A stretch of DNA of 64,000 bases from Octopus sinensis. Taxonomy: Eukaryota. Made by a program: the position numbers and the translations under genes. Shown here in pieces: positions 1 through 64,000 of the stretch. Positions within the stretch are counted from its first letter, which is position 1. Every line of letters starts with the position of its first letter. A model generated the notes under the pieces. The model worked only from the letters and a program-made list of their open reading frames with translations. It had not been told where the DNA came from and did no database searches. Location of the stretch: positions 190,340,001 to 190,404,000 of the forward strand of contig NC_042998.1 in assembly GCF_006345805.1 (NCBI RefSeq). Reading direction: 5' to 3'.

Positions 1-1687
1 AGTAACTGCTAAGTCTAAGCATCAGCTACATCAATTTACACCTGTCTGAGAGGGTTCACAAAGGTGATGGGCTCTGTACCTCATCTCCTAAGTAATTTAT
101 AGATAATAAAAAAAATGACAGAGATGACTTCTTTACCAAGTTATTATTCTCTCAAAAGTTATCTCTCAATAGAATTCAACATTTTCTCACCAACATCTAT
201 TTCCACTAACGTAACACACCTGTCTCTGCTGCTACTGCAGCAGTCTTTTTTTTTTTTTTTTTTACTCCAAACCAACAAGCACTCAATGCCTCTGCAACTT
301 CTCCTCTCCTCACCCCAGCTTTGTTACACCCTAAAAACCCTATATCAAATTAAACGCTTTCAAAAATTGCCATCTTCTGGAATTCCAGTTCACACATTTC
401 TCCATACTGAACTGATTTACAAAAAGTTCAAGCAGAACATCAACTAGGTTGATTCCAGCAATCTGAGATAGCTTACAAAAGGAATGGGTACTAACTCTAC
501 TTCATTGATTAAATACAAACAATTAAAAATCTTTACGCTCTCTCTAATTACAGAAGTGTCACTAGAGGTTATAGGTTCTGGCATCACTGCGTTAATCTAA
601 GCAAAAAAATTAATAGAAAATTCAAAAACAGAAAACTACTACCGAATCAGCAAATAGGTTAAGTCTGATGTATTTAACTGAAGATATATATCAAAAGTAA
701 ATGTCACAATTAGCCTTATAGCCAATGTCTTTGATTGATATACATCAAAGAATGTGCAAATTAAGAGCAGATTATAAGTAGAATTGATAAAAGAAGTGTC
801 ATATTTCTATGCGTATTTTATAACATTCAATACGCAAACGTACTTGTACATTAGGTAAAATTATAATTGTGTTCTCTATATGAGAAAGATAAAGCCTTAT
901 CTTTTGAATGTTTGTTTCAATGTGAGCTATATATTATATTAGTTAAAAGAAAAAGAAAATGAATACTTTCAATAAACTTTTCATCAATACTATTATTGAG
1001 TTTATATGAAATCAATGAAACAAGAAATCAATATTTTTGTTATATATGTGTTTAAAATCAATCTTTGAACTTCAGCCAATATTAGATTTGTAAATGAAAG
1101 TTTTCACTTCTTTCTTGTTACTGTCTTCATACCAATAAATCCTTATATGCTGTATCTGTGAGACACATTATAGTGTACTACTGGGAGATTCAAGTCAGGT
1201 TTTATAAGTATCTTAAATAAATACAAGCTACTCATGGAGAAAGATATCAATAATTATATAACATGGAGCTCTATGTTTACCACTATCAGTGAGTAAACTA
1301 TCTCAGTATATTAACATTTGTTTTCCTTTGCTGATATGGCTACAATTCTACTTTCCATTCTTCATGTATCTCACTTCACCTAAAGTTTAACATTTTCACA
1401 TTTGGTTTCACTATTTAGATTAAACATCTTTAAAATTCTATGGTTACTTTGCAACAATCATATATCATCCATTCACATCCTATGTCTATATTTTTTTTAT
1501 ATAACTCAGTTATACTCCCCTTTTCTCAGATGATAGATCACATCTATAATAACATATACTTTTCCCATGCAGCCACTACACAGTCTCTTGATAACTCTTC
1601 TCCCAAGAATGCCTTTAGGGTAATTTATCAAAGAGATTTATTAGAGTATCATCATACCCATTTTTTGACTCCCTATTTCTTACTACA

Positions 1688-1915
1688 TTGATGCCGTCGC
1701 CAGAACCGCCTGACTGGCCCTCATGCCGGTGGCACATAAAAGCACCCACTACACTCTCGGAGTGGTTGACGTTAGGAAGGGCATTTAGCTGTAGAAACTC
1801 TGCCAGATCAGAGTGGAGTCTGGTGCAGCCATCTGGCTTGCCAGACCTCAGTCAAGCCGTCCAGCCCATGCCAGCATGGAAAGCAGATGTGAAACGATGA
1901 TAATGATGATGATTG
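1688..1915 (+). mobile_element. RTE 3' UTR-derived repeat (one of many copies)
   Basis: Same family as the 4573-5400 tail. Further copies (approximate): 10476-10610(+), 10629-10920(-), 17195-17430(+), 18680-18970(+), 20910-21285(+), 23705-23890(-), 24620-24830(+), 29207-29760(-), 46550-46890(-), 47770-48000(+), 50870-51570(-), 51805-52490(-), 55030-55262(+), 59300-59900(+). Confidence 0.85.
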
Positions 1916-3249
1916 ATATATTGAAATCCAATGTTACAAATCTGAATTAGCCATGCTTAACTGATACAATTAACTGTCCTGTAAAAAAAAAACATAGTAT
2001 ATACATGGATGGGTTATTTAATTTACAACTACATACACATATCAAAAAAATACAAACTCTTATAGAAAAATCTAAGTTTTAGACTAACAAGGAATAAAAG
2101 GGAAAATGGTTGAACAACTTCTGTAAACAGCTTTACCAGTTTGATTACCCAGCCTTTTCTGCTTATTATCATCCCTGAATTCAGTGTTATATTAATGAGA
2201 ATAGGCTTTACATGAAAGTTACCAGGAAGTTGATATATTTTGATTGATACTTGTAGGACTAGTGTTGAGTTAACAACTGCAAAGCTGTCCGTTAGTCTCA
2301 AACTTTCTTGCCATTTTTTCTTTGGGGGGGTAATTTTTTTAACCCTTGCTGTATAGCTTTCTTTCATTCCAAAGGGTTTTGATATAATTAATTACTACTG
2401 TAAAGAATGTAATATATGCTCTGCTAAGATCAATGAAATAGCTAAACATGTTTTACTGAATATTTCTTGTAATGATAATTTCAAATTTTCCTTTTTAAAA
2501 CTTCAACAATTTTTTTTTAATAATAATCCTTTGGAGTGGTTGTCAAGTGAAAGTGGAATAGGATTAGGGTAAAAGGACCTACTTACTGAAGACAACAATG
2601 ACACTTCTCTTCTAATGAGGTTTACAGAATTGGACCTTATTCAAAGGCATAATATAATACCTACTTAGAGTAAGTATATTTATAGAAAAAACCTATTTAT
2701 AAATGCAGATATTCATAAACATTTGTGTTATATTGTTTAGCCATACATTCAACACTGATTTTCAAACTTATGACCAAAAGCATAAAGATCCCATTTTTAT
2801 CAAAGTATGTACACTGCATTAACTGAAGTGTCCAGATTTAAGAAAATAAGTTTGCTTTTGAGAGAGATTTAAGTGCTATCTCTAGTAAGTTGAATGACTA
2901 TGTAGTTTCTTTCACTGACACAATAAAAAATTTATGCTTCTTCCATCAATATCTTTCGCATTATACTCTGATGTCTGTACTGATGTCATTAACAGCAAGC
3001 AACCAAGTAGTTTTATCAAGTACAGTTTAATATTTTAAATGTTACAACTTTCATCAGAAGAAGATCTGAATGTAAGAAGAAAAAATATTTTGAAGGCAGC
3101 TATAAAAATACACAAAACTTTTAGTTGGCCATAACAAGGCCCAAATGGTGGGGCAGTTCACTGAGCCAACTATAAAGCATGTGACTGCAACTGAGCTATT
3201 CTCTCACAAATGATGAACTTCTCTACCAATGCTTTTCACCCAACACTGG

Positions 3250-4080
3250 AATTCATTTCCACAAGATCCAACACTTCTGTTAGCTCTCTAAATATTTATT
3301 TCTATCAACAACATCCACCTGTCCATCTCTACATACAATAAGACCACTGGTTTCCAAATTGTATATCAATTATTCTTCCTCTCACCACATACAACAAATC
3401 TATCTTTTAATTTCTCTGTCTCCACTGAATGTGCAACAGCAACTCTGACTTTCACTAAATCCAAGGAGATGTACCTCTTCCATGATCTCAAGGGTTCTGT
3501 TCTGAATGCCTTTCTTAGAACCCCAGCCACCTTATTTTGCACCTAACTACCCTTCTACCATAACATCTACTTTCTATATTCTGACCCTGTAAACTCTTCA
3601 ATATTTTCTACACCACCTCATCTCTCCTTCAAAAGAGACTGAAATTTCTAAAGCTGCTTTAGAAGTTTGCAGCCACATTCAGTTTGGTATTTCAAATGTT
3701 CTTGTCCTAAATGCCATACTTGCCCCTTTGTCTCAAACACCACAACCATAACTGACGCAAAATACCAGAACATCATCACTCAACACTTTAGTTGTACTTC
3801 TACAAACATCAGCTACTGCATTACACACTAACTTTGCAATGTATTATAGGATAGGAAAATTATCATACTGATACATGACTGTTTTTGAAAACAACTTCAT
3901 GACATTTTCCATTGGATTCTGGGCAGACCCATGGTTCATATTTCAACTTCTCTGGGTACTCTACTCATCATATCTCAATGTCTGAAGTTCATGAATACCA
4001 CAGTACCCAGCATTCTCACAAAAACAAAAGGGAGTAACTGATCTTCACGCTTGTCACATCCTCTACCACAAGCTTTAAGA
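3250..4080 (+). mobile_element. Decayed Penelope-like element (RT tail plus GIY-YIG linker)
   Basis: CPKCHTCPFV (~3703-3732) and HFSCTSTNISYCI (~3784-3822), followed by a broken C..YIG..T..L..EH-like stretch, match the Penelope CCHH linker/GIY-YIG layout. Confidence 0.55.
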
Positions 4081-4572
4081 TTTTTTTCAAAATATGTTTA
4101 ATAATTAAAAAAAAAGTCCTAGTCAAAAGGAATTTTATAATAAATTTGTGCCTTTTAGTATTGAGTCTCCCCACCTGTAAACGTTTATTCATAAAGTTTC
4201 TTTAACATAATAAAATAAAATTAACACAAAATATACATATACACATATATATCACCACCACCCCCATTTAACATCTAATTTTTCATGCTGACATGGACAG
4301 AATGGTTCAACAGGATTCAATTAGCCAGAGGACATATTTTGACACTGATTTCATTTTTGGCATGGTTTCTATGGCTGCACACACTTTCTGACACAAACCA
4401 CTTTATAGTGTGAAATGAGTGCTTTTAGTAGAACTTGCAACTAGAAAAACAAGAGTTGCTATGATGGCAGGGTACATACATTACATACATACAGGTTTGG
4501 TGATACAAACAGGAAAATAGAGCACAAAACACATGAAACACTTGGCCCCCTGGGTCACTGTAACTTCTACAA

Positions 4573-5400
4573 TTAATAATAAATATGGGCACAAGAGGAA
4601 TCAGATGTGGTGTGCAAGAGAGACGGCCACACTGGTATGGTCATGTGATGTATATGGATGAGGACAGTTGTATAAAGAAGTCCCGATCTCTGTGGAGGGA
4701 ACCTGTGGTAGAGGTAGACGCAGGAAGACATTTGGACAAGGTGTTGAAGCATGATCTCCAAACATTGGGCCTCACAAAGGCAATGACAAGTGACTGAGAC
4801 CTTTGGCAATATGCCATGCTTGAGAAGACCCGTCAAGCCAAGTGAAATCATGGTCGTGGCCAATGCTGGAGTCATGTCAGTGGCACACGTTCTAGTGCCA
4901 CATAAAAGCACCTTTTGAGTGCTGGGCCTCATGGAGGCAATGTGGCCAATGCTGGTGTCACATAATTAGCACCCATGCCAGTGGCACATAAAAAGCACCT
5001 CATGGAGGCAATGTGGCCAATACTGGTATCGAGTAATTAGTATCTGTGCTGGTAGCATGTGAAAAGCACTTTTCGAATATTGGGCCTCAGGGAGGCAATG
5101 ACAAATGACCGACACCTTCGGCAATATGTTGTGCTTGAAAAGAAGACCCATCAAACCAAATGAAATCGTAGTTGTGGAAGATACTGGTGCCATGCAACTG
5201 GCACCTGTGCCAGTGGAGCGTAAAAGCACCCATTACACTCTTGGAGTTGTTGGCATTAGGGAGGGCATCTAGCCATAGAAACTATGCCAAATCAGACTGG
5301 AGCCTGGTGCATCCACTCAGCTTGCCAGCCCTGGTCAAAGCATCCAGCCCATGCCAGCATGGACAACAGATGTTAAATGATGATGATGACAATGATGTAT
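4573..5400 (+). mobile_element. RTE-clade LINE 3' end (ORF2 C-terminus plus long repetitive 3' UTR, GAT tail)
   Basis: ERRPHWYGHVMYMDEDSCIKK..RGR.RKTW..V.KHDL..LGLT.AMT.DRDLW is a typical RTE C-terminus. The 3' UTR has repeated GTGCC.GTGGCAC.TAAAAGCACC units and ends GTTAAATGATGATGAT. Confidence 0.8.
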
Positions 5401-5705
5401 GTGTTTGTGTGTGTATCCAACCACTGAACCCCTATCTGGACACCCATAAAATTATTTTCATTTTACCCCCACATGTATACAATCTGACCTTTGTCATTTG
5501 TGTACTTTGACCTCTACCTTTATATCAATGTTCTTCTCTATATCCACAGACTGAACTTTGTCATCTGTATCCACTGGCCTCTACTTACTCATGAAATTGT
5601 AATCACTTCACACACACAAACTTGGTCCTAACAATACAAAAAGCTAAGTTAATTTAATTTTTTCTTACATTTCCTCACCATTATCTTTGAACTTTGTATG
5701 GTAAT

Positions 5706-6065
5706 GTTAGTTAGTTAGTTAGTTAATTTGGCTCAAAAGCAAATAGCAAGGCCATGTAGGGGAACATGGAGTTAAGTACAGGGTGGTGTTCATGTAAAGA
5801 GTTCAGGCCACTTGAGGTCAAGGGAGACTTTGAACAAAGCGGTCGTCAGCATCTTCACCATCTCGTCTGGCAGCTTGTTCCACGGATCCGCAACCCGGAC
5901 AGAGAAAGCTCCTCTCCTTTGATTGAGATGAAATCGTCGCAGGTAGAGCTTTTCGGAATGACCCCACAGCCGACACTCTGGAGCAGGAGTGAAGAACAGC
6001 TCTTTCGAGAGGTTACACTTTCCGCTTATGATGTTGTGAGTGAGAATGAGATCACTAAATACCAC
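5706..6065 (-). mobile_element. CR1 LINE 3' end
   Basis: DLILTHNIISG..GHSEKLYLRRFHLNQRRGAFSVRVADPWNKLP; (TAAC)n tail at 5706-5725. Confidence 0.8.
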
Positions 6066-7149
6066 TAAATATTTCTCAGTGTTTACTAAGCACCTCAGCT
6101 AAGACTATATTTCCTCTCAGCGAAAAGCCAGTCCTAAAACAGCAGATTCCACATCTCCTCATGACATAGAAACTTATCTAAACTCAAAATATTTCAATAA
6201 ATTTTGCTCACACAGATCACTACCAGTTTCTTCAGATTCCATTACAAAAACAAAAAAGCAATTCAAACAAAAATTTCATTGATTAGGTAAATTACAAAGC
6301 AACAGCAAATATTAAAAATTCTATTTTATAATAGTTGCAAATAAAGTTTATTATTTCTTGAGATAATTGCAGAAAATATTTCTCTAAAAATGAAAAAAAA
6401 AAAAAGCAAAAAGAACTATTTACCAATGTTAAAAATAATTGGTAAGTGTACTTAAGGATTCAAATACATTTCTTAATTTGATAATTTATTTTTATTTCTA
6501 ATGGAAAACTTTGTTATTAGTGCAATTAGGGATGTAATTACTTTGCATTATTTTTAATTTTCTAATATTCTAGTACTAAATTAATATAAATGATGAGAAG
6601 AACAATCATATAACGATATTATTTCCTGGTTACTTTCAGGACATTGCTGCTGTAAAAATAAGACCATATTATCATCATCTCATCATCATGATAATTAGTA
6701 TTATCATCATCATCATTTTAACGTCCACTTTTCCTTGCTAGCATGGGCCACACAGAGTTTATCAAGGTAGATTTTCTATAGCTGAAAACCCTTCCTGTCA
6801 CCAGCCCTTACCCATTTCCAAGCAAGGTAACATTTTTCCCTTGGCTGGACATGTTTTCACAATGTTATAAATAACACTGCTTGTATGACAATGGCACTCA
6901 TTTACAACTATTCCACAATGTTAGACAAAATGATACAAATACACTACCACACTCTCTTTCACTTTCTTCCTCACACTCACACAAACACACAAATGACAGG
7001 CTTCTTTCAGTTTCAATCTACGAAATCCACTCATAAGGTTTTAATCAGTCTGGAGCAAAAAAAAAAGACACTTTGCCCAATGTACCGTGCAGTAGGGACT
7101 GAACCCAAAACCAAGCGGTTGTACTTGTACTTGTGGCAACATTCACCCT

Positions 7150-7460
7150 GGGCAGGTTGAGTCAGCTTCTTCTACCACCCTCGAGGCATCTCAAACCATG
7201 GCAGTGGAAGAAGTTTCGTGGGAATATGAATTTCACAAGCAGTCCCCAACAATCCCGCATGTAGAGACATCCTGTTTGCCGCAGATTGTCCGCAGACGCA
7301 GGGACAGAATGACCGAGGAGCAGCCGGTTGCCGAAACAGACGCTCCGAGGATTTTAACCAGAGCCCCATCTGCCAGGTTGTGGCCCTAATACCACAAGGT
7401 GTCAGACCAATCCGCCTTGGGTGGCCCTACCAGGAATCGAAGTTCTCGACAGCATAACTC
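7150..7460 (-). mobile_element. GC-rich fragment, probably retroelement-derived
   Basis: Abrupt GC/CpG-rich insert with Cys-rich broken frames (FCPCVCGQ...). The family is not assignable by eye. Confidence 0.3.
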
Positions 7461-7984
7461 TGAAATCAAGTGGTTGGGAAGCAAACTTCTCGACCAGAAA
7501 ACCATGCCTGCATCTATCGAATTGTTTAGTATATTTATGGACTATCTTTTTAAAAAAAAATGTTTATAAGAACCCACCTAGTATTTTATCAAGCTCTAAC
7601 AATTTAGATGACATCTAGCATCTTCAAGCAGATGTTCAAATCTCTTGGTTGAGCTAGTTAAATGAGTTTCCAAAATAAAGATGGACAAACAACGAAGAAA
7701 AGGAAAAAAACACTGGTTTTATTGACAAGCAGGTTTCAAGCTGAGATATTTCATTGATCTGATGGAAACTGGTATGGCCAGCGACAGTTGGTCATTGATA
7801 GAATATAATTAGGAACTTAGAATATTGACAGTTACTTGCAAGATGATGAAACTGGTGTAACACACTTTTCCTATTCAGTGTTCGATATCAGTATGTGTTA
7901 GACAAGTCAGTTAAACAACATCCGACACTTTTCCTAATGAATGCAATATAATCAGGAAATATGCTATAGGTGTACTTATTTGCA

Positions 7985-8335
7985 CAGCTTATGAATGTAA
8001 GAGTGTGTATGTGTAGGTGTGTGTCTGTTTGTATGACAGTGTGTGTGTCAGTGTATCTGTGCATGTAGTAGCATGCATTTGTATGAGTATGGATGTGTTT
8101 CAGTGTTAGTATATTGATGTGTATTTGTGTGTTGGTATGTGTCAGAGTGTGTGTGTGTCTGTGTGTGTGTGTGTGTGTGTGTCTGTGTGTGTTGGTATGT
8201 GTCAATGTGTGATTGTGTGTGTGTGTACATCAGAATGTGTCAAGTGGGTGTGGCAGTGAATGTTTTTGTGTCAAGCTGTGTGTGTGCATGCACGCGTGTA
8301 TGTGTGTGCAAGCGTGCACGTGTGTGTGTGTGTGT
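7985..8335 (+). repeat. Degenerate (TG)n-rich tract
   Basis: Imperfect GT dinucleotide run producing the HT/CV-rich spurious ORFs. Confidence 0.85.
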
Positions 8336-10082
8336 TTTGTCTGTCAATGATGTTTCATGGCTTGATAGTTAGTTCGTTGTAATATTAATAGCTCCTTCGG
8401 TTGAACTTGTAACATGTTCTGACAGTGGAGGCTGTCAACTTGTAAGACGAAGCACAGATTCAAAAAAGAAATGAGGTATCAGTGCTTGGAATACAAGACC
8501 TTTCTGTTTTTTCATCTGTTAAACCCCTCAACAGAACCATAGTGCAGTTATCAGCCACTTGAGGCAGCACAAGTTAATGCATTTCTCAATTTCATTCTTG
8601 AACTACCCCACTAGAATGGGTTGTCCAAATACACTATTATACTTTGTATGTTGTACAGAGAAGTGGATACTGACATTCTGGGATTGACCCTTTGTCCTAA
8701 AAGAGAAAAACAATTTTCTTTCTCAGGAGAAAGGTCAGTCCCAAAATGTCAGAATTCACTTCCTCTACACAGCATAACCAACTTATCGACACTCATGAAC
8801 TTCAATATATAATTTTAGCCAGCACAGACTTTCACTAGTTTCCTCAAAGTCTGGTTTTTATAGCTGAATGTGTACATTATTGCTCATTTGTAAAACCAGC
8901 TAAGATATTGATTTTAGCCATTGTGACTTTCATTTATTTTTATGTGAAATTACCATAATGTTTGAGAAGCTAAAAGGGGATGTCCTAATTGTTCTTAAAT
9001 CTAATAACATTTCAGCAACAAAGATAAATTTTATGAAGACATATAGTCACCAAAAGATTAGATTTGAATGAATATATATATCCAAAAGTGACGAAGGAGA
9101 AGAAAAAAAATTTGTCTTATTTTTGGCATTATTGCTATATCATCATCATCATCATTTAACGTCCACTCTCCATCCTGGCATGTGTTAGAAGGCTTGACAG
9201 GAGACGATGAGCCAGAGAGCCGCACCAGGTTCCAGTCTGATTTGTTAGAAAATAACGTATCTTTGAGAATTTTCTCATCTACATCCCCTCTTCAAAACCT
9301 TTTTGAACCAGTAACCCTTTCCATTTCCAAACCAAATATCTTGTTACAGATAGTGGTAGATGCATGGTAATGGGATTAAGGCGGTGAGCTGGCAGAAGGC
9401 GGTGAGCTGGCAGAAACGTTAGCACGCCGGGAGAAATGCGTAGCCGTATTTCGTCTGCCGTTACGTTCTGAGTTCAAATTCCCCCGAGGTCGACTTTGCC
9501 TTTCATCCTTTCAGGGTCAATAAATTAAGTACCAGTTACGCACTGGGGTCGATGAAATTGACTTAATCCGTTTGTCTGTCCCTGTTTGTCCTCTCTGTGT
9601 TTAGCCCCTCGTGGGTAGTAAAGAAATAGGTAAAAATGAGATTAAGAAAGCAATTAGTTGCAGAGTCTATTCCAACATGAAGCACCAAGGGTAGATACCT
9701 TCTATCACATATTCACCAATGCTTTTGATGGAAACTGTATGGAAGCCTTTCAGGAATGTGTGTGTGTAAGTGTGTGCATGTATGTATGCATGCATGCAAG
9801 AAAACAAAGTGATGTGTCAAAAAAAATTACTTTGTGGTATGTATACTATGTAAGTTGCATTGACACTTCATTGATGACATGAGATGCACTCAGAAATGCA
9901 ATGAACCAGTGATGAACCCATTTGGAAACCCACAACTAATGATGGTATTATTCACAAACTACATGATATAAATAAAGAAGATATCTATACATGATCCTAC
10001 TATATGTATACAGTTTGAGCTTAATCATGCTACATTCTATGAAATCAGTGGTTGCATATTCACAAAAGACTAAATTATTAAA

Positions 10083-10116
<34 letters not shown>

Positions 10117-11523
10117 TTCACATACTGATCAAGAAAAATCTATGCAGATCAATACCATTAGCTACAATCTTCTTTGTATTATCCTTCATCTTTCATAGTA
10201 ACCAGATTGAAAGCATCTGCTATTCCCAATACAGAATCTATATTTCCTGAAATAACATTGTAAATATTGCTGCTTCAGAAAATGTATTTACTTATTATTT
10301 CTCATTACAGAACTATAAACATAACTCTATTCTTTGACAATTTAGAGAGAATTAGAAACCTGAACACAGAAGGCAGCTCCAGAGTGGCATGGAAATAATG
10401 CAACTAAAGTTATAATACCATGTTAGTATAGCAACAATATCTAATTATACATATACACATATATATATATATATATTAGGAAGGGCATCCAGCTGTAGAA
10501 ACACTGCCAGATCTGACTGGACTGGTGCAGCTTTCGGGCTCCCCAGACCCCAGTTTGAACCGTCCAACCCATGCTAGCATGGAAAGCGGACGTTAAATGA
10601 TGATGATGATGATATATATATATATATAATCATCATTTAACGTCCGTTTTCCATGCTAGCATGGGTTGGACGGTTCGACCGGGGTCTGGGAAGCCAGGAG
10701 GCTGCACCAGGCTCCAGTCTGATCTGGCAGTGTTTCTACAGCTGGATGCCCTTCCTAACGCCAACCACTCCGTGAGTGTAGTGGGTGCTTTATACGTGCT
10801 ACCGGCACAGGTGCCAGGAGGGGCTGGCAACGGCCACGATCGGTTAGTGGGTTTTTACATGCCACCAACATGGAATCAGTCAAGGCGGCGCTGGCATCGG
10901 CCACGTATGGATGGTGCTAGAGAGAGGGGGGGTACAAGCACAAATATATATATATATATACATATATATATACTCATGCATGCATATATACATACACAGA
11001 CATATATATATATATATATAATACTACAAAATTAGAGAATGGAGAAACATACTTAAATCAATAAAACATCAACTATCAGATGATACCCAATCAATACTTT
11101 AATACACCATTACATATCAGTAAAGGCATTATACAAAATATACAGTAAGAGTAAATAGACAAAGAGATATAAGTAAATATATATATATATAATAGACCTG
11201 TATGTGTGTGTATTCACTTTTCAAGTGAAAACGGCTGCACGAATTGCTGCAATACTTGGGATGCATGAATAATTTGACCTTCAATTTATTATTTTTTATT
11301 AAAAATAAGTAATATTGCTTTGTATATATGATTCACTTCTTTAAAAAGGTTTCTCAATGTCAACTTCCGGTATTGGTGTAACAATGGTGAAGTTTTCCCT
11401 CTTCATTTGCGAAATCTCTCACTCTCTATCTTAATGTTTTCATTTCAAGTTTTAATTCGCTATTTGCAAACAACTACAATAAATTACTGAAAGAAATATT
11501 TACTAAGTTTATATTTACTAAGT

Positions 11524-11570
<47 letters not shown>

Positions 11571-11601
11571 CAAAAAAGATGTATTCTTATTTATTTATGT
11601 A

Positions 11602-11982
11602 CTAGCAGTATCGCCCGGCGTTGCTCGGGTTGTAAGGGAAATAACTATATAAGCATTTTTAGAGAGTTATAGCCAAAAAATCATTAAAAATTGAAAAAAA
11701 ATTAAGGTAAATATTTTTTAAATCGTTGACACATCGTAGATATTTTTAGAGAGTTACTTCCCTTATATAAAAGCGAAAAAAATGCATTAAAATGGAAAAA
11801 TATGATGGTAAATTTTTTTTAAATCGTAGACTCATCGTAGACGCACGCTAATACCCAGAAGGGCTCGATATGAATCACGACTATAAGATACCCGCTTTTG
11901 TTAAACTGCACCGCAAAATGTGGGAGTAGTTAGGAATCTAAATCGTAGGAGACAGACACACAACTTCACTCTTATATAAAGA
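11602..11982 (-). mobile_element. Non-autonomous Helitron, complete (381 bp)
   Basis: On the minus strand, host A(11983)|TCTTTATATAAG... ...CCCGAGCAACGCCGGG-CGATACTG-CTAG(11602)|T host. It has 5' TC, a subterminal hairpin, 3' CTAG, an A|T insertion site and no TSD. Confidence 0.85.
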
Positions 11983-11989
11983 TGCTTTT

Positions 11990-12340
11990 TTTTTTTCAGT
12001 CATAGAGTTAGATTTATGAAAGTCTTCAGTAGAAAATCCTTCGAATTCTGACTCGCTGCTTGATATAATGAAATTCGTATCCATTTTTGTCAGAATTAAA
12101 ATTTTGAAAACACAATAGGAACAAATTTCGGAAAAAAAATCTCCCATAATTCACGGAATTAAAATTACACTTCGATTTTTGTACAAAACTGTAGTTGAAG
12201 TGTTTACGAAGTATAATACGTGTTTTCACGAATGTACTAAAGAGATTTGCTCTGATATTCTCATTTAAATATGAATAGGTAAATTCGGCGGCTTGGTAAC
12301 TATATATAAGTGTCGTCTGTTTATACATAAACACTGTTTC
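11990..12340 (-). mobile_element. Possible 5' fragment of a DNA transposon
   Basis: Minus frame MDTNFIISSSESEFEGFSTED resembles the acidic SESEFEGF N-termini common in piggyBac/pogo-type transposases. It is cut off at the Helitron boundary 11983. Confidence 0.3.
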
Positions 12341-12639
12341 ATACTGCAATTATATATACATATATCTATATATAATATTATATAATAAAATATATACAGA
12401 GTAAAATAAAAACCAATTACCTTTTCTGTCCTCCGTGTGTCTTTGCAAATGTGTTGGAATGATAAGTGAGTTGTGTTTTGCGCCTTTTTTTTTTTTGCGT
12501 GTTTGTATGTAGTTGTATGTGTATGTAGTTGTATGTAGTTGTATATGTATGTGTATGCGTGTGTGTGAGGAATGACACACACACACTCACGCACGCACAC
12601 ATGTACATCAATGCTTTCGGAGTGATATGTTAAAATATT

Positions 12640-13132
12640 AGTTTTTCTCGAATTTTGTCTTAATTGGGGGTGAAATTGAAAGAAATATATTATGGCATGA
12701 GCGAATGGAGTACTTTGAAAAATCTTAGGTAAATTCTAATTGAAGAAGTTGTGTGAGGATTAAATGGTTATGTATTTATTTGTTTCTGTTTGCTGTGTTT
12801 TTTTATTTTGAGTAGTGGTTTAAACACTTCAGTTTAGTCTTGCTCAAATCACTCTGTCGCTATTTACTTTCATTTTATTCGTTGCCCACTGTGTGTGTGC
12901 GTTTGCGTGTGGTGTAAACCAGACTAAGAAAATCATTTGACACACACCAGAATGTGAGTTTTCTGTAAATTTTGCTTAATTGGAGTTTAAATTTTAAAAA
13001 CTGGACCTGGCATGACGCAATGCATTGTACTCTTAAAAATGCTAGGTAAATTGTAATTGAAGAAATCATATATTGTAGATTTGTATAACTCCCAAAGGGA
13101 GGCAGATAAAATCTGCCTTTTATAATAAGAGA
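12640..13132 (-). mobile_element. Helitron-like 5' terminus/fragment
   Basis: Minus strand A|TCTCTTATTATAAAAGGCAGATTTTATCTGCC resembles the 5' end at 11982 and has a perfect hairpin GGCAGAT-AAA-ATCTGCC. No dedicated CTAG end was found. The left boundary is approximate. Confidence 0.5.
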
Positions 13133-13399
13133 TGTATGTATACACGACAACACACCCCTTCACTCATGCTCTCTCTCTCTCTCTCTCTCACACATCCATT
13201 TCATCTAATGCTTGATACTGCATGTGTGTGTGTATGTGTGTGTGTGTGTGTGCATGCGTGTGGCATTCCACAATCACCATGTATTTCAATCACTCTTGTG
13301 AAGATATTAACGTAACTCATTTTTTCATTTAATCTCCATTTTAATTTTCAAAAATGTTTCCTGGAACAATGTTCTCACTCTCTACAAGAGGAGATGGGG

Positions 13400-15975
13400 T
13401 AGATGTAAATGATCAGTTTTCTATAGTGAAGCAAAGATGAGTGCAGGTAACCAGAGTCAATGTGGGATTCTGTAACCCTGTTAACTCTATTAAGTATGCT
13501 TGCAAATATATAAACAAAGGTTTAGATGCTGCAACATAACTTTTATGTAGAATGGCAGTCAAGAGATAAATAAAAATGACAAAGTTGCACAGTATGACAG
13601 AGGAAGATACATCAGTACCAATGAGGCTTTTTTGTGCATCTTCGGTTTTTCCATTCATGAGAGGCACCCAGCCATCATTCATCTGAGTGTCCAACTAGAG
13701 AATGGTCACAGGGTTATCTTTACAAAACAAACAGCCTTGCAACAGGCACTTTCTCCAAAAGAAACTACCCTTACTGCCTTTTGTTGGGGCAAGTAGATGA
13801 AGATGCAAGAAAACTCTTTTACTCACAATTACTCAAGTATTAACCTGGAGAAACAATAAATGGCACAAGAGAAAACGTGGAGCTGACACTCTTGCCAGAG
13901 TTTACAGTTTCCACCCAAGCCAAGCAGAATGCTACTATTTATGGCTCCTTTTGCATGAAGTATGTGGTCCCAAATCATTTGAAAATTCAAGGAGGGTAAA
14001 TGGTCATATGTGTGAAACTTGAAGGAAAGCATGCTATCAACAAAGTTTTTATAGAAAATGATAGGCATTGGGACCTTGCATTGACTGAAGTATCAGTATC
14101 AGATTCTCCAAGGAAACTTCGTAATCTTTTTGCAATTATACTGAACATGTGTCAACTTCGCAGTCCCTTACAGCTTTGGATGAAACATCATGAGGAACGG
14201 CTGAGGATTTAAAATATGCAGTTCAACAGGCAAACCTAAATATCAATATTCAGTTCTCTGAAACAATTTTTAACTAAGCGCTGATTGAAATTGAGGATCA
14301 TGTTTTGGTTATGGGAAGCAAAAATTTGCAAGAGTCTGGCTCAGGACTGCTAAAAACAGTCAAATTAATGATTTAACAAATAGCAAGAGAGACAAATTAT
14401 GACGTCACAGAGTTGGCTGCATTTGTGAATGAACATGAACCTAAACTTCTTCCAGAATAATGCTGTGCATATAATAAAATTATTTTGTCAGTCAGAGATA
14501 AAGGCAGAGGAATTTTCTTTTTTGATGCTCTTGGTGGCACAGGTAAAACATTTGTGACAACATTGCTTCTCTCCAAGGCAAGGCAACAAAAAAGAATTGC
14601 AGTTGTTGTAGCATTATCTGGCTTTGCTGTCACCATTCTCCCAGGAGGAGGAACAGCTTGTTCTGCTTTTAAATTACCACTAAACCTGGTCACAAATGAC
14701 AGTCCAATTTGTAACATAAGCAAAGGTTCAGATTCAGCAGAAGTGTTGCGCCAATGCCACCTGGTCATTTGGAATGAATGCACCATGTCACATAGAGGTG
14801 CAATGAAAGCTTTTGATAAGACCTTACAGGACATAAGAAGCAACAATTAATTTATAGGAGGAGTTACATTAGTTTTATCAGGAGACTACAGACAGACATT
14901 ACCAGCCATTCCGGGATGAACAAGATCTGACGAAATGAAAGCATCCATTAAGTCTTCACACCTATGGAATAAAGTACAGAAATTCTCCTTCAATATTAAT
15001 ATGCAAGCTTTATTACATGGGGACCAATGTGCAAAGCAGTTTTCAACGTGACTCCTTCAATTAGGAAATGAGAAAGTACCATTTGATGGGAATAGTGATA
15101 TCAATTTGGCTCATGGTGAATTCTCCAGCTGAACTGTATTTCCAGACTTAAGTAATAATTATAATTCACATAAATGATTGTGTGAAAGGTCAATTCTTGC
15201 TCAAAAAAATGACACAGTAGCAAGAATTAACCATGAATTAATGAATAAGATTCCAACAGTCATTAAGGAGTACAAATCAGTTGATTCAGTCCTTGATGAA
15301 AATCAAGCTGTCCATTACCCAACAGAGTTCCTTAATTCTCTGAAGCTACCTGGAACTTCACCACATAAACTTTTTTTGAAGGTAGGAGTCCTAATAATGC
15401 TTCTAAGAAATTTAGATCCTCCTAAATTATGCAATGGGACAAGGCTGGTTGTGAAGACATTATCACCTAATATGTTAGAAGCTACCATTATTACTGGATG
15501 CGCCTCTGGGGAAGATTTTCATACAAAGAATGTCAATCAAACCAACAGACATGCCATTTGAGTTCAAACGAACAGAATTTCCAGTGCAACTTTGCTTTGC
15601 GATGCCTATTAATAAAGCTCAAGGTCAGACTTTGCAGTTTTATGTTGGTTGCTCCAGGGTTGGTATTTTGCAAGACTTATTTGTCTATGCTCCAAACCAG
15701 GAAACAAAGAATGCTGTTTATCCAGAAGCTCTCATATAATTTCCTTCAACATATGTGACAATTTATCTCCTTTCATAAAAGTAATAAATTTTGTATTTTC
15801 ATTTATTATTATTATTATTATTATTTTATATTATGAATTCAGAATTGATTTCTCAATTGAAGAATAAATTGAATTTAGAAGAACAAATTTCTATACAACA
15901 TATTTTCCTCTTTTTTTTTATTCCAATACATAAGAAACAATTTCATTCCTGGGCAATACCGGATGCCTCTGCTAG
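13400..15975 (+). mobile_element. Decayed autonomous Helitron (Rep C-terminal part plus PIF1 helicase), with 3' terminus
   Basis: Frameshifted motifs appear in order: VNVGFCNPVNSIKYACKYINKG (~13456-13521, Rep YxxKY), RYISTNEA..FPIHERHPAIIHLSVQLENG, DALGGTGKTF (helicase motif I, ~14524), NECTMSHR, GDYRQTLP, LRNLDPPKLCNGTRL, FAMPINKAQGQTL, YVGCSRV. The 3' end is CCTGGGCAATACCGGATGCCTCTG-CTAG|T at 15948-15976. The 5' end was not found. Confidence 0.9.
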
Positions 15976-16559
15976 TATACATATATATAACAGTAGCAAA
16001 ATAGAGCACAAATATATTTTTATCCCACCCAGGCTAGCATGGAAGGAGGACGTTGAACAATGATGATAGCACAAACAGTACCAGAAATAGTACTCAATAT
16101 GTTGTGTTGAATGGATAGACACACATATATATATATCAAAGTTGACAATCTCCTTAGAGTCACTTCCTTACATAGACTGTTCACAACTGTGGACCAGTTA
16201 TAGACAATGCAACTAAGGGTGAAACTCAGAGCAGACAGTCAACATTGGAATGTGTGTGCCAGTGTCTACTTCAACATGGTTTCTACAACTGGATGCCCTT
16301 CCTAATACTAACCACCTTACTGTATGTACTGAGTGCTTTTTCATGCCACCAGCACTAGTGAGACAGTCAGGTAGCACACAAGACTACAAACTACAAGAGA
16401 AGAGCAGGGCTGTGTTATGAAAAGGGTATATGGGGTACAGTGGGAAAGGGGGAAAAGTAGGTTCTTGTAGAAGAGCTGTGTAGCTACTCACATTTAGTAG
16501 GGAAGGAAAGAATGACCTGTAGGACTACCAAGATATATTGAAGATGCAGATGAAGTGAA

Positions 16560-17150
16560 TAATATATACATCCCGTTCCTGATGCAGAGGTCCTGTGCCA
16601 TGCTGGCACAGTTAGTGTGGAGGCCTTCATTACCTCATCACAATTGCACTGGGCAGAACATGTTTGCAGGATGGAGGGAAGCAGGTTCCCAAAGGCTGTT
16701 TTCTTGCTGAACCACATCAGGGCAGGTGGAGTCATGATACCAGAGGCTGCAATACAGGTATGTGCTGAAGAGATACCTAGCATCTCCCCAAAACGCTGGG
16801 AAGAGAAGGCCCTGCAGCACGATGAATGGCACCGATTGCTGAAGCTTATAATTCCAGCCATTGAAGAAAAACAACTGAGAGAATACAAAAGAGTACATGG
16901 GAGGAATCACTTCTCCATTGCATAAAGCAGCTTCACTTGCAGCAGGTTTCATTGTTGATGCAGATCAAGACCAGGTCGGGTATCCCACATGCAAACCTGC
17001 CAGAAACAATTACCAAACAAGAACAGTTGATCTACAACAGATAGCCAAAGAATATATATATATATATTCCAGGCTTTTCTCGACAACGATGTCCTCAATC
17101 CAAAGGTCGCCTCTTCAACTGCAGAAATGTTCGTGCCGTCATTGAAGTAA
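16560..17150 (+). mobile_element. Decayed RTE-clade LINE ORF2 C-terminal fragment (second lineage)
   Basis: MEAFITSSQLHWAEHVCRMEGSRFPKAVF...WEEKALQHDEWHRL resembles RTE/BovB-type QLRWAGHV.RM...R.PK and WE..A.DR..WR motifs. Confidence 0.65.
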
Positions 17151-18081
17151 GTCACAGCAGTTTACAATTATATTTTTTGTTTCTTTTTTTTTTTTCGTGC
17201 TGGTGGCACGTAAACAGCACCATCCGACTGTGGCCGTTTGCCAGCCCCGTCTGGCACGTAAAAAGCACCCACTACACTCATGGAGTGGTTGGCGTTAGGA
17301 AGGGCATCCAGCCGTAGAAACATTGCCAGACCAGACTGGGCCTGGTGCAGCCTTCTGGCTTCCCAGACCCCAGTCGAACCGTCCAACCCATGCTAGCATG
17401 GAAAGCGGACGCTAAATGATGATGATGATATATATGAGAGAGAGAGGTATATAGATCATCATCATTTATACACACACCAAAACATATGCATGTACATATA
17501 TTTACATGCATATCAAAATGTAAGAGTCATGAAATGTGTTAAAAATATATTTTATGTAGTCCAGTCATTATCTGATACATAACTCATATGTTTGATACCA
17601 TGGATACCTATGTCAGTTTCATAAGAGGTTGACAGTCCACTGAGTTTCCCCCTGTGCTGGGTTGTTCACAACTGTGGCGTAGGAAAAATTGTTTGCAGTT
17701 TATACATTCACCTTGGAAGCATGAATGTTGGGTTACAAATGCTCTTAAAAACTAATTTAAAGATACAGAAATTGTAACAAAGTTATTATTATACTGTCTG
17801 CAAAATGAATCACTCTGGAGGTGCACTTCTGGAAAGGGAGTTATCCCTCAATGAAATACTACAGCAGATATTAAACTATGCAACATTAAGTTTACATTAC
17901 TTGAGCTGCCTCAAATTCAAAATTTGTATACTATATATATATATGATGTGGTCCACAAATCCATTGGATACTGTCCAAATGTCCAACCCAAGCTAGCATG
18001 AAAAACAGACATAAAATTATGATGATACATACATAGTACCTATCTTCAAGCATGCATGTGTGCGTGTATATGACATATATA

Positions 18082-18130
<49 letters not shown>

Positions 18131-18231
18131 TTCATGAATACAGCCAGTCTTATTTATATATATATATAAACTTAGATATGTTTTGACCAAAGATTGGTCC
18201 AGGCCATGTCTAACTTAATAGCACCGCCTGA

Positions 18232-18278
<47 letters not shown>

Positions 18279-19019
18279 TATGTATACACATATGTATATA
18301 TGCATATAATGTATGATATATATGCATACATACATACAGACACAAATGAAGAAGCTTGCATGTTCCCAACATTCTGAGGATATTGCCATAGGAAACATTA
18401 ACATTATTACATATAGGGTAAGCTTGAGACTGCAGGTCCAGATCAATGTTTCTCAAAGAATGCACAACAAGGGGTGAGATGCACTATGGATTTTTAAAAA
18501 TGTAATTTAAGGCTTTAGAAAATTTATACTAATACTGGAGCATTCTGAAAATATTCTATTCGCAGTTTTCATGTCGTTACTTGATATGCACAAACCTAAT
18601 ATAAATGAACAACAAGTCAGCATATTTTTTCTAAATCCTCAAATTTATAAGGTTTTTTCAAAATTCTATGTAGATGACATTCGAGCAAGATTGTTGCCAG
18701 TGCCGCTGGACTGGCTACTGTGCAGGTGGCACATAAAAAGGGCACCATTTGAGCGTGGCCATTGCCAGTACCACCTGATTGGCCCTCATGCCGGTGGCAC
18801 GTAAAAGCACCCACTACACTCTCGGAGTGGTAGGCGTTAGGAAGGGCATCCAGCTGTAGAAACTCTGCCATATCAGATTGGAGTCTAGTGCAGCCATCTG
18901 GTTCACCAGACTTCAGTCAAATCATCTAACCCATGCTAGCATGGAAAGCAGACATTAAACGACAATGATGACAATAATTTTGAACTTTCCACGGAAGTGC
19001 AGCAATAATTGCTTTGTTT

Positions 19020-20500
19020 CATCACCAGTATGCCATGAAATCAAAGAGTTTTGAGAATCACTAGTCCTGACTAAGACTGATTTGACCAGCAGCCTGCAAG
19101 ACTTCAATGACAGATTTAAGATCCAATGTTATCTTGGACTTAATAATTGTGAAGACAAAGAAAGCTGTTGTAGTTCCGTCCATTCCTGTTAGAAAGTCCT
19201 TTCCAATGGATTTAGTTGGTTGACCATGTGCTTCTTAAAGTACAGCAACAAGCACACAAACAAACAAACTGGCATCATCATTCTATGGACCAACACAAGC
19301 TATACAAGCCTTTCGGTAATTGAAGAAGGGAACCAGGAGCAGGCAAATATAGTTAGGAAACTCCTCATCAAGAACTGGCATGAAAACTATGAATGTGTGT
19401 TTTAGTATTTCCACTTTTGAACACAATTAGCGAAGTTGTTCAGTAGCAGTATTAAAGTATGAGTGACCCTATTTACGATCTACTCTGTCCACTTTGAACA
19501 GGCAAGGAGATACAGAAGGTGCTCTAAAAAATCTGCTTCATCCAAAATGATTGCACTCTGTAGTCAAAAAAACATTAAAAGGCAAAACTATGAAATTTGG
19601 AACTTTGAAATATGAACTCTGATGGACCAACTAAAATCAGAATGACAAGAGAGAACTACCGTTTTAGCTTGAAAACATTTTTGAGATCATTGCTCTGAGT
19701 GTGACTAGAAAAATGAAGAGGAGAAACAAAAGGAATAGCGTGATCAAGTTTGTTTTTCCTGAAAAATTTGACCCCAAACAACACTAATAACCTACTTAAG
19801 CTCAGAGTGCACCAATTGGGAATTAACAAATATCTCATGAATCTGCAAATCCATCCGGGTCAGGAACCATTATGCCAGCAACAGCATTTATGCTCATACT
19901 TTGAATACAAAAGACGATGTTAAAAAATAAATTTCTACACCCAATGTAAACCTCTCTTCCATCCCCAACCATAATAAAAAAAATCACAAGTTCAGAACTC
20001 AATTAATCAACAAATGAAGAGTTGGCAAGTCCAATAGAGCACTCCTCTTTATCAAGTGTACTGAACACAATCTGGTGATTACAAACAAAATTTTGTTAGT
20101 AAAATAGGAATAAAATCTTCTGAAAATTTCAATACTCTGAATACTGACATCTCATTAACTGTCATTGTACTATCTTGGGATCAATTGTAAACAGGAACTG
20201 TTACTGGTGCCATTGAGTGCTGGACAGACCATCATCCAGGTTTGTCCAACACGAAAGATTTAGCTCATAAGATCAAATTTAGAACATGCCAGAAATTTAA
20301 GCTTGACATCCTTCAACAGAGCAACAAAGATTTCAAAAACAAATCCTACCAAACATAGAACACAGGAAATCAACTAAAGAACATTATCATCATGACTTGC
20401 AAGGAAACAATTGGATTCAAGAAAATAAAACACAGAACTGATTCAATGATAATGACTAATAACTCGTCAACAAAAAGAGAAAAAATTGCATTGCTTTACA
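19020..20500 (-). mobile_element. Highly decayed LINE RT fragment
   Basis: VPDPDGF (KAPGPDG-like, ~19845-19868) lies upstream of RSFLT and a frameshifted NDDASL (YADD-like, ~19265-19285). Boundaries are approximate. Confidence 0.45.
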
Positions 20501-20879
20501 AAATGGCTATCAGCTAGCTTAAGGAAATGCTTTACTGTTGAGAAAATTACTCAAAGCCTGAAAAACCCTATTTTCCATATTTTGTATACCACCTCTCTTC
20601 CTATGTTGATGTGCTGTAACAGGACAGGTTTTGGGTGTCTCCAATCATGACTGAAAAGGTCTGGTGAAACATCAACTAAGGAAGACACAAACACCCATAT
20701 GACAGGTTTCTTTCAGTTTCCATTTGCTCACAAGGCTTCAGTCAGCTTAGGGCTAGGGTAGAGGGCATTTGTTTAAGATACCAGGAAGTGAAGCTGAACC
20801 TGAAATGATGTGGTTGAGGAGCAAACTTAACCACACAATCTTGATGCTCCTCATCTCCTAATATAATAATGAGCCTAGT

Positions 20880-20914
<35 letters not shown>

Positions 20915-21286
20915 CGAAATTGAACCAATCCTATGACTGGCACCCGGCAGATGCCAGGACCCCTGGACTGGTGGTACATAAAAAGCACTATCCGAATCGT
21001 GGCCGATGCCAGCGCCGCCTCGACTGGCTACCATGCCAGTGGCACGTAAATTGCACCAATCCGACCGTGGCCGTTGCCAGCCTCCCTTGGCACCTGTGCA
21101 GGTGGCACGTAAAAAGCACCCACTACACTCACGGAGTGGTTGGCGTTAGGAAGGGCATCCAGCTGTAGAAACATTGCCAGATAAGACTGGAGCCTGGTGC
21201 AGCCTTCGGGCTTCCAAGACCCCATTTGAACCGTCCAACCCATGCTAGCATGGAGAACGGACGTTAAACGATGATGATGATGATGA

Positions 21287-22190
21287 TATAATTTTATTTA
21301 ATTTGCTTTTCGAGAGAAGGAAAGTTTCTATCGAAGATGCGTATCGCCTTCACCTTCGAAACGCAGAGTAGATGAAACCATGGCGACTGAAGAAGGGGAA
21401 TTTTCCTTGTCTTATTTGTCCTGTACTCTATTTTTTTGTTATTTAAGAAAAATGTCCAGTTCCTTGGTTTTGTGTTTATGTTTTCGTTTCTCATTGTGTT
21501 CGACGTTTTTTGGGTGTCCTGTACCCATATATTTCTTTTCTCTTTCTCTTTTACTTGTTTCAGTCATTTGACTGTGGCCATGCTGGAGCACCGCCTTTAG
21601 TCAAGCAACTCGACCCCGGGACTTATTCTTTTGTAAGCCCAGTACTTATTCTATCGCTCTCTTTTGCCGAACCACTAAGTAACGGGGACATAAACACACC
21701 AGCATCGGTTGTCAAGCAATGCTAGGGGGACAAACACAGACACACAAACACACACATATATATATACATATATACGACAGGCTTCTTTCAGTTTCCGTCT
21801 ACCAAATCCACTCACAAGACATTGGTAGGCCCGGGGCTATAGCAGAAGACGCCCAAGATGCCACGCAGTGGGACTGAACCCGGAACCATGTGGTTGGTTA
21901 GCAAGCTACTTACCACACAGCCACTCCTGTGCCTTATATATATATAATTTTATTTAATTTGCTTTTCGCGGGAAGGAAAGTTTCTATCGAAGATGCGTAT
22001 CGCCTTCACCTTCGAAACGCAGAGTAGATGAAACCATGGCGACTGAAGAAGGGGAATTTTCCTTGTCTTATTTGTCCTGTACTCTATTTTTTTGTTATTT
22101 AAGAAAAATGTCCAGTTCCTTGGTTTTATGTTTATGTTTTCGTATCTCATTGTGTTCGACGTTTTTTTTGGGTGTCCTGTACCCATATAT
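21287..22190 (+). repeat. ~245-bp direct repeat pair (21287-21532 and 21947-22190) flanking a SINE
   Basis: Both copies read ATAATTTTATTTAATTTGCTTTTCG...GGGTGTCCTGTACCCATAT, with only a handful of differences. Confidence 0.9.
21540..21933 (-). mobile_element. tRNA-headed CORE-type SINE
   Basis: Head GGAGTGGCTGTGTGGTAAG..GGTTCAGTCCC (A/B boxes), MIR-core-like CTTGGGC..TCTTC, internal (TG/TA)n, tail GGCGGTGCTCCAGCATGGCCACAGTCAAATGACTGAAAC. Other copies: 48980-49405(-), 58074-58482(-), 62698-63205(+, interrupted); fragments ~6985-7150, 20700-20835, 22860-22935. Confidence 0.85.
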
Positions 22191-22267
22191 GCGTGTATAT
22201 ATATATATACATGTAGAGGTAGGTACGTACATATATGTATGTATATATGCATATGTTTTATTTATTA

Positions 22268-22301
<34 letters not shown>

Positions 22302-25300
22302 GTCCAGAATCACGTCAGATGTGGAGGAGGAAAGAAAATAGTAATTCAGTGAAGGAGAAATAGTAAGAGTAATAGCCTTGGCTGAGAGGAAGTGAGAGAA
22401 AGTAATAGCAACGTGAGAAATGAAGGAGTGATAGATAAATAAGGAAGGGATGAAAAAAAAAAATCAGCGTTTCAACTCTGTGTGTGCGTGTACAAGGGAA
22501 GTATGTGAATGTTTGTATGCGTGATTATTATGTACCTTATTTTGAACATTATATATAAGATACTACAATTAGCCGTCATTATTAATGGCACGTGGTCAGC
22601 TAGTGTATATATATATATATATTTTAACATCCACTTTTCCGTGCTTGTATAAGCTGGATGGAGTTTACTGAAGCAGATTTTCAACAGCTGGGTGCCCTTT
22701 TGTTGTCGAACTCTGGTTGTTTCTCCATGGCCTGACATATTTTCATGGGATATTGGAAATGAATAACACCGCTTGCATGACAGTGACTCATCTACAACTA
22801 TCACACAACATCAAGACAAGGAGGCACAAACACTCACACACACCCATATACACGTACACATATACAGCAGGCTTTTAGTTTCCAGCAACCAAGGCCTGAA
22901 GCTATAGTAGAAGACACTTGCCCAAAGTTCCACATATGCATATACGTGTGGATCATGAAAAAAACTGAACAATATTTTAGCAGTTGAATTCTGTTAAAAC
23001 TGGATAATGGATCTCAGACATGTGAAACATTCCATTTATTAAATGCCTCACTGAAAATAGCTGGAATAGATATTTTGCTTTTTGGAAAATCAAAATATGA
23101 AAACAAATGTTTGTATGCAGCCATACTGAGAAAATCTAAAGATGGTAGTTATGAAGTGGACCAGACTGACCATAATAATCAGCATGTCTTTTACAATGAT
23201 GAAACTAAAGTTTTGTTTCTCTAATGTTCTCAGAAGGTCCTGTCCAAAATGCTACAATTTTCTTCTCTACAAGGAAGATGAACTCATTTCCTCTTGTGAA
23301 CTTTTCTGAAGAGCAGAGTTTTTGACACATGAGAATTGCAGAATGAACATACAAAATAATGGTTGACAGGTTTTCATTAAAGTGGGCTAGCATTATTCAT
23401 GCTATCACCATCTAGCCTGTAAGTGGTCCTTAGATTCAACTTAAAATGGTATCCTAATGCTTACAGAAGTGTTTTATGTCATATTTAGCAGAATAAGTAT
23501 CAATACACTCTAATTTGAAGAATATATTAATTTCATGATATAAAAATAACAACTGGAATTTTATTAATTCAGAAAGTCATTGACTATATTCATAGATTTC
23601 TATTGTCCAATGTAAATCACTACTGTTTGGTTACCAGCAGCCACTACATTTTGATCTCTTTAGTTATCCATTCATATCATGTATCTTCTTTGTTGAAAGC
23701 TATCATCATCATCATTTAACATCTGCTTTCCAATGCTAGCATGGGTTGGACGATTTTGACTGAGGGCTGGTGAACCAGGTGGCTGCACCAGGCTCCAATC
23801 TTGATCTGGCAGAGTTTCTATAGCTGTATGCCCTTCCTAACGCCAACCACTCCGAGAATGTAGTGGGTGCTTTTTACGTGCCACCAGCACGGTGAAAGCT
23901 ATACTTAATGGATTTAATTTAAACTTTCAAACTTTTCATTTAGCTTAACACCATCTGGCCCTTGAGTGCCTTCAGTGAAATTCACACTGCAGCAAGCTTT
24001 CAGACAAAGTTTTCAGTCTGAAAATAACCTAATCCATTTTCCTAAACAGTGTCTTTAGGCCCTAAGCTATTATAAAAACTTCTTTTAAAAAATCTTAAGT
24101 GCAAACTTTTTTTTTTTTTGTTAACTTTCAGCCACTTTATGCAATACAGGGAAATTTCATTATACAATTGCATTACAATAAGCATACATTATGTATAATT
24201 TTAACATACAATCATAATTCCATGAATAATATCCTACCTAAAAACAAGAGCTTACTTATCTAACTCCTTAACTAAAATCTCTTAGTCAACAAGTCTCAAT
24301 GCTATCATTCAACTAGGTAGAAATAACAAAACTACTTGAAATCATTCCCGACCACCTAAGAATAAAGGCCTCACTGATTTATATAGTCCAAGAAACAGTA
24401 CATCTAAAAATAAAAAGATTGTCTATGAGTGGAATGCTTGAGTGTAGGTCTCCTGGATCAGAGCTGACCCAGGGCTGAACAAAAGCAACTCAACGTCTAC
24501 CCTAATCAAAGATCTGATACACATCTCTTTAGTTAAACTTCCAGACACAACACTAAAAACTTCCCCCAATCTTTCCTCTTCAAAACACAACCTTGTTGAA
24601 TTTCCACTGCACACATTTCTCGTGCCGGTGGCACGTAAAAAGCACCATCCGTCCGTGGCCGTTTGCCAGCTCCGTCTGGCACCTGTGCCGGTGGCACGTA
24701 AAAAGCACCCACTACACTCACGGAGTGGTTTTCGTTAGGAAGGGCATCCAGCCGTAGAAACACTGCCAGATCAGACTGGGCCTGATGCAGCTAGTATGGA
24801 AAGCGGACGCTAAATGATGATGATGATGATACTGAACATCAGATGTTCAAGCTGTACAACAAGTAACTGTTCTACTACTTTAACTCAAGGCAAATGAATA
24901 TAGCTGATTCTCCCCCTCATCAAATTTACTGTACTTCAGCCATCACTTCTACATTTAACATATACTCAATCTGTCTAGAGCTGCAACTCTCTGGATTCCA
25001 TTTCATGTCTGAGTTTTTCCCTCAGCCACCAACTACAGAAATTCAAGCTGAATATTAACTACATCACCTATTTCTTTACTACCCACAAGGGGCTAAATAC
25101 AGAGAGGACAAACAAGGACAGAAACAGATTAAGTCAATTACATCAACCCCAGTGCATATCTAGTACTTAATTTATCAACCCCGAAAGGATGAAAGGCAAA
25201 GTCGACCGCGGCAATATTTGAACTCAGAACGTAAAGATACACGAAATACCGTCAAGCATTTCGCCCAGCGTGCCAACGCTTCTGCCCACATCTATCTAGA

Positions 25301-26175
25301 AGGACCAGCAGTCATGGCTGCTAACTCTCTTCCAACTGAAAAAAAAAAGTTTGTTTCTTTTCCTTAGAAAGAAAAAAACTCTTTGTAACAAATGTTATTA
25401 TATATCAATATCATTCCCTCCATCCACCCTTCAACCCTACTCAATCCTTATAGTTGTTGCATACCCCCCCTGCCCCCATTCCCCATCTCTTGCTCCCACA
25501 TACTTTTGCAAACCTTCCACAAACCCACAATCCTAGTCCCTCTATATCCACTCATTTCTACTCATTTTGCACATTGAAGCCACTCAGATACTTCATCACG
25601 ACAATTTATCTCTTTCCAATTTCATCTCACCACTTTCCACTCTCCCTTCTAAATTTGAGTAACCATGTAGCTCCTCTACAACAACCTGCTCTGTGCTCTC
25701 ATACTTAAACCTCTTACCTCCTAGGATAAAGCTGACAACCTTGAGGGGTTCATAATCTTGCAAGCAGTAAGGCAGTCTCAGTCATGCAAACAGCATGGCA
25801 CAGAAAAACAAATGGAAACATAATACATGCTGCAAAGTGTCTGGCATTAGCCATAGAAACCATATCAAAGCAGACAATGGAGTATGATGTAGTCCTTAGA
25901 CCTATCAATTTCTGTCAAACCATTCAATTCATGCAACGTGAACTTTACTTTCATAAATATATTGTTCAATGAAATTCACAACCTGTTACATGCTCACTTA
26001 AGAACATATGTAGCAACATAGGGATTTATCAATATGGTTAGAAGACCTGTACCATACAAAGACTGTGATGCCAAAACTATTATTCAGGTCATTACACTGT
26101 TTGAAAATCAAATTACATCTCTGCTTTCCCAAAATTCTTATTTTTGTTTCTAAGGTCTAAAATTTCAGACTTTAA

Positions 26176-26394
26176 CCCTTTAGTATTTAAACCGGCCATA
26201 TCCGGCCAAAATATTTAATCTGTTTTATGTTCAAACTGACCAGATCCAGGCTCTCGCAACTACCCTACAATGTTATTCTACATTAAGTAATTACACCATC
26301 AAGATCTTGAAGATATGAGATAATGCATGATTAATTCAAATCAATGTGAATCAATAAGCATTATGTTTTATTGAATAATCTGAACACTAAAGGG
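26176..26394. mobile_element. piggyBac-type MITE
   Basis: TTAA|CCCTTTAGTATT ... AACACTAAAGGG|TTAA; TIR 11/12 match, TTAA on both sides. Confidence 0.8.
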
Positions 26395-26823
26395 TTAATG
26401 ACAAATGCCTTAACAGTAATATTCTTTAGATGTAGTTTATAAATCAAGAGGTCACTTCAAATGGTCAGAAAGAAAATCTGTTGTTTTATGTTAATATAAG
26501 CTTCGTTGTTGTTTTTTAGTCACAACAGTGAACAATGCCAACAAAGTGGGATAACAGAAAAAGGATATATCAAGTGGTGAGAAAACGGATAAAGCCACAA
26601 GGGCAAAACAATATGTATTTCCTAGCATCTATGAAGAAGACTGGCAAAATACATTATGATGCTGGCCAGAATATACTAGTGACCTACATAAGGTATGGAT
26701 ACACATCAGCTTTCAATTGTTTGTTTGACCCTCAAAACAAAGATGAACAGGTATTTCAGATATTGAAACAACTATTCCACTTCTTTTTTCAAGAATAAAA
26801 CATACACACACATACACTCACAA

Positions 26824-26878
<55 letters not shown>

Positions 26879-29800
26879 AGCAATCTATGGACATAATCAT
26901 ATGTAATCTTTCAGAAAATGTTAACCTAAATTCTGAAAAGATGAGCCGAGAAAAAAAATGAGAAATCTCTTCATAGAGTTTGCTGGTATGGGACATATGA
27001 TGTGTACAAAGGATGATAGTTGGGTGGAAAAGATCTAAATGGAAGAATCTTACTGAAAAGGTAGATGTGGGAAGAACTGATAAAAATGGAAAATGGATTT
27101 CAAAATACTGAACCACACAAAAGATATTACAAGGAACAGCAAGCATTGAGACACTGTGTGGCATAAAACTCATCCAACCCATACAAGCAAGGAAAAACAT
27201 ATAAAATGATAATGATGACTACGATACAAGCAATTTAATTAACTCTTCAGCAAAGAGGATCTCTTTGATTCACAGAAGCACAACTAAAGACTTAGTGATA
27301 TAAACCACTCAACAATTTTAGAGGTGCTTCTGCTTACAGTAGCCAAATTGTTCCTATGTGATGCCAATTTACAGTTAGGTAAACTGGGCCAAAAGAGAGA
27401 GAGTTAAGCATCTTAACCATAGGTAGAGTGGATTTTCTTCTCCAATAAACTATCAATGACAATCAGCAGCTCCCATAGAAAAATACCTATCACCACTTTA
27501 CTAACTGCTGAAGAAAATTAAGTTCCGGAAGGTAAATAGTACAAAATAGTATAGGATGGAAGAATGTGGGGTATAGTAGTATAGAGGGACGCAAGAAGTA
27601 TAATGAAGAAGTTATGATAGTATAGTACAGGAGTTGTGATAGTCTAGAGAAGGCAATAAGTGTTCAATTTCTGATCGTTGAGAGAAAATTATGCACATAT
27701 CTAAGGACAGTTATGTTAGGCATAACATTTATAACATGACAATTCTCATACTTCAGTGCCTTTGAATGATGATTTTAGTGATAAAATTTCCTGAATTTTA
27801 TATTCTAATATCATTAATACCTTATTAGAGTAATGTTAAAATCACGCAGTACATATGTTTACTTTGTCAATGGTATCAGTAATATAACTGCTAATAACAA
27901 TGAATGAAGTAAATAATTTCGAGGTTTTATGGCATGTAAATCATCATAATCAGCAGCATCACATCTGCTTTTCATGCTGGCATGGGTTGGACAGTTTCAG
28001 CAAGCTGCAGGGCTGTTCCAAGTCCCAGTGTCAGCTTTGGCATGGATGCTCCTCCTAATAACCACATTACAGTGCAAATCAGTCCAACCCATGCCAACAT
28101 GGAAAACAGATGTTAGATAGTGATGATATACACATACATATATTGATATATATGTATATAAGAGAGTGTGTGTGTGTGTGTGTGTGTGTGCATGCATGTG
28201 TATGTTCTTTATGCATTCAAAACTGAGTTGCTGATTTTGATGTATGAGGTATCAAAAGATTCAGTAATCTTTCAGCTAGCAAATAAACTTTATTTTCATT
28301 TAGATATTTTCTACGTTACCTCAACAACCAGCTGTAGTTATTTGAAAGACACTGCTCCACAATGATCAGGTTCCATTGGAAAGTGAAAATAGTTTCACAC
28401 TTTCAATTTGAACCAAAATTACAGTGTTGCATTACAAGAGTGATGATGTGTGAATAATGAAAGAAATTTTTCTCCAAATTAGTCACATCTGTACTACAAT
28501 AAAGAAAGCTGCCTATCATCTATCTATATATATAAAGGCTACCAAATAAACTATGTTTTTGACACAATTCTTTTACTACTAAACAGAAACAAGGTTGGGT
28601 CACACAATTTTGAGGTCATTTCCAGACAATATTTCTAATGTTTCACTTTCATCTGATGTTTCATGCATGCATAGAACTCTATTCAGACAAACATTTATGA
28701 AAATGTACACATAAATATTGTTTTAAAATAAACCACAACCAAAAATATTTCATTAAAAGATATCCATTTCTCCATATGATTTGAAGAAATAGTCACTAAC
28801 TCTCTCTCACTCTCACATACACACACACATACAAAAAAGATGTATGTATATGTATTTACACACATACATATGAAAGATAGTGTGTGAGAGAGTGAGTGTC
28901 ACACATACATGCAAAAAATACAACACCACACACCTTCACTCACTCTCTCTCTCACACACATCCATTTCATATACATGTACATACATGTTTCACTTTCTCC
29001 TCTCACTTCAAAGCAAATGTCACCTTTTCACTTTCTCTTCTCTTTCAATGTCTGCTCTCTTCAAAGCATAAGAAATGAAAAATTTTTACAGAAATTAACA
29101 ATCATATGATCCCATATGATTGAGTTGACAACTTTGCTGCTTCAAATGAAAGAATGCCATAAAAAACTTCCTTTTGTATGCACATGTGCTAAAACTTCTG
29201 TCATCATCATCATCATTTAGCGTCCGTTTTCCATGCTAGCATGGGTTGGACGGTTCAACTGGGGTCTGGGGAGCCCGAAGGCTGCACCAGGCCAGTCAGA
29301 TCTGGCAGTGTTTCTACAGCTGGATGCCCTTCCTAACGCCAACCACTCCGAGAGTGTAGTGGGTGATTTTATGTGCCACCGACACAGGTGCCAGACGAGG
29401 CTGGCGAACGGCCACGCTCGGATGGTGTTTTTATGTGCCACCGACACAGGTGCCAGACGAGGCTGGCAGACGGCCACGCTCGGATGGTGTTTTTATGTGC
29501 CACCGACACAGGTGCCAGATGAGGCTGGCGGACGGCCACGATCGGATGGTGTTTGTTACGTCCCCAAAGCACGGAGGCCAGTCTATGCGGTACTGGCTAC
29601 GGCCACGTTCGGATGATTTTCTTGTGTGCCACCGGCACTGGTACCACCGGCACTGGTACCACAAAGATACAAATTCATTGATGTTCATCTATTTGATTGT
29701 TTTGATTTGATTTGATTTTCACTTGCCTCAACAGGTCTTCACAAGTGTCACAAGAAGGAAGATATGCACATGAATTGTTATTTCTTGTAGTGTGCATATG

Positions 29801-32800
29801 CAAAATTACAGCTCAAATCCAACTGAAATTACCTTTTTCTATTCTGTAATTTGTGTTTGTGATGAGTGTATTTAAAAACCTGATATTTGATATAAACTTA
29901 AAAGAAGTTTTCCCACAAATCCTGTCCTTCACCTGTTGTTCCTAGCTTGTTCCTTATTTTTTACCAAAATTTCCTGGGGTTTTTTTTGCCTAAATTTCCT
30001 GTTTTCAATACAGGGGATTAGGATTTCACCCAAAAAGCACATTCTCAATATTTTAATGTTCTCCCTCCCCACCCCAAATTCCTCATTTTTTTTTACTTTT
30101 TTCTAATTTTTTTTTTGGTAACCCACAGAGAAAAAAAAAAGAGTACAAATCTTTAAGACTTTTCTTCTTCCTTTTTTCTTAAAGAAATACTATAATCTCC
30201 ATCCCAAACATCCACCCATCACATCACCGCTTTCAAAAAAGCTACAAACTCTTAATGCTTCACTTTTAGCTTTTTGAGAAAGCAAGGAAGTTTCTTCAAA
30301 AATAATGTCATTGTTTCTAGCATGTCAGGTTATCTGGTGGTGGTCTGGTATTTTTCAACTCTGCTATTTTAGTACAATTCTACACACGCACGAAACATCA
30401 AACAAAAGTGAAACACTGGGAGATTTTAGCTTTTCGAAAGTGGGTAGGTGATGGGTGGGTGAGGTGGAGGGAAGGGACACTGAGTGTTTCTTTAAGGAAA
30501 ATTGAACTTAAAATATATATATTTCCCAGATTTGTAATCTGTATTTTTCTACGTCGATAAAAAAAAAAAAATTTGAAAAAAAATACAAATTAAGAAATTA
30601 TGGTGGGGACGGGGGAGGGAGGTAAAATTTCGAAAACGTGATTTCTGGGCAAAATCTTATTAACCCCCTTTTATATGATGAAACAATATATAGTCTGTGA
30701 TCCTTCTTAAGAACGAAAGCACTTTCATGCAAACCCGTGCAAGTTGTACCCTCGCCACCCTTCACTTTTAAACAAACAATAACTTTCATTACGTCAGTAA
30801 TCCAGTTCACTCTATATCAGCTGTGCTGGTACTGCTCATAAGAAAAGATCAAATAATACTATGTGGCTGTAGATCATAATACCTGGGTAACGCCGGGATG
30901 CATTACTAGTAAATAGATGCATACATATGTTATTTAGTATCCACTTATTTCTTTCCATGCTAACAATGGCTTGGACAAGTCTCTCAGTTTCTTGCCTCTT
31001 ATCACAGTCTTTTGTCATCTGGCAAACACAGCAAGATTTTTTTTTTAGTGTGTGTGTGTATGTATGTCATGTGTATATAAACACACACACACACAAACAT
31101 AAGTAAAACCCTCAGCCTGTCTAGGAAGACAGTAACTCCAAATAAAGATTCAGATCATAAAACCCTATCCAATCCTTTGTGAACAAAAAAATTACATACA
31201 CACACACACATCTGTTCCAAACAGTTTTGCATAAATGGCAATCACTAATCTCATGTATATTCTCAAAATGACAAACTTAACAGGAGAATTACAAAGATAT
31301 ATCACGGCTTTTGATCTGAAGAATTACCAAATGCTTAAAAGTATAAACTATATCATACATGACAAACCAAGAGATTCCTCAAATGTGGCTGCGATAAGTT
31401 TGTCCTTTCCATAGTCCTGTAACTTGAGTTGAAAAATGTTATGCAACAGGACAATGCTATCCGAAAAGATCATAAGAAATACAAAATCAATTATGTAAGT
31501 TGATATCAAGAACTGGACTAGGTTCTGTCGTGTAACAGAACAATGTTATACCAAAAGATCTTCAGAAATGCCAAATCAATATGGGTTTAATATCAAGGAG
31601 CTGACTAGGTTAGTTACAAACTAATTAAGTAGGGTTTCTCAGCCACCCATAAAAGATGATAAAATATTAGAGATTATATTAAAGATGACAGAAATAATAT
31701 TAATAAAATATCCCATATCATAATGGATGTTCAATCAAATGAGGGATCCATTTAATGATGATGGGAGAAGTGAATGCAATGTTTAAATAATCCCCAAGAA
31801 AACTTAATTAAAAAAACAGAGATATAATGGAATGGATTTTTAAAAACGTATGCCACAATTATATTCTAAGTGAGCAAAAGCAATCATATCATAGGGGGAA
31901 GCCTCTACATAGTCACTTGGTCTGCCAGAAATAGCAGCCTAGTCAACCTCAAATTATACCTTGCCATCTGAAATAAAGGATCAAAATAGGATGGTCACTA
32001 CATGAGTGTCTTTGATCACAGGTCTGCTCAATCTGGGCTGATCTGCAGATAAACAACCACCTCGAATGTCGACGAGAAGTGCTCCCTGTAAAGGATCTAA
32101 TCACAATCTTTTTCAAACTAAATAATAAGTCATTTTTAGAATGAAATTTATTTTGTTTTAGATCAGAATTTTAAATAACTAAATAAAATATTAAATATGT
32201 AAAACAAGCAACTGTCTGTAGCACCTTACACAAATATATATCTACATAATATATTTATATAAAATACACATATAATGTTAGACTATGAATATATATATTA
32301 TAGTCTATTTATATAAAAACATCTTCATCTAACTTATTTAACAAGCAAAATACGTAGATATGGTTTCTCATTTGTAGCATTCTATTTTACATATTTCATT
32401 TTATATTCTAAATCTGGTCTTCTTTAGAATCTGCAATGAAACAGATTAAGTTCAATGAATAATTTAAGAAAAATGATTACATCACATTCGAAGTATGTTA
32501 ACAATATTTCAAACATTTCGACATGTGATAATCAATCACTAGAAATTCATACAAATCTACCCATGAAGCAAATGAAAAAAACTATTATTTATTGCTACAC
32601 ATTTTCACTTATTTCACACAAAATTTGTTCAGGTTTCTCGTCTACGGGATAAAAATTAAGCTAATGTTCCGATAACTTGAATAAGCCTGCAAAAGTGAAA
32701 TGGTTTGAGTAAAAAAGCCAGAAAATAGATAATATCCAAAAATAGAATCTAGCCAAAGCTCTCGTGGTTAAAATAGTCAGTCCTCTCTCTATAACAATAT

Positions 32801-33105
32801 ATATAATCAATTAGCAAATGTAATGTCCTCAACTAAGAGAGAGGGGGGCGGGAGAGAGCTTTTGTATAATTAGACGCTTCCTGCAAGTGGAACTTAAATG
32901 AAATATTAACAGAATTTTTCAGTAATTTCTCTTAGAAAAATAAGTTCGATCGATCTTCGAATAATAATGATAATAATAATAACATGAGCAGCAGAATTGG
33001 AAAGAATATACACATATATTTGGCTATTATAACGTGACACCTAAATCACGTGTGGTAAATGAGTCAAAAGGGAAACAAGGTGTACTTTATATATACACAC
33101 ACACA

Positions 33106-33111
<6 letters not shown>

Positions 33112-33141
<30 letters not shown>

Positions 33142-33197
33142 TGTATGTATGTATGTATGTATGTATGTATGTATGTATGTATGTATGTATGTATGTA
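33112..33197 (+). repeat. (TATG)n tetranucleotide microsatellite
   Basis: About 21 uninterrupted TATG units. Confidence 0.95.
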
Positions 33198-35062
33198 TAT
33201 AAGCATGTATTATGGTGGAGAGGTGATTATTTATTATACACATAACTAATGTTAATCATTCAAATAAGCTTGAGTTCCGATGGTAGAAATTATTCATGTA
33301 AAAGCCACCGAAAGGTGTGTGTGGAAATCATCAGAATACAAGCATTTTCATTTCCACAACGATGTCATCAAAAGACAGAAAAATGAAAACACAAATGAAT
33401 TCTTACTGTGCGGTCATTAATTAAATTTAAGACGAAGCTAAATTTTGATGCAATTAACGATGTTAACAACATTAACAACAACAACAACAACAATAATCGA
33501 TTATCGTTATATAAGGTAACGCCCCCTTCAGTGAATATTATTAAGACATGTAATATAATATTATCGACAAATGATCGTCAATATTGATTTCTTTCTTAGG
33601 AACGAGGCCGTTTTGTGAGGAATGTGGGCGGGTATAGTCAATAACCTCCACCCCACTATATTACTGGTATCTGGAACGTTAACTTGGGCTGTCTTTCATC
33701 ATAGAGGCCTGGGGAGAAACGTAGATCGATTCTCTCATGCAGACAGTGCTAATGTTGTTTTGATTGGGTTTTGTCTTGTTCTTTTAATTTAAAAAAATTT
33801 TTTTTATAACACAGACATGGTGTATTTTAAAAACATACCAAATAGTAAATTGTAGCATTCATGCTTTTCTCAAGGACATTAGCGATCTTGGTGGTCTGAA
33901 GTATTTCGAGATGGGACCACTCTAATAGTAATAATAATGAGTTTGTCATCATTATTATTAGACGACACGATCATCATCAGCATAATAATAATAATAATAA
34001 TGGTAGGCATCAACCATTATAATGAGTACTAACTTTAGTGCAAGCTACAAACTTGTAGAGGAATAGATATGACGAGAATAAAACTCAATGCATTAAAGAT
34101 ATTTATTTTCCCGAACCCAGATGGATAAACGTAAAAGCAAATACAAGAGGAATTTTAAATCAGAATGTAAGAAGGACGAAACTACATGTTGAACTATCAT
34201 TTCACAACCTCTTCTGCATAACTAATAATAATAATCATAAATGCTTCCCTCCACTGCTACAACGACATAAATTTGCAGAAGACAGAAGCATGTGACTAAA
34301 TCGTCCTCAGCACATCTCTGGTATCTATAAGGTTTCGAATCGATCCCTGTGAGAGAGAGAGAGAAAAGCAATGTCAGCCAGCCTCCAGGGCAATTCGAAC
34401 TCGTAAACTAGACGAACTAAGCGAAACACTGCAATGCGACCCTCTACCGTTTCTGCCACTTCGAGCCAGAAATGAAATTCTTATATGATCGCTCGGCATG
34501 GAATAACTGTCACCCTACCTGTGGACTGCTCGAACAGCATTGACCTGGGGCTATACACAACAACATAACAATGAGAGGGGAGGGCAGTCAACTGTTGTTA
34601 TACACAACAATTTAGTAATTTTCTAAATTTCCACCCTAGACTGGATGAGATCCTTCCTTACTAATACAGTTCGTGCATGTCATCAAGTGTTATCTGATAG
34701 TATCAAAGTTTAATTAAACATGGCATGTTTTATGCATATCTGCACACACATATATATATATTTATATACACAGATACATGTGTATATGTGTGTGTGTATG
34801 AATCATACACACTTCCACCATGTTTAGCTGTTCTAAAAACTATTTTAATAAATCATCATATTGTGACCTCAAGTAGTCAAAAACTGCAAGTCAGTCAGCA
34901 CCAAAAAGAGAAAAATTAGTAAACAAATAAATAAATAAATAAAAGTTTATTATTATAAGTCATTATCAAAATAAATAATACGATAGATTATTCATATGCA
35001 TATATATAAAAATCATACGATCGATGCATCTGTGATATATATATATATATATGTATATATAT

Positions 35063-35099
<37 letters not shown>

Positions 35100-35105
<6 letters not shown>

Positions 35106-35179
35106 CATAAATGTACATATCAAACGTGCATATATATATATATATATATATAATATATATCATAAATGTACATATCAAC

Positions 35180-35219
<40 letters not shown>

Positions 35220-35328
35220 TAAATGTACATATCAAATGTATATATATATATATATATATATCATAAATGTACATATCAAACGTATATATATATATATATA
35301 TATATATCATAAATGTACATATCAAACG

Positions 35329-35360
<32 letters not shown>

Positions 35361-35815
35361 CATAAATGTACATATCAAACGTATATATATATATATATAT
35401 ATATCATAAATGTACATATCAAACGTATATATATATATATATATATATATCATAAATGTACATATCAAACGTATATATATATATATATATCATAAATGTA
35501 CATATCAAACGTATATATTATATATATATCATAAATGTACATATCAACGTATATATAATATATATATATCATAATGTACATATCAAACGTATATATATAT
35601 ATATATATCATAAATGTACATATCAAACGTATATATATTATATATATATATTATATATATATATATATATTATAAATGTACATATCAAACGTATATATAT
35701 ATATATATCATAAATGTACATATCAACGTATATATAATATATATATATCATAATGTACATATCAAACGAATATATATATATATATCATAAATGTACATAT
35801 CAAACGTGTATATAT
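35100..35815 (+). repeat. Minisatellite: fixed ~23-bp core plus variable (TA)n
   Basis: 16 copies of ATCATAAATGTACATATCAAACG (counted by eye) separated by (TA)n of varying length. Confidence 0.92.
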
Positions 35816-36534
35816 ATATATATATATAATATATATATATATAATATATATATATACAAATGTATACATGTGATTATATATAGACATATATATGCATACA
35901 CGTTAGCATATATATTACAATACACATAACTATATATAATATACACACTTTATCTTTCTTCCTATATATGTGTGTGTGTGTATAAAATAAAATATACAGA
36001 GAGAGAGAGAGAGAGACAGCCTAAGTACTCAATAAATTAAGTGCACAACTAACGAATATACATAATACACAACTGTATGTATACACACGAACACGTATAT
36101 ACATTTATGTATGATATAAGCATATGTAGGATTATACTCTTGCACATTTATAAACACCCAATTTGCATAGATGGTATTTGATATGTCTATGTGTGTGTGT
36201 ATGAGTGTGTGTAAAGCATTTTTAATGTCTAGAAAATGGAATAATTAATATTTATTTATAATTGTTACTGTAATGACGATTAGAAACGGAAATTTACCAA
36301 ATGATGTCAAAGCTTTATATATATATATATACACGAACACACACACAAATTTGAGTGTGTACATACATGCAGAACATTTATTATTATATTTGAGTTGAGA
36401 AATTTCGAAAGATAATTAAAACTGAAAACACTGACGATATAAAGTGGAAGCGACGAATATTCAAAACAACACTCTTGAGCAAATATTTCAGTGATATATA
36501 CATGTACTGCCTGATTATATATATACATATATAT

Positions 36535-36689
36535 ATGTGGTACTATTTAAGAAGATATATATATGTATATATACATACACTAGACATATATATACATGGT
36601 ACTATTAAGAAGATATATATATATATACATACACACACTATATATATATATATATGGTACTATTTAAGACTATATATATATACACACAC

Positions 36690-36722
<33 letters not shown>

Positions 36723-36805
36723 ATATGTGGTACTATTTAAGACTATATATATATATATATATACACATACACACACTATATATATATATGGGGTACTATT
36801 TAAGA

Positions 36806-36838
<33 letters not shown>

Positions 36839-36900
36839 CACACTATATATATATATGGTACTATTTAAGACGATATATATATATACATACATCATACACA
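36535..36900 (+). repeat. Minisatellite ~60-70 bp
   Basis: 6 copies of GGTACTATTTAAGAC/AAG embedded in (TA)n(CA)n. Confidence 0.85.
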
Positions 36901-36908
36901 CACACACC

Positions 36909-36947
<39 letters not shown>

Positions 36948-37376
36948 ATACGTGTTGTGTGTGTGTGTATATGTCTCCACATATATATATTGTATCAAAA
37001 AAATATTCAGTGAAAAGCCACAGAAAATTAGATACATGTGTAGATATAATATCCAGAGACATCACGAAATAACACCATAAATATATGGAAAGGTATCATA
37101 TTTAAACATTTTGACATCTACTTAAAATTATCTACATACATATGTGTATGCTCTTACGCCTCTGTATATAAATATATATACGTGTGTATATATATATATG
37201 TTTGTATGTATGTAAAGGTGTCGAATGAAATATCATTTAACGATTGTATATATATATATATATAATATATATATATATATATACGTGTTGTGTGTGTGTG
37301 TATATACAATATATTTACATTATCTGTGAAGAAGGTGGCATTATGAAATAGAATTGAAAGATATACTTTGACTGAC

Positions 37377-37540
37377 CTGCCAACAAAATTCTCTAACACA
37401 CTGCTCTTTCCTGCACTTTGACTTCCAACGACGGCTATCTGCGGCAGATCCAAAGAGATGGGCACCCCGAGGGTGGCAAAAGCGTCCTGCAACTTATTCA
37501 CTATAGGAATAAGCTGCTCCATACCCATATTACCCGACAT
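37377..37540 (-). CDS. DNM1: Dynamin (classical, shibire/DNM1-3 type), coding exon 1 only
   Basis: ATG at 37540 in A-rich context (AAAATGT) translates [54 protein letters not shown](R). It has the G1 P-loop GSQSAGKS, and [16 protein letters not shown] fits classical dynamin rather than Drp1. The 164-nt exon ends in phase 2 (GGC AG|GTCAGT), the conserved dynamin intron-1 position. The ORF-track start at 37573 is a GTG. The symbol is a family-level label, not a resolved orthologue. Confidence 0.95.
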
Positions 37541-37900
37541 TTTTATGAAATTTTTAAAAAGAGAGGGTTCCACTCGACTTTTTTTCTTTTACACACCACG
37601 CTCTCTCTCTCTCTCTCTCTCACTCTCTCTCTTCCGTTCTTTTTCCCCTTTCACACGTGATATAAAATGATTGTTTAATAAATCCCTTTGTTGGAAAGAA
37701 ATAAACAAACAATTTATCCCTTGTTCTTGTGGTCTGTCTGTATGTATGTGTGTGAGTGGAGTGAGTGAGTGATCGGGGGGTGGCCAAGCTCTGACAGCTT
37801 CCAAACTGTGGTCAGTTTGTCATGATGGCGGAACTACTTCTATCACTGAAATGGTCGTCGGCTGACGTAGGGCCGCTTACATCCTCCTAAACTGCAATTA
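37541..37900 (-). promoter_or_regulatory. Probable dynamin 5' UTR / core promoter region
   Basis: CpG-richer island directly upstream of the ATG, with a (GA)n tract at ~37601-37632, a YY1-like CCGCCAT on the minus strand (ATGGCGG ~37825-37831) and a CRE-like TGACGT (~37863). The TSS itself cannot be seen. Confidence 0.4.
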
Positions 37901-38048
37901 ACGTATTCAGCACAAAAAGAAAGAAAAAAAAAAAAAAAGCCTGCAAAAATTCCCCCAACAACATAGCGAAGCAATCGCTACTAGTTTTCCCCACTATTAT
38001 AATAACAACCACCACTAACACTAACAAACAACTACTAATATTAATTAG

Positions 38049-38082
<34 letters not shown>

Positions 38083-39812
38083 GCTGCTGTGGTCGCTGTT
38101 AACGAAGAAAATAAACCCCGCAAAAAAAAAAAAAATAGAATATTTTTAATTAATCATTTTTGTTGTTGGATGACTGATTTTTTTTCCTCCTTTTTACTAT
38201 TCCACTTCATTTATATAATATATACATACATATAAATATTTACACACACACACATATATATATGTGTGTGTCTGTGTGTATTAATTAATGGAGCAAAGAG
38301 AAATATATTACATGCCACACACAGTAGTATGATATAAATAATGTTAACAAGGGGAGTAGACTTTAATAGCAAATGCTATGCTAGGCTCTGAAAAATGTCG
38401 TATGACACTCAGTAATTGCGGAGATATTCATTCCCGGAAGAAGATTAGGACTTTCTAGGTTGGGGAAATTCTTCATAATTGCTGCGTTGAAGAAGATAGG
38501 GTGAGATTTGTTAAATAAAATAATCAAAATAAAATGAATGGGACTAGCGTTAGAAAATAATAAGGATACTAAAGACGAAAAACTGTAGCTTGGTTTTGAC
38601 AAGTTAGAAAAAAATAATAGAGAAATTGTCCACGTAACATACTGAATTTATTTTACACGCCAGCATTATGATTTTAATGATGCACATATATATAATGCAC
38701 CGAATTAACTTAATCGTTGTACATATTCCTTTGCTATTGTTTTTAAGAGGTATTGTTTCAACTGAAAGTTGAGCATCTACAATAATATATTCTTTTACGA
38801 TCTAGAAATATTTGTAGTGTCTTTATTGAAAGGTTAGGAAAATACAGTTACTTAATAAGTAAGTAACGAAGGATGCAGTATAATTAATTTAAAAACAAGC
38901 ATCTGCTAAAACTAATTACAATGATATGTCGAAGTGGAATCAGCGATTAGGAGCAGAATCCCTGGAGGATCAGCCGTCTCACGTGATGTTATGTAATTAT
39001 ATTCGGTGCGACTTTCTCTTCTTTCTTTCACTCTCCGAAATTAATCTATTCTTTCTGCATTTTACAAAAGATAGTAACCGAATTAAAGCATTTTGATTTA
39101 TTCAAGTAAAAAAGGATTTCCAAGAATCTTCGTGTGATATCAATATTTAACATTTTATATTTGTTTTAAACGTTGCATTTATTATCAGTTCACAATAAAT
39201 AATTATATTGCATTTTAATTTTTTAATTTTTAATTATAAAAATCCTATATAGATCACTTAGGAATTTATATATATATAGAATAATATAACATGTTCAGAA
39301 AATGTTAATCACTTCTGTTGTCATCATTATTATTATCACAGTCTCTTTTTTTTTTTTTTTGGTGATTATGTTTATTTGTAAATGACAATAATTCTCAAAT
39401 GCCCTGTAGAGGTACAGCCAGAGTGACAGATAAAGTGATTTGTGGTATTTAGTTACAATCTTTTACGCTCTGGGTTTAAATGCCATTGCAAATGGGGTTA
39501 TTAAAGTAGAGTACCAGCTAAGAACTGGGGGTTGATTTGTATTCCTATAGTGCAGCCTAGATGTGAGTGGAATTATAATAGACATTAAGACAACTATTAG
39601 TGATGATAATTCTTACTTCATTGATCACAAGAGCCCATGCATACTTAAGATGTGATACAAGAAAGTTTCAGAAACACGTGGAAATGTTGGTAGGGAAGAC
39701 CATGCAAGGGTACATATAAAAGGGAGTTGTTGAGATGTTAAATGATGAACATATTAAAAATGTTATATAAATTCAATAAGATAGAATTAAAAATATGATT
39801 ATATAAAAATAC

Positions 39813-40100
39813 TCAGTACTTCAATATCCTCCCGAAGAACCTGAGAGACCTGCATGGGGTGGATACAGATGTCTTTAAAATAAAACTGGATTTCTTCCTG
39901 TCAGGTGTCCCAGATGAACCAACTTCACGGCAGGAGGTGCAGATGAGGGCAGCTGCATCGAACACTCTCATGCACCAAATGGCAATTGCTAAAAAGCATT
40001 CGTGAAGTAAAATCATGTAGCAACACCAAATGGCGGTGCCCCAGCATGGCCACAGCTCGTGAGCTGAAACTAGATAAAATAAAATAAAAATAAATAAAAA
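39813..40100 (+). mobile_element. CR1-group (Jockey superfamily) LINE, 5'-truncated 3' end
   Basis: Plus frame reads QYFNILPKNLRDLHGVDTDVFKIKLDFFLSGVPDEPTSRQEVQMRAAASNTLMHQMAIAKKHS*, typical of CR1-type ORF2 C-termini. It is followed by a short 3' UTR with hairpin CAGCT-CGTG-AGCTG and a (TAAAA)n tail. Confidence 0.75.
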
Positions 40101-40413
40101 ATTCAAATAAGATCAAATTCAAAAATACAGAACACAGATGAATAAAAACCTACCAGCTAGAATGGGTCAGAGAACCCCACAGCTCTACCTATCTACAGCT
40201 CTTATGGATACACCTATAGGCTTTACTCAAGTCAGTTTGATCCTTAAGGAGATAAACATCCACTGGGCAACTTCCATTAGCTGTTTAAAAACATCTAAGG
40301 AGATCTTCACTAAAATTCTATCCAATGGAAACAACTGGTGCTTGCACCTCAGCATTTGTTGTTTATGTGACACTCTGTAATTCAGATAATGGGTTCTGCA
40401 GTTTATGGTTCTT

Positions 40414-40863
40414 GGATCTTTTCGGTTTGAATGGCAGTTTTTAACTTAATTTCTAGGTAACTAAAAAATTTTAAACTTCGTATACTGGTAGAATGTGTTT
40501 ATAAAACATCTTTTTCTCTTGGCTTTATTGAGAAAATTCTATAGTTTGTAAGATATTTGGTCTTTAATTTCTTGCATTTCGGCAATTTCAACCAATCAAT
40601 GACCGTCTATTGAGGTGAAAGCATTCTGTGCCATATGAATATGTCCTTCGTTTAAGAAACAGATTGGATTTATTTACATTTGTGAAGAAAAAAATACCCT
40701 TCCCCCACCCCTAACCCTAACCCTAACTAACCTTAACTAACCCTAACTAACCCTAACCTAAAACAGATTTAAATGCAATAGATCGATACTAGGGTTATAA
40801 TTATGGGTGACAATTATATATGACACCGCTAGAAAAAAACTGCCGTTCAAACCAAAAAGATCC
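40414..40863 (+). mobile_element. Merlin-like MITE copy 1
   Basis: TIR GGATCTTTTCGGTTTGAA..GCAGTTTTT / AAAAAACTGCCGTTCAAACCAAAAAGATCC, 8-bp TSD TGGTTCTT (40406-40413 and 40864-40871), and an expanded internal CCCTAA tract. Confidence 0.85.
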
Positions 40864-41351
40864 TGGTTCTTTTTTCAGATAATAGTGACATGGAGTGATT
40901 CTATAGAGGCAAACACCATTCCGAGTGTCCAAGGCTTCTCTTCTAGTGTTGTAGTGTCTTTCAAGAGTCTTAGAATCCATCTGGTTGGGTTCATTTTTTT
41001 TCCAGCCACAGGGGTCTGCCAAACTTTCTCAGATTCCCACAGCCTCAAGACCCCTCCTCCTACTTCTCAGCAGTACTTCTCCTTCCTCTTGTAAGGATTA
41101 GATAGTACTGCTGAAAGGTGAAGTGGAAGCATTGACTTGAGACCAAGAATGAGGCAATCAGCTCCACCCTTTCCACTGCTTCACCTAATAATGCAGTTGG
41201 AATGGCAGCCACTAGGACCTGCTGTTGTTGCTATTTCACTTTCTCAGGCCGTAAATCATAAGGACTTGCAAATCCATGCAAATCCCCTCCCAACTTCTTA
41301 TCATTTCTTGTTTCCTCCATACTTAGCACCAGCCTATATTGTGCTATATTT

Positions 41352-41582
41352 AAGGCGGTGAGCTGGCAGAAATGTTAGCATGCCGGGTGAAATGCATAGC
41401 TGTATTTCATCTGTCGTTACGTTCCGAGTTCAAATTCCGCCGAGGTTCGACTTTGCTTTTCATCCTTTCGAGGTTGATAAATTAAGTACCAGTTACGCAC
41501 TGGGATTGATGTAATCGACTTAATCCCTTTGTCTGTTCTTGTTTGTCCCCTCTGTGTTTAGCCCCTTGGGGGTAGTAAAGAA
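41352..41582 (+). mobile_element. SINE family with AAGGCGGTGAGCTGGCAGAA head
   Basis: B-box GAGTTCAAATTCC, central GCCTTTCATCCTTTCGGGGTCGATAAA.TAAGTACCAG block, tail GTAGTAAAGAAAT; 14-bp TSD TATATTGTGCTATA. Other copies: 9378-9630(+), 25068-25287(-), 41770-41992(-), 42190-42424(-, TSD AAAAGCAG.CATCCTT), 56801-57031(+), 57189-57421(+); degenerate relatives ~44100-44290, 54880-55030, 55310-55470. Confidence 0.85.
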
Positions 41583-41994
41583 ATATATATTGTGCTATAA
41601 AGATAATAATGAGCCAAGAGTCAGTGCTGCTGTCAATGCCTCTGATTTTATTTTACTTGTACCACCCTATCTGTCCAGCACCCTACAACAGTATTAGACA
41701 ACATGGATCGGTCTCTTCAGGTACCAAACTTCAGGCCCACTCTCTTTTTCAACTTAGTTATCACTCCTATTTCTTTATTACCCACAAGGGGCTAAAAACA
41801 TAGAGGGGACAAACAAGGACAGATATAGGTATTAAGTTGATTACATCGACCCCAGTAAGTAACTGGTACTTAATTTATCGACCCCGAAAGGATGAAAGGT
41901 AAAGTCGACCTCGGCGGACTTTGAACTTACAACGTAATGGCAGACAAAATACCGCTAAGCATTTCGCCCGGCATGTTAACATTTCTGCCAGCAC

Positions 41995-43640
41995 CATTTC
42001 ATATTCCCTTAGAACAGTGCCAATCATCTCGGTATGCTTGGTGTCCAACAGTATTACAGTGATGTCATTAGCATATGCCAAAATAGATCTTCCACATCAT
42101 GGTTCATGTGGAATGCCCTTTAACATCTTTAGTTTCAGCAGTAAAGGCACTAGGGTCAATATACATGAGTGAGATAAAAGCAGACATCCTTATTTCTTTA
42201 CTACCCACAAGGGGCTAAACACAGAGGGAACAAACAAGGACAGACAAACGAATTAAGTCGATTATATCGACCCCAGTGCATAACTGGTACTTATTTAATC
42301 GACCCCGAAAGGATGAAAGGCAAAGTCGACCTTGGCGGAATTTGAACTCAGAACGTAATGGCAGACGAAATACCGCTAAGCATTTCGCCCGACATGCTAA
42401 CGATTCTGCCAGCTCGCCGCCTTAAAAAAGCAGGCATCCTTGGCAGACCAAGTACATAATACTGAATGATTCTGATAGATGGCCATTTATCCTGACCACT
42501 AAGCACATGTCTTTGTACATTGCTGTGATCCAACCCCTGAAAATGGAACTGGAATCACCCACCTTGAGGACAGCTGCCAGGTTCCTTATCTACCTTCTCT
42601 ATGATGTATCACTTGAAATGGAGCTTGTCAGAGTTTGAACTGTTTGGGATGGCACATATCTGTACCTCACCAATTACTAATACCTTAGCCAAAATTTTAA
42701 ATTTTGCATTTTGCAGAGTAATGGACTGAAAATTATCTATGTGCTCTTTCTTGTTTGAGTTCTTTCTCAACAATACCACTGCTCCTTGGTTCACTGGACT
42801 GGAAATCCTTCCATTCTGTTGCCATCAGTGGTGTACAGTGACTTCTGAGGTTGGTCATGCAATAAATACTTGGTGTACATGGCAGAGATGTAACAACCCC
42901 CTTTTTAAAAAATTTTTTTAACAGAAACCCATGTTTTCAGCTATGGAGATACCGATTCTGAGAAAAAAAATTGGCGAAAATCGCAACTTCAAAATTTCAA
43001 ATATTATTGAAAGATAGGAAGAGGTGGTCAAAAGATTTCGTATGTGTTTTCTTTAAGTATACCAAGTGGAAGCAAAATGGAAACACAGCGAAGTATCAAT
43101 CTGGATGGGTTTCCTTTGAAACAAAGTAACTATTTTAGCTCAGTTTCCAATGATTTGGACAACTTTTCAATGAGGTTATAAATACATTATGTTCTTAAAT
43201 TGATTTTTTAGTAATATAAAAATCAAAGGACATGCAGTGCTTGATTAGCATGTCTCGACTGCACACCACTGGTAGACATCTACTAAGGGATTGTTGAGCA
43301 AGTCTGGCATATTACTGTAAAACTCACAGAGAAGACACCCAAAGCAATTCGCCTCTTATATAGCCAGACATGGCTTCCCTTATTTCAGTGGCTGTTATTG
43401 GCCTTTTGTAACACTCCAATGTCACTGCTGAGAGTGGTGGGGCAGGCTGTCGAGATAGGCAATGAAATCTATCCTGCATTACCACACTATTTGTCCCAAA
43501 CAGTAAACTGAAGTACTGTTGAAAAGCTGCACACCTCTGCTTGGAGTTGAGTAACATGTGCACATTATAGTCTGCCAAAGGCCAAATTGAGCCTCTGTTG
43601 CCATGTTGTGCCTCTGTCACTCTGTCCATTGAACAGCTTT
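41995..43640 (-). mobile_element. Decayed L1/Tx1-like LINE reverse transcriptase, interrupted by later insertions
   Basis: Ordered fragments ITATEIREAM (~43370), NQGAVVLLRK..KKEHIDNFQSITLQNAKFKILAKVL (~42640-42790) and AYANDITVI (YADD-like, ~42055-42080). It is split by a SINE at 42190-42424 and by unrelated DNA at ~42900-43260. Confidence 0.7.
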
Positions 43641-44396
43641 CATTTTTCTATGTCTTAGAGCATGCACATTAGCTTTGATTTATAAGTCTTTTGCTTATCT
43701 CTAATCTGGTTTTCTCTATCCCTATATGACTGTAGTCTAGTTATTGCTTTCATGTTGTTCACAATTGTTCCATCAATGCCTGCTTAACTAATTTACCAAT
43801 CCAGTCTCTGTAAGCTCGACCTGTCGAGAAAGACTCTTCTAACATATCTTCTCTTGATTTGAGAAGTCATACATTTTTTTCTTTTTTTTTTCCATTTTAA
43901 ATATGTACATTTGCTTTTTAAAATTTCAAAATTTATTTTAAAGTATTAAATTTCACAAAGCCAACTAACCTTAGAAGATACTGGTTGGCTAAATTGCAAA
44001 ATAGTACAAGAAGAACTAAAATAACTTTGTTTAAGACAACAAAATTTGAAAACTTACGAGCTCCAAATTGCAAACTTAATCATAATAATCATAATAATAA
44101 TGGCTTCAAGTTTAGGCACAAGGCCAGCAATTTTAGAAGCAAAGGTTAGTTGATCACATCACCCTAAGTAGTTGACTAGTACTTATTTTATTGACCTCGG
44201 CGGAATGAAAAGAAAAGTTGACTTTGACATAGGAATGAAGGCAAAATGTTTATTCCTAGAGAATGCAGTAATACTGATGCAGTCATCAATATAATAGCTA
44301 TAGAATTCAGAAATAGGTCCAGTGAAATAGACAAAGATCTGATGGTCTTAGTGGGCACAACTACCCAAGGTCTATAATAAAATTTGAACACATGAT

Positions 44397-44814
44397 GGAT
44401 CTTATCGGTTTGAACGGCAGTTTTTTTAAAATAATTTCCACGAAACTAAACACTTTTAAACTTCGTATACTGGTAGAATGTGTTTATAAAACATCTTTTT
44501 CTCTTGGCTTTATTGAGAAAATTCTATAGTTTGTTAGATATTTGTTGTTTTTTTTTCTTCAGTTTCTGAAATTTCAACCAATCAATGATGTGTATTGAGG
44601 TGAAAGCATTCTGTGCCGTATGAAAATGTCCCTCGTTTAAGAAACAGATTGGGTTTATTTACATTTGTGAAGAAAAAAAGATACCCTTCCCCTACCCCTA
44701 ACCCTAACCCTAAAATAGGTTGAAATGCAATAGATCGATACTAGGGTCATAATTACGGGTGACAATTTCATATGACACCGCTAGAAAAAACTGCCGTTCA
44801 AACCGAAAAGATCC
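44397..44814 (+). mobile_element. Merlin-like MITE copy 2
   Basis: Same TIRs and body; 8-bp TSD CACATGAT (44389-44396 and 44815-44822). Confidence 0.85.
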
Positions 44815-45337
44815 CACATGATCATATGGTTAGTAGCAGCCAATTGCACCTCATTTAACCTTAAGTCACATGAACAATCAGTCTTAAATTTTTTGCTAGA
44901 TTTCATGAAAGCCTTAGAATCATTTGAATGTAATTCTTTACTTCTACATAATGGCAAAAATTTACTTCTACAACATTTTTTTCTTCAAATTCTAATATCC
45001 ATTATTGCTACATCTTCCCATTAAATTCAAGATAAGCTTTGTTCCTATAGCTACCCATTAAAAACATGGTTTACATTCCTGTTATATAATTCCCCATTAA
45101 ATTCAAAACATTCCATTCTCCCTGCAGCTTTCCATTAAGTCCATCAGGGTTTTGAATACTATGGAAAGCAGTCATAAAACGATGATGATGGTACCCATTC
45201 TTTCTCTATCTTTCCACTAAACCAATACTCACCATTTTTGCAGCAACTTCCTATTATATCTATGTTAGCCATTCTTTCAATACTTTCATATTAAGAGTCT
45301 TATTCTCCTTTTCTGAAATATCTCTTATAAACAAAAC

Positions 45338-45363
45338 ATGTTGTTGTTGTTGTTGTTGTTGTT

Positions 45364-45404
<41 letters not shown>

Positions 45405-45680
45405 TGTTGTTCTTCTTCTTCTTTTTCTTCTTCTTCTTCTTCGTCTTCTTCCTCCTCTTCTTCTTCGTCATCTTCTTCTTTGTCTTCTTCTTCTTCTTCT
45501 TCACCTTCTTCTTCTTCCCCCTCCTCTTCTGCTTCCTCCTCTTCTTCTTCTTCGTCTTCTTCTTCTTCGTCTTCTTCTTCTTCGTCGTCTTCTTCTTCTT
45601 CTCTTCGTCTTCTTCTTCTTCTTCCTCCTCTTCTTCTTCTCTTCTTCCTCCTCTCTTCTTCTTCTTCTTCTTCCTCCTCT

Positions 45681-45718
<38 letters not shown>

Positions 45719-45980
45719 CTCTTCTTCTTCTTCCTCTTCTTCTTCCTCTTCTTCTTCTTCTTCTTCGTCTTCTTCTTCTTCTTCTTCGTCTTCTTCTTCT
45801 TCTTCCTCCTCTTCTTCGTCGTCTTCTTCTTCTTCCTCTTCTTCTTCTTCTTCGTCTTCTTCTTCTTCTTCTTCTTCTTCTTATTCTCCTTCTTCATCTT
45901 CATCTTCTTCGTCTTCTTCTTCTTTATCATCATTGTCATTGCTGTCGTTGTTGTTGTTGTTGCAGTGGTGACAGTGGTGG
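45338..45980 (+). repeat. Long compound trinucleotide microsatellite (GTT)n(GTA)n(TTC/CTC/GTC)n
   Basis: ~640 bp, mostly imperfect TTC repeats; it generates the poly-K, poly-F and poly-S ORFs in the track. Confidence 0.95.
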
Positions 45981-47059
45981 TGAGGCTTATGCATACTTCA
46001 CATAAAATGTATATTTATGTATACCCTACATAAATCTCATTAATAACAATGGTATTTTGTTCTAGGCACAGTTTTTATTTTCAAAAGATGCTTGACATTT
46101 GAAAATTATGAACAGACACCAAATTTCTGTTATAATTCACTCCTTTAGAAATTGGTAAAATGGTTATGGCTTATAGAAAAAAATGTTTTACTAATAATAG
46201 AAGATTTATTTAACTTAGAATATTCTACATGCAAAAAAACTATTAAAAGGAGAGCAAAAGCATAAATGTCACCAAAGAAAATGGGATGAGTAAAGAGTCA
46301 TCATTACCATTTTCATTACTGACCATCATTACCATCATCACCACCACCATCCTCATCATCACCAGCATCATCATAATCAGCCTTGTTATCGCTGTTGTTA
46401 TGGTCATCATCATCATCATTGCTGTCAAAGATTACCACAGTCTAAATTTTTTGAGCCTAGATTCTAAGATGACATATGCCTGATGACATATGAAGTCATG
46501 TGCAAAGAAATAATTTAAGCGAAAGTAATAACAGGATGAAGAATATTCATCATCATCATCGTCATCATCGTTTAACGTCCGCTTTCCATGCTAGCATGGG
46601 TTGGACGATTTTGACTGAGGGCTGGCGAACCAGATGGCTGCACCAGGCTCCAATCTTGATCTGGCAGTGTTTCTACAGCTGGATGCCCATCCTAACACCA
46701 ACCACTCCATGAGTATGGTGGGTGCATTTCATGTGCCACCGGCACGGGGGCCAGTCAGGCAGTACTGGCAACGACCTCGCTCGAATCTTTTTACACATGC
46801 CACCAGCACAGACACCAGTAAGGCGACGTTGGTAACGATCATGCTCGAATGGTGCCCTTTTACGTGCCACCGGCATGGAAGCCAGTTGGCTGACAATAAT
46901 ATCATTATCACAATCATGATCATCATCACCAACCATCAAGGGAGTCTCTATATAGTTACTGAGCCAACTAGAAATAGCTGTGAAATTTCTTAAAAGAAAT
47001 GGATTTATACTGTAATTCTGAGCATACAAAAATGGACTGATCACTGACTTTAATAATAA

Positions 47060-47440
47060 TAATAATAATAATAATAATAGTAATGAAATTATTGTATACA
47101 GTGCTCAGGTGCACCACAACTTGTCAAAAGTGCGTATAAAGCATATGCAGTAATGTACAAACGTCTGGGAAGTGAACAGTGTATGAGTCAGATACAGGCT
47201 TGTGTGTGTATGGAGGGGAGAAAATCAGGTGTAGTGTTGGCGAATCTCAGGAAGCATGGAAGTTTTGAAGGATGCAGTGCTCCGACAACTAACAACTGAT
47301 GCCGGCAGTTTGTTCCATGCTTCAGCAACTCTTAGCATGAAAAAATGTTTCCGAAAGTCATGGGAGCTGTGCTGCTTTCTGACTTTGTAAACGTGTCCAC
47401 GGGTGTTAGACAGGTGGAGTTTGAAAAGGTGCTCAGAATT
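47060..47440 (-). mobile_element. CR1 LINE 3' end
   Basis: Minus frame NTRGHVYKVRKQHSSHDFRKHFF.LRVAEAWNKLPASVVSCRSTASFKTSMLPEIRQHYT*, followed by a 3' UTR and (ATT)n tail. Confidence 0.8.
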
Positions 47441-48575
47441 ATTGTTTTTGGTCTAAACAATATGTTTAATGTCTCAAGATTTTTAACTGTGTTGTTTTGG
47501 TTTGGACAGTTCGGTCATTCATCTTTTACTTGTATCGGTCATTGGACTGTTGTCATGCTGAGGCACTGCCTTGAAGTGTATTAGTCAAATGCATCAACAC
47601 CAGTACTTATAGTATTATTTTTTAAGCCTGGTACTTAGTCTATTGGTCTCTTATGCTAAACAGCTAAGTTACAGGGAACATAAACAAACCAACACTAGTT
47701 GTCAAGTGGTGGTGGGATACAAGCATGAAGACACACACAGACATATATATATATATATATATATATATAGGACAAGTGAGTCCATCCCAGCCAGCCCACT
47801 TATGCATGCCTTTCCTCCCTTGGACACACGAAGACCTGTTGAGGCAAGCGAAGTCGAAATCGAACCTCATCCAATGACAGGCGTCCATGCCAACCTCCCT
47901 TCATTGGACACTAAACTCTGCTTGCGAAGACCTGTTGGGGCAAGTGAAATCGGAATCGAAATTGAACCAATCGTATGACTGGCACCCGGCAGTTGCCAGG
48001 GCCGTTTATTTGTTTGCATTCAGCCTAAGATTGAATCATTTGCTACCTACACAGCAGGTGCATAGTGTTATCCTTAATTTGATTCGAGTTTACCAAAATT
48101 GCCAATCAATTAGTGGAAACTCAATAAAACTATTCCTTACGGGTTTCCGCATTTAAAGTGACTGCAACCTTTTCTTTTAGCCTTAACTTGAGGTACAAAT
48201 GACCTAAGATACAAAGATTTTCTTAAGCGAAATTTCATGCTTTTGTGTTTTGAGATACGAGTGAAAATTGAGATGCTAATTAATTTCCAGTCACATTTTT
48301 CCGCTCGCTAGGAAATTTGAATACTTTGTCAGCCCTGATTATTCATTTCATTTTGTTGGTGAAAGTTTACTTTTATGGTGGTCTTTACCGATTTTCTAAC
48401 ATGCTCCCCCTTCATCTTCAACAAAGCCACCAAATTTGCCATGATTAATTACCCAGTGCAGCTGCACCTCTGGGTGGGCTCAGAATCTGCAGAGGCTCAG
48501 TCAAATTGCATTAAAAAACATATGCGATGGAAAGGCGAACATAATTTCCGAAAACAAAGAAAGGGATTTAGCACA

Positions 48576-48620
48576 AAACTAGCACTATGACCTGGCAACG
48601 CTGGGTCATAGTGCTAGTTT
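48576..48620 (+). mobile_element. Helitron-type 3' terminus embedded in a perfect 17-bp inverted repeat
   Basis: AAACTAGCACTATGACC-TGGCAACGCTG-GGTCATAGTGCTAGTTT. The core CCTGGCAACGCTGGG...GCTAGT resembles the ends at 11602 and 15975. Confidence 0.6.
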
Positions 48621-49200
48621 ATCTATATCTGCTTCAATTTTTTTCTCTTTCGTGAGTACTGCTTCCACTCCAGTCCTTGGCAACTGACTGTCTGGCATTC
48701 CTTGTTTATTCATGTCACACATATATCATTACAGTGATAAATCCTCTACGCTTTAACTCATACCCTGCCAAGCTCTCAGTTGACAAGTGCTCTGCTTTAT
48801 CAAGTTACAAAGCTTGTAAGATAAGGTAGAAATGTTATTACATTGGGCACAATGTTATGCAATATTTAGTTACGGCTCTTTACATTCTGATGTCGAATCT
48901 CTGCATGGTTGATTTTGTCCTTCGTTTGTTTGTGGTTGATAAAATCAGTACCAGTGAAGTGCTGGGGTCTATTCAATTACTCTTTACTCTTTTATTCTTT
49001 TACTTGTTTCAGTCATTTGACTGCGGCCATGCTGGAGCACCGCCTTTAATCGAGCAACTCGACCTCAGGACTTATTCTTTTGTAAGCCCAGTACTTATTC
49101 TATCGGTCTCTTTTGCCAAACCGCTAAGTAACGGGGACATAAACACACCAGCATCGGTTGTCAAGCAATGCTAGGGGGACAAACACAGACACACAAACGC

Positions 49201-49235
<35 letters not shown>

Positions 49236-49876
49236 TATACGACGGGCTTCTTTCAGTTTCCGTCTACCAAATCCACTCACAAGGCTTTGGTTGGCCCAAG
49301 GCTATAGTAGAAGACACTTGCCCAAGGTGTCATGCAGTGGGACTGAACCCGGAACCAAGTGGTTGGTAGACAAGCTACTTACCACACAGCCACTCCTGCG
49401 CCTATGTAATTAGGTAACATTTCTCCTCAAATCTCAGGCCAAGTGCCTTTGTTAGAAACAATGGGCCAGACATGTTTTCATGGAAAACTGTAAATGAATA
49501 ACCCCACTGGTATAACCTCATTAGCACAGACTATAAAAGAAAGTACTCAATACGCTCCGTAAAGTGGTTGGTATTAGGAAGCCACGCCAAAATTGAACTG
49601 CTAGAGCAAGTTGTGATCTTCCAACTGATTAGATCCTGTCAAAATGTCAAACTTATACCAGCATAGAAATTGTGTGGAATAATGATGGTGGTGATGATGA
49701 TATATATTTTTTGTTTACAAATCAACTGACCATAACGGATTTTTAACTCTGGTTTGAAGAGGGTTTATATACCCTTCACCATTAGAGTCTGATGACAAGT
49801 CATCTATAAAACTAAGTACTCTATGAACAGACATATATTTAACTGCATGTATATATATATATATATGATGATGATG

Positions 49877-49919
<43 letters not shown>

Positions 49920-50041
49920 TGCATAAAATAATTCACTGCAGTATTTTCTAGAGAACAATTCTTAGTGGTTAAGACCATAGCAGATCTTCTTCTAGCTTAA
50001 GGGATTCCACATAGTGGTAAAATTCCCTCTTATATGTATGT

Positions 50042-50092
<51 letters not shown>

Positions 50093-50104
50093 TATATATC
50101 CATC

Positions 50105-50855
50105 TATACTACTCACTATTTCTGGGATGGTTATAGGGGTAGAGTCCTCAAGCATGTCCTCCATAGGGTCCTATCAGAAGCAACAGTCATAGACTTTCTG
50201 GTTGGATCAGATTTACAAGTATGATCAACTAAGACTATGGATATTATCCAACCATTTCCTTCTTGGTTTACTCCTAGATTTCCTGCTAGTTGACTCAGCA
50301 GAAGAATCCATCTTCAATTCTTTCCCATGACATTCTAACCATTTTATCTGTAGTACTGGAGCTGTGACCTCTCCATTTAGAGAAGTAGTTATTCAACCTG
50401 GAGAAACTCCTTGTCGAAAGACTTTGTTCCATAAACCTTTTGAAGGAACATCATTTTGGCTGATCATATTTATGATTGTACTCTTTTGGCCATTACCCAA
50501 CATTCATGATCATAGCTGGGGATAAGCATTGAAACCAAACTGAAGATAGCAAGTCTGGTTTTTTACCAACTTCCTCTCTTCTGAGAATCAAATGTTGGAG
50601 CTGACCCATTATGGTGCTAGCATCTGCAGTTCTAGCATCTACTTCAGCCTCCTGCCTTCCATCACTTGTAAATGCAGCTCCTAGATTCTTAAGCTTCTCC
50701 ATTTGTGTCACTGATGTTCCACTAACATGCAGAGTACACTAACCAGATTTTTCTTTGGAGGACAAATGCCTCAATCCTCACAACACTATCATCTTTGCCT
50801 TTTAGTGCTCAGCAGCAAACCTGTTCAGTGCATGCTGGAGATCACCTTCCATTCA
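50105..50855 (-). mobile_element. Decayed RTE-clade (Rex3/Expander-like) LINE fragment
   Basis: Minus frames read LGAAFTSDGRQEAEVDARTADASTIMGQL... and, further on, VASDRTLWRTCL. Confidence 0.65.
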
Positions 50856-50864
50856 ACCAAGTAG

Positions 50865-50898
<34 letters not shown>

Positions 50899-53784
50899 GT
50901 TTAATGTCCGCTTTCTATGCTAGCATGGGTTGGACGATTTGACTGAGGTCTGGCGAACCAGACGCCAATCTGATCTGGCAGAGTTTCTACAGCTGGATGC
51001 CCTTCCTAATGCCAACCACTCCGAGAGTGTAGTGGGTGCTTTTACGTGCCACCGGCACGAGGGCCAGTTTGGTGGTACTGGCAACGGCCACACTCAATTG
51101 GTGCTTTTTATGTGCCACCTGCACAGGAGCCAGTCCAGCGGCACTGGCAATAACCTCGCTTGAATGTTTTCAGCACAAAGTGCTAGTAAGGCGACGCAGG
51201 TAATGATCACACTCGAATGGTGTTTTTAACATGCCATCGGCACGAAGGCCAGCTTGTTGCTCTGGCAACGATCTCACTCATATGGTACTCTTAGCGCTCC
51301 ACTAGCAATGGATGCCAGTCACCGAGTTTGATTTCAATTTTGATTTCACTTGCCTCAAACAGGTCTTTGCAATCGAGTTTGATTCCGACATCCATTTTAC
51401 TTGCCTCAACTGGTCTTTGCAAGCAGAGTTTAGTGTCCAATGAAGGAAAGGCATGCATAAGTGGACTGGTTACACCCCTGGCATAGGCCACAAGGTTATA
51501 GTCTCACTTGCGCTTGCCGAATCTTCTCAAGCACAGCATATTTCCAGAGGTCCTGGTCACTAGTCATTGCCTCTCTGCAAATATTATCTGGCCAATCCTA
51601 CACCCACTGACTGTGGTACTACTTCCACAATGGTGATTATTATAATTACATAATGTAGATTATATAATCAAGATGCTTGTCAAATCATCAAAGATGTGAA
51701 ACTTTTAGACATAACATTGGATTGTAGAAATGTTGACCAACCCAACCATTGTAGAGATAACGGCAAGTCTTGATTATGCAATTTACATCATATAACTAGT
51801 AATCATCATCATCATTGTTTAACGTCCGCTTTCCATGCTAGCATGAGTTGGATGATTTTGACTGAGGGCTGGCGAACCAGATGGCTGCACCAGGCTCCAA
51901 TCTTGATCTGGTAGAGTTTCTACAGCTGGATGCCCTTCCTAATGCCAACCACTCCGAGAGTGTAGTGGGTACTTTTACGTGCCACCGGCATGGGGGGCCA
52001 GTCAGGCGGGACTGGCAACAACCTCACTCGAATCTGTTTACACATGCCACGGGCACAGGTACCAGTAAGGCGATGCTGGTAATAATCACACTCAAATGGT
52101 GCCTTTTACATGCCACCAGCACGGAAGCCAGTTATCCTCTCTGGCAACAATCACGCTTGGATGGTACTCTTAGCACCCTACTAACACAGACACAAGTGCC
52201 AGTAAGGCGATGCTGGTAATGATCACACTCGAATGGTACCTTTTATGTGCCACTGGCACGGAAGCCGGTTAGCTGCTCTGTCAATGATCACACTCGTATA
52301 GTGCTCTTTGAACCCCACTAGCACGGACGCCAGTCATCGAATTTGATTTTGATTGATTTCACTTGCCTCAACAGGTCTTCGCAAGCAGAGTTTAGTGTCC
52401 AAAGAAGGAAAAGGTACGCATAAGTGGGCTGGTTACGTCCCTGGCATAGGCCACGAGGTTATGGTCTCATTTGGCTTGCTGGGTCGTAAATGAAACATAT
52501 GTAAAATGGTGCAACTAAATACCTTACAAACAATCTTTCATGTTTTGTTTTATTTTCTTCATATACTCTGTGAAACATCTAAATTCTAGATTCACTACAA
52601 ATAATACAAATACAATATCACAGGTGAGGTTACATATCAAGTTCTAAATACTGATTATTTGTCAAGGAATTTAAAGTTTAAAGTGCACAAGATTTACACA
52701 TATGCACATGCAGACACACACACACATACACATGTCAGGCTTCTGCATAGTTTCCTTATAGCAAATTCTACTCACAAGTTATTAGTAAACCTAAGGTTAT
52801 AATGCTATAACTCCTTCATAACAACACACACTTTTTCTTTTCTGGTACTTCTTGAAAAAGGGCCTATGTTCGAAATATTGATAATTTTTCTTTTTCTCAC
52901 AGCAAATACATGTATATTCAGCTTACATTTATTTTTCATTCTTCTAGATGGAAAAGGCACTTGCTCAAGTTCCCAGGCAGTTAGATCAAATCCTGAACTG
53001 TGTAGTTGCGAAAGGAACTCCTTAACCAATAAAAACATGGTTGCAACTCATCAGTATCCTTTAACGATTTTACAAGATTATATTGAGTAGTGTATATCTT
53101 TAAGAGCTGTTTAATTATTTGATATCCTGTTTCCTGCTCAGAATAAAGTTTATCTCTATGTAAATTTGTTCTATAAGTCAAAGAGGTTTTTTGTGTTACA
53201 GACAATCAGATCAGCAAGTTCAAAAATATTTCTGGACCTCAATAATGATACTTCTCCTACTTATAATTTCTGTTTATCATCACTGTACTTCATTGACAAT
53301 ACGGAGGTTCTAGTACTTACTGGACATAATAACACTTTCCATTATACCTATGGTAATCTTAAGACTATCTTTTATCCATCAGTACTAATATTTCACTGAA
53401 TAGTCAATTTTGTGTCTATCATACTCTATCCTTGATAAAATTATTAAAATATTAGTCATTGAGTTAGTCTTATCATTTCCTCACCACATGAGTATTTCTG
53501 ATTAGATTTTTTTTATCCACTCCACATTGAACATATTAACACTAACTTAACTATCTGTAAAAACAAATACTTAAAAAAAAAAGAAAAAATACTCTCATCC
53601 ATGCAAGCTTAGAAAAAATTAAAATGCAAAGCAGTTTGTAAATGTTTGGGTTACAAATTAAAGAATTTAGAGTTGGTCTGTTGTAGTTGTTGATTGTTGT
53701 TATAAAGAGAAAAGAGTGAAGTTTTATGAAAGAATAAGAGATGAATCATTCTGAAATGTAAAAGTATTTTTAGTTAATGCTTAA

Positions 53785-54006
53785 CCCTTTCGTTACTGTA
53801 TTTATTTTGAGATGTTCTGTGTTTATTTCAATTACTTTAAATATAACAAAGAATTTAGTAAAATAACTTAGTTATCATTCAGCTAGTGTTAGGAACATAA
53901 ATTGTGACTAAGGTGTTTGGTGGAAGATTTTAATTCAAAACTTATGAAAACAAGACATTTGTACTCAGAGCCAGAGCTGATTTCAGCCGGGTTGGTAACG
54001 AAAGGG
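53785..54006. mobile_element. piggyBac-type MITE (second family)
   Basis: TTAA|CCCTTTCGTTAC ... GTAACGAAAGGG|TTAC; perfect 12-bp TIR, right TTAA mutated. Confidence 0.75.
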
Positions 54007-55728
54007 TTACTACTGACCCAGAAAGATTGTCTTAAGAAAATGTTGAGTGAGATGAACAGTTAAAATGTCTTTCTAGTAAACAAAAGTCTTCAGAGTATTA
54101 TATTTGTGTAATATTGGTTGTATGTATGAAAATGTTCGGACTGAATTGTTAGCAATATGTATATTAAAATATACGAATCAGTGTGACAATCAGTGGTGGT
54201 GGTAGTAGTAGCCTGCAGTTATTAAGGGCAAAGGTAAGTCAATTACATTGACCCCTATGCTGAACTGGAACATATTTTGTTGACCCTGGAAAGATGAAAG
54301 GTGAAGTTGACCATGGCAGGAATTGAACTCAGGAAGTATGGAGCTGGAAAAAAAAATTTTGCAAAGTATTTTTTCTCATGTTTTAATGATTCTCCTGAGT
54401 AATAATAATCATTTTTTTACTTAGGCACAAGGCCAGGCCAGCTGTCATGAGGGAAGGTGGTTAGTCAATATCATTAATCTAAGACTTGACTGATGCCTTA
54501 TCTTATCAACCATGGGGGGGGGGGGGAAGGGATGAAAGACAAAGTTGATTTTGGAGAGATTTGAACTTACAACATAAAGTTTGAATACTGCAAGGCATTT
54601 TTACCTACAGTCTAATGATTCTGCCAAGCCACGGTCCTGCAGCAACAACAACAGCTGTTCAAGAATTTGAACCTGGAGATCTCCATTTCCAGTGACTTCG
54701 AGAGCCACCTCCCAGTGGTGTCGAGCATCAACGAAGAGCCCTCGACTACAAGACAACCAAAGGTTTTTTTTTTCCCCAAGATCTGGGGTCTCCTGCCCCT
54801 AAGACCTAGACCATCACCTAATCACCCTTACCCATCTTGTTGTTTAACAACAACAACAACAATAATAAAGATGATTTCAAATTTTGGCACAGAGTCTGCA
54901 ATTCTAGAGGAAGGGGTAAGTTGATTACATCGACCCTAGTGTTCAGCTGGTACTTAATTTATCAACCCCAAAATGATGAAGAGCAAAGTCAACTTCGGTG
55001 GAATTTGAACTCAGAACGTGAAGACAGATGTAAAATGCACCATCCGATTGTGGCCGTTTGCCAGCCTCATCTGGCACCTGTGCAGGTGGCATGTAAAAAG
55101 CACCCACTACACTCACGGAGTGGTTGGCATTAGGAAGGGCATCCAGCCGTAGAAACACTGCCAGATCAGACTGGGCCTGGCACAGCCTTCTGGCTTCACA
55201 GACCCCAGTTGAACCGTCCAACCCATGCTAGCATGGAAAGCGGACGTTAAACGATGATGATGATTTTGCCTGGTGTGGTAACGAATCTGCCAGCTCATCG
55301 AATAATAATATTTTCTACTATAGGCACAAGTTGAAGAATTTTAGAGCGGAAGGGAAAGTTGATAATCTCAATCCCAGTACTTGGCTGGCATACTTTATTT
55401 TATCAACTCCGAAAGGATGATAGGCAAAGCTGACCTTGACAGTATTTGAACTCAGAACATAAAGAGTTGAAAGAATAATAATACTGATGATGATGGTAAT
55501 GATAATGATACTGTATTCAGCATTATTATTGTTAATGCTTGAAGCAATATCGAAGAAAGAGAACTTTTTTCACATTCTATGTGGAAATAAGACAACTAAT
55601 GATTGCTGTCTTTGAAGAGATTCTCCACCCTGTAGTCTATATTCCAGAACATCAAGTCACATGCTGAAAGTAGAAGCAGTTATTTAATTATATGGCTATT
55701 AATTTTGCTTCCTTTTTTAATATTTATA

Positions 55729-55781
<53 letters not shown>

Positions 55782-55878
55782 GAAAACACACTTTTGCTTC
55801 TAAAAGAGAGGCAAATAAGGTGAATGACATTTCAAAGTTTAGATTTGTCAGAAAACTTGAAAGATTTGTTGCACACGC

Positions 55879-55921
<43 letters not shown>

Positions 55922-56189
55922 TGTGTGTGTGTGTGGTGTGTGTGTGTGTGTGTGCGTGTGTGCATTGCTTTAATTTCTCAAGACAACCTAGACTAGTGGA
56001 AGGAGTGCTGGACCAAAAGCTTGCAACAAAGTGGATTCCATTTAAAGGTACCCAATAGATTGTTGATGGTGTTAAACCACACAGTGGAATACCATTTTCG
56101 TTGCAAACCTACCCGAAACTGCCTCTTGTTCTATGATACAAACTTCCATTTTTAAAAAGATCTAAATTAAAACCTTCCATCATAATTTC

Positions 56190-56257
56190 ATTTATTTTTT
56201 TTTTCATTTCATCTAGTTTCAGCTCACGAGCTGTGGCCATGCAGGGGCACCACCATT
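56190..56257 (-). mobile_element. LINE 3' tail (47 nt) plus A-rich tail fused downstream of the U2 copy
   Basis: AATGGTGGTGCCCCTGCATGGCCACAGCTCGTGAGCTGAAACTAGAT (56257-56211) matches 40029-40075 at 45/47 nt and is followed by GAAATGAAAAAAAAAATAAAT. Confidence 0.9.
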
Positions 56258-56266
56258 CCGGGTGAG

Positions 56267-56458
56267 AGATGGGCTGAATCCTGAAAGTACTGCCACACCA
56301 GGCCAACCCGTGGCAAAGGCAGAGCAAGCCCCCTAACTCTTCGCCTCGTTCTAAAAATCAGTTTAATATCGATGGTCCCAAATAGGGACCATATCAGATA
56401 TTAAGCTGATAAGAACAGATGCTACACTTTGATCTTAGCCAAAAGGCCGAGTAGCTTA
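56267..56458 (-). pseudogene. U2: U2 snRNA copy (near full length; variant or retro-pseudogene)
   Basis: Minus strand reads GCTACTCGGCCTTTTGGCTAAGATCAAAGTGTAGCATCTGTTCTTATCAGCTTAATATCTGATATGGTCCCTATTTGGGACCATCGATATTAAACTGATTTTTAGAACG...CCACGGGTTGGCCTGGTGTGGCAGTACTTTCAGGATTCAGCCCATCT. It is colinear with metazoan U2, stems IIa, IIb and IV can be paired, length is ~190 nt, and several functional motifs are substituted. Confidence 0.92.
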
Positions 56459-56508
56459 ATTATGACAAAATTATTTTACTGAATTGTTATTTTCAAAATT
56501 AATTGAAA

Positions 56509-56581
56509 CAAAAGTGGCATATTCCAACAGAAATAATGGTCACAAAAGTGGCATATTCCAACAGAAATAATGGTCACAAAA
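56509..56581 (+). repeat. Perfect 34-bp tandem duplication
   Basis: CAAAAGTGGCATATTCCAACAGAAATAATGGTCA at 56509 and 56543. Confidence 0.95.
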
Positions 56582-56654
56582 ATAATGCCACCCAAGAACA
56601 AGAGTGGCTTCTAGTTTCTACAGTTTCTCTCATTTTAAATATTACTCAAAGGGC

Positions 56655-57565
56655 TTTAGTTGGCCTGAGGCAATAGAAGTTAGTTGCCTAAGCTACCACA
56701 CAATGGGACTGAACTTGGGCCAACAAGGTTACGAAGCAAATTTCTTTTACCACACAGCCATGCTTAGAATGAGTCAGATGATCAAGGTATTAGCTTTATT
56801 AAGGCGGTGAGCTGGCAGAAACGTTAGCACGCCGGACGAAATGCGTAGCCGTATTTCGCCTGCTGTTACGTTCTGAGTTCAAATTCCGCCGAGGTCGACT
56901 TTGTCTTTCATCCTTTCGGGGTCGATTAAATAAGTACCAGTTACGCACTAGGGTCGATATGATCGGCTTAAGCCGATTGTCGGTCCTTGTTTGTCCTCTC
57001 TGTGTTTAGCCCCTTGTGTGTAGTAAAGAATAAGGTATTAGTTTTAGTTGGCCTGAGGCAATAGAAGTTAGTTGCCTAAGCTACCACACAATGGGACTGA
57101 ACTTGGGCCAACAAGGTTAGGAAGCAAATGTCTTTTACCACACAGCCATGCTTAGAATGAGTCAGATGATCAAGGTATTAGTTTTATTAAGACGGTGAGC
57201 TGGCAGAAACGTTAGCACGCCGGACGAAATGCGTAGCCGTATTTCGCCTGTCGTTACGTTCTGAGTTCAAATTCCGCCGAGGTCGACTTTGCCTTTCATC
57301 CTTTCGGGGTCGATTAAATAAGTACCAGTTACGCACTGGGGTCGATATAATCGGCTTAAGTCGATTGTCGGTCCTTGTTTGTCCTCTCTGTGTTTAGCCC
57401 CTTGTGGGTAGTAAAGAAACAGGTATTAGTTTTAGTTGGCCTGAGGAAATAGAAGTTAGTTGCCTAAGCTACCACACAATGGGACTGAACTTGGGCCAAC
57501 AAGGTTAGGAAGCAAATTTCTTTTACCACACAGCCATGCTGAGTCAGATGATCAAGGTATTAGCT
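56655..57565 (+). repeat. 388-bp tandem array (A-SINE-A-SINE-A)
   Basis: TTTAGTTGGCCTGAGG recurs at 56655, 57043 and 57431 (period 388). A SINE follows the first two A blocks but not the third. Confidence 0.92.
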
Positions 57566-58267
57566 TGTAGAATGAGGTGTTTAATTATTAATTAGTCAGT
57601 GAAGGAAGATCGGTAGCTAAGATCATAAAAGGCCTATGTACACTGTTATGATTGTCATTGTCGTATTTTCAGTTTGAACTTCTGATTATGAGTAATAAAA
57701 CCGTATTATTGAGATATATTTCCTTGTGTGGCAACTGTGTCATGTTGAATGGAACCGAGTCACCAGGCATCCAGTGGTGGGTGTGTCAAAGCCTCTAGTC
57801 ACAAAACTGGGGTAAGTGTAACTTTAGATGTGTTGGACATATCATGGGAAATGTTTTGGGAAGTGAAAAGTGATGTCATCCTCATAGAGCTCCATATGTA
57901 TGTGCATGCATGTGTGTGTGTGTGTGTGTGTGTGTATGAGTAGTTTGAAGTGACAGCTAGAAGGTTAAATATATGTACATAAGGGCAGTGTTTTCAGCCA
58001 GTACAAAGGAACAACTATAAGGTATCCTGATCAAGCATTCTATCTATGATGATCTCATTTTTTTAGGGATATACTCTTTTACTCTTTTACTTGTTTCAGT
58101 CATTTGACTGTGGCCATGCTGGAGCACCGCCTTTAGTCGAGCAAATCGACCCCGGGACTTATTCTTTGTAAGCTCAGTACTTATTCTATCGGTCTCTTTT
58201 GCCGAACTGCTAAGTGACGGGCCTTAAACACACCAGCATCGGTTGTCAAGCAATGCTAGGGGGACAA

Positions 58268-58317
<50 letters not shown>

Positions 58318-58907
58318 GACAGGCTTCTTTCAGTTTCCGTCTACCAAATCCACTCACAAGGCATTGGTCGGCCCGGGGCTATAGCAGAAGACACTTGCCC
58401 AAGATGCCACGCAGTGGGACGGAACCCGGAACCATGTGGTTGGCTAGCAAGCTACTTACCACACAGCCACTCCTGCGCCTATGTTGAGTATATTATCCAA
58501 TGTATTTGTTTTCCTATAGATGTGACTGAATGACATTTGGCTACTACTTCTAGCAGTTGAGTAACACCAAAGAACTCCCTCTTTGGCTCATGTTGTGAAT
58601 CTACAACTACATCATCTAATGTGTCCATGATTTTAAGATAAGGTGCAATTTTAAGGAGATTTAGCTGTTATTTCTATAAGGTCTAGAAACCATGTAGGGA
58701 TCTTCTTGGTTTATATATTAGTATTGATAAAATGTTTGTGAAGGAAAGCCTTGTCAATACAAACTGTGATGGACTTTCCAACCCAAGACAACAGAGATGG
58801 ATGGAGCCTAAAGACAAGGCAAATAATTTATACTTATGAATTTTTAATCTATTTACTGGCTTGCAGGACGACCTGTTGTGCTTGAGGAGACCTATTGTGT
58901 CAAGTTC

Positions 58908-59293
58908 GTGGAGGCGCAATGGCCCAGTGGTTAGGGCAGCAGACTTGCGGTCATAGTATCGCGGTTTCGATTCCCAGACCGGGCGTTGTGAGTGTTTATT
59001 GAGCGAAAATACCTAAAGCTCCACGAGGCTCCGGCAGGGGATGGTGGTGATCCCTGCTGTACTCTTTCACCACAACTTTCTCTCACTCTTACTTCCTGTT
59101 TCTGTTGTACCTGTATTTCAAAGGGCCGGCCTTGTCACTCTCTGTGTCACGCTGAATATCCCCGAGAACTACGTTAAGGGTACACGTGTCTGTGGAGTGC
59201 TCAGCCACTTACACGTTAATTTCACGAGCAGGCTGTTCCGTTGATTCGGGTCAACCGGAACCCTCGTCGTCGTAACTGACGTAGTGCTTCCAA
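58908..59293 (+). mobile_element. tRNA-derived SINE (third family) nested in an RTE 3' UTR copy
   Basis: A-box TGGCCCAGTGG, B-box-like GGTTTCGATTCC, 12-bp TSD TGTGTCAAGTTC at 58896-58907 and 59294-59305. Confidence 0.85.
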
Positions 59294-61199
59294 TGTGTCA
59301 AGTTCATCAACTTCAAAATAAAAATTGTATCGTATGGATATTGTAGTTGTGATATCCATGCCAGTGGCACGTAGGGCCTCACAGAGGAAATGACGAAGAC
59401 TGAGACCTCTGAGATATGCTGTGACTGTGAAGACCCGACAAATGAAGTGAGTTCATGGCTTGCAGGACGGCCTGCTGTGCTAACCTTGGATTGTAGAGTG
59501 ACCCGCTGTTCTTGGGGAGACCTATTGAGTCAAATATGTCAACACCAACATCAAAATAAAAATCAAATGGAAATTGTAGTTAAGATTCCTGTGCCGGTGA
59601 CACGTAAAAAGCACCGTCCGAAAGTGGCAGATGCCGGCGCTGCCTGACTGGCATCCGTGTTGGTGACACATAAAAGCACCAACCAATCGTGGCTGTTTGC
59701 CAGCCTCCTCTGGCCCCTGTGCCGGTGGCACGTAAAAAGCACCCACTACACTCTTGGAGTGGTTGGCGTTAGGAAGGGCATCCAGCTGTAGAAACACTGA
59801 CAGATCAGACTGGAGCCTGGTGCAGCCTCCTGGCTTCCCAGACCCCAGTCAAACCATCCAACCCATGCTAGCATGGAAAACAGACGTTAAACGATGATGA
59901 TGATGATGATGGTAGTGGTGGCGGTGGTGGTGGTGTTGGTGGTGATGATGATGATGATGATGATGATTTATTTGTGTCTTCATTGTTATAATTTCATTTG
60001 AGACATCAGGTGAATAAAATGCTAGATACCTGAGACTTGTAGAATTAGTATATATCATTTGTTATTCCTGTTCAAACTTAATTTTATTTTTTTTCTGTTA
60101 ACCTAGTTGGAATATCAAAACCAGTACATCTAGTAAAGATAAAAACTAACATTCCATTATATATAAGATTAGTCATAATTTAGTCATTTGCTTAATTTTT
60201 ACTATGACCCAAAAGCAATAAGTACCAATCCTAAAAGCTGAGTTTGTATTTAATACATGGGTAACATTTCTGAGCTGTTGACAGACTATAGCATTGAAGA
60301 CAATGTGAACTAACAATTTAACTATATTGACCATTGTATTTTCGAAGCATACAAGAATAAGGTTTACGAAGAATATATAAAACTTGTCTTTCTAGTTGTA
60401 AATATCCATATTACACTATAATATAACATGAACACTGACATACCTCCTGAACACATATTGATTATGGCTGAATAAAGTGAACAGCTTTATATAGCAATAC
60501 AGTTTTGCATATAGACAAAGGCTAGCTTCCTTTTCTGCTAGATCCAGTAATAGATATTTAGACTAGTTCACTTGTAGTTTGTTGTTATTTTAAGTTTAAT
60601 GCTTTCATTAAAATGCTCTTTTAAATTTATGAATTAATAATTATATTGAGTGATGTAACAAAATCTGGTAAAGAAAAAAAATTCATTTTTGTAGAGTTAC
60701 ATCCAGTAAAACTTAACAAATAAGGGAGAGAGAAGTGTTTCATTGTCAGAAAATAGGTTTTGGGTCACATTCCAAGGATTGTGAGAAAGAAATATCAACC
60801 TGAGAGAATGGAACAATGAACAAGTTCAGGGAAATGGTTTATGCAAGAATTGAAATGGCATCTCAAACAACTTTACCAGCACAACCACTCTAAGGTATGT
60901 ATAGACACCGAAAAAACTAATGAAAAATAATTTGTTTAGAATTAAAGTAAATTCTATTAATTATTCAGTTAATATAAAACAAATATCGTCACTCAATTAT
61001 ATCCTTCATTTGATTTTATCTTTTTTAATCAAAACTAAAAATTATATTAATGTTTGTTGTTAATGTTATCATTTTGTGAACTTTCAATGTAAATTAGTCC
61101 AAAGTTAATTTTTAAAACAAATTTACACTTGTTTTATCAAAATCTAAATGACGTGTCATTATAATATCTTGTTGATGTTTTGACTGTGTGACAATATCG

Positions 61200-61980
61200 T
61201 CTTGGAATTTTTACTGTATTTGATCTTTATACTATGTAGATGTCTTGCAAACAACTTGCACATGCAAGTGCTACCAGTCAAAAACTCCGTATATACCGGA
61301 AGCCAGCAAGTGTATGGGGTCATCAGGAGAGAATGCGCGCCGTTTTGGGCCTACCTCTCGATGGCATCAACGCACACTGGCCCCCCTCAATGATATGAGG
61401 CCCCGCTTGCTAGATCAGCTGGTTATCAAATAAAGCTCAACCGCCATTACAAGTGTCACAATGTTCGACCTGTATCGTTTTTTTTTTCCCCGATGCAAAA
61501 CATAACTAATTTCTTCGACGTCGACAACAAACCAAAAGGCCATCTTTCGATAGTCTTCCAGCAGTGAAGTTAGGGAGCGGTACATTATTTTATATTACTC
61601 AACTCTGGCAAGACTCACCAAAAGTGAAATACAATCGATGTTTAGATCCAGGTCAGCTCTAATTCAACAATTACTTTCTAGCTGGCTCCATAGAACTGAT
61701 ACTATCTATGGGTTTTCTTTGTTGTTGATTAATCCTAGTGGACCTTGTTTGATCGGAATTTTGATCAAAGTTGTTCCATTCGTAAGCATCTCATCTTTTT
61801 GCGTACGTAAGACTGTTAAAAACCTTTCCTGTTTTCGAGATTTGCTTGCTATTTCAATTAGGTCAATATTTTCGCATTGGCTGACGATAATAGTAGCAAA
61901 ACGAGTTAAACCATGACAAATGTGGTCAGCAGTCACTGCAACGAGATATAAAATCTGAGTCACCCACATGAGATCAGGTT
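61200..61980 (-). pseudogene. Highly decayed transposase-like sequence, possibly a piggyBac C-terminal region
   Basis: CpG-rich relative to its flanks. Broken minus frames give YRKMAFWFVVDVEEISYVLH (cf. piggyBac KW..FF..LD...NSYIL) and a Cys-rich tail (VALACASCLQDIY). Similarity is weak and judged by eye. Confidence 0.3.
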
Positions 61981-62216
61981 TGGAGAAGTAAATGAAATGT
62001 TACTGCTTATAATCTTAGTCTTCTGATCTTTCCGGTCAAAGTGAAAAGATCTTAGTCTTCTATTATAACTTCATTCATTTCTAGCATACTTTATAGGAAA
62101 AGGAAGAGAAATGGAAGTTTATAAAATGGAAGTAAAGTGTTCCCTTTTTGTGGTAGTTTTATGAATAAAAAATGTCATAAAATATCATATCAGGTAAACT
62201 TACGCTTAATAAAACG

Positions 62217-62640
62217 GGATCTTTTCGGTTTGACCGGCAGTTTTTTAAAAATAATTTCCATTTAACTAAACACTTTTTAACTTCGTATACTGGTAGAATG
62301 TGTTTATAAAACATCTTTTTCTCTTGGCTTTATTGAGAAAATTCTATAGTTTGTAAGATATTTGTTGTTGTTTATTTCTTCAATTTCTGCAATTTCAACC
62401 AATCAATGACGTCTATTGAGGTGAAAACATTCTGTGCCGTATGAAAATGTCCCTCGTTTAAGAAACAGATTGGGTTTATTTACATTTCTGAAGTAAAAAA
62501 GATACCCTTCCCCCACCCCTAACCCTAACCATAACCCTAAAACAGATTGAAATGCAATAGATCGATACTAGGGTGATAATAATGGGTGACAATTTCATAT
62601 GACACCGCCAGAAAAAACTCGTTCAAACCGGAAAAGATCC
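62217..62640 (+). mobile_element. Merlin-like MITE copy 3
   Basis: Same TIRs and body; 8-bp TSD ATAAAACG (62209-62216 and 62641-62648). Confidence 0.85.
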
Positions 62641-63347
62641 ATAAAACGTAATGTGTGCCTGTCAGTCACGCTGGTTGAGGGAGACTAAGCAACAAATGGA
62701 GGCGTGGGTGTGTGGTAAGAAGCTTGCTTCCCAACCTGATGGTTTGAAGTTCAATCCTGCTGCATGGTACCTTGGGCAAGAGTCTTCTACTAAAGCTTCG
62801 AGCCGATCAAAGCCTTGTGAGTGGGTTTGGTAGACGGAAACTGAAAGAAGCCCGTCGTATGTGTATGTGGATCGTTTGTAGAAGTCTCAGCCAGCAGTGT
62901 TTGGGGTTTGAAGATATGCTCTAACGCTAAGCGAGAAACCCAGGGTAACCCCATAAACCGGCATACCCCACTATAATATATATATGTATGTATGTATGTA
63001 TGTGTCTTTGTCCCTCCCCCAACTGCTTGACAACCGGTGCTGGTGTGTTTATGTTCCCGTTAACTAGCGGTTCGGCAAAATAAACCAATAGAATAAGTAC
63101 CATTCTTTAAAATAGGTACTGGGGATCGATACGTACGACTAAAAATTCATCGATGCGGTGCTCCAGCATGGTCGTAGACAAGTGACTGAAACAAATAAAA
63201 GGGTAAAAGATGAAAGATATCGTCCACATATGGTGAATATGTGTTGTGCATGTACTCGCGCACAGACACACACACGCACTATGTGGACGATATTTACGCC
63301 CGAGATTTTACAGCCGTATCTGATTCTTCAAAAGTGCTTCTGGTCTT

Positions 63348-63765
63348 GGATCTTTTCGGTTTGAACGGCAGTTTTTTCTAGCGGTGTCATATGAAATTGT
63401 CACCCATAATTATGACCCTAGTATCGATCTATTGCATTTAAATCTGTTTTAGGGTTAGGGTTAGGGGTGGAGGGAAGGGTATCTTTTTTCTTCACAAATG
63501 TAAATAAACCCAATCAGTTTCTTAAACGAGAGACATATTCATACGGCACAGAATGGTTTCACCTCAATAGACGTCATTGATTGGTTGAAATTGCAGAAAT
63601 TGAAAAAAAAAAAAAACAACAAATATCTTACAAACTATAGAATTTTTTCAATAAAGCCAAGAGAAAAGGATGCTTTATAAACACATTCTACCTGTATACG
63701 AAGTTTAAAAGTGTTTAGTTACGTGGAAATTATTAAAAAAAACTGCCGTGAAACCGAAAAGATCC
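63348..63765 (-). mobile_element. Merlin-like MITE copy 4 (inverted)
   Basis: Same element in the opposite orientation; TSD CTGGTCTT / CTGTTCTT (one mismatch). Confidence 0.85.
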
Positions 63766-64000
63766 CTGTTCTTTATATATACATATATTTACTCGATTGC
63801 CTACATTTAACACTGGTTTCGCTCATTGTTTTGATACGCCATATTTTTTCATCATTAATAATAAAACTGTCAACATTTTTGATGACACGGGTATGCTAGT
63901 AAATAAATAAGTCGATAGTGTTACATCGATAAATGTGCGAGACAAGTGGAGGAAACACTTATTTTCTCTCGAGACAATGATTCGAGTAGTAGAAATATAT

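What the first reader, a model, noticed from the sequence alone, without database searches (positions are those of the whole stretch)
56190..56458. U2 snRNA head fused to a LINE 3' tail: candidate U2-derived SINE or U2-LINE chimeric retrocopy
Seen: a ~190-nt U2 copy (minus strand) is followed after ~10 nt (CTCACCCGG) by a 47-nt segment matching the 3' end of the CR1-group LINE at 40029-40075 at 45/47 nt, then an A-rich tail. Established: SINEs borrow LINE 3' tails for retrotransposition, snRNA-LINE chimeras arise by RT template switching (U6-L1 in mammals), and snRNA-headed SINEs (SINEU) were described in crocodilians. Inference: this is either a single template-switch product or a member of an snRNA-headed SINE family in a cephalopod, which I do not know to be described. 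No clear TSD was found.
Basis: partly seen in the sequence, partly recalled or inferred. Interest (0 to 1): 0.82.

Follow-up and report, generated by a model that had tools for sequence, protein, structure and literature searches.

The report
U2 snRNA–LINE tail chimeric retrocopy
A near-complete copy of the U2 spliceosomal RNA is fused directly to the last ~80 bases of a LINE retrotransposon, most likely a dead by-product of one LINE copying event that jumped onto a U2 RNA; this kind of event is known, though rarely seen with U2 or in a mollusc.

Summary
Rfam finds a full-model U2 at 56458..56264 (minus strand, 158.8 bits). The LINE tail follows directly and matches the LINE fragment at 40 kb (72 bp, 92%, E 1e-23).

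The donor LINE is identified. A Logan contig (L003) carries an intact 1033-aa endonuclease + reverse transcriptase ORF2 ending in the same tail. The tail folds into two hairpins, and the second shows compensatory changes across related LINE and SINE tails.

A diverged second copy of the host repeat at 53.8–54.0 kb lacks both U2 and tail, so they entered as one block. There is no target-site duplication. The U2 copy is not functional (GUAGUA reads GUAGCA).

Best reading: one template-switch chimera made by a "stringent" LINE, as already described for U6 with L2/RTE LINEs in vertebrates.

Whether it belongs to a family could not be tested, because no cephalopod genome was searchable. Published octopus repeat tables list only tens to a few hundred "SINE/U" copies. 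That argues against a high-copy U2-headed SINE but leaves a low-copy set possible. Interest is modest.

The parts
56265..56458 (-). U2 snRNA-derived segment. It runs to the U2 3' end, about 6 nt past stem-loop IV. The first 7 nt (56458-56452, TAAGCTA) are ambiguous and more likely target DNA, so the U2-derived sequence probably starts at 56451, which is U2 position ~8. It is not a functional U2: the branch-site box reads GUAGCA instead of GUAGUA, there is an extra A in GAUCAAAGUG, and CAGUUUAA reads CAGCUUAA.
   Evidence: Rfam RF00004, 158.8 bits; comparison with the paralogue
56216..56264 (-). LINE 3'-UTR-derived segment (CACCCGGAATGGTGGTGCCCCTGCATGGCCACAGCTCGTGAGCTGAAAC). It forms two adjacent hairpins and is the presumed recognition element for the LINE reverse transcriptase.
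   Evidence: Alignment to the LINE fragment at 40 kb and to the intact LINE L003, 93% over 57 nt; fold; pair counts and covariation across 9 tails
56183..56215 (-). A-rich, short-unit repeat end of the LINE tail (TAGATGAAATGAAAAAAAAAATAAATGAAATTA). The exact 3' boundary is uncertain by about 15 nt.
   Evidence: Matches the (AAAAT/AAATG)n end of the 40-kb fragment and of L003; homology of the right flank to the paralogue starts at 56182
39819..40106 (+). 5'-truncated copy of the donor LINE family: the last 63 codons of ORF2, the 3' UTR, the hairpin tail and the A-rich repeats.
   Evidence: 89.9% identity over 267 bp to the 3' end of L003; the ORF2 C-terminus has 210 HMMER relatives, including the full ORF2 P0002
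53822..54003 (+). Paralogous 'empty site': a diverged second copy, in inverted orientation, of the older repeat into which the chimera inserted. It has about 32-34 unmatched nt where the chimera locus has U2 + tail.
   Evidence: Colinear blastn hits of both flanks: 77% over 65 nt, E 1.5e-8, and 69% over 87 nt, E 3.4e-4
58075..58480 (-). One of at least 4-5 copies of a ~400-bp SINE with a tRNA-like head whose tail is a sister of the LINE tail. The core GGCGGTGCTCCAGCATGGCCACAG is the same, and the arms of hairpin 2 are changed in a compensatory way. Other copies: 21539-21934 (-), 48985-49407 (-), 62700-63210 (+), 47522-47774 (-). These show that this LINE clade mobilises non-autonomous RNAs through the tail.

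Best explanation
This is a chimeric retropseudogene made in one retrotransposition event by an APE-type, CR1/L2-like 'stringent' LINE of the host, probably an octopus.

Proposed sequence of events: the LINE reverse transcriptase started target-primed reverse transcription on the A-rich repeat end of its own RNA. It copied the ~50-nt two-hairpin 3' UTR element, then switched template to the 3' end of a mature U2 snRNA and copied that almost to its capped 5' end. The cDNA was joined into an older interspersed repeat without a target-site duplication, possibly with a small target deletion.

The product has no promoter of its own, because U2 genes use an upstream pol II promoter. It has since decayed by about 5-8% and is not a working U2. 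It may be one of a small number of independent events of this kind in the genome.

Shown: the anatomy, the direct junction, the donor LINE with an intact ORF2, the structured tail, the block insertion, the absence of a TSD, and the non-functional U2.

Inferred: the template switch itself, the order of events, and that the copy did not amplify further.
For: Full-model U2 hit, and only one in the window.

The tail is 45/47 identical in the core and 72 bp at 92%, E 1e-23, to the LINE fragment at 40 kb. It is 93% identical to the tail of L003, which carries an intact 1033-aa ORF2 with endonuclease and RVT_1 domains.

LINE homology begins right after the last U2 model position, about 6 nt past stem-loop IV, which is where a mature U2 would end.

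Both flanks match adjacent parts of a paralogue that lacks both U2 and tail.

The tail folds into two hairpins. 94.6% of cells are paired, against 20-41% in slid controls, and two pairs show double-sided changes across LINE and SINE tails.

The divergence of the two halves is similar. The tail differs from the intact LINE at 4 of 57 nt. The U2 part has about 3 changes at near-invariant positions in 60 nt.

U6 chimeras made by template switching with stringent L2/RTE LINEs are documented, and such LINEs form only chimeras (PMC4476161).

Published octopus repeat tables show few 'SINE/U' copies, 21-337 per genome.
Against: Copy number in the host genome was not measured, so a family cannot be excluded.

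RepeatModeler de novo libraries did yield a class 'SINE/U' with 194 copies in O. bimaculoides and about 337 in O. vulgaris, and none in squid or nautilus. That could be exactly this architecture.

In mammals, template switching strongly prefers U6, and U2 chimeras are very rare.

No TSD marks the event.

The empty site is a 69-77% identical paralogue, not an orthologue, so the boundaries are fuzzy.

The two substitutions in hairpin 1 of the chimera's tail preserve the fold (a loop change and G-C to G-U). That is what a still-selected SINE tail would also show, although with only two events it could be chance.
Confidence: 0.65

Rival explanations
1. The element is a copy of a low-copy (tens to hundreds) U2-headed SINE-like family of octopods. 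In this reading one founding U2-LINE-tail chimera, or a U2 gene with a LINE stub just downstream that was read through from the U2 promoter, became a master copy. Its transcripts were then repeatedly mobilised by the LINE through the shared hairpin tail.
For: The architecture is exactly head + LINE tail. The same LINE clade demonstrably drives an abundant tRNA-head SINE through a sister tail. RepeatModeler de novo libraries of two Octopus species contain a 'SINE/U' class, 194 and about 337 copies, absent from squid and nautilus. The tail substitutions in the chimera keep hairpin 1 intact.
Against: U2 has no internal promoter, so a retrocopy is normally transcriptionally dead (established knowledge, and the open problem stated for SINEU). 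A second pipeline finds only 21-28 'SINE/U' hits in the same octopus genomes and 42 in a squid, so the label may simply tag U1/U2 genes or pseudogenes. No ORF-level relative of the junction exists among 5.8 billion clustered predicted proteins, although that collection does hold contigs of the donor LINE. Only one copy lies in 64 kb, against at least 5 copies of the tRNA SINE.
Confidence: 0.2
2. Two independent events: a U2 retropseudogene or former U2 gene was there first, and a 5'-truncated LINE copy later inserted by chance exactly at its 3' end, or the reverse order.
For: No TSD brackets the composite. The tail is a very short LINE stub of the kind that is common as solitary fragments.
Against: The LINE 5' truncation point coincides within 0-3 nt with the U2 3' end, in the same orientation. 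With about 2 such tails in 64 kb, the chance of that placement is of the order of 1e-4 (own estimate). The paralogue lacks both parts, and its flanks are contiguous.
Confidence: 0.05
3. A functional U2 variant gene whose 3' flank happens to be LINE-derived, or an assembly artefact joining unrelated reads.
For: The U2 model is matched over its full length, and most stems are intact.
Against: The invariant branch-site recognition box is mutated (GUAGCA). There is an inserted A next to it, and the 5' end does not match U2. The flanks are colinear with a paralogue, as expected for a real insertion. Nothing suggests a misjoin.
Confidence: 0.03

Closest known systems
snRNA/LINE chimeric retropseudogenes made by template switching (U6/L1 in mammals; U6 with L2- and RTE-clade LINEs and their SINEs in platypus and lizard; Buzdin 2002, Garcia-Perez 2007, Doucet 2015 = PMC4476161)
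   Same: The snRNA lies at the 5' side and a 5'-truncated LINE 3' end at the 3' side, in the same orientation. The junction is direct and at the snRNA 3' end, and the snRNA is copied to or near its 5' end. The LINE is a 'stringent' one that needs its own tail, for which only chimeras are expected.
   Different: The snRNA is U2, not U6; U2 chimeras are reported as very rare. The host is a mollusc. No TSD is present. The LINE portion is minimal, about 50 nt plus the repeat tail.
SINEU (Kojima 2015, PMC4494074): SINEs with U1/U2-derived heads in crocodilians
   Same: A U2-derived 5' part on a short non-autonomous retroposon under 500 bp. No internal promoter is evident. Template switching onto snRNA is the proposed origin.
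   Different: SINEU families are multi-copy with shared structures. They end in poly-A, are thought to be mobilised by Tx1-Mar LINEs, prefer one Mariner target, and SINEU-1 shares no tail with a known LINE. They were found only in crocodilians. The element here is a single observed copy with a clearly LINE-derived hairpin tail from an APE/RT LINE with short-unit repeats.
Stringent LINE/SINE pairs with a shared structured 3' tail (for example eel UnaL2/UnaSINE1, Kajikawa and Okada 2002; Ohshima and Okada 2005; from own knowledge and as cited)
   Same: A conserved stem-loop followed by short tandem repeats at the very 3' end, shared between an autonomous LINE and non-autonomous elements. In this window the tRNA-head SINE and the LINE have sister tails with compensatory hairpin changes.
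   Different: Recognition of this particular tail by its RT has not been tested. The LINE clade (CR1 or L2) was not resolved.

Membership tests
U2 spliceosomal RNA (Rfam RF00004), as sequence origin | Covariance-model score above the curated gathering score over the whole model | tested here: met
   158.8 bits against a gathering score of 46, model positions 1-192 of 192
Functional U2 snRNA gene | Invariant branch-site box GUAGUA and a canonical 5' end (AUCGCUUCUCGG) | tested here: not met
   The box reads GUAGCA, with an extra A upstream of it. The 5' end reads UAAGCUACUCGG, and its first 7 nt look like target DNA
snRNA/LINE template-switch chimera | snRNA followed directly, in the same orientation, by the 3' end of a LINE that exists in the genome | tested here: met
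   LINE homology starts at 56264, right after U2. The donor family is present as the fragment at 39819-40106 and as the intact ORF2 contig L003
snRNA/LINE template-switch chimera | Both parts entered in one insertion event (an empty site lacks both) | tested here: met
   The paralogous copy at 53822-54003 lacks both U2 and tail, and its flanks are colinear. It is a paralogue at 69-77% identity, not an orthologue, so support is moderate
snRNA/LINE template-switch chimera | A target-site duplication flanking the whole chimera (typical for L1-made chimeras) | tested here: not met
   No flank repeat is better than in shuffles. The paralogue suggests a small target deletion instead. TSDs are not obligatory for CR1/L2-type LINEs (own knowledge), and SINEU-2 insertions, ascribed to Tx1 LINEs, also show TSD, truncation or neither
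SINEU (Kojima 2015) | 5' part derived from U1 or U2 snRNA | tested here: met
SINEU (Kojima 2015) | Many copies with nearly identical structure, not a sum of independent chimeras | not testable with these tools
   No cephalopod genome was searchable. Scans of JGI metagenomes, GTDB genomes and IMG/VR found nothing relevant. There is only one copy in the window. Published tables give 21-337 'SINE/U' copies of unknown structure
SINEU (Kojima 2015) | Poly-A 3' end, Tx1-type partner, crocodilian distribution | tested here: not met
The tail is a LINE hairpin segment plus (AAATG/AAAAT)-type repeats. The partner is an APE+RT LINE with the same tail.
SINE in the strict sense | Head with an internal RNA polymerase III promoter | not testable with these tools
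   U2 genes are transcribed by pol II from upstream elements (established knowledge). No promoter assay or cephalopod PSE model was available
SINE in the strict sense | 3' tail shared with a partner LINE | tested here: met

The most novel reading that the evidence does not exclude
Octopus genomes might harbour a small, lineage-specific family of U2-headed, promoter-less retroposons that are repeatedly mobilised by a CR1/L2-like LINE through a shared two-hairpin tail. In that case the undiscussed 'SINE/U' class in published RepeatModeler tables would be this family. It would be the first SINEU-type family outside crocodilians, and the first with an identified LINE-derived tail and partner.
Probability: 0.17. 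Interest if true: 0.6.

Novelty: new member of a known kind. Interest (0 to 1): 0.33.

Why it matters
If this is a one-off, it is a clean invertebrate example of a stringent, tail-dependent LINE switching templates onto a spliceosomal RNA. That extends to a mollusc, and to U2, a process documented mainly for U6 in vertebrates. The same process is thought to be how SINEs acquire LINE tails.

It also pins down a LINE/SINE tail pair for the dominant octopus SINE: a conserved core plus a covarying hairpin. That is useful for annotating octopus repeats.

If it turned out to be a family, it would bear on the open question raised by SINEU: how retroposons with pol II snRNA heads and no internal promoter get transcribed.

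Tried and rejected
(1) I used the 54-aa reading frame that happens to span U2, junction and tail as a probe against 5.8 billion clustered predicted proteins, to catch other copies in Logan/ENA assemblies. No candidate was found. This is weak negative evidence only.

(2) The 63-aa LINE ORF2 C-terminus in the same word-indexed search also found no candidate. Exhaustive HMMER then found 210 relatives.

(3) Exact scan for the tail 26-mer in JGI metagenomes and GTDB genomes gave 0 hits.

(4) A degenerate pattern joining the U2 3' end to the tail core, scanned in JGI metagenomes, gave 15 hits. All are one soil-bacterial locus with no U2.

(5) A clade-general tail core gave one chance hit in a Pseudomonas in GTDB and none in IMG/VR.

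(6) I hoped the adjacent 388-bp tandem array would supply an internal empty site, but the array stops before the element. The paralogue at 53.8 kb did the job instead.

(7) A TSD search found nothing above the shuffles.

(8) Searching paper full text for tail sequence strings, and for the accession numbers of the LINE contigs, found nothing useful.

(9) Random sampling of host DNA through LINE-bearing contigs was abandoned. The contigs are 3-4 kb, and at no more than a few hundred copies per 2-Gb genome the expected yield is nil.

(10) Mean lengths of 'SINE/U' copies in published tables (122-350 bp) are too heterogeneous to identify the element.

Full report
**What is there.** On the minus strand, Rfam's covariance model finds a U2 spliceosomal RNA at 56458..56264. 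It scores 158.8 bits against a gathering score of 46, with E 4.8e-33, and covers model positions 1-192 of 192. It is the only snRNA-like match in the 64-kb window. In the permissive scan, every other hit is a sub-threshold match driven by microsatellites or palindromes.

Immediately 3' of U2 lies a segment that blastn aligns to 40029-40099 on the plus strand: 72 bp, 91.7% identity, E 1.3e-23. A shared exact 32-mer occurred at least twice in none of 100 dinucleotide-preserving shuffles.

**Two refinements.** First, the "~10-nt spacer" is not a spacer. Local alignment to both available copies of the LINE shows that homology starts at CACC (56264), with a 2-nt indel (CACC-CGG-AATGG against CACC-A-AATGG). 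That is directly after the last U2 model position and about 6 nt past stem-loop IV. The fusion is therefore direct, and it sits where a mature U2 RNA would end.

Second, the first 7 nt that Rfam assigns to U2 (TAAGCTA) agree at 6 of 7 positions with the paralogous empty site (TCAGCTA), but at only 3 of 7 with the invariant U2 5' end (AUCGCUU). The U2-derived part therefore most likely begins near U2 position 8, at window ~56451.

**The tail donor.** The sequence at 39819-40106 is only a 5'-truncated LINE 3' end. It holds the last 63 codons of an ORF2 (…FKIKLDFFLSGVPDEP…), a short 3' UTR, the tail and A-rich repeats. Word-indexed protein search found nothing. An exhaustive HMMER search with the 63 residues found 210 relatives, among them P0002, a 984-aa protein with Exo_endo_phos and RVT_1 domains.

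Searching with P0002 gave P0152, 1033 aa with the same domains. It sits on a Logan contig, L003 from run SRR20902413. The 3' end of L003 is 89.9% identical over 267 bp to the window's LINE fragment, and 93% identical over 57 nt to the tail fused to U2. The donor is thus a real autonomous LINE family with at least one intact ORF2.

Two more distant LINEs, L001 and L002 (72% and 100% protein identity to P0002), end in the same core, GGYGGTGCCCCAGCATGGCCRCAG. The core is followed by a hairpin, CTGAAAC and short-unit repeats. I did not resolve the clade, so "CR1-group" remains plausible but untested.

**How the tail probably works.** The tail folds into two adjacent hairpins, at -16 to -18 kcal/mol with z-scores of -1.8 to -2.9. 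I aligned nine tails: the chimera, two copies of the donor LINE, two distant LINEs and four SINE copies. In this alignment 94.6% of cells form standard pairs, against 20-41% when partners are slid by 1-3 columns. Two pairs of hairpin 2 change on both sides (C-G to U-A) between tail types. These sequences represent only three or four independent lineages, so this is moderate support.

The window also holds at least 4-5 copies of a ~400-bp SINE with a tRNA-like head and a sister tail. So this LINE clade evidently mobilises non-autonomous RNAs through the tail. That is the behaviour of "stringent" LINEs (established knowledge: Kajikawa and Okada 2002; Ohshima and Okada 2005, as cited).

**One event or two.** Both flanks of the chimera match adjacent, colinear parts of a second, inverted and diverged copy of an older repeat 2.5 kb away. 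Flank 56512-56452 matches 53822-53885 (77%, E 1.5e-8). Flank 56182-56096 matches 53918-54003 (69%, E 3.4e-4). That copy has about 32-34 unmatched nt where the chimera locus has U2 plus tail. So U2 and tail are absent together from the paralogue, which supports a single block insertion.

Separately, the chance that an unrelated LINE stub was truncated within a few nt of the U2 3' end, in the same orientation, is of the order of 1e-4. That is my own estimate, from about 2 such tails in 64 kb. No target-site duplication is present, and the paralogue suggests a small target deletion instead.

**State of the U2 copy.** It is not a working U2. The branch-site box GUAGUA reads GUAGCA, an A is inserted just upstream of it, CAGUUUAA reads CAGCUUAA, and several stem pairs are non-canonical. 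That is about 3 changes in about 60 near-invariant positions. The tail differs from the intact LINE at 4 of 57 nt. The two halves thus look similar in age.

None of the searchable DNA collections holds cephalopod genomes. The scans found nothing, or unrelated bacterial loci. The junction-spanning reading frame has no relative among the predicted proteins.

The literature gives indirect bounds. In PMC8967140, species-specific RepeatModeler 2 libraries gave a class "SINE/U". It makes up 0.00533% of 3,637,615 elements in O. bimaculoides (194 copies) and about 337 copies in O. vulgaris. It is zero in Nautilus, Architeuthis and Euprymna. The authors do not comment on it.

A second pipeline, in PMC9795677, finds only 28 copies (3,425 bp), 21 copies (7,344 bp) and 28 copies (6,031 bp) in O. 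bimaculoides, O. vulgaris and A. fangsiao. It also finds 42 copies in the squid A. dux. The label is therefore pipeline-dependent and may simply tag U1/U2 genes and pseudogenes.

Either way, these tables give no sign of a high-copy U2-headed SINE; such a family could still be filed under "Unknown" or a LINE class. By comparison, the tRNA-Core SINEs number about 1.1 million. A set of tens to hundreds of copies remains possible.

**Comparison with what is known.** Kojima's SINEU families have U1/U2 heads. They end in poly-A, are ascribed to Tx1-Mar LINEs, prefer a Mariner target, and were found only in crocodilians. Their SINE status rests on many copies with shared structure. The present element meets only the "U2 head" criterion, so I do not file it under SINEU.

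Doucet et al. 2015 showed that U6 chimeras made by template switching occur with L2- and RTE-clade LINEs and their SINEs in platypus and lizard. They also showed that stringent LINEs form only chimeras, and that U1/U2 chimeras are very rare in mammals. The element here has that anatomy, but with U2 and in a mollusc. No paper in the held library reports snRNA-headed SINEs or snRNA/LINE chimeras in cephalopods.

**Verdict.** The element is a real U2-LINE-tail chimeric retrocopy, most likely a dead-on-arrival product of one template switch by a stringent LINE (confidence about 0.65). A low-copy U2-headed family is the main rival (about 0.2). It is a new member of a known kind, of modest interest (0.33). 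The decisive test is a simple junction search in octopus assemblies, which these tools could not run.

Noticed in passing
window ~37376-37573 (-): First coding exon of a dynamin gene (…[51 protein letters not shown], followed by an AG|GTCAGT donor). It hits Pfam Dynamin_N. The gene runs leftwards, so the U2 chimera lies about 18.6 kb upstream of it on the same strand.
   Followed up: partly
window 14485-14850 (+) and 15178-15561 (+): Two ORF fragments of a PIF1-like helicase (Pfam PIF1, E 2.4e-27; Pif1_2B_dom, E 2.8e-17). This is probably a decayed Helitron.
   Followed up: partly
window 21539-21934 (-), 48985-49407 (-), 58075-58480 (-), 62700-63210 (+), 47522-47774 (-): A ~400-bp SINE with a tRNA-like head, an internal (TA)n(TG)n microsatellite, and a tail that is a sister of the LINE tail. 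The three best copies are 90-91% alike. It is probably the dominant octopus 'tRNA-Core' SINE. Its partner LINE should carry the CAGTCAAATGACTG hairpin.
   Followed up: partly
window 56655-57566: A 388-bp tandem array, 2.4 units at 95% identity, directly 5' of the chimera's flank. Each unit is a fragment of a diverged SINE head joined to an inverted copy of another SINE-like repeat (…TTCTTTACTACCCACAAGGGGCTAAACACAGAGAGGAC…). The start of that second repeat also lies just 3' of the LINE tail in L001 (ENA ERZ4233750), so that metagenome contig comes from a related host.
   Followed up: partly
window 56508-56581: A perfect 34-bp tandem duplication (2.2 copies, 100% identity) about 50 bp upstream of the U2 5' end. 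It looks recent and unrelated to the insertion.
   Followed up: no
window 10661-11035, 29233-29710, 46634-46993, 51881-52219 (+): At least four copies of a repeat whose spurious ORFs all begin …DLAVFLQLDALPNANHS…. It is an unclassified interspersed repeat.
   Followed up: no
window 10557-10676 (both strands): A palindromic hit to mir-2513 on both strands, about 72 bits, below the gathering score of 89. It is probably an inverted-repeat transposon hairpin and not a miRNA gene.
   Followed up: no
window 45325-46033: A ~700-bp purine-rich low-complexity tract that gives long K/R/E-rich and S/F-rich ORFs on the two strands. It is simple-sequence DNA, not a gene.
   Followed up: no
literature: PMC8967140 Table S2; PMC9795677 Tables s5/s7: Published cephalopod repeat tables contain an undiscussed 'SINE/U' class: 194 and about 337 copies in two Octopus species by de novo libraries, and 21-42 by another pipeline. 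There is also an unusually high 'snRNA' share in Architeuthis dux, 0.59% of elements.
   Followed up: partly
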